A stretch of DNA of 62,559 nucleotides, the filler included, from Globobulimina sp. (taxonomy: Eukaryota), in NCBI GenBank assembly GCA_003354225.1. It is 13 parts of 13 records of this genome, joined end to end, with 100 filler letters (N's around TTAATTAATTAA, not from the genome) between each part and the next. Parts side by side here need not be neighbours in the genome. Positions count along the whole stretch, not along the records: positions 4,832 to 9,561 come from PIVH01000970.1; 12 more parts are not named here. One strand, 5' to 3'. The notes under the pieces were generated by a model. It had not been told where the DNA came from and made no database searches. It saw only the letters and a list, made by a program, of their open reading frames with translations. The position numbers and the translations under genes are program-made. How positions within the stretch are numbered: position 1 is the stretch's first letter; the number at the start of each line of letters is the position of its first letter. Below are positions 1 to 62,559 of this stretch, in pieces.

Positions 1-1
1 C

Positions 2-607
2 TTTGTATTGATAATCATCATAAATAAATAAAAAAAGTGTAAATCCGACTTGTGACGAAGTTCGACCATGTTTTTTAGCATAAAAATGTAAGATTATTCC
101 AAATATTACAGTAAGCAATGTGCAACAACCAAGGATTGAGCACAATGTTTGTATAAAAAACATTAATTGTTGGAAAGTGGGTAATATATTTATAATACCA
201 AATTGACAGATTGTTAGCATTAACTGAATCATGTATAATATTGTAATCAATGTACATAATTTATTTATTGATTTGACATGAAATAATGTTGATACTTTAA
301 CATTTGGTGTAAGTTTTTTAATATTCCATAATAAATCGATCTCTTTTGGATATGTTGAACATTGTGTCACAACTTCTGATATTTTACATTTTAGTGTTTT
401 ATTTAAATGAGTTACATGTATATGGAAATCATTCAATATTACACGTTTTCTGTATAATTCAATCACTTCCTTTGTATCATACTTGATATGCCGTTTATTA
501 CACCTATCACACTGAAGATTTATTGGTATTTTCACTTTTGCTACTTCTGATCCATTGATTGAGTCATGAAAAGAAGCGTGACATGTTGCATTTTGTACAT
601 GTTTCAT
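2..607 (-). CDS. Hypothetical membrane protein, 3'-partial (not in ORF track)
   Basis: Manual translation from ATG at 607 (MKHVQNATCHASFHDS...) is open for 202 codons to the window edge, with two hydrophobic segments (LCTLITILYMIQLMLTICQFGII; FFIQTLCSILGCCTLLTVIFGIILHF). Confidence 0.6.
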   Translation of the reverse strand, partial: MKHVQNATCHASFHDSINGSEVAKVKIPINLQCDRCNKRHIKYDTKEVIELYRKRVILNDFHIHVTHLNKTLKCKISEVVTQCSTYPKEIDLLWNIKKLTPNVKVSTLFHVKSINKLCTLITILYMIQLMLTICQFGIINILPTFQQLMFFIQTLCSILGCCTLLTVIFGIILHFYAKKHGRTSSQVGFTLFLFIYDDYQYK

Positions 608-833
608 TTAACTAGTTTTTTAACTTATTGGACCCGTCGCTATCAAATCCCAAACCCCACAATTAAACAGCGTCAGAAATTCTAAAAAACGCCTATAAAA
701 AACACCCTCGGGGCTCCTGAAAGTTGAGCCATGCTTCAAAATTTATATTTTGGACTATGAATATTTATTGGTATTTTCACTGTTGCTACTTCTGACATGT
801 AGCATTTTTAATGTATGTACATGTTTCATTTAA
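518..833. repeat. Imperfect direct repeat (518-611 and 763-833) duplicating the 5' end of the 607 gene
   Basis: Both copies share ATTTATTGGTATTTTCACT.TTGCTACTTCTGA, ACATGT.GCATTTT and TGTACATGTTTCATTTAA. Confidence 0.8.
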
Positions 834-874
834 TCATTTAACTTAAATCCACGGCATGTACAATTAGTACAAAG

Positions 875-2371
875 TCACGAAAATGTATTGATATCAGCTG
901 TTTGTGAATATCCCTGTGTCGTCGCAGAAGTTGCAGTAATATTTTTATTATCATACAATTCGTTGCTCTCAGAGCCTCCTTCATCCGCATCATTATTGTT
1001 ATTATTAATGTTGTTGTCAATGTCCTCAATGTTCCCAATCGCAGTAACATTATTTACATCGTATAAACCATCATCATCTGAATCATCATCACCTTCTTGT
1101 TCAACATTATTATCATTCTCAAAATTAATATTCCCAAAATCCGTCACATTCTTAATCATATTCATTGCACCAGATTCTACCCCATCAGCTATTATTTGTG
1201 TTGTTGTTTCTTGTGACATTGATATCATTTCTGCGACCAATATTTTATTTTTTTTGCTTTTCTTTGATTTACTTACACATAAAAATAAGACCAAACAAAC
1301 AAGGAAAATAAACATAGCCAACATAACAAACACTAAAATGCTTTGCAACACATTGAGTGAACCAATTATTATCACAGTTTTATCATTATTTGCTTTTCCT
1401 GAATGTGTTGTATTATAAATGGTCGTTTCTGTCGTAGATTCAGTTGGTTTATCGGTTGGATAATTTACAACAACATTGATTGTTGGATTTGGTGCCTTTG
1501 ATGGTATAAATGTCGGTGACACAGTGGGTATTGATGATGGATTGTATGTCGTTTCAGTGGGCGATATCGACGGATATAATGTTGGATTTATGCTTGGATA
1601 TAATGTTGGGTTTGATGTTGGATTCATGGATGGATTTATTGTTGGATCGTATGTTGGGTTTACTGTTGGATGAATGGTTGGAAATAATGTCGGATTATTC
1701 GTTGGATCCTTTGTTGGGTCATTTGTTGGATCGCATGAAACTGTATTAATCACAAAGTTTGTGTATCCATTCCATGCTGAATTCCATGTATATGAGTTTG
1801 GAAAAGTCATATCAAAATATAACATTTGTTGTGGTGGACTGCAGCCAAATGCGTTATTATCCACACATAATGTATTATAATGTGTATAATCTGAGCCGCA
1901 AATATTATCATTAATTATCCATTCAGCAACATTATCATATCCATCTCCGACAGACAGTGTAGGAATACACCAATCATTGATTGTATAGAAAGCACTGCCG
2001 TCAGAGGTCCACATATATACATGATCGATGATCACCTCATCAATGGCCGCAGGATTATCAATCATTATTTTATATTCTGGAGTGTTTGTTTTGTGACAAC
2101 TTGATGTTCCAAGTATTGCCCACGTATTTCCAGTACAAACATATGCTTCTGATGGTGTTGTCGGAGTTAAATCACATTGATATATTGTGAAATTATACCA
2201 TAATGTTACGGTAATTGTTTCTGTTGTTCCTGAATTAACATTACTGTCTAACAGAAAACCAAAGGCATTGATGTTATCCATTGCTGTTGCCATTAAAAAT
2301 ACATTTGATATAAAGAATGCAATGATTGTTGATTTAATTGAGTGAGATAGGCGACTGCATAACGATAACAT
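875..2371 (-). CDS. Type I membrane/surface protein with PT-repeat stalk
   Basis: Hydrophobic N-terminus, Cys-containing ectodomain, tandem PTxx/PSxx repeats (PTNDPTKDPTNNPTLFPT...), one TM helix followed by KSKKSKK, acidic cytoplasmic tail. Confidence 0.85.
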   Translation of the reverse strand: MLSLCSRLSHSIKSTIIAFFISNVFLMATAMDNINAFGFLLDSNVNSGTTETITVTLWYNFTIYQCDLTPTTPSEAYVCTGNTWAILGTSSCHKTNTPEYKIMIDNPAAIDEVIIDHVYMWTSDGSAFYTINDWCIPTLSVGDGYDNVAEWIINDNICGSDYTHYNTLCVDNNAFGCSPPQQMLYFDMTFPNSYTWNSAWNGYTNFVINTVSCDPTNDPTKDPTNNPTLFPTIHPTVNPTYDPTINPSMNPTSNPTLYPSINPTLYPSISPTETTYNPSSIPTVSPTFIPSKAPNPTINVVVNYPTDKPTESTTETTIYNTTHSGKANNDKTVIIIGSLNVLQSILVFVMLAMFIFLVCLVLFLCVSKSKKSKKNKILVAEMISMSQETTTQIIADGVESGAMNMIKNVTDFGNINFENDNNVEQEGDDDSDDDGLYDVNNVTAIGNIEDIDNNINNNNNDADEGGSESNELYDNKNITATSATTQGYSQTADINTFS

Positions 2372-2626
2372 TACTTTATTGCATGCGCCATTACTTTATT
2401 GCAGTTCAAAAAAGTTCATTTCAGATGTGACCAATATTTTATTATTTTTGCTTTTCTTTGATACTTATAATCAAACAACTGAAACAAGGTAAAAAATTAT
2501 AATTGCAAGACTAGAAACTTAAAAAATAATTAAAAAAAACTATATAAAACCTAGAAAAAAAAATAGATCGAAAAATAATTCAAAATGTGCAATAAACACT
2601 ACAAAAATAATAAAATTATCTACCAA

Positions 2627-4729
2627 CTACTTATTCCACTCATCACTTGAATCAGAATCAGAATAATAACCGCTTTGCTTCATATTCATATTAGCACCGC
2701 CATAATAATTATTATTTCTATTTCCTTCATATATTCCATTTGTTGAACTGACCAATGAGCAAACATCAACAATTTTTGTTTCACCATCAGTCGCAAAATA
2801 TCCATTCTCACCATAAATATTATAATGCGTATCAATCATTTTTAAATTTTTGTTATTTGTTTTTAAACAAAATGTAAACTGAGCATGCAATGCAATTTTA
2901 ATTACATTTCCCGGAAATGAATATATTTTACCAAAACCAGCAATGTCCATCAATTTGCTATTTATAATCTCAATGTTATGTACATTGTTTGCATTATTTG
3001 TAACTAATTTATTTTCTAATTCATGTACAATGCCTTGATTATTACATATTGGTATTTCAATCATAAATTCTTGAATATTTGCTGCTGCTCCATAACAGAC
3101 ACTATCCTTATCATCTATTACCAACTCATATTCGTAGCATCTAAACGTATTCTTATACTTATACGATGTCACAAATTCAATATTCCAATTCGTGTCTTTC
3201 ATGCTACACTCAAAGTTATTATGATTTGCCAAAACAGGCTCCACATAAATATCATTCTGCTGATTTACTTTATTTGCATGCATACATTGACAGCGATCCT
3301 CATCATAAATCTCATTTACATCACATCGAAAACCATCAACGCCTAAATCTCTACATTTGCATTCACATATATTCACGTCAAAAATTTGTAACTCACTGCA
3401 TATTTCTACAGATTGCGCACATTTTACACCTGGTTCCGGTGTAGAATTATCTGTACGTATACACTCACATTTATTTGTATCAAATCTCTCATGTTCAGCA
3501 CAAGATACATCCGATGATTGTATACATGTACAAGCACATATATCTACAATAAATATTTGTAAATAGTTACATATTGCGTGTGGTTGTGGACATAGTGGGT
3601 GAGTGGTGATTAAATGTGGTTTTGTCGGTGCTGGTATCTGTGATGGTAATAGTACGAAGGTGTTATGCGGTATTGGAATAGTTGTTTGCTCAGGAATTCC
3701 CGTCGTGTTTACAACTTCAACTGGCAACATTGTAGTATGTGAGCTAGCAACGTGTGGTATATTTGTGACACTCGCAGCATGACATATATCCCATGATAAT
3801 TTAGCTTTGATTGGAAATCCATTCCATCCTTCATCGACAACATCATTTATAGCCACATATGGAATATTATTATACGCATTATCAGCCACTAAACACTGTA
3901 AATCCCGCGCTATTTCTCCAACAATATCATTAATTGTATACGATGTTACAATTAAAGCAATATCATGTGTTTCTAATTCGGATTTTTCCGTACATATTCT
4001 AGCAGGATCCTGATGATAATCTTTCTGCATTTCACCATTGAATATCACCAAAATATCTTTATTTGTTGGTGTTGATTCATCACTAAATTGTTGCAAAGCA
4101 ATGTCAATCGCATACAATAAATCTGTATTTTGTGTGCGTTCAATATGTGAAATATCAGCTTGCATCGCATCAATATCAATATCTCGAATATATACGTTTT
4201 CATCATATAATATAACTCGTGAATGTGAATTTACATTGCGGCCAATTGTAGAAACAGTAACATCTGTAATTAACTCTGCAATATTATGATAATCGGAGAT
4301 GGTATTCATTGCAGATAATGATATATCAATTAAGTAAATTATATTCACTCCAAAATCATTGTTAATGGCACACATACATTGTACGACAAATACATCACAA
4401 TGACAACCTAAAGTATTCGCATAATATGCATCATTGCATGGTGGATCTGACTCAATTTCCCAACATGTTTCGTAGACAAAATCAGTGTCCAGATTTATCA
4501 CAATCGGACTTATTACATGCGGAGTTATTACATTTGGACTGATAATCGGTAGTGTTTTGGGTGGAGTTTGCGGAGAATTACAAATAGAAAGGACACAGCA
4601 ATTCGACACCGCATAATTTGTCCCTGAAAATAACAATGATATACACACATTAAATTGTGATACGTATTTTTGGACGTACCGGTAGTTTATCTGACCCAAA
4701 TTCGGCGTTACCGGATGGTGTATTGGTTT
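2627..4729 (-). CDS. vWA-like domain and Cys-rich (CxCxC) repeat protein, 5'-partial
   Basis: Frame open to contig end. NIIYLIDISLS is a MIDAS-like DxSxS motif, followed by TDLLYAIDIALQQF and ILVIFN. Repeated C..QIF..D.C.C.C units follow. Confidence 0.7.
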   Translation of the reverse strand, partial: KPIHHPVTPNLGQINYRYVQKYVSQFNVCISLLFSGTNYAVSNCCVLSICNSPQTPPKTLPIISPNVITPHVISPIVINLDTDFVYETCWEIESDPPCNDAYYANTLGCHCDVFVVQCMCAINNDFGVNIIYLIDISLSAMNTISDYHNIAELITDVTVSTIGRNVNSHSRVILYDENVYIRDIDIDAMQADISHIERTQNTDLLYAIDIALQQFSDESTPTNKDILVIFNGEMQKDYHQDPARICTEKSELETHDIALIVTSYTINDIVGEIARDLQCLVADNAYNNIPYVAINDVVDEGWNGFPIKAKLSWDICHAASVTNIPHVASSHTTMLPVEVVNTTGIPEQTTIPIPHNTFVLLPSQIPAPTKPHLITTHPLCPQPHAICNYLQIFIVDICACTCIQSSDVSCAEHERFDTNKCECIRTDNSTPEPGVKCAQSVEICSELQIFDVNICECKCRDLGVDGFRCDVNEIYDEDRCQCMHANKVNQQNDIYVEPVLANHNNFECSMKDTNWNIEFVTSYKYKNTFRCYEYELVIDDKDSVCYGAAANIQEFMIEIPICNNQGIVHELENKLVTNNANNVHNIEIINSKLMDIAGFGKIYSFPGNVIKIALHAQFTFCLKTNNKNLKMIDTHYNIYGENGYFATDGETKIVDVCSLVSSTNGIYEGNRNNNYYGGANMNMKQSGYYSDSDSSDEWNK

Positions 4730-4731
4730 TA

Positions 4732-4831
4732 NNNNNNNNNNNNNNNNNNNNNNNNNNNNNNNNNNNNNNNNNNNNTTAATTAATTAANNNNNNNNNNNNN
4801 NNNNNNNNNNNNNNNNNNNNNNNNNNNNNNN
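4732..4831. other. Artificial contig linker (N44-TTAATTAATTAA-N44), first of 12
   Basis: Identical 100-nt blocks with stops in all six frames at 4732, 9562, 14388, 19212, 24035, 28858, 33675, 38492, 43308, 48123, 52938 and 57750. Segment lengths fall from 4731 to 4710 nt, as expected for size-sorted contigs. Confidence 0.98.
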
Positions 4832-5014
4832 GCGTTTGGCTCATCCCGTGGGCCTTGCAAGTTTGGTAGAGTCGCCATTGTTAAGTTGACGAGTGAAAAC
4901 TAATTCGATTAGTGATTTTACTTTCAATTCACTTAAATGCACAAACTCTAATACAACATGAAAGAAATATTTAATATTATTTGCAACAGATTCAAAGTTT
5001 TTCCCAAGTCCGAG

Positions 5015-5323
5015 TTAATAGCTAAAGTTAGGCCATGTTGCATTTATTCTATCACAAACACAACAATTAGGCCACGTTTCATTTGAAATATCACACGAAC
5101 AGCAAGGAGCATAACTATTATTAGATCCTAATGCAATTTGAGATGCTCCCCAAATGCCTTGCGTAGATAATATTGAAACTGGATTCCCATAATTTTCCAA
5201 ATTACCATAACCAAAATCATCGGCATAAAGTATGATTATATTTGGCAGAAATCCAAGTGGTGTGGCAGCATAGAATATAGGCAACAAATTAAAATACAAT
5301 ATTGTAGTAAGTAGCTGAGACAT
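5015..5323 (-). CDS. Arylsulfatase-like mini-ORF lacking the catalytic core (102 aa; possible pseudogene)
   Basis: Signal peptide plus PNIIILYADDFGYGNLENYGNP (sulfatase N-terminal motif), joined directly to IWGASQIALGS...PCC...CCVC (like the ARSA C-terminus). No CxPxR motif. Confidence 0.65.
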   Translation of the reverse strand: MSQLLTTILYFNLLPIFYAATPLGFLPNIIILYADDFGYGNLENYGNPVSILSTQGIWGASQIALGSNNSYAPCCSCDISNETWPNCCVCDRINATWPNFSY

Positions 5324-5377
5324 TAGTATGTGAGACAAGATTAAAAAAAAACTCACAAGTGGACTTTATGACTTTTA

Positions 5378-6660
5378 TCAACGTAAATCGTCAGTAGCTG
5401 GATAATTTTCGTGTTTCTCAATAAAATCAGCAGTTTGTTGTATTTTTTTCCTAGCAGTACGCACTGCAGTTCGAATTTCATGAAAAGAGTCGGTACATTT
5501 TTCCCATTCCTCCTTAAAAAATGGATGTATTCTTTCATAGACGCCATGATTATCAAATATCCAATAAATGCTCATCAACGGATTAATAAACAATTTGCTT
5601 CCTCTGGTTCTTTGATTTCCAGCCCAGTGTTCATTGCCAAACTTGCCTTCAATGGATGTCAATATGCTGGAGCCAACGATGGATATCGAATGTTTCATAT
5701 ATTTGTAGCTGAATTCACTTGCTTCGCGGTAATAAATGCAAGGTTTTTGGTATGGTAAACATTGAATACATCCTAAATATGATTTGCTTTGCGTTAATTC
5801 AGCCATTGCTCGTAATGTACTCACATCAGATACGCCGTGATATCGATCTACGCCCATTCCTAAACATATTAAAAATTTATTGGTTACATTCTTGTTTTTG
5901 ATATTTTCCACACTAAATATCGAATTATAGTCTTCTTCGACTGTCCCAACACCAAATTCATTACCTTCAGGGCAAGTTATTTGAATATATTTATTTATAT
6001 AACAAAGCATTTTGAAATTAGTGTTGAAATTTTTAAGTAAATTGGATCTAAAAAATGCAGACAAAGTTTCAACATTAAATTTATGATTAAAATGCTTTGG
6101 TATTTATACATATACAATGTCAAATAACTACCTTTCATCAAAGAATCTGTTCCGCCATCAATTGTAATTACTGTATCAATATTTAATTTATCCACTAACA
6201 TTTCATACGCTGCACATAATGGTTTATAACCAAAATGAGGGAATGTATAAACTGGAACATCCAAATTTTGTTTCTCTTTAAAATATAATGATAAATAATA
6301 TTCGGGGAAGTAATTTTTCGATTTAACTGATTGGAAATAATCCACTTTGTCGGCGGATACTACAATGACTAATGGATCTTTATCATTTTTATCATACCAT
6401 TTCTCAAAACTTGGTTCATTTTCACAATCAGTAAATGTATAATTTGCTAAGAATACTTCATATCCCATATGAATGAGTGTAAAATATAATGGTATTCCTT
6501 GATAAATATCAAATCCTCCACCGCATCCACTTAGTAATATCCTTTTTGAATTTTTTATTCGATGCCAAAATGGCGGCTGGAGGGACATCAATGCATCGTC
6601 TTCTTGTTTTTGTTCTGTGCTATCATCAACTGCCTCCGTCTTTTTTTCAAACGAAGCCAT
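5378..6660 (-). CDS. DUF1152 family protein; 1 intron (5965-6131)
   Basis: ILLSGCGGGFDI, YFPEYYL, and after splicing DGGTDSLMKG-NEFGVGTVEED, then GVDRYHG, SIVGSSI, LFINPLMSIYW. A GT..AG intron restores the frame between ORFs 5995-6666 and 5378-6064. Confidence 0.85.
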
Positions 6661-6725
6661 GAACAAAGTTTAACGATATATAAGCTGACAGAAAATACTT
6701 TCTTTACTAAAAACCTTAAAAAAGC

Positions 6726-7459
6726 ATGTTTCGTTTAATCGTATTTATTGCATTATGTGCATCAACATTGGCTCACATGTGTTTATTAGCTCCATATCAA
6801 AGACCAGGATTTGTAAATTCTAGCTCATTGTCAAAAGCAGGCGCCGATGAATGTGGTATAACCGCAGGTACACAATACAGAATGAATGCGATTGAAACAA
6901 AACAATTCATTCGTGCGTTCAAACAAAAACTCCAATGGCAACATTGACAACATATATACGAAATTGTTTTGCTTCAATTGCAAATTGCAATGCATATATG
7001 CTATAGCACCATGTGGCAGTGTCCCGGCAAAAAATGTGAATGCTGTAATAATGAGTGAAATGGTAACGGTTGTAATGGAAAAAAATTTAGATCATTTTAT
7101 AAGTTCAAGCCCTGGTAATTTTACTGTGAGGTACTTAGTATTCTAAAACAAATGCGATTGAAACCAAAAAATGCGTATAGCTCAAACATATTGCACGAAC
7201 TACGAAATTGTTTTGGTTTCAATTGTAAATCGCAATTACTGTAAGTTTATGGACTGTCGGTGGTGAATTTGTTCGAGTTTTAGGTGTTGTTACGGACGAT
7301 GCGCGGCCATCCGGTTCATTGTATCAAGTACGTGTTAGCGTTCCCCACGAAGGCGGCCAAACTAAAGTCATTATCCAGGCTGTTTATTATACAAATAATC
7401 CAAATGCACCAGCAGCATTTTATCAGTGTGCGGATTTGGAAATTTATCCAAGAAATTAA
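6726..7459 (+). CDS. Small secreted His-brace (LPMO/X325-like) protein, 159 aa; introns 6868-7006 and 7131-7245
   Basis: Spliced product is MFRLIVFIALCASTLA|HMCLLAPYQR...ECGITAAPCG...NLDH...QAVYYTNN...FYQCADLEIYPRN. Exon lengths 142+124+214 = 480 nt. Confidence 0.7.
6886..7236 (+). repeat. Two copies of a short inverted-repeat element, one in each intron
   Basis: Left arms ATGCGATTGAAAC(A/C)AAA at 6886 and 7152. Right arms TACGAAATTGTTTTG..TTCAATTG.AAAT.GCAAT at 6957 and 7201. In each intron the arms are reverse complements with few mismatches. Confidence 0.85.
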
Positions 7460-7569
7460 TAATATGTATAATTATTAATTGTATTAATTTTTACATTTCT
7501 ATTAATTTTAATTTATCGCACAATGATTTCTACGCAAAATCGAACACCATAAGCCAGTGCGTGTAAGTT

Positions 7570-7681
7570 CACTAAACGATGAGTTTTAAATCGATATTTT
7601 GTATACGATTTATGCAAAGAAAATTTGCATTGGGTTTGCAAAGTGAATACAAACTGTTGTATCAAAACTCATCGTTAAGTG
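7570..7681. repeat. Intergenic inverted repeat (MITE-like)
   Basis: CACTAAACGATGAGTTTT (7570-7587) matches the reverse complement of AAAACTCATCGTTAAGTG (7664-7681) at 17/18. Confidence 0.7.
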
Positions 7682-7794
7682 GCGTAGCTTGACTGTACAT
7701 GCTCTAAAACGTCGTCATACTCTCGGACTTTAACAATTACATATATGTCAATAGAGAAAACAAAACAAAACAAGAAGGTTCGGTCATTAATAAA

Positions 7795-9227
7795 TTAATC
7801 CGCGGTCCTGCCATACGGACAAGAGAGAGACACAGGAATATTAATCAACATCCCATCAAATTCGGGCCTTATCCATATACAACAGCCCAACCTCGAAGTC
7901 GGTGTAATATGTCGAAATTTAACAAAGGCCAATCTCTCCCTCCAATCAAAAGGCGGTATCAAATGGAAATACTTTGGTGAAATATCCATTTGACATAAAT
8001 GGCACACGGGGCCGGCACCGTATATCCGCACAATCCCTCGATCATAGCCATTGCAATAACCATCGATCGGTACCAAATATCGACGGCAACATTGCAACAA
8101 TGTCTCCCCAACCATGCCATACACATAATATTTGGTACCCATCGCATCCACAAATATCAAACGCACAAAATCCTTCTCCTCCACTTTATCGTCAACAAAG
8201 GTTTTGATGGTGGACATTTCAATTTGTTTTCTAGCGAATTCCTTCCTCATTTTCTCGGGATCGGATGGGTTGATTTGCTCTTTCAATCTGGCGTTCCGCA
8301 CAGCGATTAATTCATCGCCGACCAACGGCCTCTCTTCGATGATATTGTTTTTTATCTGACATAAATCGTGTTTTTTTAACATATAAACGCTACAAAAATG
8401 CAGTTAGACGCATTTATACATTAACAAAACATCCATCACCTTATATGAGCCATACTTTTTGGCTCTTTTTTTCAAGTTCAACCGTTTTGTTTCGGTTTTG
8501 GTAGATTTATATTTATATTCAGTATCGCTGGAATATTCCTCTGTTTTCTCGTCAACAGAGACCTCCTCCTCGCTCTCTATCACGTTCTCGTCCTCTCGGT
8601 CTCCCAATATCTCCTCCACAATGTCCTGCCATTTGGCAGTCACATTTTCAAAATCTTGCGTTAATTCAGGCACTAAAGGCTTTAAACTACAAAGTGCGAG
8701 GATGTCAACGCAAAATCGCATAGCTATACGTGTATGGCACTAAACTGTGGGATGTTTCGCATCATTTCCAAATGCATCCCGATGTTATGCACTCGATAAT
8801 GATAATCGATGTCGTGGTTCATTGTGATATCGTCACAACCTCGTTTTGCGAGTGGCGACCGATATAAATCTGTATTGCCGTAGGCGCGTTCAACAAAATC
8901 AATATCGAAGTGTTGCATAAAGCGGTCGTTCCAAGGATGCCAATGAGTGCCTTGAGCCAAATCTTCCTCCAATACGTTGTCAAAGAGTATTTTGCGACCA
9001 TATGGCAAATCTTTACCTACGAATGGGTTTGGGTATGGATCGTCCAATTCTTCTTCAATTTGTTTGCTATTTCTGCCAGTTATGATTGGCTTTTTCATTG
9101 GCTTTGCATTGTTTGTTGATGCGTCATATGCATCCGATGTGGTGCGCAATATACGGATTGTAAATATAGGCAATGATACTGACTGTGTGAGCTTTGTGAT
9201 ACGGCTTTGTCTCAATCGAGAAAGCAT
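7795..9227 (-). CDS. Mitochondrial 2Fe-2S ferredoxin-like protein with long N-terminal extension (435 aa); introns 8687-8745 and 8390-8455
   Basis: Arg/Ser-rich presequence MLSRLRQSR. C-terminal adrenodoxin-type domain GETLL..IDGYC..GAGPVCHLC..TSRLGCCI..FDGMLINIP. Exons 482+231+595 = 1308 nt, in frame. Confidence 0.75.
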
Positions 9228-9662
9228 GGTATTCGATTTGATATTTGCACTGTGAAATATACTTCGCAAAAACATCATAGTAAAGCATGGATGACATGGA
9301 TGACAAACCGAATATAAAAAGAATATTCGTTGCGCTCACCGAAGGTGGTCTCAGTGGGAAATATACCGAAGACACGTGCGGCATTGATCTGTCCGAGGCG
9401 TTTTTCCAATTTATCATCGAAGAAGAGGTCATGTTTTGTGTAATCCTGTTGCAATGCGTACAAATAATAAGCATATAACTATACACAGTTTGATGATGAA
9501 CAAATACCGGCAGAGTTTGGAGACGGTGCCGAGGAAGAATCTTTTTTTATGGATTGGTCAGNNNNNNNNNNNNNNNNNNNNNNNNNNNNNNNNNNNNNNN
9601 NNNNNTTAATTAATTAANNNNNNNNNNNNNNNNNNNNNNNNNNNNNNNNNNNNNNNNNNNNA

Positions 9663-11339
9663 TATTTTGGCCATACACTTAAATTAAATGGAATTGAAGC
9701 TTGCCAATTAAAAACAAATAATTTCACTCAATTATCTTGGACAGAAATATATTTTGATAAAAGATGCGCCATAAAATTACAAAACATGGATTGTGAAGAA
9801 AATCTGCTCAATTTTAAAGCTGATACGTACATTGAATCTCAATTTTCTGTGCAATTGGGATATATTGCAGATGATTTGAAACAAATATTGGATACAGATA
9901 CACAATGTAAATATGCAACCTCTCAGCAATTAAATATAAAAAAATTATTAATTAAGCACAGAAACGAAATTTTACAACATATCAGTGTTTCTGCATTAGT
10001 TTATAACAGAAACTGTCAGAATTGGGACGCATTTGTTTGGAGTGAGGTTAGCAAACAAGATATCTTGTACCTAATTGACAACATTGACAACGTTTCCATT
10101 GCGATTCAATCAAATATTATCAAAACAAAGTTAATTAAAGAACCGCATAAAGGTTACTTAGCTGCTAAACAACTGTTAAATTTATCAGATATTGGGCCAT
10201 TACACCATTTAATACAAGATTCATATGATTCGCCATACATTGCTGGGATATTGAAAAAAAGAGAAGAGAAAGGAGACGCATTGCTTGTTGCAAAAAAACG
10301 TTTTACTAACAAAGCATCGGAAAACATCACAAATACAAAAGAAGCAGACAAGAAACAAATGTATACAACCATACATTTAATAAAATCAATTGTAACAAAC
10401 TATTATGAATATGATGGTGCTCGTACGGGGCCGCCTATATTGCCAAATATATTTGGCGATTCTCAATCACATCAACAATTTTTAGATTTTCATGAAAACG
10501 CTCATCAGTCTTTCAAACCAAAAGCATCACTCACTCGCGAATTGGAAACCAATCCAAAGAATTATTTTTTATTAGGCATATTAACAAATTTTAATTATCA
10601 AATTGGCACTAAAATAGGTGCAAATGCGTATGATTTTGCGTGTGATTATGGAATGCATAGTGTTTCCGTAGAATGTTGGGGTAAAAACAATTACCATGGC
10701 GTGGACTCTCCGGCGCGTAAATATAAGAAAACAATCAAGAAAAAAAAGAATAAAATTCGAAAACATTCGCATGAATATTTAGCCAAAGATGGGAAATATA
10801 TTAAGCAGTTTACAGATGCAAAGGAGAGAGATTTATGGCGATCTATATGGAAGGTTTATAGTTGTGGTCGGCAACAAGAATATAAAAAAGTTGGTATTAG
10901 AGTGGCATATACAATTAAAGAATTATTGAGTGTTTGTCATAAATTTAAAACATTGCCTGTATATATTGCAACAATTCCTGGTGTTTTGGAGAAAGGATTA
11001 ATACATTTTAATCCAAACGTAACATTTAAATGCAAGCAAACAAAAAAATTAGTGAATGACGCAACAGTTAATATTCGCAATAAACTATTTATGAGTTATG
11101 ATTTCTCGACTTATTCATCGATATATCGATATTATAATAATCAATTAATTCAGTATCAATCATCAATTACGCAATCTCCCCAAGTACTCGATCATAGTCA
11201 AGCATGTCATTACTGCAATTATAAAGTAATAGAAATACGGAATTGTAAACTATGTGGAACAGCAGTTAACACTCACAAATTCCAAAATGTTTGGGTCTGT
11301 TTAAAATGTTTGGGTATGCATCCCATGGCATGTTTGTGA
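9663..11339 (+). CDS. Hypothetical protein, probably 5'-partial, with C-terminal Cys-rich Zn-finger-like motif
   Basis: Frame is open from contig start through ORF 9786-11339. The tail has CHYC..CKLC..H..CLKC. No family recognised. Confidence 0.6.
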   Translation, partial: YFGHTLKLNGIEACQLKTNNFTQLSWTEIYFDKRCAIKLQNMDCEENLLNFKADTYIESQFSVQLGYIADDLKQILDTDTQCKYATSQQLNIKKLLIKHRNEILQHISVSALVYNRNCQNWDAFVWSEVSKQDILYLIDNIDNVSIAIQSNIIKTKLIKEPHKGYLAAKQLLNLSDIGPLHHLIQDSYDSPYIAGILKKREEKGDALLVAKKRFTNKASENITNTKEADKKQMYTTIHLIKSIVTNYYEYDGARTGPPILPNIFGDSQSHQQFLDFHENAHQSFKPKASLTRELETNPKNYFLLGILTNFNYQIGTKIGANAYDFACDYGMHSVSVECWGKNNYHGVDSPARKYKKTIKKKKNKIRKHSHEYLAKDGKYIKQFTDAKERDLWRSIWKVYSCGRQQEYKKVGIRVAYTIKELLSVCHKFKTLPVYIATIPGVLEKGLIHFNPNVTFKCKQTKKLVNDATVNIRNKLFMSYDFSTYSSIYRYYNNQLIQYQSSITQSPQVLDHSQACHYCNYKVIEIRNCKLCGTAVNTHKFQNVWVCLKCLGMHPMACL

Positions 11340-11568
11340 TTTATTAATAATTTTATTGTATATTCAACACTCAAGATTTATATATTTACTTTCCTTGTGT
11401 GGTATTGTTAATGTTACAATATTTTATTTGCATTTGCAGGTCTTTCCGTGGGTCACTTGGGTGTAGGTTATGGATGTTATACTTTTGATTGTGCAAATTG
11501 TGTTTGTTTAGTATTTTTTTATACTTACTAGTACGCCTTTTTGTTTCATCACCATTAATTACTTTAAC

Positions 11569-14387
11569 ATGTCCTCCAGACACAAAAAGGTATCTTATTC
11601 GTGTACTGCATATAACATATGTTTGTATGTTGTGTAATAGCTTCGTGTAATCCATGTTCACTTTGGAGGTCAGGTGATCGAATTTGAAATGGAAAAAAAT
11701 CTGAATAAATGGGAAGGAAATAATAAAATGTGGAACAGATTCCTAAAATCTGTGAAATCAAAATTTAAATTAAAAACTTCATTTGCTATTTATGATCCAA
11801 ATGATGATATGTTTGTTGATGATATGGATGATCTTTGTGGCTGTTATATTGGTTACGAAGTTGATTATAATTTCATTCTATCCCTACACGTCAAAGTTAA
11901 GACAATTAAATCAAAAACACTTAAAATTAAAATAAATTTTAAATGTTTATAACTCAAACAAAAAAAGGCTGAAAAAGAGCCGCTGAAATCCACTGTAAAA
12001 ACCACCAAAAAGCCATTATTTAATATTCCATCATTATTAACCAAAGACATCGATGAAAATACATCGCCAAACAACGATTTAATTGAAAATATGTCAGAAT
12101 TACAATTAAAGCCTATGGCAGAAATCAAGGCTGAATTAGGAGTCTCGCGGAGAAAATCGCGTCGGTTATCGATCGATTTTGGATTATTCAATAACAATGA
12201 AACCAATTGTTATATAAATACAGTATGGTTAGAATTTGGAGCAGCGAGAATTAAAAAATGCGACCATTTAAATCGTTTAATATCTGGTTTGCGGTATTAC
12301 AGCAACTTAGAAATTGGCAGCAACGATATCGATAAGGATGAATTTAATAATTTCTTTGATGATATTTATTGTAATATGTTGGACGATTATTTGCATGTAA
12401 TAACGCAACATAGTAATGACTCAAAAGAGATTTATGATTATTTACAAAATAAATGCCATTTAAATATAAATTGTAATGTCCGCATTTGTCCGTTTATACA
12501 GCGACATTTCCAGCAGAAACATGACGATGATCCATGGATAAATTTCTATATTCAAACCTACGATTCGTTGCATTTTTGGTTATTTCATTTATTTGACATT
12601 GGACTGAGGTCTGTAAAGTTAAAAAAAGATATTTCAAACAATCAAAAAGAACATAAAAACGAAGAGGATGATTATGTTTGTTATGACACACAATTTGCGC
12701 AAATGATAAGTGCAATACGTACAAAAAAGAGGGACACGAATTTTTTAACGAGATATAATAAAATAAATAAATACGATTTGAATTTGAGTTTAACAGCAAA
12801 TGTAATCCAACATAAATCCATTGATTGCGAGAGATTGACATTTAAAGATTGTTTAATGTTTCATTTGCAAAAAACAATCAAACACAAGTCACAGTTACAG
12901 AAATTTAATATGTTTATAAACAAAGAAGGCTATGACAGTGACGCCATAATGCAAGACATTGATTATGGCCATGGTGCATTTAGTAATATTTGCAATGTCG
13001 TCAAAAATAAACAATGTTTACATCAAATCAAGCAATATATTAAAAATACAAAATGTATGTTTCTATAAAGTGTTTCTATGACTATGTACATTGCAAAAAA
13101 AACTAAGATGAATGCAAATAATGTAATGAAATGTAACCGGTTTTGTTTGGATTTTATCTAAATGTATACGCAAAATATGCAGTGTCATTGGTATCATCCA
13201 CTTTTAATATCGGATTGATATTTTATTATTGGCCATATTACAAGAAAGAGAAAGAGGACTTATACGTAGAGATGAAACATGATACATTTAAACAGGAAAT
13301 CCTCGCTTATGGATGCATCAATATTTGGCAATATAATAATTTAATTGTGTTAAAAGCCAAACAATACCAACAAACAAAGGTTGCCAAACAAATAACTATT
13401 AAATTTAATCCGCATTTACATTTTGATGTCGATTTAGGTGTATTAACACGCGAAAATTTCATTGCCTTAGTATTATATACAGATTTTGAACAGGTATCAA
13501 AAGAGTTTGTATCGACATTTAAACAAATTCGATTGAATGAGTCCTTACAAAGCATAAAAACACGTAATCAAAAATATTGGTGGCTGTCAAAGACGATCCG
13601 TGAAACCGTACAATATTTTGGGGATAATGGAAGTCCATCGGGTCAATATGTAAAAGGACCATTTTATACGCACATACCATCCATAATAAATATCTCAGAA
13701 TTCAATATTTCATTATGTTCACCAGTATCAACCTCAAAACAAATAGAAGTTATTACCCGGTTTAGTTTGAATATTAATAATAAGAACGGATTAATTATGC
13801 AATTGAACAATAACGGCGATTATCAAAGTGCACGCTATTTACGCTCATTTAATATTGGTTGGATCTCGAAATACAAAGAAGAGGAAGAAATATTATTCAT
13901 TGGCGGCGACCATAAGATTAGAATTGAAACTATAAAAATTATACAGACCAAACAGAATTTTAGCAAATATTTTGCTGCCTTATTTGTATTTGATTGTATG
14001 TGTAATGGATATGATATGGACGATCATAGTGAGCCTGACACAGAAGAAAGACCATTGTCACCGCAAAGAAAAGGTAGAGCTGCATCCACAAAGCCTGCAT
14101 CGTCGACATCCAAAAAGATGTTTTTCAGTTCACTAACAAAACAAAAATCATTTAAATCATCAGACAATGTGGCTGAAAGTAGAGAAAATGGTGAGAATAA
14201 AGAACAGGAAAAAAGTTTCAATTATGAAATTATTTGGGCTTTAATTGAGAATAAATTGGAAAATAAATGCATTCCAAAGAATTCAATCCCTTTATATATA
14301 ATTAATTCATTTAATGCATTTTGTCGCAATAAAAAAGTAATCACATTAAATTTATTTTATTTATTTAAAAATTTTAAACAATATATT
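11569..14387 (+). CDS. Multi-exon protein with C-terminal ADP-ribosyltransferase-like domain, 3'-partial; introns 11590-11640, ~11896-11967, 13055-13182
   Basis: GT..AG introns join ORFs 11674, 12091 and 13143 in frame. ART-like motifs: ALVLYTD, GPFY, PVSTSKQIEV (STS), ISKYKEEEEILF (ExE). The second intron acceptor is uncertain. Confidence 0.65.
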
Positions 14388-14487
14388 NNNNNNNNNNNNN
14401 NNNNNNNNNNNNNNNNNNNNNNNNNNNNNNNTTAATTAATTAANNNNNNNNNNNNNNNNNNNNNNNNNNNNNNNNNNNNNNNNNNNN

Positions 14488-17400
14488 AATGAATTCGATG
14501 ATACTGTCGATGATAAAAAAATCAGTGATGAATGTCTACACAAACTAATAAATACAATGCATGGAAATACAACAAACTTTATTCAACATTTAATCGAAGA
14601 AGCCGATGAAAACGAAATAACGCATATTTATGATATTTTGAAGGAAGAGAAATTAAAACAAAGCGATATTCAGCTCGCCGACGACGTAGACAATAAAGTC
14701 GAAGCAAACGAGGACAATCCATTCAATATTCTGTCATCAACATCTATTTGTAATATCTGTTCATATCTAAACACAAAAGATATAGAATCATTTAAAATGG
14801 TTTCTTATTTGATTGCGATTGAATGCTTACAAGAAATGCGAAAATACAGCATTGGCATATTTAATATGAATGAATTAATTCAACAAAAAGCATATAAAAA
14901 TTTATCATTATTTATGCAACAAAAAACCAATAAATTAATTAAACAAAATCGATACAGTGCAACCACTAAATTTGAAAATATTTTGGAACTATGGTCAAAA
15001 AGATACAATATAAAAACCAAAAATATGCTGTTATTATACCAGAACAAAGCTGATCAACACAGTGTGTTTCATGGATATAACCAACTGACCGCTCCTTCAT
15101 TTTTTTTACGAAATTTTATTGACTGCAGTCAAGTGGTTGATATCCCGTCATTTGACTCGTTTATTTATGACAACCGCAACCGACAATTCTTGTTATTCGA
15201 CAAATCGAAAATGAGCATCATTTATGATGCGCAAAAAATATACCAAGAGGAAAATAAAAACAGTGAGCCACCCAAAAAAACGGTGAGTTGCGCAGCCTGC
15301 ACTTATTTGAATTCGGCACAGTCGACACTCTGCGAAATATGCCAAACCCCAATCCCTCAAACCATCCAAATAAAGAAGGTATCACCATTTGGCGCCCAAT
15401 GTATCGCTTTATTGCATTATTTTGATTTCAAACGACAGCTTATTACATTTGTTGGATTTATTGTCATTCATCAACAATATTCGCCGAGTGAAATGGTGAT
15501 ATATCTTGAAAACAATGCTACTGTTTTATTGCAAGATTATTTTGAGTCTGATGACGAAAAAAATGAATTTATCGAACTGCGGGCAAAAATGAAGAAATTT
15601 AAAATTTGTGCAAACACTCTCATGTTATATTTTGGAACACATTCTAATGATAATTATATGGATAGGTCTGATCCGGACAAATCTCAAAATATGCAATGTT
15701 GGATTTTTTCGTTGAATGACACGCATTCTGTCGTTGTCAACGAGTATCTCAAAGATATCAGAGATTATTATCAGATTCAATTAAATGAACACTTTTACAT
15801 TGACGCAAAACCTTTAATGAAAGATATTTATAAAAACATCAAATATGGCTTAGATTGCACAGATTTGCGCTGTGATATTTACAGTCAAATTAATTATGAA
15901 TTTGAAGCCATTGTATTGACGGACGTTATGTTGGAATATATCTGTTCGTTTTTAATGAACGAAGATATAATTTCATTGAAAACAGTGTCAAAATCAGCAG
16001 CTTTGGTTTGTTTGCGAGAAATGCGAAAAATAAAAATAAATTCATTGCGCATGACTCAGATTGAAAATTTGCAAGAATTTCAAGATTTAATTTTATTCAA
16101 AAATGTAGCGTTTGATGAGGCTGTCCATTTTCGTCGCTGTCATCCGTCAATGACATTTGATACGTTATTAAGAATATGGTGCTCCGAATGTAGCATCTCA
16201 ATGGAAAATATGTTGTTGTTGGTGTCTCGGAAGAAATACAAACCATTAACGCAGTCAAGTTATGCTTACAAATCCAATATATATCGTCCTCGACATCAGC
16301 AAAAGAAGGAAAGATTGGCTTTGAAAGTGTTGGAGGTATTTGCCAAAGACATGGAAATGATGAACAAATATGTGTTCCTCACCTCTGCCATCTCGGCAAT
16401 GAAGAATTATACATTTTTGATTGCTGACAAAACAAAGTTGTTTAAGGTTGCAGTTGATGAAAAGAGTCAGAGTCCACAGAGTGAGCATGAGATTGCAGAC
16501 GAAATTGTAGCGTTTAATCAACAATTAAATGATTACAGGGTCGAAGCACAAATAGCTGCAATACAGAAATTGCAAACACTTTGCAAGTCCGTGGGAGCGG
16601 AGCGTACTTTAAGAGAATTGTTTGGATTATTGAATGAATATTGTTTCCCGACACCTGCTTCAGTGATAAAAAAGTACCATACAATACCGCCGAATAAACA
16701 TGTGATTAAAGAGATTGTTAAGACGGTGACGGTGGAATTTATTGAAAACTGCGGTTTGAAAGAGGGTGTCGGGGAATATATAGTACCGTTTTTGAAGAAA
16801 TTGAGTGATGAAACGTTTATCGACGAGCAAGATATTCGAACAGCAGCACAGAAAATGTTGTCGGAAATATGCGATAAATTTGCATTAATTGATTGCGAGA
16901 AAAAAGAAAAAGAAGAGGTAAAAATTGATATTGTGCATGATGTAAATGATAAAGAATTCGAACCGGAGGAAAATATGGATATTGCCGATGAGGACAATAT
17001 GAATAATTCAATTTCAAAATCAATGGAAAATAATGATGCGAGTCATGATGAAATTGCTAGTGATTATGATGACGAATCACGTTCATATGATTATGATGAT
17101 GATGCTATTGATGGTGGTGAAGGTGCCTTAGTATACCCTGATAACTCATCGTCGGGTGACAGCGAAGAAAAAAAGTCGACAATAGATGATGACGAAATAA
17201 TTGATATTAATACTACTATGCAACCGGATATCCTTCTAAATGAAGAAAAATGTCTGATTATATTATTGTATTATTTTGATTTAAAAAATGAGAAAATTGA
17301 ATTTTGTAAAACATTGATGATCACAGAAAATGATAATATAACCATTGGCAAGCTATATAATTATATTATGAATAATTTGCATGAATTACTTTGTTATGAC

Positions 17401-18672
17401 GACACAATCTATGATTTAGTTTACCAAATGCAACAATTTGATGTAACCCAAGAAATCTTTAAAATATATATCACTTCGTTTGTCAATAAAAATGCAATGC
17501 AATGTATTGATTATACTGATAAAGATATATTTATATTTAACAGTAATAAGCCGTTTCAAGTATTTGTATTTCAACTGAATGATGATCATAAATATTTAAA
17601 TTATTATTGTGATATAAATGAATTAATTTATGATGAATCGATACCGATTACGATGAATTATAGCAAGAACAGTACCGTCTCATTATCGCAATGTATTAAT
17701 TATTATCAAGATGACAACAAAATGAATATTGCTGAAAACGAAATTGATTCAGCAACAATTATTTCTCACGAAGTAACCCCCGGAACCTCGGCATTATTGA
17801 TTTGTAAAAAAATTGAGAAAGCGTTGCATTTTACCATACCGTTACAATGCATTGTTATATATAACGAGACCAAAAAATATAGAATAAAATGGAAACAAAA
17901 TATGACTGATCTAGAAATATTTCAATTTGATGCAGAACAGCAACAAATGGTTAGAGCAGCCGCACAGAGCAAAATAGCATGGAGCATCGCACCAATTCCG
18001 TTAGCAAATATCCATTCCGATGAGACACAGATTGAAATGTATTGTGTGCGAATATATGAGCCAAACATGGACAATATATTTGAAAAAGGATATGAATCAC
18101 AATTACCACACCAATCTACAAACTTATTCATTCCGTATAAAAAAAGGTTCACTGTTCATGAATTTATTGCTTATATCAAGGAAATATGTCATGGATTATA
18201 TGAGAATGAATGCCAACAATATTTAAAATATTTTGATCATGATCAATATTCGTTTGTTGTCAGTTTATCATCGAGTTCTAACATTGAAACTGTTGAGAAT
18301 TGTTTTGAAGGTAATAATATTATTGAATTTACAAAGTATAAAGAAAAGAAAATATCAGTATTTATTATCAATAACAACAAATATCGGGATGATGAGCAAT
18401 ATAACGCAATAATTAGGTTTACCGCATCCAATGATTATATTCCCGGCCGACCAGAAAGAATTTGGTTTGAAAAAAATGATAAAATAACAAATATTTTAGA
18501 TACATTCGGTTTATTTAATTCCAACGTATTTTATTTTTGCAATAAATCAAACAAAACATTTGGTTTAAATAAATATATGTTACAAAAAGACAAATCAATT
18601 TACGATACATTAATTAGTCCAAATAACGATAATATTCATCTCGTTTTGCTGATTTATGTCTTTTTTGCATAA
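14488..18672 (+). CDS. Large mosaic protein: F-box-like x2, RanBP2/NZF zinc finger, PP2A-A-like HEAT repeats, USP7-UBL-like x2; 5'-partial
   Basis: CAACTYLNSAQSTLCEIC (NZF). ILSSTSICNICSYL and LTDVMLEYICSFL (F-box-like). QIAAIQKLQTLCKSVGAERTLRELF (PP2A-A HEAT1-like). LLHYFDFK and LLYYFDLK (UBL-like). Confidence 0.7.
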   Translation, partial: NEFDDTVDDKKISDECLHKLINTMHGNTTNFIQHLIEEADENEITHIYDILKEEKLKQSDIQLADDVDNKVEANEDNPFNILSSTSICNICSYLNTKDIESFKMVSYLIAIECLQEMRKYSIGIFNMNELIQQKAYKNLSLFMQQKTNKLIKQNRYSATTKFENILELWSKRYNIKTKNMLLLYQNKADQHSVFHGYNQLTAPSFFLRNFIDCSQVVDIPSFDSFIYDNRNRQFLLFDKSKMSIIYDAQKIYQEENKNSEPPKKTVSCAACTYLNSAQSTLCEICQTPIPQTIQIKKVSPFGAQCIALLHYFDFKRQLITFVGFIVIHQQYSPSEMVIYLENNATVLLQDYFESDDEKNEFIELRAKMKKFKICANTLMLYFGTHSNDNYMDRSDPDKSQNMQCWIFSLNDTHSVVVNEYLKDIRDYYQIQLNEHFYIDAKPLMKDIYKNIKYGLDCTDLRCDIYSQINYEFEAIVLTDVMLEYICSFLMNEDIISLKTVSKSAALVCLREMRKIKINSLRMTQIENLQEFQDLILFKNVAFDEAVHFRRCHPSMTFDTLLRIWCSECSISMENMLLLVSRKKYKPLTQSSYAYKSNIYRPRHQQKKERLALKVLEVFAKDMEMMNKYVFLTSAISAMKNYTFLIADKTKLFKVAVDEKSQSPQSEHEIADEIVAFNQQLNDYRVEAQIAAIQKLQTLCKSVGAERTLRELFGLLNEYCFPTPASVIKKYHTIPPNKHVIKEIVKTVTVEFIENCGLKEGVGEYIVPFLKKLSDETFIDEQDIRTAAQKMLSEICDKFALIDCEKKEKEEVKIDIVHDVNDKEFEPEENMDIADEDNMNNSISKSMENNDASHDEIASDYDDESRSYDYDDDAIDGGEGALVYPDNSSSGDSEEKKSTIDDDEIIDINTTMQPDILLNEEKCLIILLYYFDLKNEKIEFCKTLMITENDNITIGKLYNYIMNNLHELLCYDDTIYDLVYQMQQFDVTQEIFKIYITSFVNKNAMQCIDYTDKDIFIFNSNKPFQVFVFQLNDDHKYLNYYCDINELIYDESIPITMNYSKNSTVSLSQCINYYQDDNKMNIAENEIDSATIISHEVTPGTSALLICKKIEKALHFTIPLQCIVIYNETKKYRIKWKQNMTDLEIFQFDAEQQQMVRAAAQSKIAWSIAPIPLANIHSDETQIEMYCVRIYEPNMDNIFEKGYESQLPHQSTNLFIPYKKRFTVHEFIAYIKEICHGLYENECQQYLKYFDHDQYSFVVSLSSSSNIETVENCFEGNNIIEFTKYKEKKISVFIINNNKYRDDEQYNAIIRFTASNDYIPGRPERIWFEKNDKITNILDTFGLFNSNVFYFCNKSNKTFGLNKYMLQKDKSIYDTLISPNNDNIHLVLLIYVFFA

Positions 18673-18944
18673 AGAAAATGTATAGAACTTTTTTTTTTGT
18701 TAATATAAATAATTTTATTCTCGCAATTGTAAATATTTTGTCTTTGTATTAAATGAATGATTTTGTCCTTGTATTAAAAGCTCCGACAACAAATAAATAA
18801 GTACAGAAACGTTGCTGATACACACTTGTGAAAAACAGCATATTTTGGAATTCTTATTTGAACAAAGTAAGCACCCAACACAAATATTAAAACACTTATA
18901 TTCCCCGAGATAGGCGGGATTTGAGAAGGTGGATTTTTATTTAT

Positions 18945-18964
18945 TGGTGGTGTTGAAAAACACC
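18945..18964 (-). promoter_or_regulatory. Histone mRNA 3' stem-loop
   Basis: GGTGTT-TTTC-AACACC-ACCA: 6-bp stem, 4-nt TTTC loop and ACCA tail, 43 nt after the H2A.X stop. Confidence 0.85.
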
Positions 18965-19007
18965 TGGTAAAAAATAAAAAATAAAATATGAATCGATGAA
19001 CTTTAGT

Positions 19008-19211
19008 TTAATATTCTTGTGAATCTGATAATTTTCCCTTCTTTTTTCCTTTTTTTGCTGGCAATAATGCGGCATTAATATTTGGTAAGACGCCGCCTGA
19101 GGCAATAATAGCATTTCCAAAGAATTGATTTAATTCATCATCATTGCGCACAGCCAACTGGATATGTCTTGGGATAATCCGCAATTTCTTATTGTCTTTG
19201 GCAGCATTGCC
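19008..19211 (-). CDS. H2AX: Histone H2A.X, C-terminal part (5'-partial; not in ORF track)
   Basis: Translation [67 protein letters not shown], with terminal SQEY. Confidence 0.95.
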
Positions 19212-19312
19212 NNNNNNNNNNNNNNNNNNNNNNNNNNNNNNNNNNNNNNNNNNNNTTAATTAATTAANNNNNNNNNNNNNNNNNNNNNNNNNNNNNNNNN
19301 NNNNNNNNNNNT

Positions 19313-22300
19313 GGACATACGCAAAATCGCAACCAATTAAATACGCAAAATCGCAACCAATTAAAAATTATAGAGCCACAATCGAATATACATAAAAAAG
19401 GCATATCGCCTTCAAAAAAAGAGAATGTTTCAAATAAAAGGCGACCCAGTAAACCGCCATTAAAATTATTTAAAAATAAACAATTTGAACGGGATTCAAA
19501 GAAAGATAACAATGGAGGCCGCGGCTTAAAAAGAAAAAGACAAATTGACACAACTTCCAATGGTGACATTACAATAAGAACTAAAGGGAAGATAAATAAT
19601 ATTGGGTCGGTACGAAAGAAAAAGAAAGGATTAGATGTTTATGCATATGATTCAGATACAAGTTCGTCGTCGTCGGCCGATATCCCAATCTCTGTTTTAA
19701 TTTGTAATTTAAATAAAGAAAAACAAAAAAATAATAATAATTTAGTTATAAATAGCAAACAATCAAAGAAATATAAGTGTACAGTATGCCAACGTTGTTT
19801 TTCGCTATCTTTCCTGACTGAAAATAGTGAAATTCAACACAAAGACAGTGAGTTAATTTGCGGAATATGTCGGCATAAAATCGCGGACAAAATAATAGTG
19901 CACAAACCCAAAGTAACTGACTCTGAAAACAAAAACCTTGAGTCTGAAAATGAAGAAACACCGAAACAAAAAGTGGCGGTGAAGTGTTATAAAGTGAATT
20001 GCACAAATTATATACAAACCAATTATAATCAAAATCAAATACAACATTGCAATGTAACGTGCATTACATGTAATATTGACTCAAATGGTGAGACTGTAAA
20101 TAAAATCAAATATGAATGGATTTGTCCACGCAATGACTGCAACGGAGGCCCTTGGCTTACATTAAGTGGATTTATTAAACATTTTAAACGATTGAAGGAT
20201 AATTATAACTGTATACAACATCAAAATAATAGCGATATCTACGATAAATTCCATATCAAACCGTGTAATGAAAATACCTGCAAAAACTATACAAAAACGG
20301 TTAAAAATTTAATTTTTAAATACAAAAATCTCAATAATGACGTGGGCGGATACTGTGCGGGGTGTTCATTAGTGAATCGCTCGAATAATATTAAAAACGG
20401 CACTGGAGAGCTGCAGAAATATAATTGCATCGATTACATTAACTTATTACGTACGAACGTTGCCGATAAGATACCCAGTCAAATATTAGATGACTATACA
20501 AATTTATTAGCATATTGGTACAAAATGATAGTAACTTCGAATGATAATCGCTTAATAGAATTATATGAAAAATTAATAAACTTAGCTCCGAAAATAATTT
20601 TGAATGAAAATAATCGCGGTGATGGTAAGAACGCGGAAAATAAAAAACAAAGTATACAATTTATGCAAAAAAAAATCAAAGCTTTTCGTGAATTAGATTT
20701 CGAGCAAATAATCAAATCGATTGCTTATACGGAGGGCGAGATGGAAAAAATAAAAAAAGCAACAGAAAAATCAAAAAATAAATTTAAATTATTGATTGGC
20801 GAAGAATTGGATATTAAAATAAACAAAATGCGGCAAAGACGAATTGCAAAATATGCCAAATTGAATGATTTAAGTAAAGCATACAAGCAAACTGAATATA
20901 AGCCGGCAATGGACATTACGGAACAAAAAAGGATAAAATGGCACAGTAAATTTATTAAAATGGCACAGTATACAAAGAAAATTGAATATATTAACGGTAG
21001 ATACAAATACATCAAAATCGACAAAGATATAGCAATTAAATTAATAAATAAGATGAAAAAAGGTAGTACGGGGGGCCCTGACCAACAGTCAGCTTTTCAC
21101 CATCAACAATTAATAAATGCCAACAACGAAGAATATATTAAATGGTTTTTAAAGTATTTAGAGAAGATTTGCAATAATGATTTGACCGATTTTCAAATAG
21201 TAAATATGATGACATCGAATGGGATACCAATCCCTAAAAAGGACCCATTGGATTTGCGGCCGTTAATATTAAATAAGATTGTGATTAGAATTGCAAATTC
21301 ATACTCAGTTTATTCGGAGATTGAAAGCTTAGCGACCGTACAGCTTAAGAACCAGTACTGTATGAACAAAAAGAACGCGTTGAGCATAATCGTACATTCT
21401 GTGGACAAATTTATAGATTTCGCAACGCATAAAAACAACCAATATTTTGGACAAAGAGATGTAGAGCGAATGCAGAATAATAATCAGATCAACAAAGTGC
21501 TACCAATCAATCCTGAAATAGAACAAAATAAAAAGAAACAAATAAGAAATTTATTAAAAAATAATAATTACACGTTTGGCGACGACGAGGATATCAATGA
21601 AGAGATTATTAACATGCTTTTTTGGGATAATTCGGACTTGGATAATATTAAGATTTTAATGAAAGACGATATGGCCAATTTCTTTAATCGTATATTACGT
21701 AAACCATCGCTCAAAAATTTGAATATCAGAGCGCCGAATCTGTATAATATCTCATATGTTAATTATTGTATGCCGACTAAAGTTATTTTTGACGGCGAAA
21801 TACACGAAATGTCCGACGGATTACATCAAGGGAACACAGTGACGAATATTATTGTTATTGTAAATGAGAGAGATATTATGGAATTAGTTGGTAAAATGGC
21901 ATCGGACTTAGATTATTTAATTGAATTATTGATCGAATTAAACTATATCGACGATACAAATAAAGGCGACACGATAAGAAAATGTATAATTAATCATTTA
22001 TTTAAGAAAAAAATTGGTATTAAATATGGAAATAAATTCAATAATAAAAAGACAGAAATTATTTTGACACATTATAGGGACAAATTAAACAAAGAAACAA
22101 ATCAATATTTTTGCAATTTTAAGTTTAAGATTTTAGAGAATTCGGAGTTTGAAATGTTGGGTATACAACGTGGCAAAGGTAAATATAATAAAATGATGAG
22201 TAAGAAATTGAATAAAATGAACACAAAAATTGATATTATTAACTCCGTCGATAGCTATTGGTATAAATATAAATTATTAAATTCCTGCGAAAAATTCGAA

Positions 22301-23722
22301 AATTTAAATTATTTCTTACAATGCAACGATAATTTACCGGAGGTTGACGAAGATGGCAATTTTATAATTGATGAGAATAATCAATGGCTAATTAAAGCCA
22401 ATCAAATACATGAAAAAATATTAAAGTCCGCTATAAATATACCGATCGATGATGAAACAAAGCAGATTTTTTCAATTGGAAAAGGATTTGGAGGTTTATG
22501 CATTCGCAGTATTCATAATTTAGTCGCGCCAGCATACATTTCTTGTATCCATAAAATTGTCAAATCGCTATGGAATGAATTAAAGATTGAATTATTGTAT
22601 AAGACTGATAGTAAAATTAGAAAAAATATACAAAAAGCAGTAAAATGGAATAATTGTAATACAACAAAGAAATTTAATATTCAGATCGATGATATATTCC
22701 ATAATTTGGATAATTTGAACGTGGACGCCAATGAAAATGCAAATTGTGACATTGAAGTATTTGAAAGTATGCTAAAATTGGCAAATTTACGAATTGAAGA
22801 GAAAGAATCAAAAATGGATGTCGATGAAGAAAAAAACTATGAAAACATTGGATTATATGACATAAATAATAAATTTAGAATGAATTCCATGTCCTACGGT
22901 GTGGAAAGCAAAATATATCACGAAATTTTTAATAAAACGAGTATCAGAAAGAGAATTATGATGAATGCAAGAAGATCGAATAAAAGTATGGCGTTTTTGA
23001 ACAATATTATTGGGATTGATTGGTTGAATGAGATGTTTATGGATGACAATGATTGGAATTTATTGATTCGGATTTTATTTGGATTACCAATAATTGATAA
23101 AAGTAAACAAATTATTTGCAACCAATGCCATGAACATATTAAACACGAACATGTCATTGAACATATTAATAAATGCAGATTTGGCACAAAATCACATCAT
23201 TTTAGGCACGATGAGATCGCCTATTATATATACAAATTATTTAAGGCAGAATGCGGCAATGTATCATACGAAACAAAATCAAGAAAAAATGGAAAAAGTA
23301 AAGAAAAGCCCGATATATGGATTCATAACAGCATCGAATATGAGAAAGATAAGATTAGCAAAGTCATGTTGGACGTCATTATAACCGACATTTTTTGTAA
23401 TGAAAATAAGAAAAATACAGAAAATAATAAAATATCACACTTTATGGCAGGAAATATAGGAGAAAAAAGTAAATATAGTAAATACGAAAATAAATTCGAA
23501 TCGGACTTATTGGATGGATATAAATTCATTCCTATGGCATTAGATAGTTTTGGAGGTATTAGCACAAAATTTAAACATACTTGCAATTCAGCACTAAATT
23601 ATAGAGCTAGCCGATTAAAAAAAGATGTTATGATTGAAAAGAATAATTTTTATGCGAAATTATCAATTTTTATGAAGAAAAATATTATTAAATCATTAAA
23701 AAATCATTTTACAATTCAATAA
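19313..23722 (+). CDS. Zn finger, reverse transcriptase and restriction-like endonuclease polyprotein (at least 1469 aa)
   Basis: RT motifs GGPD, LRPL, DMANFFN, GLHQG, YIDD, EMLG, GFGGL. RLE motifs CxxC..H..C, RHD, E, KPD, LDV, K..KY, FIPMALDSFGG. Manual translation extends the frame upstream of the 19898 GTG to the contig start. Confidence 0.9.
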   Translation, partial: GHTQNRNQLNTQNRNQLKIIEPQSNIHKKGISPSKKENVSNKRRPSKPPLKLFKNKQFERDSKKDNNGGRGLKRKRQIDTTSNGDITIRTKGKINNIGSVRKKKKGLDVYAYDSDTSSSSSADIPISVLICNLNKEKQKNNNNLVINSKQSKKYKCTVCQRCFSLSFLTENSEIQHKDSELICGICRHKIADKIIVHKPKVTDSENKNLESENEETPKQKVAVKCYKVNCTNYIQTNYNQNQIQHCNVTCITCNIDSNGETVNKIKYEWICPRNDCNGGPWLTLSGFIKHFKRLKDNYNCIQHQNNSDIYDKFHIKPCNENTCKNYTKTVKNLIFKYKNLNNDVGGYCAGCSLVNRSNNIKNGTGELQKYNCIDYINLLRTNVADKIPSQILDDYTNLLAYWYKMIVTSNDNRLIELYEKLINLAPKIILNENNRGDGKNAENKKQSIQFMQKKIKAFRELDFEQIIKSIAYTEGEMEKIKKATEKSKNKFKLLIGEELDIKINKMRQRRIAKYAKLNDLSKAYKQTEYKPAMDITEQKRIKWHSKFIKMAQYTKKIEYINGRYKYIKIDKDIAIKLINKMKKGSTGGPDQQSAFHHQQLINANNEEYIKWFLKYLEKICNNDLTDFQIVNMMTSNGIPIPKKDPLDLRPLILNKIVIRIANSYSVYSEIESLATVQLKNQYCMNKKNALSIIVHSVDKFIDFATHKNNQYFGQRDVERMQNNNQINKVLPINPEIEQNKKKQIRNLLKNNNYTFGDDEDINEEIINMLFWDNSDLDNIKILMKDDMANFFNRILRKPSLKNLNIRAPNLYNISYVNYCMPTKVIFDGEIHEMSDGLHQGNTVTNIIVIVNERDIMELVGKMASDLDYLIELLIELNYIDDTNKGDTIRKCIINHLFKKKIGIKYGNKFNNKKTEIILTHYRDKLNKETNQYFCNFKFKILENSEFEMLGIQRGKGKYNKMMSKKLNKMNTKIDIINSVDSYWYKYKLLNSCEKFENLNYFLQCNDNLPEVDEDGNFIIDENNQWLIKANQIHEKILKSAINIPIDDETKQIFSIGKGFGGLCIRSIHNLVAPAYISCIHKIVKSLWNELKIELLYKTDSKIRKNIQKAVKWNNCNTTKKFNIQIDDIFHNLDNLNVDANENANCDIEVFESMLKLANLRIEEKESKMDVDEEKNYENIGLYDINNKFRMNSMSYGVESKIYHEIFNKTSIRKRIMMNARRSNKSMAFLNNIIGIDWLNEMFMDDNDWNLLIRILFGLPIIDKSKQIICNQCHEHIKHEHVIEHINKCRFGTKSHHFRHDEIAYYIYKLFKAECGNVSYETKSRKNGKSKEKPDIWIHNSIEYEKDKISKVMLDVIITDIFCNENKKNTENNKISHFMAGNIGEKSKYSKYENKFESDLLDGYKFIPMALDSFGGISTKFKHTCNSALNYRASRLKKDVMIEKNNFYAKLSIFMKKNIIKSLKNHFTIQ

Positions 23723-23960
23723 ATTTATTATATATATTTCTTAATTATATTTGGTATTTATATTATTAATTTTGTAAAACTTTTGTGTTTTTGATAGTTA
23801 TTTGTTTTTAGTTTTGTTTTGTTTGTTAAGAATATATCAAAAACGTTTGTTTCTATTGTTTTTGATATACAAAATGTTTTACAAGTTGTGGAATAAAGTC
23901 GTGTGACTTATTTAAATTAAATTTGAGCGCAAAGTGTTGCTCTATATCCCAAAAAAAAAA
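19313..23960 (+). mobile_element. CRE-clade (RLE-type) non-LTR retrotransposon, 5' end beyond contig
   Basis: Uninterrupted frame 19313-23722, T-rich 3' UTR, and A10 at 23951-23960 as a possible poly(A) tail. Confidence 0.85.
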
Positions 23961-24211
23961 TCAAATTGGAGCTTTAATCAAACGAAACAAAAACAGTAAA
24001 AAGAAGGAATATCGTGATTTAGTTTTACGTTTACNNNNNNNNNNNNNNNNNNNNNNNNNNNNNNNNNNNNNNNNNNNNTTAATTAATTAANNNNNNNNNN
24101 NNNNNNNNNNNNNNNNNNNNNNNNNNNNNNNNNNAAAAATAAAAAAAAAAAAAAAAATTAAAGAAATCATATGAAAAAAACATTAAACGGACTATTTACG
24201 CACAGAAATAA

Positions 24212-26030
24212 TTATTTATTTAAATATTGTTGCTGTAATACGGAATATGATGAAGCGTTCCTAATAATAGGTGTTTCACCGGAATTTAACATTTGTTTGC
24301 CACCGGAAGTAATATCATCAGCCAACATAAAAACCTGTTTAAATTTTTCAGTTTTTAAAAATCGATTCAATGGACTTTTTAATAGTCGAATTATTTCAAT
24401 ACAACACCCATCCATAATATTAAATACTTTATAATCTTTACGCTTGCCTTCAACTTCAAGGCTTGCATCAAAATATTTTGTCAATTCATTCCTTAACGCG
24501 TACGGTATATTTAATTCGTGACTGCTATCGCATGCTACATACTTATTATACAACATTTTCATCTGTAAATATAGATTATTTTCATTCTCTGCCAAAATTA
24601 ATGATAATGGCAATGCCGATGTTAAACATATTTGCGTCATAATTGAGCCTTCGTCGTGAAATAAATATGTATAAATACACTTATTCTTATCAATATTATT
24701 GGGATTTACATTAAAATCAACTACTTGATATAAAGTGTTATCCTTTTTCTTTAAACTGGAATTTTTTGCCTGTAATTGCGGGTTCTCGCTCTCTTCTTCT
24801 TCATCTTTAACAACATTCGTAATAATAAACTCTGAACTGACCACACATGTTTTTGGTATCCGCACTAAATTATTGCGTCTGACTTGATATGCATGCTTTA
24901 TTTGTATTAATTCAACAATAAACAATAGACTTTCAGCACAAAATTCTGACACTAAATATTCAATAAATCCTTTGAAAGATTCGTAATGTGAAATTACTGG
25001 ATTTATTCCTTTTATTTTTTGTTGTGGTTCTTCTCTTTTTGGAGTTACCGTTTCGGTGTCGGTGTCACTCATAATTGTTACAAGTAATTGCAAAAACGAA
25101 TTTAGTCGTTTTTCATTTTTGTTAGTCAGATATACTGGATATGCGGTCGAAAATAATGCTAAAGAAAGCGTAACACCGTCTGTAATGAACAAATATGTCA
25201 TCCATTCGAATCTATCTGCTGCTGGACCGGGTAATATGTAATGGCAAACCATAAATATAATCATATAAACACTTAACACGGTTAACAATATAACAAATTG
25301 ATAAAATATCTCATTTCGAATATTATAAATATCATTTAAGTGCCGTGCTTTCCAAAATGTATACATTGCTATGCCTGTTGGTATTGTTGCTAATGTTAAA
25401 TGACAAAAATCCATTAATAACTCTGCTTTGACTATGTATAATGAGTGTTTTTGTGTACTTAATATATAGAAACATGCATAAATGGTACATGCATTACTAA
25501 CATAAAAGAGTAAAAACAACAGAATCGATAATGACGGAGATTAAATATGGTACAAATGTGATCTTTATTAAATATGTAGGGTTTCCATATTTATTTTTAT
25601 TGCGGATAAACCAATCATTGTCATGTGGATTAATATCTTTTTTCCACGACTTATCTGCAATGGATTGATTATATTGTTGTTGATAATATAAATTATATAC
25701 TTTAATTGCAAATAAATCCATTAAAGCCCACCATGTTATGCCTAAAAAAAAAGCAACGGACCAAAAGGGCACATCAATGATACCCCAAACTTGTGCGGAT
25801 ACAAAATATATTCTTTCTGTGCAATTTGTAAATATTGCTAAGATATTTATTGTATAGACCAAGAGTGAATTTCTAGAGTGAATCACGTTCGTTGTATTGA
25901 CAGTATTGTCACTGATAATTTTTTGTTTATCATACTTCCGATATTGTAACAGGAAATATATTAATATTGGACAAAATATAAGGATATTAAATATGAGCAT
26001 AAACACTGAAACAATATCGATGCTGTCCAT
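24212..26030 (-). CDS. 7TM-RGS protein; intron 25432-25501
   Basis: Multiple TM helices, DIYNIRNEI loop, then RGS motifs FIEYLVSEFCAESLLF, LYNKYV, ELNIP, LNRFLKTEKF. The phase-1 intron joins the two ORFs. Confidence 0.85.
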
Positions 26031-26318
26031 TGTTACTATCACTGAAACAGGTTGGATAAATTTGGGTTTGCAATTGCGTTCACTAAAAACTAGTCGGTCA
26101 ATAGGCCTCTCCGATTAGTACTGATTTTTTTTTCTGTTCAAAAACGCTTTCACTAAATATTAAGTAAACAAACAAAGAATTGTCATCTCGTTCTATAGTT
26201 GACGTACTCGTATACGCACTGTTTCCATGCTCAAACAAACAAAACTTGAAATAAACAAAAATTTACAAGACGCCATTCCAAATCACAAAAATATTATACA
26301 AGTAGAAGCAAGAAATAA

Positions 26319-28856
26319 TTATTGTTGTTTAACAGATGTTGTTTTGTTTTGAATCGCAGATAAAACCGTAGTATTTGTAAACTGATATTCCTTTCTGGTT
26401 TGTTGCGATGCCAATTTCAATTCTGGTGCGGCTTTGTCATCATCGAATGATAATAAATATCGACTTGGCTCAATTACACACTCTGCATTTTCCACTCCAA
26501 AGCTATGCACACAATCAATAAATTGCTGCGCGCCCTGCCATCCAATGTCCTTTACCAACACAATCGGCGTAAACTGATTGCTTTCAATTTGTTGCTCATA
26601 CAAAGCTTTGATACCATCCAATGTCGCAAATGTGCTCTTGAACGCGGCTCGAAGCACATCAATTTTATCCTCTTTTTTTCGCGAATTCCTATAGATTCTG
26701 TCTTGGGTTCGATTCAGTAAACTCATATTATGAAAGACTTCGACTAAATTTGTAAATATTAACGCATCAATAAATTCTTTTAAAATTTTTAATTTCTCTT
26801 TTTTTTCATCAAATTTTAATGACATACCGTCCTCACCAACGGCAACAGACTTTTTCTCGGCAGATTCACTTCGAACATCACTGTAATCATTAGTTCCACT
26901 GCCAAGATCTTGATATTTTTCTTGGATGAATGCAGTGTATAACTCCTTGGTATTTACCAGCTGGATCTCGTAGCCACCAACATCTCTTTGATCGATCCAT
27001 TTATATAATCCTTGTATTAAATACACAACGAAAGGCATGTATTTCTCCAAAAATGCTTGAAAACGCCGTGAAATTCCATAACATGAACAACATTCACAAC
27101 ACAACAATGGTACTCCGATTATTATACACAATGGGAAATATATAGCAAATAATATGGTAAAAAATATCACAATTAATGGCAAACGGATCAGTAGAAAGGA
27201 CACATAATGATATATCCAAAAAGAGATAATTGATTCCCACAAATTTGCAGAATTCTTGGCTTCATTCTTGGCTCTGTAACAATTATCACATAGATCGATG
27301 TTCATTTGTTCAACAAACGCCAAGTCATTGGCCATGAAGCCATAATCGGGCGGTTCCTTCTCGTTTTCTAAATTGTATCTGGTCAAATCATTATCTTTTT
27401 CATTTTCTAAATTATACAAAGTGCAATAATTACATCGCCAATATCTCATTTTCTTCGTACTTTGCTGTTTCCAGTTATCTTGTTTTCGATAACATGACTG
27501 ATGGATACTATATTTGCAGTCATCACATTCGTATTTAATCGATTCAGAGCGCAGATTCCCTTTACATTTATCACAAATTGCGTCTGCTCCATCACGTTTT
27601 GTGCTGTTTCGGGTTAAGCCATGATTCCGTGGACAATTTTCAATCTCCACAAAATAAATATACTCCGAATCAGTTTTAAGTTGTTTGTTTTCTTGTTTGT
27701 AGAGCTTATTATGTCGGACTCCGAATGGTTGCATGATATATTTGGACGCATTTATAATTTGCCCGCCATGCAATGCGCGATACGTTGGATGGATAACATA
27801 ATTAAAACAAAGACTTAACACAAAGGGAATGGTTTGAAATGGCGGCGGTAAGATTGGCAATGCATATTTGGAATATAATACTTGCGTTTTATAAAAGTTG
27901 ACCTGTCTTTCCGCAGTTTTATTAATATCCTCATAAGAACCGGACATGACTGCAATGATAAAATTTAGCAAAATGATCACCGCCAATACCACATACAGCA
28001 AAACCACAAAGTTTACAAAGAAATTCCTCCATCGATTGTCATATGCATTGTGAAATTCGTCATTCTCCATTCCACTGAGGATGCCATACACCGTCGAAAC
28101 TAACGCCTCGCTCCAGCTGTCCCAGCCAGTTTGGTCGCCGGTGGCCATTAAAAGAATGGTTGCGAATGCAATCACAAACAGACCTAAAAACACTGCAAAA
28201 TTTATTATGTCGAACACCATTTTCAATAAACTGCGAACCAAAAGACCCATGCTTTTAAATACAAACAACGTAAAACATAATTTAATGCATATAAACATTA
28301 TCACAATGAACCAAATGAAGAGATATAATGAGTTTTGCCAGGTATCGATGCAATAATTTTGTGGATCAACAGTACATTCCAACATATCTGTGACGACTAA
28401 CATTCGTAACACAAATAATGCAATGAATGCCAGCATTAATACCATATCAAGGATATTCAACGTATCCTTATAATATTTTTTATTATTTTTCATCTGATCG
28501 ATTTCAGACACAATAAATGTGGCGTTCCAAACATGAAATAAAATTTCAAGCGGAGCCATATTTGTCGAGCTGTACAGTGTTTGTTCCACGGAGGCAAAAT
28601 AAATAATTAATGCAGTGTGGCAGCACAAAAAAATTAATTCCAACTGCATTTTTCCAATGGGAGAAAAAAACCAATCTCTTGTCCTGGTCGTTGAGAATAA
28701 AAATGTGCTAAAATTATTCCACGATTTAAACATTGATATGTAATCTCCAAAAAATGTATAAACCCATTGTGTCAATTCGCCTTTTTGATCTCTGAATTTT
28801 TCGGTTTTCTCAACATCAATCAACAATGTATCCGCTCTGGAAATCCAAATTAATGA
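26319..28856 (-). CDS. TRP-family cation channel with Cys-rich C-terminal region, 5'-partial
   Basis: Six TM segments (SP..K, NILD, MGLLVRSLLKMVFDIINF, pore helix, LLNFIIAVMSGSY), TRP-box-like LPPPF, and a C1-like motif CDKC..CDDC..HQSC. Confidence 0.85.
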   Translation of the reverse strand, partial: SLIWISRADTLLIDVEKTEKFRDQKGELTQWVYTFFGDYISMFKSWNNFSTFLFSTTRTRDWFFSPIGKMQLELIFLCCHTALIIYFASVEQTLYSSTNMAPLEILFHVWNATFIVSEIDQMKNNKKYYKDTLNILDMVLMLAFIALFVLRMLVVTDMLECTVDPQNYCIDTWQNSLYLFIWFIVIMFICIKLCFTLFVFKSMGLLVRSLLKMVFDIINFAVFLGLFVIAFATILLMATGDQTGWDSWSEALVSTVYGILSGMENDEFHNAYDNRWRNFFVNFVVLLYVVLAVIILLNFIIAVMSGSYEDINKTAERQVNFYKTQVLYSKYALPILPPPFQTIPFVLSLCFNYVIHPTYRALHGGQIINASKYIMQPFGVRHNKLYKQENKQLKTDSEYIYFVEIENCPRNHGLTRNSTKRDGADAICDKCKGNLRSESIKYECDDCKYSIHQSCYRKQDNWKQQSTKKMRYWRCNYCTLYNLENEKDNDLTRYNLENEKEPPDYGFMANDLAFVEQMNIDLCDNCYRAKNEAKNSANLWESIISFWIYHYVSFLLIRLPLIVIFFTILFAIYFPLCIIIGVPLLCCECCSCYGISRRFQAFLEKYMPFVVYLIQGLYKWIDQRDVGGYEIQLVNTKELYTAFIQEKYQDLGSGTNDYSDVRSESAEKKSVAVGEDGMSLKFDEKKEKLKILKEFIDALIFTNLVEVFHNMSLLNRTQDRIYRNSRKKEDKIDVLRAAFKSTFATLDGIKALYEQQIESNQFTPIVLVKDIGWQGAQQFIDCVHSFGVENAECVIEPSRYLLSFDDDKAAPELKLASQQTRKEYQFTNTTVLSAIQNKTTSVKQQ

Positions 28857-28957
28857 TNNNNNNNNNNNNNNNNNNNNNNNNNNNNNNNNNNNNNNNNNNN
28901 NTTAATTAATTAANNNNNNNNNNNNNNNNNNNNNNNNNNNNNNNNNNNNNNNNNNNN

Positions 28958-29722
28958 GTTGGCAGCGATGAACATTCATGTTCATATTTACTCATTTTAC
29001 TGGCTGGTTTTATAAATTCTCCCTTTTTAATTTATATAATTTACAAATTGTTTATATTTGTTGACTAATACAAATATAAATATATAAATATAGGAAAAAT
29101 ACAGAAATTTCTTATTCTTAATCTTAACTGTGATCAAAGAGAAGGATTCAACAATGACATATTGTGCGTAAAATGTCACAATATATACAATTTTCGAGGT
29201 TTCATGTGTATAAATCTTATGTGTATGACTTTCATTATTTGCATTAAGAGATTGTTTCCAAATTAATGTTCCTTCATCTTCATCATAAACGGATAAAACA
29301 TCCAAATTATCCACTAATATTATTTTAGAACTTTCAAGTATTTGCATGTCTGCGTTTTGATTATCAATATTTGTATTTGTTTTGATAAATTGTCTTGATT
29401 CCCATAACAATGAACCATCGATTCTCTTCCATTTACGTAATACATTGCCATTACTTAAAGTTATTAATGATTTTTTATCTAAACTCATTTCAAATTGATT
29501 TATAATATCATTTTTATCAAATACTTGTCGCCAAATAATATGACCACTATTTTCTACATCAACTGATGCAATGACGCCTTGTTTGGTCGATACGTACGCG
29601 ACATTTGCTTTCTTATTATAAAACAAATCAGTGACTTCTCCAATGTTCTCTCCAACCCACAACCTCGATGTTGTGCTTATTTCAAATACAAATATTACAA
29701 TACATAATATAAAGTTCAGCAT
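28958..29722 (-). CDS. EMC1-like PQQ beta-propeller protein, 3'-partial; intron 29023-29128
   Basis: Signal peptide, then W..ENIG, VSTKQGVIASVD..SGHIIWRQV, LRKW...DGSLLWES, resembling the N-terminus of ER membrane complex subunit 1. Confidence 0.65.
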
Positions 29723-29789
29723 CAAGACACAGTTGTTTCCAATTAAAAACAAAGAAAACTTTTCAAAAAAATTAACAGTACAAGTTAAG

Positions 29790-30976
29790 TTAATCAACCT
29801 CTTCTAGACTCTCTTCATCCTCCTCCTCATCGTCGTCATCACCACCATTGATTATTATTATTCCATTGTCATCCATTTGGACATATCCAATATTTGCATA
29901 TTTTTTTGCAGTTCTTGGTGTCATTATATTATCATTTTCAAAGTGGTCAAAATCATCAAAATCATCAAACTCATGAAGTGTTGCAAGTGTTGCTTGTTGA
30001 TTAATAGTTTTTTGTTTGTGCTTTATATTAGGCATAGATTTAAAATCTGGCTCAAATTCCTGTAAATAGATATCGTTGGTTTTATTATCATTATCATTGT
30101 TTGCAATGTTTGCAATATTTAGATTTTTGAAAGCCTCAATATCAATATTACCAAAGTTTAGATTAAATAATTGTTTATCAGAATTTGTTAATATTTTTTT
30201 AATTGAATGAAATAATATTTTATTCCATTTTTTCTCTAAAATTGCCGTAAAGTCATGACCAATGTAATAACAATATCCATTTCCATATTTTTTAAAAGCG
30301 ACAGTAGTTAAATCGTCGCAAGTTTTATAAATAATATGTTCTTTATTCACATTTATAATTCCACGAACATCATTTTTGTATTTTAATATATTTGCTTCTT
30401 TTTTAACATGATACGATGTCCCGATTTTTACCGATATTTCATGCCATGAAACATCACAAACTGAATTGATCACATTTGTTGCACGAAAATGACAGCATAT
30501 TAATGAACCACCACCTTTTTCAACAAATGATTTTAATTTCAACTTAGTTTCATCTGATATATCTTTCCAAATATCACCATTGATTTGTGACGGTATCAAT
30601 ATGCAATCAAAATCACATAAATCTAATTTATATTCCCAAAATTCATCACTTTGATTATTATTAATGATGCTATCTTTGTTTTTGTTTTGTTTTGTCCAAA
30701 ATAATGGATTTGAATCAATGGATGTAAATAGAGATACTTTGAATCCTGAGACATTCAGTGTGGTGTCTTGTGAGTTGTGAGTTGTATATTTAATTAGTGT
30801 GTAAGTATATATTATTGGAAAAAAATACGTAACGTACGCAGATATGATACTGTTGCTTTGTGTACATAATTAGGATCACCAATTATGGCAACATGCTTAG
30901 ATAATGGATTTGTAAAATTATATGGTGATGTAATGGGATTTAAAAACGATGTGCTTGGAAAGCCGACCCATTCCAT
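29790..30976 (-). CDS. Hypothetical protein with class-I glutamine amidotransferase-like fold; intron 30767-30837
   Basis: ATG 30976 (MEWVGF...KHVAIIGD) spliced to HTTLNVSGFKV..FDCILIP..LKSFVEKGG.LI..KKYGNGYCYYIG; acidic tail. Confidence 0.5.
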
Positions 30977-31125
30977 AGTTTCTCAAAGTCACACTTCAGC
31001 TAAAACTGCCAAGTCCAAAAACTCAAGAAATGAAATGAGCAAAAACAATGATCTAAGCGTGAGTCGCCGACAATTTGCAAGGGATAGTTAGCATGTCATG
31101 TTTTCAATATTCGCAATGTTTTCAA

Positions 31126-31666
31126 TCAATATGATGTACCAACAGCAAATATTTTACCTAAAATTCTTCCGGTCAGTGATGGTCGCGCAGATTGTCCTGG
31201 TTCAATAGAAACCTTTCCGTTTGAAAATTCTTTTACAACTAAACCTTGCGGGAATTCTCTTACCCAATATCCATCTCTATCATATATGCAATATATATGT
31301 GATTGTTTAATAATATTTGATTCGCAAAATCGCAGTGTATTTATTATCATACCTCCAATATTTTGCCTGGTAATCCCATTTTTCCACTTTATTTAATTGT
31401 TGACGAATTACTATAAAACGGAACCATCCCCAAAACACAAAGCCAACACAAAACCATAACGCATATTGTCCAAATCTTCTCTGTCTATTTTGATTTGCTC
31501 TCATTGAAAAATGATCCCATGGTCTTGCTGTCGCTCCAACATTAAAATCATCAACTTCTGGAACATAATTCCGTTTGTCATATACATGATTCCGTCGTGA
31601 TACAAAGGCTAGTGATGATGGCGACGCATTAACAAAGCGGCGTGTACTCAGTCGTAACGCGTACAT
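31126..31666 (-). CDS. Small single-TM protein with mitochondrial-type presequence; intron 31277-31352
   Basis: MYALRLSTRRFV..VSRR presequence and one TM. A phase-2 intron joins the ORFs (KYWR|DGYWVREF). Confidence 0.6.
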
Positions 31667-31744
31667 GGTTTTGTCCAAGGTTTTTCTAACTATTTCAACT
31701 TTGAAGTTTTAAATATGACAGTACATTAATATATTTTTAAAAAT

Positions 31745-33673
31745 TTAGTTCCCAAAGGATTTATTGAAATTAACTCTAAATTCTCTATCACCTTTGTTCC
31801 AATCGATTATAGGTTGTATTTCTTCAAATGCTCTTTTTTTAGAAACTGTACTCCATCTTTTTTGTTTTACATTTACAATTCCGGTCATTGACTCATTTAA
31901 TTTTTCATTTGCGTCGTTGAATGAAATTAATTTTGTCTTGCTTATTGTAGCATTTTTACATCCACAAAATATATAATCATTATAAAATGTAAAGGACGCA
32001 ATATATTGTTGGAAATGAACGGTTTTCTTTACAATCCCTAGCACATAGTCATAAACAATAATACGTGTTTCATAGATAATTATCAATAAATGTGAATTTG
32101 AATCAAAATATATTCCCACACATTTCTGTTTTGAAGCACTATGATTATTTATTCGATATCGATCAATCTCAAATGCGAGCTCTAATTCCCAGATCAAAAT
32201 ATCTCCGCATTCACATCCAATGAATAAAAAATTCGAATCAATTTGTAAATCAATTATATTCATATTATTACAAACATTCCATGTTTTGGATATGACACAC
32301 ATTTCAATATCATATTCATAGATATCACCGGCACTACTTCCAATATAACAATATTTAGCACTTGAAACTATGGACAACATTCCATGTTTCTCATTCAATA
32401 CAATGCTTTTCTGCCACTTAAATATTTTTTCGTTTTTCTTTGTTTCTAAATCATAAACTGCCAATACTCCATCTTGACCAATACTGAATATTATTTGTCG
32501 ATTATTATGTGCATGTTTAGCATTATAATGTATTCCCGTAACAGCATCAGAGTGGGCATGTGGTAGCTTTGTATTTGATGCATTCTGTGTATTCCAGCAA
32601 TATAATCGACCATCGTGATGTCCACTGACCAGTAAACATGTACCTTGGATATGAATCAGCGTTGATATTTCATTATAACTTAAAATATCACTCTGTTTAT
32701 AAAAAATTCCTTTGCATGACATGCTCTCTATATCCCACTCTAGAATGCTGTTATCAATACCCACTGAATACATTACTTTATCCATATCCGTATCCGCGGC
32801 ATCATCCACTATCAAAACACCAATAACATCAGCTTCATGGCCACGAGCTACTTTTAATCGTTTCATTCGTTTTATATTATATATTTCAACACAATCAGCC
32901 ACTGTTACTGCGATCTGTGTTGACGATAAACATTGTAACCATAATAATGCTGATTTTCTCAATTGCTTAGTATATAAACATTGTTCATGTTGAATATCCC
33001 AAATGTATATATATCCGAGCTCATCAACAACATATAATTCATGATTATTGCCATTATAATCCGCAGAAATATATTTACAATTTTGTGGGTTTTTAACAGC
33101 AAATATTGCGCTACAACTAATTGAGTCATATACTTGCATCGTATAATCTGAAGATAAAGTAATTATATAATTTGTATTTGCAACAAATAACATAAATGTG
33201 ATCGATAACGAATGTAATTTACAATAATATTCCATATTATAAAGGGGAGAATTAGGAGCTCGAGATGATGTTTTTGAATATGTGTATAATATTCCTTTAT
33301 CATTAGCAATCATTAAATATTTATTATTTATGGATTGACAAACACAGCGACACCAACTATTGAATTTTATGGTTTGTTTACATTGAATTTGTGGATAGGT
33401 TGCTTGTGTTGGATTTGTATGCTTTTTAACACTCCAAACACGTATTGTACAATCAGTTGAAGCAGATATTAATTGATTGTTTAAATAATTTAAACATAGT
33501 ATAGTTCCATTATGATAATTATTTAATTGTAAAACAGGACATATTTTTGCTTTGTCTTGACGATGCCATGGATCGTATATTTTTATTTTTGAATCTACCC
33601 CACCTGATACAATTAAACCATATTTATTTTTTTTTGTATCCATAATATCACACATTCCGTAACATAACGAGTA
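31745..33673 (-). CDS. WD40 repeat protein, 5'-partial
   Basis: Repeats such as VSGGVDSKIKIYD, ISASTDCTIRVWS, GHEADV..SVGIDNSILEWD and VSGHHDGRLYCWN. Confidence 0.9.
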   Translation of the reverse strand, partial: YSLCYGMCDIMDTKKNKYGLIVSGGVDSKIKIYDPWHRQDKAKICPVLQLNNYHNGTILCLNYLNNQLISASTDCTIRVWSVKKHTNPTQATYPQIQCKQTIKFNSWCRCVCQSINNKYLMIANDKGILYTYSKTSSRAPNSPLYNMEYYCKLHSLSITFMLFVANTNYIITLSSDYTMQVYDSISCSAIFAVKNPQNCKYISADYNGNNHELYVVDELGYIYIWDIQHEQCLYTKQLRKSALLWLQCLSSTQIAVTVADCVEIYNIKRMKRLKVARGHEADVIGVLIVDDAADTDMDKVMYSVGIDNSILEWDIESMSCKGIFYKQSDILSYNEISTLIHIQGTCLLVSGHHDGRLYCWNTQNASNTKLPHAHSDAVTGIHYNAKHAHNNRQIIFSIGQDGVLAVYDLETKKNEKIFKWQKSIVLNEKHGMLSIVSSAKYCYIGSSAGDIYEYDIEMCVISKTWNVCNNMNIIDLQIDSNFLFIGCECGDILIWELELAFEIDRYRINNHSASKQKCVGIYFDSNSHLLIIIYETRIIVYDYVLGIVKKTVHFQQYIASFTFYNDYIFCGCKNATISKTKLISFNDANEKLNESMTGIVNVKQKRWSTVSKKRAFEEIQPIIDWNKGDREFRVNFNKSFGN

Positions 33674-33774
33674 ANNNNNNNNNNNNNNNNNNNNNNNNNN
33701 NNNNNNNNNNNNNNNNNNTTAATTAATTAANNNNNNNNNNNNNNNNNNNNNNNNNNNNNNNNNNNNNNNNNNNN

Positions 33775-34050
33775 ATAATGCTTTAAATATTTTTTATCGG
33801 TGTCGATATTATTAATAATATAATCATAATCATTTAGAAACGGATCAATATTTTGGGATTGATAATGTTTGCAAATTAAAGCATAAATATTTGGTTTATT
33901 CTCGTCATTCTTCCACAAATTATAAACTTCAAAGAGTTCCTCCATTCGTTGATACACATTCTCTTGTTTTGAATTTCTTTTTTCTTCTTCTTCTATGAAT
34001 TCAATACATTTCTCAATGCATTTCTCAATATTACTGTTCGTATGGCTCAT
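33775..34050 (-). CDS. Hypothetical protein, 3'-partial
   Basis: ATG-initiated frame running into the linker. FLNDYDYI resembles MLDDYLHV in the N-terminal part of the 11569 gene. Confidence 0.45.
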
Positions 34051-34260
34051 TTCACGCAAATGAAAACTTAATTTGTTCGCCAGTCAAGTAAGGATGCTGT
34101 TTGATTTTCAAAAGTTTGATAATTTAGCACATATAAATCCGATTCAGCTGTTTCATCAAAGTGGAGCAAAGAAAAACGAACAAGACTGTGAAATCGAAAG
34201 ACAACCAGTTATATTTATAAACCATTGAGGAGTCCGATGCCATATATGCATATTTTCTCT

Positions 34261-35184
34261 TTATATAACTGAACTTTTACTCATTGACAGTTGCTTTCCA
34301 ACAAACTTATTCCACACATTTGAACCATTTGTTTCCACCATTTCTTTACTTCCAATCTTATCACTTGGCTTGTTATCAAACTTAAAGTTGACAGCATTTT
34401 CATTTGACACACTACCCATTAATGTAACTGATTTGTTTAACTTTGTTGTGTCCTGATCCTGATATCGATGCATCTGACCAATGTCTATAATATCACTCAA
34501 CAAAATCTCATTGCTCTTTGACGATTGAATACTTTTATAATTCGCATTGCCATCCATAGCACCCATCAATGTGACTGATTTCTTTGATATTACATTTTTC
34601 AGATTAATTTGTTGATTGTTTGAGTGTAAAACGTCTGCATCATTCCACATATATGAGATCCCGTTGATATTCTCATTTTGCATTTGTTCAAATCCCATCA
34701 TTGTGTCATGTCCATTTATATTCATATTTATATTGTCTTCATTTGAATCATCACTTTGAATCATATCATTTGGGGTTTTCCCAATTTGCTTCCTTTTGGT
34801 TGCTTTCTTTTGATCATATTTAAGAATCATTTCATTCATTAAACTGCGAAAATGTTTTTTCATTTCAGATTTTTCCTGTTCTTGTTGCAGAAACAATAAA
34901 TGATTTTTCATGTCCAGTTTATCTTTGTTGTTGGCAATCGATTCACTGTCATTTTTCAGCAATTCCATCAATTTATCATTCATTGCTTGTTTTTCATTGA
35001 CTCCTTCCGGCTGATTGACATCAACCATCATCATAGGCTCTTTTTCATCATACACAGCCATTTCACCATTTTCATCATCATCACTCACTGCAATCGTATC
35101 CTTTGACCTCATGGCCTGTCTGTATTTCAATTGTGCAGATTGTGATTCTTCACTGGAGATATTGGCTCTTTTTTTGTTAAACAT
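34261..35184 (-). CDS. Hypothetical low-complexity/coiled-coil protein
   Basis: 307-aa ORF rich in N, D, K and M, with internal repeat KSVTLMG x2. Confidence 0.6.
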   Translation of the reverse strand: MFNKKRANISSEESQSAQLKYRQAMRSKDTIAVSDDDENGEMAVYDEKEPMMMVDVNQPEGVNEKQAMNDKLMELLKNDSESIANNKDKLDMKNHLLFLQQEQEKSEMKKHFRSLMNEMILKYDQKKATKRKQIGKTPNDMIQSDDSNEDNINMNINGHDTMMGFEQMQNENINGISYMWNDADVLHSNNQQINLKNVISKKSVTLMGAMDGNANYKSIQSSKSNEILLSDIIDIGQMHRYQDQDTTKLNKSVTLMGSVSNENAVNFKFDNKPSDKIGSKEMVETNGSNVWNKFVGKQLSMSKSSVI

Positions 35185-35280
35185 TTTATTTTTGACTGAC
35201 TGAAAAAAAAAAACCTATAAAACTAAATATTAACAACAAAACTGATTATAATTACACTGTCAAAGAAGAATGATCAAATA

Positions 35281-36385
35281 TCACAGCAATGAAAAGCCAG
35301 AGAATGCAATAATTTGTCCAACCTCAGTCTCCACATTAACACTCATAACCTCTTCATCCTCATCATCCGCATTGATCTTTTTATGTTTGCTATAATATTC
35401 AAACAATTTATCAATACTTTGGACATCAATGTTGCTCCCTAAACAAACATGTAATGGCAACAAATGTTCTTCCCTCGGATGGCAATCTGACCATTCACCA
35501 ATTTATAATTTACACAGCAATACAAAGGAGATCGTACCTAAACCATTCGGAGCATCCATCCAATTCATCATATCAATGATACTTTGCTTCACTGTCTTTT
35601 TTGTGATTGTATGAATTAACCAGTTATTAAAATTGATACTTTTCTGTTTACTCATTGGATTCCTGAAACCGGCCATATTATGATACGACATTCCGGAGCC
35701 AATTAGCATAACGCCGTCATCTCTGAATATGTGAAGGAAGCGCAAGGAATTAAATACTGTGCAATATAATTTATGCATAGATTGAGAACTATATTTAATT
35801 CCGATGCTACCTCAAACCATTCAATATTGCGCCTAATCGTAAGTTCCGCATTGCTGTGTTGCGTTTGTTGTTTGTCACAGAATGTAATGAGACTTGAATC
35901 AGCGGGATATTTGCTTGTGGCGCAGCTATAATTAATGGGATAAATACGCCGTGATCATAGCCGCGTTTCTTATTTAATAAAACGGTTTTGTGGCCACCCA
36001 CTGTTGTCAGCAAATTGATCACTTTGTCTGTCAATTTCAGATCAATTGGAGCGGCATATTTTAGTTTGTAAGAATCTGGCGGGAAATTATAATAATCGAA
36101 GTATAATGGAGGTGCTTTTTGGTATAAGACAGTCGGTGTTGCTTCTTCCCAATGCGCTGATACTATGCAGATTGCTTTGGGTTGGTAGTGTTCAATGTAT
36201 TTTGCGAGAGTTAGAAAGGTGTTGATAATGAATGTTTGGTCAAATTGTCTGTTTTGTGATTTTCCAATATGTTGCAAATATGGCATGGGGCCTCCTCCGT
36301 GGTTTACAAATATTGCTGGCTGTCTTTGGAGTTTACAGTCTTGTTCGTTTGTCTTTGCTTCGCTTTGTTGAGACATGGCAAACAT
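35281..36385 (-). CDS. LigB/DODA-type extradiol ring-cleavage dioxygenase; introns 35723-35810 and 35487-35537
   Basis: HGGGP, VSAHWE, YFDYYNFP, RGYDHGVFIPL, IGSGMSYHN and spliced APNGLDCHPREEHLLPL. Confidence 0.92.
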
Positions 36386-36447
36386 TACTGCAGTTACTAA
36401 GACCCACTGTCAGACTACACAGTTTTGGCATTATATTATATTATATT

Positions 36448-38491
36448 ATGGCGAGCCATCCTTTAGTAACCAACAACTCCTCCATTTTATCGCTATTTAC
36501 CAGCGTCAACAATCGCTCACAATCGACGCAATTGCAAGAAAAGGAGATGGTGTACAGAGAGGGCTGGGTGTTTAAGAAAAGCAGCATCTCGACTCAATAT
36601 AAGAAGCGTTGGATAGTGTTGAAAGGAACGAAACTGTCTTGTTATTCATCTGAAAATATCGAATATTATACCAACACTGAAACAATTCAAAAATTTAATT
36701 TATCACTGTACAGATTCAAAGTGCAAAAATGCCCATCATCCGCCTGCAAGTTTTTGTTGATCAACGAGTCGGTGACAAATGGTTCCAATATGGTAATATT
36801 CAAAACTTTGACAGATCGAAAAGGATTGCACAGAATGGATATTCAAATTGCAGGAAGCAATTATTTCTTGCAATTTATCCAAATACCGAGGATTAGCTCC
36901 GTTGTATTCCACATTTGAGAGTGCCATTGAACAGAATGAGAATGACAGCGACTCTGAGACTGAAACAGTCGACGACGATGATACAAAAACGCCCAATTCC
37001 GAGTTTGATGCATTCAGAATACGCTCAATTACAATATCATCGATGCACAAACCAATGATGAGCGAAGACCGTGATTATGATTCTGATGAATACATAGAAA
37101 ACGATGGCATGGCCACATCATTGCATATCAAGGTACTGAGAAACGGCAACTTTAACATTGCCGAACTAGCTCGAAAGCAATCTGTTATAATAAGTTGTGT
37201 TAAAAAACAAACAGATTGCTTTCAATATACATGACCACTTTGATAAACCATAAGATATTAACCCCACAAATTGACGACAAACTAAGCAATGTCCGACGGC
37301 AGCAAATCGAGCACGAAATAATAGAAACAGAGGAGACATATTTTCTGGGCATAGCGACATTATTGAACGAATTATTGATTCCAATGTTTGAGCAAAAGAT
37401 ACTTTGCGAGGACACCTATTTTAAAAAAATAACGTCGTCCATCCCTAACTTGGTTGCATTCCATGAGCTGTTCCTCGAACAACTGAGCGAAGCATATAAG
37501 TATTCCTACGAAGACGGCAAAGATGCGATCGAGTGCTGCAACACTCCCATCCCCGAACATAACAAATGTAAATCCATCGCGCAAGTCTTTAACCATCAAA
37601 ATAAAGAAGAATTCATATCCATTTATATCGAATTTATCTCAGAATACAAAAGCATTTTGGATTTATTTGGTGTTACATTTCGGGATAACGCAAAGTTGCA
37701 AACGTTCCTCAGGTAATATATATACTGTCCATACATTGTGCATATTTGTGGCACATTGCGCGTATATTCAGAGAGAAGAGGAAAAACATGAAACCACTGT
37801 CAAACTATTTGATATTGCCGGTTCAAAGGGTGCCTCGATATGTTTTATTATTGCGAGATTTGAGGAAAAATACAAATAAATGGTATCCGGATTACAGTGA
37901 TATTGAATGTGCGTTGAGATTGGTTCAGGAAATAGCTTCGGAAATAAATGAACGAAAACGGAAAATAGAAAATCAAACTCAATGTTTGCAAATTCAACAA
38001 TGTCTGACGAACGTAACCGAAACCATTGTGGATCAAAAACGAAAGTTTGAGAAACAATTTGTTTTTATAAAGAAAGAAAATAAGCGGCAACGCACTTTTT
38101 TTGTGTTTAATGATATGATCATCATTGCCAATAAGAATTGGAACGTTAAAGAAATCATAAAAAACATTCTTTGTGTTTGCATAAAATATGAGGAGGCGGA
38201 AAATGATACTGTTTTTACATTAATTTATGGAAATAGTGTCTGTTCATATTTTGCTGTGTCGTCAATGGAAATAAATGAGTTTAAGCATATTGTGACCCAA
38301 AATAGATTGTTGTTGATGGACACGGACGTTGCGGCAATGAACGGCAACAATGATATTCGGAGTAAAATACAGAAACAAAGAGATTCCAATTCCAAAGATT
38401 TTAAAATGCAGCAAACAAAACATTCACAATTAATATATTCAATGAAGGCGGCGTATTCTGATTATAAAGAGGAAAAAGGCAAAGCTCCATC
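36448..38491 (+). CDS. PH-DH(RhoGEF)-PH protein, 3'-partial; frame disruption near 36820; introns 37133-37254 and 37713-37771
   Basis: REGWVFKK..YKKRWIVL (PH), EIIETEETY, LILPVQRVPRYVLLLRDL and EINERKR (DH), and RTFFVFND (PH). Confidence 0.85.
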
Positions 38492-38975
38492 NNNNNNNNN
38501 NNNNNNNNNNNNNNNNNNNNNNNNNNNNNNNNNNNTTAATTAATTAANNNNNNNNNNNNNNNNNNNNNNNNNNNNNNNNNNNNNNNNNNNNGTATTTCCA
38601 CCTCTATTAAATACTGTAAAAAGTCATCATATCTGACATCAATTTAAACATTTTTCTTCGTTTTTTCTTTGTGTAAATTCGAATTGTTTTGTACATTACT
38701 ACAGTTCAATTGTAATTGCTACTTTTTTATTCATTTAGTTCAAAGCATCTTAAACCCCCCCGGGGGAAATAATTCAATCAGAATTAAGAATTTTACCAGC
38801 TGTATTCTTTAAGGAAAAATGAGCTGTATTCTTTAAGGTCCCAATTATTAGTAATTACGTTTGTGTGTGTGTGTGTTGTGTGTTGTATGTATTTCGTGTG
38901 TGCTGGTTATATTTAATTCGGGTGCGAGTACGAATTCACTTTGCTGTGTAGTGTGTACAACATATCCAAAAAATC

Positions 38976-40134
38976 ATGTTTACAGTATTGATCGCTACAT
39001 TGATATTGCTAGCATCCATTCCTCTTAAATCTGATCCGCAATGTAGTGATGATAATTATGCTACGATTAGATTACCAAGAATAGATTTATCAAAATATGC
39101 GAATGGAACAGTTTCAGAAAAGAAAGAAATAGTCAGCGCATTTGGCCAATATATGCATGAATTTGGCACTTTATCACTGTTCAACCATCAAATCCCAACA
39201 ACATTAATGGATGAAATGAGAGTCTCTGGACTTAATTTTTTAACAAAACCAGAAGAATATAAATCACAATTTCAAAGCAATGGATTGGGGACACCAGGAT
39301 ATGACCCATATGGCACACTAACTGTTGAGTTTTAAATAGTTTTTTACAATTATATATATTAAATATATGGATATAATACAGGCCGCAGCTGCTTATGGGC
39401 ATAAATATGACGACGATGGTTGTGATTATATGCAAAGTTTTGCATTTTTCAATCATGTTTTTGGTAATGATGATTATGATAAATATCTTCCAGACAAAGA
39501 TAACGCCCCATCGGAACTACATGACATTTCTGCAATTTATATTTCTGAAATGAGGAGAGTTCTGAAATATGTCCATGTCATAGCATCTCAAGCATTATTG
39601 GGATTTAATAATACTCATTTTTTTGAAGATATATATCAACAGACGCCACATTTTCAAATGAGATGGCTTAAATATAACACATTTAACAAATCTCAAGAAT
39701 TACGAAAAGCAAATAAATTTGGCTATGCAGCACACAAAGATTATTTAGGTTTTACTCTATTTCGGCCCGGAACTACGCGTGGTTTACAAAATAAAATTGG
39801 TGGTGCTGATGGAGTTTGGGTGGATTGTGAAACTGATGAAGATTTACAATATGATATTTTTGTGAATGCAGGAGAATTATATGATGTATGGACCAATGGA
39901 TATTGGAAAGCAAATTGGCATCGAGTTATATTGGATCGTGATCCGAATAGGATTACATTCTCTTTTTTTACTGGACCTGATCAAAATGTCATAGTTGAAC
40001 CAATTGATGGATGTTCTGTGTGCACTCAAAATGAACCACAATATGCAGCACGAACTGCAGCACAGCACGCTCAATGGATATTCAGTAAAGCTGATAAAGT
40101 AAATCCAAATGGCTTAAAATTTTATAGTGACTAA
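38976..40134 (+). CDS. Secreted IPNS-like 2OG-Fe(II) oxygenase; intron 39324-39381
   Basis: Signal peptide, LPRIDLS, LFNHQIP, HKD..FTL, GLQ, VNAGE..WTNGYWKANWHRV, RITFSFF. Confidence 0.88.
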
Positions 40135-40420
40135 AAAATGTATACAAATTCATGATAAAAAATCCAGATATTTTATATAAATAGATAATAATTTAATTAT
40201 AAATATTACCAAAAATCTGACAAAAAGCTGATTTTCATCTTAAGCTGATTTTCATCTTAAGTTTTTCACCTATTTTATAAAACTTTTGAAATCCACACTT
40301 TCTGACTTTTGAATTTTGAAATCGAACTTTAATAATAGTGAGTATGTGATAATTATATGATTATATATGATGTATATATTAAATGTGACAAATGTTGTGT
40401 TAGGAATTTAGGACAAGAGT

Positions 40421-41724
40421 ATGTGTGGAGATTTTATTATTACCAGTTCGGATGGAAAAGTAGCAGTTGTCGGCAGGTCGATGGAAGTGGTTAAATTACC
40501 ATTTAAACCATTAATGTATTTTCAAAATAAAGGCAAACAATTTATATATGGACAAAATACAACGTTACGAAATAAATACGCGTATACTGCGATTGCGAAT
40601 GGTTTTGAAATATCAAATCAACCACTTCAAGTTGTAATGGATGGAATGAATGAAAGAGGACTTAGCTGCGATTTATTGTTTTTTCCGAAATTTTGTGAAT
40701 GGCCAATATTAGCACAAAAGCAAAATACAAATACCGATCCTCATTATGTGTTATGCTTTAATTTTGTTAATTATATACTTGGTAATTACAGTAATATCGA
40801 TGAAATAATCACTGCTTTCAAACAGAAGAAAATCTATGTTTATGCTGATAATAAAGGAATTGCACAAAGTTTTTTTACTACTCATTATCAAATATTTGAT
40901 AGAAGTGGGAGAGGAATAATAATAGAATACAGTAAAAGCAATGAAGATTTAGTGATTAGTCCATTAAATAAAAGTAATCTTACCCTGAATGATAAAGACG
41001 AAGGTTGTTGTTTACCGTTTCTTGGTTTGGCAAATAAAATTAAAGATGATGGCTTTAATAATTTAAATATTTATGAATCATGTGGTGTTATGACAAACGC
41101 ACCGCCATATAACTATCATTTATGGAATCTGAACCAATATGCGCATCTCTCAAATATGGTAGCAAAAGATGTAGAAAATAAAGAAAATGGTCAAGGCGGC
41201 GGAATGTTGGGTTTGCCGGGCGATACAACCCCGCCTTCGAGATTTATCAGAATAAAAATTGCCAAAGATAATGTCGAGAAAGAAGGAATGGCACAAAATA
41301 TTGGTGATGCATTAAAGAGTGCATGTCATATTTTAAATAGTATTGACATTGTTAAAGGCATCTCAAAAGATGCAAATAATACGTACGATTTTACAAATTG
41401 GATTATTATCAAGGATTTAAATAATTTGAAATGTTATTATCGATCATATGACGATGCTGGATTTAAGGTATTCTTCTCACTCACTCACATTCGCAAATAT
41501 TTGAATAAATCCAAGATCACTCAGTATATACAAGTAAATCTGCCAATATACTGTACATACTTTTTTTTTTAAATATTTGCGAATGAAATGTGTAGAGTTA
41601 TGATTTTAGTGCATGGATTATGACTAAACCAAAGGATGGTGATAAAATTGAAGATTTATCACAATATGAAACAGTGGTTGCTAAATGGTCTGATATTAAT
41701 GACGCGTACGTAACTTTTAAGTGA
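40421..41724 (+). CDS. Choloylglycine hydrolase / penicillin V acylase family Ntn-hydrolase; intron 41468-41595
   Basis: Met-Cys start (nucleophile), GRSME, DGMNERGL, GVMTNAP, GLPGDTTPPSRF, T.W..IKDL..YYRSY. Confidence 0.92.
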
Positions 41725-41789
41725 CAATTGTTGCCCTACTAAAATGACTACAAAGTTATAAAAAGATTTAATTATACATGAATTGTAAA

Positions 41790-43274
41790 TCAATCGTCGC
41801 CATCAACTTTATCATTACCATCTGATCCGTTTAATGTTAATTTTCCAAATCTTTCAAAGGCAGCCTTTTCAAGTTCCTCCCTATGATCCGGATGAGCTAA
41901 GTCAATCAATAATTTTGCCCTCTCCCTAAGTGATTTACCATATAATTTAGCCACACCATATTCAGTCACTATATATTGTACATGAGCTCTGGTGGTAACA
42001 ACACCCGCACCTGGCTTTAACACAGGTAATATTTTCGATTGTCCTTTATTTGTTTGTGAAGATAACGACATAATTGCTTTACCACCCTTTGACAGTGCAG
42101 CACCTCTCATAAAATCCATTTGTCCGCCAATTCCGGAATACATTTTAGTGCCAATGCTATCCGCACAAACTTGTCCCGTAATATCAATTTCAATGCACGA
42201 GTTTATAGCATGTGTATCATTATTGGCCCTTATCACTTCTGTATCGTTGACATACGAACAATCACAAAACAAAACCAATGGATTATCTGCGACAAAATCA
42301 TATAACCGTTTGGTGCCCATAGCAAACGAAGTGCATAATTTACCACGATGATGATGTTTAAATTGATTTGATATTATTCCCATATCCACCAAATCCAAAA
42401 TACCATCGCTAAACATCTCAGTATGAATGCCCAAATCGCGATGATTATGCAAACATTGCAAGACAGCATCTGGAATACCGCCAATACCCATTTGTAAGCA
42501 AGCTTTATTTGGAATCAGTTCATTGGCAATGTTTTGTCCAATTTTTTCCGTAATTGGATCCATAATTAAAGAAGCTCTATGTTCGGGAAGCGAAGCGTTT
42601 TCATAGTAAACTGCATCAAAATGCGATATATGAATATGTCCGTCGCCGTGAGTACGCGGTACTTTTTCATTTATTAAACCGATGTTATGCGTTGCTGCCA
42701 ACACAGCGGAACGCGTACAATCAACGGATAGACCCAATGAGCAATAACCATGTTTGTCCGGTGGGGAGACCTGAATTAAAGCACAATCAATACCAAAATC
42801 TTCATCTTCGAAAAGTTGAGGTATCTCGGATAGAAATATGGGAGTAAAATCAGCCTGTCCTAAGTTGACATGTTTACGCACATTTCCTCCAACAAATAAT
42901 GAATTGTCACGAAAATGTTTTCTATATTTATCATTTGTTACAAACGGGGCATCGCCGCCTAAATGAATATGGATCAGTTCTATATGGGATAAATTGTTAA
43001 TTGACGCATGCTCACATAATGCATGTACGAGGGGGTCAGGGGTCATGGCTGCGCCTTGGATATATATACGTTGTCCGGATTTTACACATTTCATGGCATC
43101 CAATGCCTTTTCGCATCTTATGGGTTCTTTGCCGACGATGGGATAAAATGGTTCATGGTACCCTGATTGAACTGGATGTTTCCAATACAGACGACGCAAT
43201 ATTGGTGATATGTTATTGATATGTTTTGACTTTATGGGAGAGAGTGAGTGGTGCAGATGGCGAAGTGTTGCCAT
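41790..43274 (-). CDS. Mitochondrial acetyl-CoA hydrolase / 4-hydroxybutyrate CoA-transferase family protein (ASCT IB-like)
   Basis: Presequence, VSPPDKHGYCSLG, LQMGIGGIPDAV, HTEMFSDG, SGIGGQMDFMRGA, VTEYGVA, AHPDHRE. Confidence 0.93.
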   Translation of the reverse strand: MATLRHLHHSLSPIKSKHINNISPILRRLYWKHPVQSGYHEPFYPIVGKEPIRCEKALDAMKCVKSGQRIYIQGAAMTPDPLVHALCEHASINNLSHIELIHIHLGGDAPFVTNDKYRKHFRDNSLFVGGNVRKHVNLGQADFTPIFLSEIPQLFEDEDFGIDCALIQVSPPDKHGYCSLGLSVDCTRSAVLAATHNIGLINEKVPRTHGDGHIHISHFDAVYYENASLPEHRASLIMDPITEKIGQNIANELIPNKACLQMGIGGIPDAVLQCLHNHRDLGIHTEMFSDGILDLVDMGIISNQFKHHHRGKLCTSFAMGTKRLYDFVADNPLVLFCDCSYVNDTEVIRANNDTHAINSCIEIDITGQVCADSIGTKMYSGIGGQMDFMRGAALSKGGKAIMSLSSQTNKGQSKILPVLKPGAGVVTTRAHVQYIVTEYGVAKLYGKSLRERAKLLIDLAHPDHREELEKAAFERFGKLTLNGSDGNDKVDGDD

Positions 43275-43407
43275 TCGGTTGTAAATGTTTTTTAAAAAAG
43301 AGTGAAGNNNNNNNNNNNNNNNNNNNNNNNNNNNNNNNNNNNNNNNNNNNNTTAATTAATTAANNNNNNNNNNNNNNNNNNNNNNNNNNNNNNNNNNNNN
43401 NNNNNNN

Positions 43408-45003
43408 ATAACGCACCTTCTCAATCAATATAACATCGCCAATCGAATAGGGATTTAATATGAAAATAAAATACATTGACTCCAAAAACTGTTTCAATAA
43501 ATGTCCACCAAAGATAGCACAAACCGCAATCATGGCAGCATACATTGTCAACGTTTGCTCAAAAGAATCATTAAAAATCAATAAATACAGAAACAATAAG
43601 AAAAATATTATCATAAAATTGGTGCAGATGTCCAAATTAACCAAGATATCTTCATACGAATTTACAGTCTGTTTCAAATATATTAAATCATGGAAATATG
43701 TGGTTAGCCATCGCTGCAACTCCGTCAATGTCAATTTGTTATCTTTAATGTGAATCATATTCATTGTTTTCCAGGCAGTCAGCGCATTTTTTGCATTTTC
43801 AAAGCATTCAAAAAACTCTGCTTCTTCAATATATTGTTTGTTACGCTTATCGAATTCTAATTTTTCCTTCGTTGAGGTCTTCGAGTTAACACTGGCTTTA
43901 TACAAAGCAATTGATGGCTGATCAATTACTGTGGACGCTAATTTATTTTGCTTTACATTAAATATTATATATTGCGCAAATCTTTCACATAATTTATTCA
44001 ATCGGTTATCACTGATAATCCGGACTTGATTTGTCTTCATATCATAGTGCCATAATAAAAAAGTTAATTTTGTATCAATATCGGTCAGTGTTTGCATATA
44101 TTTTTGAAATATTTCTAAAGAGAAACTTTGCGTATTATACGGCAATCCCATTTTTCTCCGCCGTTGGTTGTTATTGCTGCGATAAATATCATTGATATTT
44201 ATAAAATCATTCACTTCGATGGAGAAAATCTGATCTGTTTTTAACAATATTTTTAACCAAATTCCATACCTCCGCATATCTACCAACTTTACCAAATGTG
44301 GAGATAAATAATATTTGAATAAGAGATGTCGAATGAATATAATTTTCATGAATAAACAGAGCAGCAAAATAATCAAACACCATAATATATCTTTAATTAA
44401 TTGCATCACCGTCGCACTCTCAGTAAAGTCAAAGATATCATGGTATCTGGAATGTATATTGTTGTGTGTATGGAACATTAAAATGTACACAAATATCAAT
44501 ACAATGGCCAAAGATAAGTACTTCTCAGAATGTTTGGTATAAAATATAATTTTATTCATATTCACCATAGATTTGGAGTTATCCTTTGCTGTGTGGCAAC
44601 ATTTACATTTGGTGCTATCCGCAGCGCACACCAACAATGAAAAGGATATCAGCTTATAAGTCAATATAAATAATACTAAAACAGTGATATTTAGCAAAAT
44701 AAATTCAACTCTGACCACCCAAATATCTGGCGACTCTGCAGAAAATGTGCAGGATAATACAATGTAAATAGTGGATATCAATATGAATATAATGGGTGTT
44801 ATATATTTCTTGAACCAAAGACACATGAAAACCTGTGTTGCTTTACTTTTTATACTGTGCTCTTCGTCTGAATCTTGTAAGAAGTCTTCAATAGAACTTA
44901 ATTGTTCAATTTTAAAATGGACTGCATTCTTATGCATCGGCGTAGTGGATTCATTACGTTTGGAAGTATCGTAAACTTTGTCGTGTAATACAGTTTGCTT
45001 CAT
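43408..45003 (-). CDS. MscS-like mechanosensitive channel, 3'-partial
   Basis: Multiple TMs, an EF-hand-like region, and terminal IFGGHLLKQFLESMYFIFILNPYSIGDVILI (MSL motif). Confidence 0.8.
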
Positions 45004-45199
45004 CAGCTGTTTGAATTCATTTGCTTCATTGTCAGAGGAAGAATAATCTGAACAATTGTCAATGGATTGTGCCTGTTCGTCATGTATTATTAGTTCAATT
45101 TCTGCTTGTTTGACTTCATCATTTGTGGGCGTGGTTCTGTCGGATTAGTATTTAAATTTTGAAGTAAGCCAGACCCAAACTATCACAACATAGAAAATC

Positions 45200-46177
45200 A
45201 TGACAACAGATAGCAAGCATCCACACTCTATGTTACAACGTGAATTGGTTGTAAAACTCCGCATGCTCCAAAAAAGCACAGTATTCATCTCAAATCTACC
45301 CGAAACCATTTTTGATGCGCGGATACTGTCATCATACTTTGGTAAATTTGGTGATATTGTAGATATCTCATTGAGTTCATCAGCTTATAACTGTTATTGG
45401 GCAAAAATAAAATATGATAATCCACAATCCGCAATGAAAGCAATTAATTTCGTAAATAATGTTTTTGCCGATACATTATGTAAAGCGACTTATGGATATC
45501 GCAAATATTGCAGATTTTGGTTGAATAATAGTTGTACAGAGCCAAATTGCAATTATCTGCATTCTTGGTGCGATATAAATGAACTTAATAATGTTGTGAC
45601 TCCTACAATGTTGAAGAGATTTGCTTCTTTTGGTATTAACAATAAATTTGGTTTAACATCAACACAATTGCAAACTAATGGAACTTTGACGGATTTGAAT
45701 CAATGTAAACAACAAAATAAATACATTGCATCTCCAGAGAATAATCAAATGCAACAGCAACAAATGAATGAATTGATAATGCAAATACAACAAACACAAC
45801 ATTCATTGAGTAATGTGTTGCAATCTTATAATACATTAAAATTAAAATATAAAAGGTTAGAGATTAAATATTGTGATTTGGAGAACAAATATAATGATAT
45901 CGTGTCGTGTACGGATAAAGAAACTAATATAAATTATATATCATGGGATTCAGCAGATATTTATGATTGGATTATGACAATTAATAATAGACATTTTCAA
46001 AAATATAAGGACTTATCTATGAATTTATTGCATGAGGAAATTGATGGTGAATGTTTGAGTCAATTGGATAGAAACGATTTGCATAGACTTGGTATCAAAA
46101 CGTTTAATGATAAGATTTTATTGTTGGACAGTATTGTAAATCTTGTCAATAATTGTAATGGCAATGTTAATATATGA
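45200..46177 (+). CDS. NOT4-like RRM and CCCH finger, coiled coil and SAM domain protein
   Basis: VFISNLP, YFGKFGDI, ATYGYRKYCRFWLNNSCTEPNCNYLH, then WDSADIYDWI..EEIDGECL..LHRLGI (SAM). Confidence 0.8.
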   Translation: MTTDSKHPHSMLQRELVVKLRMLQKSTVFISNLPETIFDARILSSYFGKFGDIVDISLSSSAYNCYWAKIKYDNPQSAMKAINFVNNVFADTLCKATYGYRKYCRFWLNNSCTEPNCNYLHSWCDINELNNVVTPTMLKRFASFGINNKFGLTSTQLQTNGTLTDLNQCKQQNKYIASPENNQMQQQQMNELIMQIQQTQHSLSNVLQSYNTLKLKYKRLEIKYCDLENKYNDIVSCTDKETNINYISWDSADIYDWIMTINNRHFQKYKDLSMNLLHEEIDGECLSQLDRNDLHRLGIKTFNDKILLLDSIVNLVNNCNGNVNI

Positions 46178-46396
46178 AGGGCTTAAGGACTGATTGTAGG
46201 AAGATTGTACTTTTGGAGCATTAAATTAGTTTTATTGTATAGTAATTTATTGTAAATTATTTTTTATGTCTCACATCAATAGAATGCTTGAAACACTATA
46301 TAGCAAATGGTGAACGCTTCAAACACTTGTTTTCGATGACTAAAAAAAAAATTAAAAATATATTGGTTAAAAACACATCAAAAAAGTCAATCTAAT

Positions 46397-48121
46397 TCAT
46401 AACAACGGTGTAAGTTCACTATATTTGACTGATTGCCTGTTATCATAAAAATCCTTAAAATAATTAAAACAATAATACGTTGATGGAATGATAACAATTA
46501 TAAGCACCAATAAGAATAAAATAAATCCAAAATAATTCATCATTATCAATGCAGGGCCAATATCACTAATAATATCACCAATAATTAACAATGATTCACA
46601 TTCCTTCTCATTATTATTAACATCACCAATATGTGAATATAAACCATCATCAAATAAACATCCAACATGTCCAACAATACAATTTATATTAATATTATTA
46701 GTATTCTCATTATTATTATCCACCACAACTTGATACAACTCATCATCATATATTCTAATTGCACATACTTCCGGTATTAAATTAGGATAACTCTCTGTTG
46801 TATATTTGGATGACTTTACTAATCCTTTACCAGCAAAAATATTATTTATCTCAATCTGGCTGTCCTCACTTATTTGTATTTGCGTATCATACCACAAAGC
46901 GATGGCAAATGATAAGCCAGTTTTTGAGATGAGATTATTTAATTTAATATTCTCAAATATTATATTTTTGGCAAAAGTTAAACTTAATCCATTCACCATA
47001 TTCATACTATAACCATTCATATACGGCGCTTGCTGTGAGACCACATTTTCATACGTACCGCCTAATAAACTTCCAATCTCTGTTTCACTCCAAATATTTT
47101 CAATTTTAACATTATTCAATTCGCCGTTGTTCACACCATTTAAGCGCAAGGCAATGACACCTTTTCCAGGATGAATCATTGGATCGTGGCTGGTGACTAA
47201 TAATGGCGAGTATTGAATGAATTGTTGATTCTCGAACGCAAACTGTGATAATGAGTTCATATCTGCTGCGCCGCCGGAACAATAATCCCAACTTAATCCG
47301 TAATCATTAATCAATTTAAATGCAAATATTTGAATATCTGCCATTGCATTACCGATATATTTTAAATCAAAGTCAATACATTCTTCACTATGTCCATTCT
47401 CCTCCACATAATTATGACAATTTGATATTTTCGCCACTTGTTCATCTCCAAATATATGAAAGGCATTAAAAGGCGCAGCTAAACAATTTAGAATTCTTTG
47501 TTTGCCGACGGATTCGCCCTGAGAGATGGCAATATTTTCATATGTATTATGATATAAATCATGAATAACAACGTTTTCAAGTAAAATATGCTCCGATTTG
47601 ACGTTATCACTCCCCGCAAACCAACCAATTACATTCGAACCGACATAATTTAAAAATATACCGTATAAAGTTGCCGTTTGTGGTGTTTGTTTAGCATTTA
47701 TTAACACATTTAAATCGATATTATTTTCATCAATTTTCTTATCAAACACTGCATATTCAAATGCCATATCTAATAACTGCTGCAAATCATTGATTAAATC
47801 GTTCATCGTCACACATTTCTCTCTACCATAAAACGTTAAACATAAATTATTGACAACCTCTTCGTTTTCGTCTCTCATTCGTTTATAAGTGGATAATAAA
47901 TGTCTCATTTGCGAGTAATACGGTGATAACTTATCAATAATAACATTATGCCCAATATCTACATTTTTAATGTGAATATTATTAAATCCATTAAATTGAA
48001 TACCATGTGTTTTAAACGAATGAATGGCAACATCTTCAATCAATATATTTTTATTAAAATTCCCGTGAATGCCATGATGTGAACTTAATCCTAACTCACC
48101 ATTACGAATAATAACATTTTC
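46397..48121 (-). CDS. Right-handed beta-helix membrane-anchored protein, 5'-partial
   Basis: Frame is open to contig end (NVIIRNGELGLSSHHGIHGN), with repeated I.NV.I units, a C-terminal TM and a YSELTPLL sorting-like motif. Confidence 0.7.
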   Translation of the reverse strand, partial: ENVIIRNGELGLSSHHGIHGNFNKNILIEDVAIHSFKTHGIQFNGFNNIHIKNVDIGHNVIIDKLSPYYSQMRHLLSTYKRMRDENEEVVNNLCLTFYGREKCVTMNDLINDLQQLLDMAFEYAVFDKKIDENNIDLNVLINAKQTPQTATLYGIFLNYVGSNVIGWFAGSDNVKSEHILLENVVIHDLYHNTYENIAISQGESVGKQRILNCLAAPFNAFHIFGDEQVAKISNCHNYVEENGHSEECIDFDLKYIGNAMADIQIFAFKLINDYGLSWDYCSGGAADMNSLSQFAFENQQFIQYSPLLVTSHDPMIHPGKGVIALRLNGVNNGELNNVKIENIWSETEIGSLLGGTYENVVSQQAPYMNGYSMNMVNGLSLTFAKNIIFENIKLNNLISKTGLSFAIALWYDTQIQISEDSQIEINNIFAGKGLVKSSKYTTESYPNLIPEVCAIRIYDDELYQVVVDNNNENTNNININCIVGHVGCLFDDGLYSHIGDVNNNEKECESLLIIGDIISDIGPALIMMNYFGFILFLLVLIIVIIPSTYYCFNYFKDFYDNRQSVKYSELTPLL

Positions 48122-48222
48122 GNNNNNNNNNNNNNNNNNNNNNNNNNNNNNNNNNNNNNNNNNNNNTTAATTAATTAANNNNNNNNNNNNNNNNNNNNNN
48201 NNNNNNNNNNNNNNNNNNNNNN

Positions 48223-51200
48223 TTTTCCCCAACTTGGCACACAAGTGCTCGGACATTAACTTAATAAATAAACACATTGCTGAATGACATATAACATAAG
48301 CTTTGTCAAACAACACATAAAAACACAACAAACAAAAATAACAAAGCCTGACCAAGATTGTGTGAGGAAATTAATAGCATTAAATAAGATACCAATCTAT
48401 AGATGATTATTAAAATAAAAATATTGAGCATAATGTTCCAGAATAGCTATAGCGTTCTCCTTTTGTAGTTTTCCCAATAATTTCCGATAAATAAAGCATT
48501 TTTGTTGATCTTTGTCCAAGTTTTTATCTCTGCATTTTGCATCAATGATGAAATTCAACGTTTGCCTACTTTCGTAGTTAACGCCTCCCATACATTCGAA
48601 TATCAACGGTTTGTATTTATAGTTCAAATTATCATTTTCAATGATTGCTTGATACTTTCGTGTTTTTGTGGCATAATATAAATCGGCACAAACCAATCTA
48701 TTAGCTCCACATTTGTCCAGTTTATTGTCTCTATTAATGGTTCCGATGTCGCTCACGATGTTCGTAATACCTACATCGAGCGCTCCATCATAATTTGGAA
48801 ATAGTTTATATACCATTATGTCGGCTGGTTTCTTGCATGTATCCTCGACTAAGCCGTTCAATTCCAATTCACATTTAAAGCCGGCTCCTTTGCAGATATC
48901 CATGACAGCACAGGCCATGGCATTATGTCTACCAATTCTGCCATGACCAAACGAGCAATTTAATCCATGGTCGCCATAGATGTCCAACTCAGCTGTACAT
49001 AGTAAACAATCGGCACTTTCTTTCATAATCGGCATATTCAGTCTTCGTTTGATAAGAATCCGAAATTGGATGTTATCAAAATCTATGCCAAAGCCGACCG
49101 ATGGATTGACTTTCAGCCATGAATCACACTTCCAATTCGAGATCGATTTTAATACTGCTTTGCCGCGAGCGTCATATATGCGGTACAACTCACTCAGGTA
49201 GGTCTTGTCGATGCGGTCAATAAGTTCAGACTGTGTGATATGGACTGTTGCATCGTTTAAATCATGCAAATCCACTTTAAACTGCGATAATACTTTGGTG
49301 TTATAATTATTTAGGGCCAGCTCTTGCATATTTTGAATAAAATTGTTTGAAAAGTCAATGATGTCTTTGTCCAATAATAGCTTCAGTACAGTGCCCACAT
49401 TTGAGTTACAAGAAAGGAATGCCGCGCTATGAAATTGGTTAATTGTGCGCATGCTTAGACCGCCTCGTTTGCACGAAATGCTCGCATGTTTTATGGCTAT
49501 GTCGGACATGGATTCACCTATGATTTTATTGTATAATCCAATGAAAATCTCATCAAATGCGCGTTGCCATTTATTTATACCTAAAAATGACAGATTCCGC
49601 GCCAAGTAATTGATTTTATTGATATTGTAAAAATTTGATAATAAAATGTATTGATGATGGACTGATTTGAGTTTTTCGATCATTTTGATATTTTCTAACC
49701 ATTTCGTGATTTTATCAAACATAAATTTGTCCACATCCTTCTTAGTGCCAATTCGAACGCCCATAACTTCAAAAGATCCTTTCTCCAAAATTTTCAAATT
49801 GGTGAAATCCACTTTGTCCGCACCCGGAACATCTAAGGCATTCACGAAATCAATGTCGGATAAGATTGTGTCGTATAACTCATCCAATGTCTTGCCAATA
49901 ATTAATTGAGTTTTGTTATCTTTTAAATTTAATCCGAATTTCAATGCGATTTGATTATACACTCTTAAATAAATTAAATTAAATACATTCTTTGCCAATT
50001 GTCCATTATCATCAATGTAATAAGCTCTTCCTTTGATTTTGTAGTTACTTAATAACGACAAACATTTTTGTTTGACCTGCAGCTCAATTTCACGTTGAAC
50101 CAACGCCAAACTATAACCAGATGTGATTCTGCCTTGTATTCCGCCATTGCGATGATATAAAACTGTACCGTCAGCCAAGAATATTTTGGTTGGATTCTTG
50201 TACATACTGAACATTAATGGGTACAAATTCGGTACGTGTTTTGCGTACAATTTCAGTGTTTCTTCATTGTTAATCGAATTATAACAATTTTCAATATCTG
50301 TCTGCAGCAAACTGTATGTCTCCGACTCCGATTTTGAATCAATATCAACGTCATCGTCAGAATCTGGGTTTGCCGCAGGTTTATAACTGTTTGAATGTTG
50401 CATGAAAAAACTTGCACGGCGATGCATGTCAATCATGGCCTCGGCTCCTCGTTTTACGCCAATTCCTATCTGGGCCGGGTCGATATTTGCGTGCAATTCA
50501 GATTGATTTATATTCGTTGCCTCCGACTCTGCCAATCTTCCAAACATATCAGAAATGCCAATGGGTCGGATATCAGGTTTAGTGCCAATGGGCGCGTCCT
50601 TTTTAATCGGTTTATTTAATAATACTTCTCTGACGCCCCAAAAGTACGGACATATGAAATCCGGACAGTCGCCGTTCATGATGATATTAAGGAATTTAAT
50701 TAACGGCGCTGTGAGTTTGATTACATTACGAATTGTCCAAAGTTGTTGGAGGACTTTGACATTCAATATATTGATGCCTCCAGATGCCAATTTATTTAAT
50801 TTACTAAAAATAATGTCCAATCTCAGCTCATTTGTAATTAATTTGACTGTACGTAGCGACTTAATTCTCTTCAAAGGTTTGCCCGGTTTTAATTTTAATT
50901 TGTTTATGTTTTCTTCGGTCAGGGCAGCAACGCCATGACTTTTCAAGACATCATTGGCTCGTTTTACATATCCTAAACGGAGATATTTTTCACATTTGTT
51001 TAATTTATATTTTTCAATACGTTTTGCGTCGCTCTCTTTGTTTAATTTTGTTTCCATGTTTTTTTCCAATTTGATTTGATTTCTTTTTGTTTCATCCCAT
51101 AACTCAATGAAGCGACCATCTTTCCACATTTTTATTTTTCGTTTAAATGATGCATCAATTCGAGCAATGTGTTTTTTTCCCGAACGGAGTGGTTTCTGTC

Positions 51201-52176
51201 GAAAAATTTTAAATAACATAAAAAATTTAATCCACGGCAACCAATCTTTTCGTGTTTTGGTGTTATTACATTTGTGCAATATGGCTGTAAATAATTGGCC
51301 AATTTGCACTAAATGTTTGACCGGAAAGTTCTCAGTCTTATAAATGTTTAATTTTGCGATTTCTTCCAATAAATGTTCGTTGCTCAATGATCCACTGTCA
51401 ATATTTTGCAATACAGCGTCTTTTTCGTCATCTTTTCCGTCTGAAAACGCTGCAGAATCATCAATTGGTGGTGGACTATAATCGTTGCTGTGATCTAATG
51501 ATTTAAAAATAAAATTGTTGTAGCATAATGAGCACATATTGTTGTTTGAATTTAATTTGATTATTCTTTTACAATTAGGGCCGCTGCATTGTATGTAATT
51601 AAATACTGATTTAAAACAACTGTCCCGATGCGATTCGTAATGGCGTATAAAGTGTTTGATGAATACACCTAAATATTTATATATTTTATCAAAGCACGGA
51701 CAGTCCGGAATGTCGCATTTATAGCTCGTCCGTTGTGTGCGTGTTGTACATATTTTGCATACGAATGCATTGATAAATACTTCTTCTCCTTCACTGATCT
51801 TCGAACAGTTTAAATGGATCTTTTTGTGGCAAACAGTGCAACACAAATGGACATCGTTCAAAGTGTGGGCACAAATATCACAATCAATATCTTTTAATTC
51901 TTGTTCGTCTGATTTAACTTCAACAATTTCAATGGTATTAATTGGATGCATTGGAACATCCTCCTTTTGCTGATTTGCTGTAAATAATGGATTATCAATG
52001 AATGTATCATCACACTCAACGTCCTGCAATGCCAAAATACCATTGCTGGCACTTCCGGCTTTGACTCTGCGTCGTTTGCGAAGCTGTGATACTAATAAAC
52101 AGTCAGTGTCATGATCAAAATTGTTCTGCGGCGGACATGGTCTTTTCCGGACATTTTTCTTCGCCGACTTTTGCAT
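48223..52176 (-). mobile_element. Second CRE-clade (RLE-type) non-LTR retrotransposon
   Basis: Intact 1259-aa ORF. The T-rich 3' UTR ends in AAAA at the contig edge. Confidence 0.85.
48397..52176 (-). CDS. PHD finger, C2H2, reverse transcriptase and restriction-like endonuclease polyprotein
   Basis: PHD CDIC..CTVC...H..C..FVCKIC. RT IRPIGI, QIGIGVKRGAE, DIENCYN, GGIQG, YIDD, RGGL. RLE CLLC..DH..NC, RHN, E, KPAD, LDV, K..KY, PLIFECMGG. Confidence 0.92.
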   Translation of the reverse strand: MQKSAKKNVRKRPCPPQNNFDHDTDCLLVSQLRKRRRVKAGSASNGILALQDVECDDTFIDNPLFTANQQKEDVPMHPINTIEIVEVKSDEQELKDIDCDICAHTLNDVHLCCTVCHKKIHLNCSKISEGEEVFINAFVCKICTTRTQRTSYKCDIPDCPCFDKIYKYLGVFIKHFIRHYESHRDSCFKSVFNYIQCSGPNCKRIIKLNSNNNMCSLCYNNFIFKSLDHSNDYSPPPIDDSAAFSDGKDDEKDAVLQNIDSGSLSNEHLLEEIAKLNIYKTENFPVKHLVQIGQLFTAILHKCNNTKTRKDWLPWIKFFMLFKIFRQKPLRSGKKHIARIDASFKRKIKMWKDGRFIELWDETKRNQIKLEKNMETKLNKESDAKRIEKYKLNKCEKYLRLGYVKRANDVLKSHGVAALTEENINKLKLKPGKPLKRIKSLRTVKLITNELRLDIIFSKLNKLASGGINILNVKVLQQLWTIRNVIKLTAPLIKFLNIIMNGDCPDFICPYFWGVREVLLNKPIKKDAPIGTKPDIRPIGISDMFGRLAESEATNINQSELHANIDPAQIGIGVKRGAEAMIDMHRRASFFMQHSNSYKPAANPDSDDDVDIDSKSESETYSLLQTDIENCYNSINNEETLKLYAKHVPNLYPLMFSMYKNPTKIFLADGTVLYHRNGGIQGRITSGYSLALVQREIELQVKQKCLSLLSNYKIKGRAYYIDDNGQLAKNVFNLIYLRVYNQIALKFGLNLKDNKTQLIIGKTLDELYDTILSDIDFVNALDVPGADKVDFTNLKILEKGSFEVMGVRIGTKKDVDKFMFDKITKWLENIKMIEKLKSVHHQYILLSNFYNINKINYLARNLSFLGINKWQRAFDEIFIGLYNKIIGESMSDIAIKHASISCKRGGLSMRTINQFHSAAFLSCNSNVGTVLKLLLDKDIIDFSNNFIQNMQELALNNYNTKVLSQFKVDLHDLNDATVHITQSELIDRIDKTYLSELYRIYDARGKAVLKSISNWKCDSWLKVNPSVGFGIDFDNIQFRILIKRRLNMPIMKESADCLLCTAELDIYGDHGLNCSFGHGRIGRHNAMACAVMDICKGAGFKCELELNGLVEDTCKKPADIMVYKLFPNYDGALDVGITNIVSDIGTINRDNKLDKCGANRLVCADLYYATKTRKYQAIIENDNLNYKYKPLIFECMGGVNYESRQTLNFIIDAKCRDKNLDKDQQKCFIYRKLLGKLQKENAIAILEHYAQYFYFNNHL

Positions 52177-52805
52177 TCTACGTCCATTCCTTGTAAGTGT
52201 TGATACAAAAGTTCTTCATCTTTATAATCAATTACCACTGTTGATGCTTGAATGATTTGTCGTCTGCTATACCCTTTTTGCATCAATCTGTTTACAAGAT
52301 TTTCATCATATTTTGCATTTTTGTGGTCAAAATCGAGTTGACCTTTTAATATAATTCCGTTCAAATATGTTTGTTTTGTGTTATTTTGATTTGATTTGAG
52401 ACGTATAATTAAATATTTTGTTTGTCTAAAATTCAATTTAATAGCTTGCTCTTTTTTTGAAGTAGCATATTCAATAATTTTATCTGGTTTAGTTGAGGAT
52501 GTACTAATATTTGAATTCAATGAATTGTAAATATATATTAATTTGGGTGGAGATGTTTCAATATCTTTATTTATAGTCACTACCATTGGTAATGAAATCA
52601 ATGTCATTTCTTCCACTTCGAGTATAGAGTTGAATGTGATATTTATTATCATTTCTTGATTATTATTTGATATTATAAAGAATTTGGGTGATGTTTTATT
52701 ATTAAAACGATTAATGATCAGTTTATGTGGAACAATTGTTGATAAATGTTTGCAATAATTCGTCACAGAACATGATTGAACAAATCTGGACAGATCTGCG
52801 CCCAT
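52092..52805 (-). CDS. PITH domain and UBA-like protein overlapping the retroelement ORF
   Basis: SNNNQEMIINITF, SPPKLIYIY, IRLKSNQNNTKQTYLNGIILKG (PITH-like) and LVNRLMQKGYSRRQIIQA (UBA-like). Confidence 0.65.
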   Translation of the reverse strand: MGADLSRFVQSCSVTNYCKHLSTIVPHKLIINRFNNKTSPKFFIISNNNQEMIINITFNSILEVEEMTLISLPMVVTINKDIETSPPKLIYIYNSLNSNISTSSTKPDKIIEYATSKKEQAIKLNFRQTKYLIIRLKSNQNNTKQTYLNGIILKGQLDFDHKNAKYDENLVNRLMQKGYSRRQIIQASTVVIDYKDEELLYQHLQGMDVECKSRRRKMSGKDHVRRRTILIMTLTVY

Positions 52806-53037
52806 TGTATGGCGTATATTGTGCTTGTTTTTGATTCTAAGTTTTGTCTGATTTATTCAATGGACAAAAAGATTTATGGTGTATCAATCGTTTACATACT
52901 GATGACTTTATAATGGCCTTAACCCACAAGGTTTTTTNNNNNNNNNNNNNNNNNNNNNNNNNNNNNNNNNNNNNNNNNNNNTTAATTAATTAANNNNNNN
53001 NNNNNNNNNNNNNNNNNNNNNNNNNNNNNNNNNNNNN

Positions 53038-54053
53038 ACAATGTCTGCTGAAAAATGTGATTATTTCTTGATCCTTTTTCTGTGAATAGATTTTTGAATC
53101 ATATTCGTATACTTTCAACATATCCGCTGCAAATCTACAGCTTGCATTCTCGAGATAATATACCAAATCCTTTACAGAATAACTCTCAAATGCAAATTCT
53201 TTCCGTTTTTGATCCCTGATTTGATCTGAAATATACATCGCAAATAATACATTTTTACATTTTAACTCATTTCGAAGAAACTCCTCAATGTTATCTTTCT
53301 CCAATGCTTTCATAATTTGTTTTCCATTGATATTACATGTCAAGATTCTCTTTTTCATTGTTTTTACAATTTGAGATTCTGTCAGCTGTCGCGAACATGT
53401 TCGAACATGCTCATAAAAGCTAGTTTGGTCCAATGTTTCCAATCTATTTCTGTTCGTATTTGAAAACATATTTTGCGAACAATCAACTGTAGAATTTCTT
53501 GGATGTTGAAAATAAAAATTCACCACAACGTGCAACACTAACGGCGGAATATCGTCAGTTAATAAGTTGCAGCCTCCTAAAAATGTCTTAATCATAAATA
53601 AAGCGCGATAATAACCTTTTTGTCGCAACATTTGGAATGAATATCTAGTGGCTAATAACCCAACCAATGTTTCCAAAACTAATGAAAATTCAACAAATAT
53701 ATCACAAAACATCACTTAGAGATTTGTTAACTGTAAAAAATATTCAATGTTGGAGACCAATCTGTGCCAATTACTTCAGAACAAACTGTCCCATCAGACA
53801 TTTCTACAGCAGGATGATCGATTGCTGTTTCAAATTGTATTTTAGGTGCTTGCATAGGATATCTTTCCGAAAAAGTAAGTTTTACGTTAAAGATAGTATC
53901 TGCATATAGCGATTCTTCAGGACCTTTAATTTTCGCAATCCATTGTAACATATCTTTGGTTGGGTGAGCTTCTGCGTTTGGTAAAGAATATTTCTTCAAT
54001 TTTACATGTTCTTTTCGTAACCGTCTGATTGCTTTGCTGTTTGTATGTGACAT
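53038..54053 (-). CDS. Ubiquitin-conjugating enzyme (E2) with long C-terminal extension, 3'-partial; intron 53679-53731
   Basis: AIRRLRKE, W...IKGP.ESLY, YPMQAPKIQF, HPAV..GTVC..DWSP. A phase-1 intron continues into ORF 53715. Confidence 0.85.
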
Positions 54054-54137
54054 TGTTAAAAAAAGCGACTGTAGCAAATAAAAATGAAAAATGATGCTAG
54101 GGAAAAATGTTTTTAAAAATTTGAAAGTTACACGTAA

Positions 54138-56470
54138 TTATTTTTTGATCCAATTTTCATCATCGTTTGGAGGCTCACCATTATCAGCATACAATTGCTT
54201 AATGTTATCAACATATTTTCTTAATAACTGTGGTCTTTTTTTCTTAAATGTAGGTGTCATCAAATCATTATTCACATTAAATCCTTGCAATAAATCATCA
54301 ATCTCAAACTCCAAATAAATATCTTTGATTCTTTCAAATCTTTTTAACGTTTCTTCATACTGTTTAATATCAGCCATAATTAATTGTTTGCACAAATCCT
54401 GATTTTTCTCCCCAATTTCTTTAAATCTCTGCGCATATTCATTGGTCGCAACCTGTAGTTTGCAATCATCCGCACTCCACAACTTATTTTCTTTCAACGC
54501 CTCGACCAATATTTGTGCATCCGGCACAACGATGGCAACAATAAAAGATTTATACGGATTGCCATAAATCCAGATTTGTCCAACTAACCCAGCTCTTAAA
54601 TACGTATTCTCCACCTTTTCAGATGCAATGTATTCGCCAATCGACGTCTTAAACAAATTCTTCCTCCGATCAATGATAGACACTGTACCATTTGGGTTAA
54701 ATCTGCCAATATCACCCGTCGAAAACCAGCCAGTCTCTTTGTCCAACACTTTATTCGTCGCTTCCTCATCCTTATAATAGCCACGCATTAGATTTGCGCC
54801 CCTTATTTGTATCTCGCCCCTCATGTATGGCTCATCAGTGGTTAAATAGCCACATTCCACTGCATCGACCAAGCGAACCTCCGTCACATCCACGGGCGGC
54901 CCCACGTGTCCTAAGGAAATGTCGTCTAAGTCGGCCAGTGTGGCGGTGGCGCAGCTTTCCGTCAAACCATAGCCTTGCTGCACACCGGAGAGTGGCAATA
55001 TAATCCGTAAGAATTCAGCCAAATGCGGAGCCAACGGTGCTGCTCCGGATATTGTGATACGGACACGGTCAAATCCGATTTCTTGACCAACGGAGTTCCA
55101 CACATACTTGTCATAAAAACTATTTCTTTTCCCATAGCGGATCTGTTTGGAGGACGCTTCCTGAGCTGATCCTATCAACCATTTCTTTATTGAACCGAAT
55201 TTGGATACTTTTAACTTAAATTTCTCATAAGTTTTAGTGAAAACACGTGGTACTCCTGTTTAGCAAGCAAAAAGTAACAAAAATATGCAATTGTGAGCTA
55301 AAAACGTTTCTGAAACAAATGTACATACCAACTAAGACCGTGGGTCGAATATCTTTCCAATCCTGGCCAATTAAGCGAATATTGCCTTGATAGTATGCCA
55401 CTTTGGCGCCGTGTGCAGAGATAAAAGCCATGATACTAGCTTCCAGTATGTGCGCTAATGGTAAATAAGAACAATAGATGTCATTTGGTGATACCTGGCA
55501 ATGCCGCGAACCCGTCGCCACCGCCGATGCAAATGCTTCATGTGCTAAAACAACGCCCTTTGGGTTGCCAGTGGTCCCCGACGTGTACATAATATATGCA
55601 ATATCATCCTTTTTGGGCAGATTTTTATCACAGAACTGCTCCAATACAGCCTTCCCTTTCTCCAATACTTGACTTAATCCAATTAGCTCGCATCCAAACT
55701 CTTGTTCTGCAATTTTCATATCATCGTTGTTTACCTTTTCATGGCTGTTTCCATATCGTTCATCATAATCAATTTGAACAATATACTTCACCGAAAATGC
55801 ATTTTCTGCTTCTTTCTCCTCAGAGATGTTCCTTTTCACATCACGCAACGCAGCAAATAAGGTTTTTAATTTACTTTTCTCGGTCACGATAACCTGTGGA
55901 TGGCAGTAAAATGAATCCTTGCACTCAAAAAAACAAAGTAGTACTTACGGGGACTTGCGCGTGATGTACAATGTAAGCCACCGCGTCAGGGCCCAATGTG
56001 TCATATAATGCGGCAGTGCGAAAGGTTTGCGATAGATTCCCCAAATGCGACACATACCATTCTGGTCGGTTTGTGCTAAATAAACCAATGTTAGACTCAT
56101 CCACGATGCCTAATGCACGTAAGCCACAGCCAAAGGCGATGGCGTAATCTCCAAAATCTTTATAGCTGATCCACTGATATGCACCGCGTTTAGTGGCGTC
56201 ATTGTCAGCATCGGTCCAGGGACGGAAACCGGTGTAATCTTTGGCTGCATGGTTTTTGTATGATGTGTGGAATAATTTCCATGCAGTGTCTAATTCACTT
56301 TTTTCATCGTCGACGAGGCAACCTAGTAAGCCGTCTTTTGCACGGAGATTACGGAGGACTTTAGTTGCGCCTTTTTCTTCAGTGCCATCAATCAATATTC
56401 CGCGCACTTCTTTGGTTTCGAGCAATTGATGTTGATATCCTTTCCATTCTTCGGAATTGCCTTGGCCCAT
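54138..56470 (-). CDS. ACSL: Long-chain acyl-CoA synthetase; introns 55894-55948 and 55256-55328
   Basis: LYDTLG, YTSGTTGNPKG, SYLPLAHI, GVPR, QGYGLTE, TGDIG, IIDRRKNLFK..GEYI, MTPTFKKKR. MGQGNS is a myristoylation-type start. Confidence 0.95.
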
Positions 56471-56617
56471 TCTTCAAATTGTATGAACTTCGGCTTGTAG
56501 CATGCAGTGATGAAAACGGACGGTTTTGGTTGTATATTGAAAGGTTTTTTAGTCTTTGGTCCTCCAAGATATCCAAAGTCAGATCATCGGTTCGTGCGAA
56601 GCAAAAAACTCTATACA

Positions 56618-57251
56618 ATGCCAGAGAAAAAATTTGATGCAGGAGGGGATGCTGATGCTGCAGCAGGACATGTAAAATCAGACACACTTCGAGAAAGGAT
56701 GCGTACCCGCGAAGAAGAATTAATATATGATGCATCATCAAGAGGGTCATGCTATCATTGTATTCGTGTGTTATGGTGTGGCTGTTGGGAGCCATATGCG
56801 CATATTACAACAAAATATGTAAAAGAAGATCGATGGGAAGGCTGTGCAAAAAGAAGTGATTCAATGGCTTTTGAAAACATTCAAGACGTCAGACGACAAC
56901 AAACATGTTGCTGTTTAATGGCAAGGTATCGATACGCATATTCGCATATATCTGATATGAAATATATTAAAAATATATAGTTTTGCTCCGTGTTGTTGTT
57001 GTATTAATGATATGGGCGATATTGTGTTATTTGGAAGTGATGCATCAGAGAAAAAGAAACGAGATTCACAAAAAGATGTTGGTAAAGTGAAGGCGATCCA
57101 ACAGACTGAACCGGATAAGTGGGTTCTAAAACGTGTATCGGACTCATTTAATACTTTTGAAAAAATTACGGGTCATTTACAAGAGATACATGCGGATTGG
57201 AGAAAATTGGGAAGGAATTTACAACGAAAAATACATCAAGTAAGAGAGTAA
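56618..57251 (+). CDS. Small Cys-rich protein with possible bacterial-PH-like fold; intron 56926-56980
   Basis: A phase-2 intron joins the ORFs: ITTKYV..FENIQDVRRQQTCCCLMAS|FAPCCCCINDMGDIVLFGSD. Confidence 0.55.
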
Positions 57252-57398
57252 ATAATCAATCATTTTTCTTTTGTTATATAATGTCTTTTGTATTGTTTTT
57301 GACGGCTTGCCTTTGTTTGGATGACCACTACAAAAAAAAGAATGTTTCTATAGTTTTGAAGAAATTCCACAGTGTCAAATCTCATCTAGTTTCCAAGC

Positions 57399-57749
57399 AT
57401 GTCTTCATTAACACGTTTTTACTGTGCATATATGGAGATACAACAAAGAATAAAAGAAAGTTATTATCACATTGCAGACGACCAAGAACCTATCACTTCA
57501 TTCAACCAATTTGAATCAAAACTTAAAGCAAGCCCATACCGTTCAGCATTTTCGACATATGCGGTGAATGATGACAATGAATTAGCCATTCGTTTCGCAG
57601 ACGAAGCAAAAGTTGGGATACAAACAATCAAAGAATTTTGCCAAATATTGGAAGAACATAACATACCTAAAGCTATTCTTATTTATCCAGATGTATTAAC
57701 CAGCCACGCACAATATGCAATACATAAAATATCAGAAAATATTAAAATT
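57399..57749 (+). CDS. RPB5-like RNA polymerase subunit N-terminal domain, divergent, 3'-partial
   Basis: FADEAKVGIQTIKEFC..LEEHNIPKAILIY..LTSHA resembles RPB5 FPEEPKVGIKTIK.YC..M.EENITRALIV..MTPSA. Confidence 0.75.
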
Positions 57750-57849
57750 NNNNNNNNNNNNNNNNNNNNNNNNNNNNNNNNNNNNNNNNNNNNTTAATTA
57801 ATTAANNNNNNNNNNNNNNNNNNNNNNNNNNNNNNNNNNNNNNNNNNNN

Positions 57850-59693
57850 GCAAACAGACAGAAGAGAAACGAAGATTTCTAATTTTAGGTAAATACCTTA
57901 CATAGTGCAATAATAATAATATGTTGATAAGATATTTCAAATTCAGCTACTGATGAAATGGGTCTCTACTTAAACGGAGAAGCAAGAGATTCTAAGGATT
58001 GGGAGTTCAAGCGATTAATATACAACAGCTGTTTCAGTGGTACTGATATAGATTCTGAAAGAATGAAAGGCACCAGTAGAATCAATAAGGTACAGCTCTG
58101 ATTAATATAATAGCATAAGTAAACTCAAAAAAGTACTTTAGGTTCAGATAAAAAATCCTCACCTTAGCATTATCGGAATGACCCAACCAAATCCAGTGTT
58201 TGATTGGATTAGAACTGTTTCAGCCAACAATGATGGACTTCTAGACAGGTATGCTGTTATAGTTGCTGAATTTTACTTTTAAATTTTATCAAAACATAAA
58301 AAGATATAAGTGGTGACATAAACTACCGAGACAGAAACAAGTATGACACCATTGAATATACTTTATGACTATCAATACTATACATAGGTATCTCATCTGG
58401 GTAGTAACTGAGCAGAGCCCAGAAGAAGTCACGTTTGAGGAAGAAGTTGAATTGGCACTTGACTGGCCTACACAATGCCTCCTTATGACCTCAAAATATC
58501 ATATTTCAAACCCACAGAAACAATATGCAATACCATTGGAATTGTACAAAAAAATCCATGAACTTGAGACGAAAAATAGCAGAATTTGTGCTGAGCAGTG
58601 GAATGAATATTTGAAATTACTCGCTGATGGTAAAGAGGAAGAAGCTGTTGTCTTGGGAAGAAGTAAACATATTCAATTTTCAAGGGTATGCATTCACTAT
58701 ATGTATCTAATCATTTCTTAAAATTCATATGTATATTTTAGTTCTCTGAGTTAGTAATTCGTTTTTCTGTTGGGCTACACATTGGGCTCTATGCGATGAA
58801 ACAGTTTTTCAATTGTAATGCCATAGGTAAGAAGCCAGTCTTTGTCGGCTAATAGTCTATCATATACCCCTTTATCTAGGCAACATACCAACTAATATTA
58901 GTGAAACAACTGTTGATTTTGCAATGACGTCAGTTGAACGCTGCATCAAACAAGTTCGAGACTTTCAAAATGCTGCTACAAGAATTTCTTCCAAGCCAGT
59001 TCAAGCAGAAAAAAACATAGAAAAACAAAAGTAGATAATTTCTAACAATTCATTTAACAATGACTACTTCAGCAATACATATTTGCATACAATTCTTCGG
59101 TTACAGATACAAAACTGGGAAAGCAGAACTGAAAACCCGCAAATTACATGCATCTGTGTTTGGTGTTGGGTTTAACAAGGACCTGTTGAAGTAAGAGTAT
59201 ATGAGCTTATCCGTTTTTGACTGTTTGCATAAATTTATCCCTCACTTTAGGACAGTTGCAACTTTTCCAGCTGCTTTCTTTGTTCCTAAAGCTATTTATC
59301 GCTTCAGCAGAAACTTTAGTGCAAAGGAAGTTTTTGAGATAATTAGTATTGTCAGTGATCAACACAGCAAATGGTTTTTGGGTAAAACAGTGAAAATCAA
59401 ACCTAATAAGAATGCAAAACGTTCATATGAAGTATTCTTTCGAGCTCCATACTACAAAGTTGATAATAATCTGCTGCATGAATTTGGTATCAATAGTGAA
59501 GAAGAGTGAGTAAAAATAATATGCATATACAAATTACAATTTATGTTATCTTATCAGATACCAAACTCTGGTTAATGGTGAGGTTGGCAGTGAAACCTGT
59601 CATATTCGAAAAGCGGTGGAATCAAAAACCACAAAATGGACAGAATTTGAGCATGCTTGCATGATCAATAAGCCAACATTCGAAGATACTTGA
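57850..59693 (+). CDS. DUF3987 (YfjI-like) P-loop ATPase/helicase, 5'-partial, 8 introns
   Basis: Introns 57889-57946, 58090-58141, 58249-58387, 58686-58741, 58827-58879, 59031-59106, 59191-59250 and 59506-59557 give one frame: LILATDE..ERMKG..IKNPHLSIIGMTQP..DGLLDRYL..IRFSVGLH..ISETTVDFAM. Confidence 0.75.
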
Positions 59694-62559
59694 ATATATC
59701 AAACACACAGATTGTGATGTCTTTTTTGACTTCGATCACATGTTATGTGGTGATGCTGTGCTCTTGTACGACTTGCTTAATATTGGTTTTTTGTGTACTG
59801 GTAGTTGGTACTTCAACAAGGAATAAAGCATAAACAGTTGTCCTTTGTTCGTTGGGTGTTTTTTGAGAATTGGGCTGCTTGCAGGTCATTGCAGTTCCAA
59901 GTTCGTTTATTTTATCATACACTCTAATAATGTTTAACCAAACAATAGGCAATCTCTTCCAAAGACAGAAAGTGCAACACTATTCAAATATTACTGATAA
60001 TGTTTTAAGTTGAAGAGGTTCGGTTAATGCACTTGCTGTTTTACCTATATGATGTCAGGACTAAGTTTTTACTATTTAAAATCTCAAAAATGGTTGTCCG
60101 ACCATGTTATACTGTTAAAATATCTAAATGGAGATGGAGCTAATTTTGTACTATAACATTCGTCTCTTGTCTCTGCTTTGTCTTCTGAAGATCGATATCT
60201 AATTTGAACTATGATAATGATGTTGTGATATGACACAACATATATGTTGACTTCCCTGTTTGATTAGATTCAAAGGTGTAAGAAGAATAGCTCTTATGTT
60301 ATGTGATTTATGATGTGGCTTTTCTGCTTATCTTCTGAAGATCGCACATGAAAGAGGAGTATTTAATGAATTTTCATGTAATTAAACAATTTTATTTACA
60401 ATTTCGTATGGTTGGACTGGGAGCTAGTATGCGTGTGAAATTGTACATTGCAATGACCTGCTTTGTTTGTACCATGCCTTCCTTATTGTTTGCTTGTTTA
60501 GGAGTTAGTACTTGATCAAATCAGGTTAAAAAATAAAATCAAAATCAAAAATCAAAACCAAATCAGCTAGTTTTAAAACCATTTAATTTACATAGTGGTG
60601 TTGTATTTCCTTGGTTTGGCATGATATTTATATATTTATATTCATGACTTGCGAGAATGTTACACACATGTGGATGTTTGTACAGCATGCGGATTCTTCC
60701 TCTGGATATTCCAGTTGACTGTTGTTTTAGTATGTTTGGACAAATAGAGCATTTAACATCATGCAATCTACCCATTATAAAAAATCAGTACTTCAACTAT
60801 CAATCTCACTGGTAGTTTGATATCGTGTCACTTTATCCAAACGTTAAATTTTGTTACTTTTTGTTTGTATTTTTACCGTTTTTCATTTTGCATCACAAAT
60901 AATATTAACCATATTAGGTTCCTTTCCTTAACATACAAAACCACAATCATGGACTATTTGAAGTATTCATCAAGTGCTAACAAAGAAAGCTGACCTGATT
61001 CCTGCAAACAATGAGAGGCAGTATGTAATTTTGTGATCAGTAGTAACGCGGACTAGGAGTTCTGAATTTGATGATCGCTAATTCAGTAAATAAGTTAAAA
61101 TCGGAAGAAAATATATCATTATTAATTATGTATTACCATTGGTAAGAACTTGTCCAGGATTAGAAAGTGTCATGCACTATTTTACTTAACTATAATATGA
61201 AGCATATATGGCAAGTAGATTTTTCTTCAATTTAGTAACCATGTTTTTATTATTAGATACAAAAAGTGATGTTCAATTTAAAAATAACACGAAAACCTAC
61301 ATATGCTTTAAAAAGTAAGATTGTCAAGCCAGACGGCATAGATATTATTATTTTTAAAATTGATGCCTGCTTCTTCTTGAATGAATAATGTTAAATGAAC
61401 AACTTTCTGTTGTCTCAACTTTTCTTTCTGTTGACTGTTCCACTAGTTATTGTAAGCCTTTTATAAACAAAATATTAATACAGTCCTTACAAAACCAATT
61501 AACAACAGTAGAAATGTGAGGGTACGGTTTTTCAAAATCAATTACTATAAAGGTCTGATGCAAACACAACAAGCATGCCATCTTTGTTTGGACATATATT
61601 GAGAACTGAACCACTTTGCTGATCATTGTTGTTTGATTTTATGTCACCAAAACTCACTATAGGAAAGAACATAATGAAAGCAGGAGGATACAATATCGTA
61701 ATCACCAGGCCAATGTTGAACTTTAAGATGTGTAATATATGAATCTGCTGGTATGTTTTAGTTTAAGATGTTCAATATGTATATCGGCCAACTGTTTTTA
61801 CTATCTATATGATTAAAATAGATTTACCAGAAAAACACAGAAGTTTAATATTTGTACTGTAGCTCAAAGCAGTGAAACTATGTGAGAGTAAGCACAGTTA
61901 TTAGTAGAACGAAAGTAGTAAATAAAAAATTGCACTCACTCATATATTACTATTCTATAATGGTAGGCTGACCAGTTATTCGGTCTAAAACACAAATTCT
62001 GTTTCAATCAACAGTTAATATTGGTCCTTTTATTGCTTTCCCATTTCAATTTATCTTATATTTTATTATGAGTACAAAATATCAGACATAGTTACTAGAT
62101 GAAAAAAAAAAAGAAATAGTCATAGTTAGCACTCAGTCCAATATAAAAGGGGTGAAAATTCTGCAGTAGCAACCAAGCTCTCGCAATCTACAAACTAACA
62201 ATAGCTTGTCTATCATAGACGTTGAACCTTTGTAGCAAGAAATTTTGAGATATTTGTCCTTACAAATTTTGGCTCTAATTGATTTTTGAGTTTTTGATAA
62301 TCAAATTGTTGGCATCTCAAAATTTGAGACAGACATTGAGAAATTAATAGAAGCAAAAAAAAAAATAGAATAGAATTAAATTGGTAGCTATTTAAAAATT
62401 AACTAAGTATAACTCTTAATAACGTTTGGTGATTCCTTAGTCATCTCTTTAGCCATGGTTTCCTCTTTGTTCACCTCTTCAGATGTTGATGCCTCTTTGT
62501 ATGAAAAAGATGAAAAAACAAAAAAAAAATCATCAAAATACCCAACATAGTCTTTTAAA

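Follow-up and report, generated by a model that had tools for sequence, protein, structure and literature searches.

Two introns of one small gene of Globobulimina sp. were found to carry copies of the same inverted-repeat element. How introns are born is seldom seen directly, and pairs of related introns at non-homologous sites are one of the few such traces; the present pair is in several respects a clean case, from Rhizaria/Foraminifera, with verified splicing, unrelated exons and a small, highly expressed gene. The best reading of this arrangement is a duplication within the same gene, either of a foldback element or of an intron, that is, a local event; we hold this reading with slightly less than even confidence. 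The window, by which we mean the whole stretch of DNA analysed (62,559 nt), consists of 13 unlinked contigs of 4710-4731 nt, arranged in order of length and joined by 100-nt spacers (N44, TTAATTAATTAA, N44) at 4732-4831, 9562-9661 and 10 more places. Open frames or inverted repeats crossing these spacers are artefacts, and the finding lies within a single piece, 4832-9561.

The gene and its parts, with the runs (X2, X5, X6) and the database protein (P0004) in which its junctions were observed, are as follows.

6726..7459, plus strand: host gene, BIM1-like / LPMO-like putative copper-binding protein, 3 exons, 160 codons
6726-6867, plus strand: exon 1 of the host gene, beginning at ATG 6726
6868..7006, plus strand: intron 1, 139 nt, phase 1, GTAC...TATAG; spliced joints in X2 and X5; P0004 junction ...GITA/APCG...
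7007-7130, plus strand: exon 2 of the host gene
7131..7245, plus strand: intron 2, 115 nt, phase 2, GTAC...TGTAAG; spliced joints in X2 and X6; junction ...NFTV S LWTV...
7246-7459, plus strand: exon 3 of the host gene, ending with stop TAA

In-silico splicing by these coordinates gave an open frame of 160 codons, and 156 of 157 residues were identical to P0004. A contig of X2 (579 nt, depth 170) joined 6865>7005 and 7128>7244, skipping exactly 139 and 115 nt; when the cut is placed 2 positions further on, the joints have GT..AG ends and the skipped segments are exactly the predicted introns. The joint of intron 1 was also observed in run X5, and that of intron 2 in run X6. These three runs were classified as RNA-like by their behaviour, namely, exon-only cover and spliced joints. 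The spliced joints and P0004 together confirm that both introns of the original prediction are real, with the lengths, phases and GTAC starts that it gave. In the DNA-like run X1, one contig of 1753 nt spans 6400-7636, introns included. This contig differs from the window at four positions (6685, 6686, 7143 and 7166), all non-coding and none in exons.

The host gene is highly expressed, as judged from its summed contig depth of up to ~2x10^4 in X5, which is a poor measure of expression. Its protein carries a signal peptide followed by HMCLL, and with the start ...LAHMCLL, a histidine would be the first residue of the mature protein if cleavage occurs at the presumed site. P0004 matched the Pfam family PF20238 (BIM1-like_dom) weakly, with 21.8 bits where the cut-off is 27, whereas the relative P0010 reached the cut-off (27.2 bits); the host protein also matches LPMO_10 weakly. 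By tblastn, no paralogue of the host gene was detected within the window. At least three BIM1-like paralogues (P0004, P0005 and P0010) are named by a common scheme within one source and may therefore belong to a single data set. P0005 has a proline at the position of the mature-start histidine found in the other paralogues, and transcripts of host-gene paralogues are also contained in X2 and X5.

The element shared by the two introns was delimited as follows.

6885..6991, plus strand: element copy 1, 107 nt; left arm 6885-6907, loop 6908-6956, right arm 6957-6991; nhmmer E 2.1e-30; covariance model 134 bits
7151..7236, plus strand: element copy 2, 86 nt; left arm 7151-7172, loop 7173-7200, right arm 7201-7236; nhmmer E 2.1e-21; covariance model 98.4 bits

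A fixed succession of motifs had been described for both introns, and this layout and its spacing were confirmed from the sequence. ATGCGATTGAAAC begins 18 nt past the donor of intron 1 and 21 nt past that of intron 2; TCAAACA follows at 6919-6925 and 7182-7188, respectively; and the right block TACGAAATTGTTTTG..TTCAATTG.AAAT.GCAAT occupies 6957-6991 and 7201-7236. The arms stand in the same order in both introns, with an aligned identity of 20/23 columns for the left arm and 32/36 for the right, and the alignment score of each arm was reached by none of 1000 shuffles. Local alignment of intron 1 with intron 2 gave a score of 50, which 0 of 2000 shuffles reached; among 1028 tiles taken from both strands of the window, the highest score was 31. 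Likeness outside the arms was at chance level, being equalled by 122 of 1000 shuffles for the loops, 759 for the 5' ends and 889 for the 3' ends. The likeness of the two introns thus sets in 18 nt (intron 1) and 21 nt (intron 2) past the donor and stops 15 and 9 nt short of the acceptor, and the parts of the introns outside the element amount to 32 and 29 nt. The shared GTAC start adds little, as the five verified introns of the window start GTAC, GTAC, GTAG, GTAA and GTAT.

The flanking exons, claimed to be unrelated, were indeed not significantly alike (59 to 714 of 1000 shuffles). Since they are not duplicated, segmental duplication is excluded. The right arm exceeds the left, its reverse complement having about 7 extra bases in addition to a 10-nt tail ending in GCAAT; as this holds for both copies, both have the same polarity relative to the gene. 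The two copies thus lie in one gene of 734 bp, 265 bp apart and in the same orientation. Target-site duplications were looked for by eye at the ends of the element, where likeness stops (TA, TAA/TTA and direct repeats of 2-9 nt), and none was consistent between the copies. ATG flanks copy 1 only, and short target-site duplications could have decayed.

Pairing of the arms with each other, also part of the original prediction, was observed in both copies. In copy 1, 6887-6907 pairs with 6962-6982 (21 nt, 90% complementary), and in copy 2, 7153-7169 pairs with 7211-7227 (15/17 paired), giving a stem of ~20 bp in each. The element therefore has terminal inverted repeats, as DNA-transposon introners and MITEs do. 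The predicted RNA folds were moderately better than those of shuffled sequences, with -29.0 kcal/mol (z -2.44) for intron 1 and -22.7 kcal/mol (z -2.60) for intron 2. In the MAFFT alignment of the two copies, 90.5% of the pair cells are standard pairs, and no pair is changed on both sides, that is, covariation was absent. Copy 2 has one additional C in its left arm and one additional G in its right arm, which might represent a compensated insertion; this reading depends on the alignment and was not counted as covariation. The X1 contig carries A>C at 7166, a stem base in the left arm of intron 2, and this allele is a hint against a strong constraint on the stem. The arms are ~90% identical, whereas loops and intron ends are alike only as expected by chance; this leaves a constraint on the arms or an origin of the two copies from different source elements.

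No third copy was detected in ~61 kb by pattern, nhmmer or covariance-model searches. Over these 61 kb, the arm patterns at up to 3 mismatches gave, beyond the two copies, one match each with 2-3 mismatches, as expected by chance; nhmmer gave only matches of E >= 1 after the two copies and their own reverse-strand matches; and the covariance model with a 21-bp stem gave, after reverse-strand self-matches, a next hit of 18.6 bits (E 0.19). In X1, the depth in the bins over both elements was no more than that of the one contig covering the locus (6.64), and no near-identical copy was seen. As positive control for copy detection, the following neighbour was used.

7570..7681, no strand: MITE-like element, 112 nt, with 42-nt inverted arms (CACTAAACGATGAG...), between two convergent genes, 110 nt past the host-gene stop; fold z -6.06

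At 7575-7668 within this multi-copy element, the summed depth in X1 was 155-168, spread over several contigs, against 6.64 elsewhere (~25x single-copy), indicating that near-identical repeats are detectable in this run. The sensitivity of X1 is nevertheless low: copy 1 was not placed on copy 2 (0 two-place fits), so that equally diverged copies would be missed, and 61 kb is a tiny sample. An exact scan with the degenerate right-arm pattern gave 0 and 0 matches in collections of viral and prokaryotic contigs.

The age of the introns was examined at homologous loci. One metagenome scan gave three such loci (L001-L003), and an intron at either host-gene position (residues 47/48 and 88/89) was absent in all three. 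All three loci are distant, with 36-47% identity. L001 (30% G+C) has introns after ...QRGG and ...PPSVA and reads through both host-gene positions. These introns of L001, at 191-305 (~115 nt, GTACGT) and about 400-754 (~355 nt, GTATGT), contain no notable inverted repeats. In L003, a single gap of ~158 nt was observed, near residues 67-73, and the host-gene intron positions are uninterrupted; L002, continuous over residues 13-159, may be intronless or a transcript. The absence of the introns in L001-L003 is consistent with their gain in this lineage and, as the relatives are distant, would support recency only weakly.

The two introns were set against other introns and repeats of the window, for which only introns backed by RNA-like contigs or homologues were counted (n=5 verified), as automatic joining of open frames was too noisy. 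The features concerned are listed below.

5965..6131, minus strand: intron of the neighbour gene, 167 nt, phase 1; P0131 (371 aa) reads ...DSLMKGNE... across the junction; the gene is divergent, with 371 codons
37133-37254, plus strand: putative phase-0 intron, 122 nt, just before a RhoGEF domain; starts GTAC; 14-bp perfect stem, z -4.69
41488-41585, plus strand: inverted repeat, 22 nt, 91% complementary, straddling the stop codon of a choloylglycine-hydrolase-family gene

The intron of the neighbour gene is an end-to-end hairpin with arms of ~40 nt, and none of 200 shuffles matched its fold (-30 kcal/mol, z -3.63); in sequence, this intron has no relation to the shared element. Introns of 55 and 73 nt were mapped with P0281 in an acyl-CoA synthetase gene, and both are unstructured (z +0.42 and +0.99). 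The verified introns therefore fall into short, plain ones (55 and 73 nt) and three long ones built around stems (115, 139 and 167 nt), a contrast that rests on five introns. Plain introns of 55-73 nt against stem-built introns of 115-167 nt suggest a rule that long introns are tolerated here only if folded. For the putative intron at 37133-37254, an in-frame ATG at 37231 permits a two-gene reading instead.

The presence of two copies in one gene is the strongest clue to the origin of the element and points to a local process. Local intron copying, which the original prediction had offered as an alternative, fits best with both copies being in one gene and with the lack of a third in ~61 kb. 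We infer the following course, which concerns the direction and mechanism of the copying, the order in which introns and element arose, and what the stem does in splicing. A foldback (inverted-repeat) element of 86-107 nt occupies the interior of both introns, and one intron, or its palindromic core, would have been copied to a site ~265 bp away within the same gene; by an alternative local route, the foldback element may have hopped nearby. The copy may have survived because it was located in an intron, or it may itself have made an intron. The stem would loop out ~75-96 nt and leave ~40-43 nt of each intron unpaired. Such a remainder would be close to or below the length of a plain intron, and the distance between donor and branch site would then be as in a short intron, so that a spliceosome used to short introns could pair the two. 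Shortening by the stem would account for the palindromic form of the inserts that have survived in introns here. One observation fits same-gene duplication poorly: a single neutral copying should give even divergence, and the likeness is in the arms only.

Same-gene duplicated introns are known from fungi, where 82 were reported in 11 of 24 species, half of them without exon duplication, and they have also been reported in Caenorhabditis (Collemare et al. 2013, PMC3609843, as given in the available part of the text). The present pair resembles these in that similar introns occur at different positions of one gene, as a rare, low-copy event and with exons that are not duplicated in the data at hand, as in half of the fungal cases. 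The likeness here is partial. Fungal pairs, as that part of the text describes them, are almost the same throughout the intron, are no longer than other introns and have no unusual stability, whereas here only the arms are alike (~90%), and the introns are about twice the plain length and structured. If no wider family exists, the gene would be a tidy example of same-gene duplication of an intron or element.

The original prediction had interpreted the two introns as introner candidates. As a true introner, the element would be a non-autonomous DNA transposon with inverted ends, one of a family spread through the genome and making an intron wherever inserted. We consider a true introner unlikely, although part of the interpretation stood: the sites are non-homologous, and one inverted-repeat element is shared between them. 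The inverted arms and the intronic copies in different phases agree with it, and similar introns in non-paralogous contexts, as a published introner screen asks for, are what the unrelated exons and different phases represent. The absence of the introns in 3/3 distant homologues is in line with it as well. Fungal introner-like elements of Dothideomycetes are described, in the available text of PMC3609843, as twice as long as regular introns and stable in structure; likewise, both introns here are about 2x plain-intron length (115 and 139 nt, the plain ones being 55 and 73 nt) and structured (z -2.4 and -2.6 against +0.4 and +1.0), albeit in a small sample. With a leftover of only 32 and 29 nt against plain introns of 55 and 73 nt, the element is most of each intron. 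Likeness in the arms only is as observed in families with shared ends and variable interiors, and copies from different sources would imply a larger family, which keeps the introner reading alive.

Against an introner are the extent of likeness, the two copies observed so far and the lack of a visible target-site duplication. The introner screen of Gozashti et al. (2022, bioRxiv 10.1101/2022.06.06.494994), in the part of the preprint available, asks that likeness begin no more than 5 exonic or 10 intronic bases away from each boundary of each intron and that a family have at least 4 introns, and takes interior-only likeness as secondary insertion. In the present pair, 1/4 boundaries qualifies and 3/4 lie beyond the 10 intronic bases. 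The observed family has two members in the 61 kb covered and no near-identical one in X1, while the nearby MITE is multi-copy there. By eye, no target-site duplication was seen at the element boundaries. Under dispersed insertion, two insertions in one 734-bp gene would be very unlikely. The comparison with introners of Dothideomycetes, algae and dinoflagellates leads to the same division: in the parts of PMC3609843 and bioRxiv 10.1101/2022.06.06.494994 available, these are likewise long, with stable predicted structure, some inverted ends and lineage-specific positions, but they form families of four to thousands with likeness up to the splice sites and, in many cases, target-site duplications, whereas here two copies are alike in the interior only, and no such duplication was seen.

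'Rhizaria', 'foraminifer' and 'Reticulomyxa' are absent from the available main texts of two large introner surveys, of which the supplements may list such taxa, and the titles and abstract starts of the literature on foraminifera introns gave no report of introners in foraminifera. The interpretation of the original prediction is partly supported, and we take the pair as same-gene duplicated, introner-like, hairpin-bearing introns in a lineage for which no such report was found. Should a genome-wide family exist, introners would be extended to a new supergroup and by a variant dependent on a hairpin.

An ordinary MITE or foldback repeat, mostly intergenic elsewhere, might instead have entered two older short introns independently, which we regard as decidedly unlikely. 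Intronic MITEs and foldback elements are likewise small and non-coding, with inverted arms and a variable interior, and palindromic repeats are common in this genome, as those at 7570-7681 and 41488-41585 indicate. Interior-only likeness is in addition the mark of secondary insertion in introns according to the available text of bioRxiv 10.1101/2022.06.06.494994. The present element differs from them: a target-site duplication was not seen, nothing pointed to a high copy number (no other copy in 61 kb, no near-identical one in X1), and both copies lie in one gene. Moreover, the 29-32 nt remaining of each older intron would fall below the length of every verified intron here (55-167 nt), and the distant homologues have no old intron at either site. 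Two independent insertions in ~250 nt of intron would need local hopping, by which this explanation merges with same-gene duplication.

A broader proposal is that foraminifera hold palindromic 'hairpin introners', foldback elements that would make spliceable introns without target-site duplications and spread nearby, with splicing dependent on the stem in a machinery tuned to ~60-nt introns. Both host-gene introns, the hairpin intron of the neighbour gene and perhaps the putative intron at 37133-37254 would be products of such elements; we consider this speculative and quite improbable. If true, it would be a parallel, in a distant supergroup, to the symmetrical introns of Hypoxylaceae (Fekete et al. 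2021, PMC8469720), an example of hairpin introns that have multiplied and lack flanking duplications. In the available part of that paper, these (stw)introns are spliceosomal, with long inverted repeats forming a hairpin and no flanking duplications, and a spread other than by classical transposition is proposed; these traits are close to those of the present element. The repeats of Hypoxylaceae are terminal, 45-55 nt long and present in scores of copies, whereas the arms here are 23-36 nt and internal. Judged by the same part of the paper, the 167-nt neighbour intron (5965-6131) is closer to the architecture in Hypoxylaceae than the shared element is.

That the two hairpins are functional RNAs, such as small-RNA precursors or structures in splicing or regulation, forming a two-member intronic cluster under selection, is in our view very unlikely. 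Conserved arms with free loops are the usual pattern of hairpin RNA paralogues, the stems are ~20-21 bp, and the host gene is highly expressed in X5 as far as contig depth, a poor measure, can indicate. However, the Rfam search gave 9 matches at E <= 10 and none at the gathering score (best mir-787, 23 bits against 57), no box C/D or H/ACA motif was found in the hairpins by eye, covariation was absent, and a stem base varies in the X1 allele. Chance resemblance of AT-rich introns is excluded and has a vanishingly small probability: G+C is 26-40% in 2-kb windows and ~31-32% around the host gene, and weak inverted repeats are frequent, but 0/2000 and 0/1000 shuffles reached the observed scores, the best unrelated tile scored 31 against 50, and the arm blocks are collinear.

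Some additional candidates were noted in the window. A hairpin intron at 41468-41595, around the inverted repeat of the choloylglycine-hydrolase-family gene, was dropped as evidence, since the read-through tail fits the C-termini of homologues (12 of 120 tails inspected), by our reading, and the putative second exon matches best to an upstream motif. Crude tail scores favour the putative second exon (mean 22.4 against 18.4, higher in 84/120), and the case is therefore ambiguous. A putative 128-nt intron at 13055-13182 is unstructured (z +0.71), indicating that not every long candidate need hold a stem. In the gene downstream of the host gene, a probable intron of ~43 nt (8684-8726, minus strand) contains ATGCGATTTTGCG, which resembles the left arm of the element, probably by coincidence. 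The acyl-CoA synthetase of the window is 75% identical to a foraminifer protein (MMETSP, 'Ammoni...'), and the other best relatives are proteins from protist transcriptomes.
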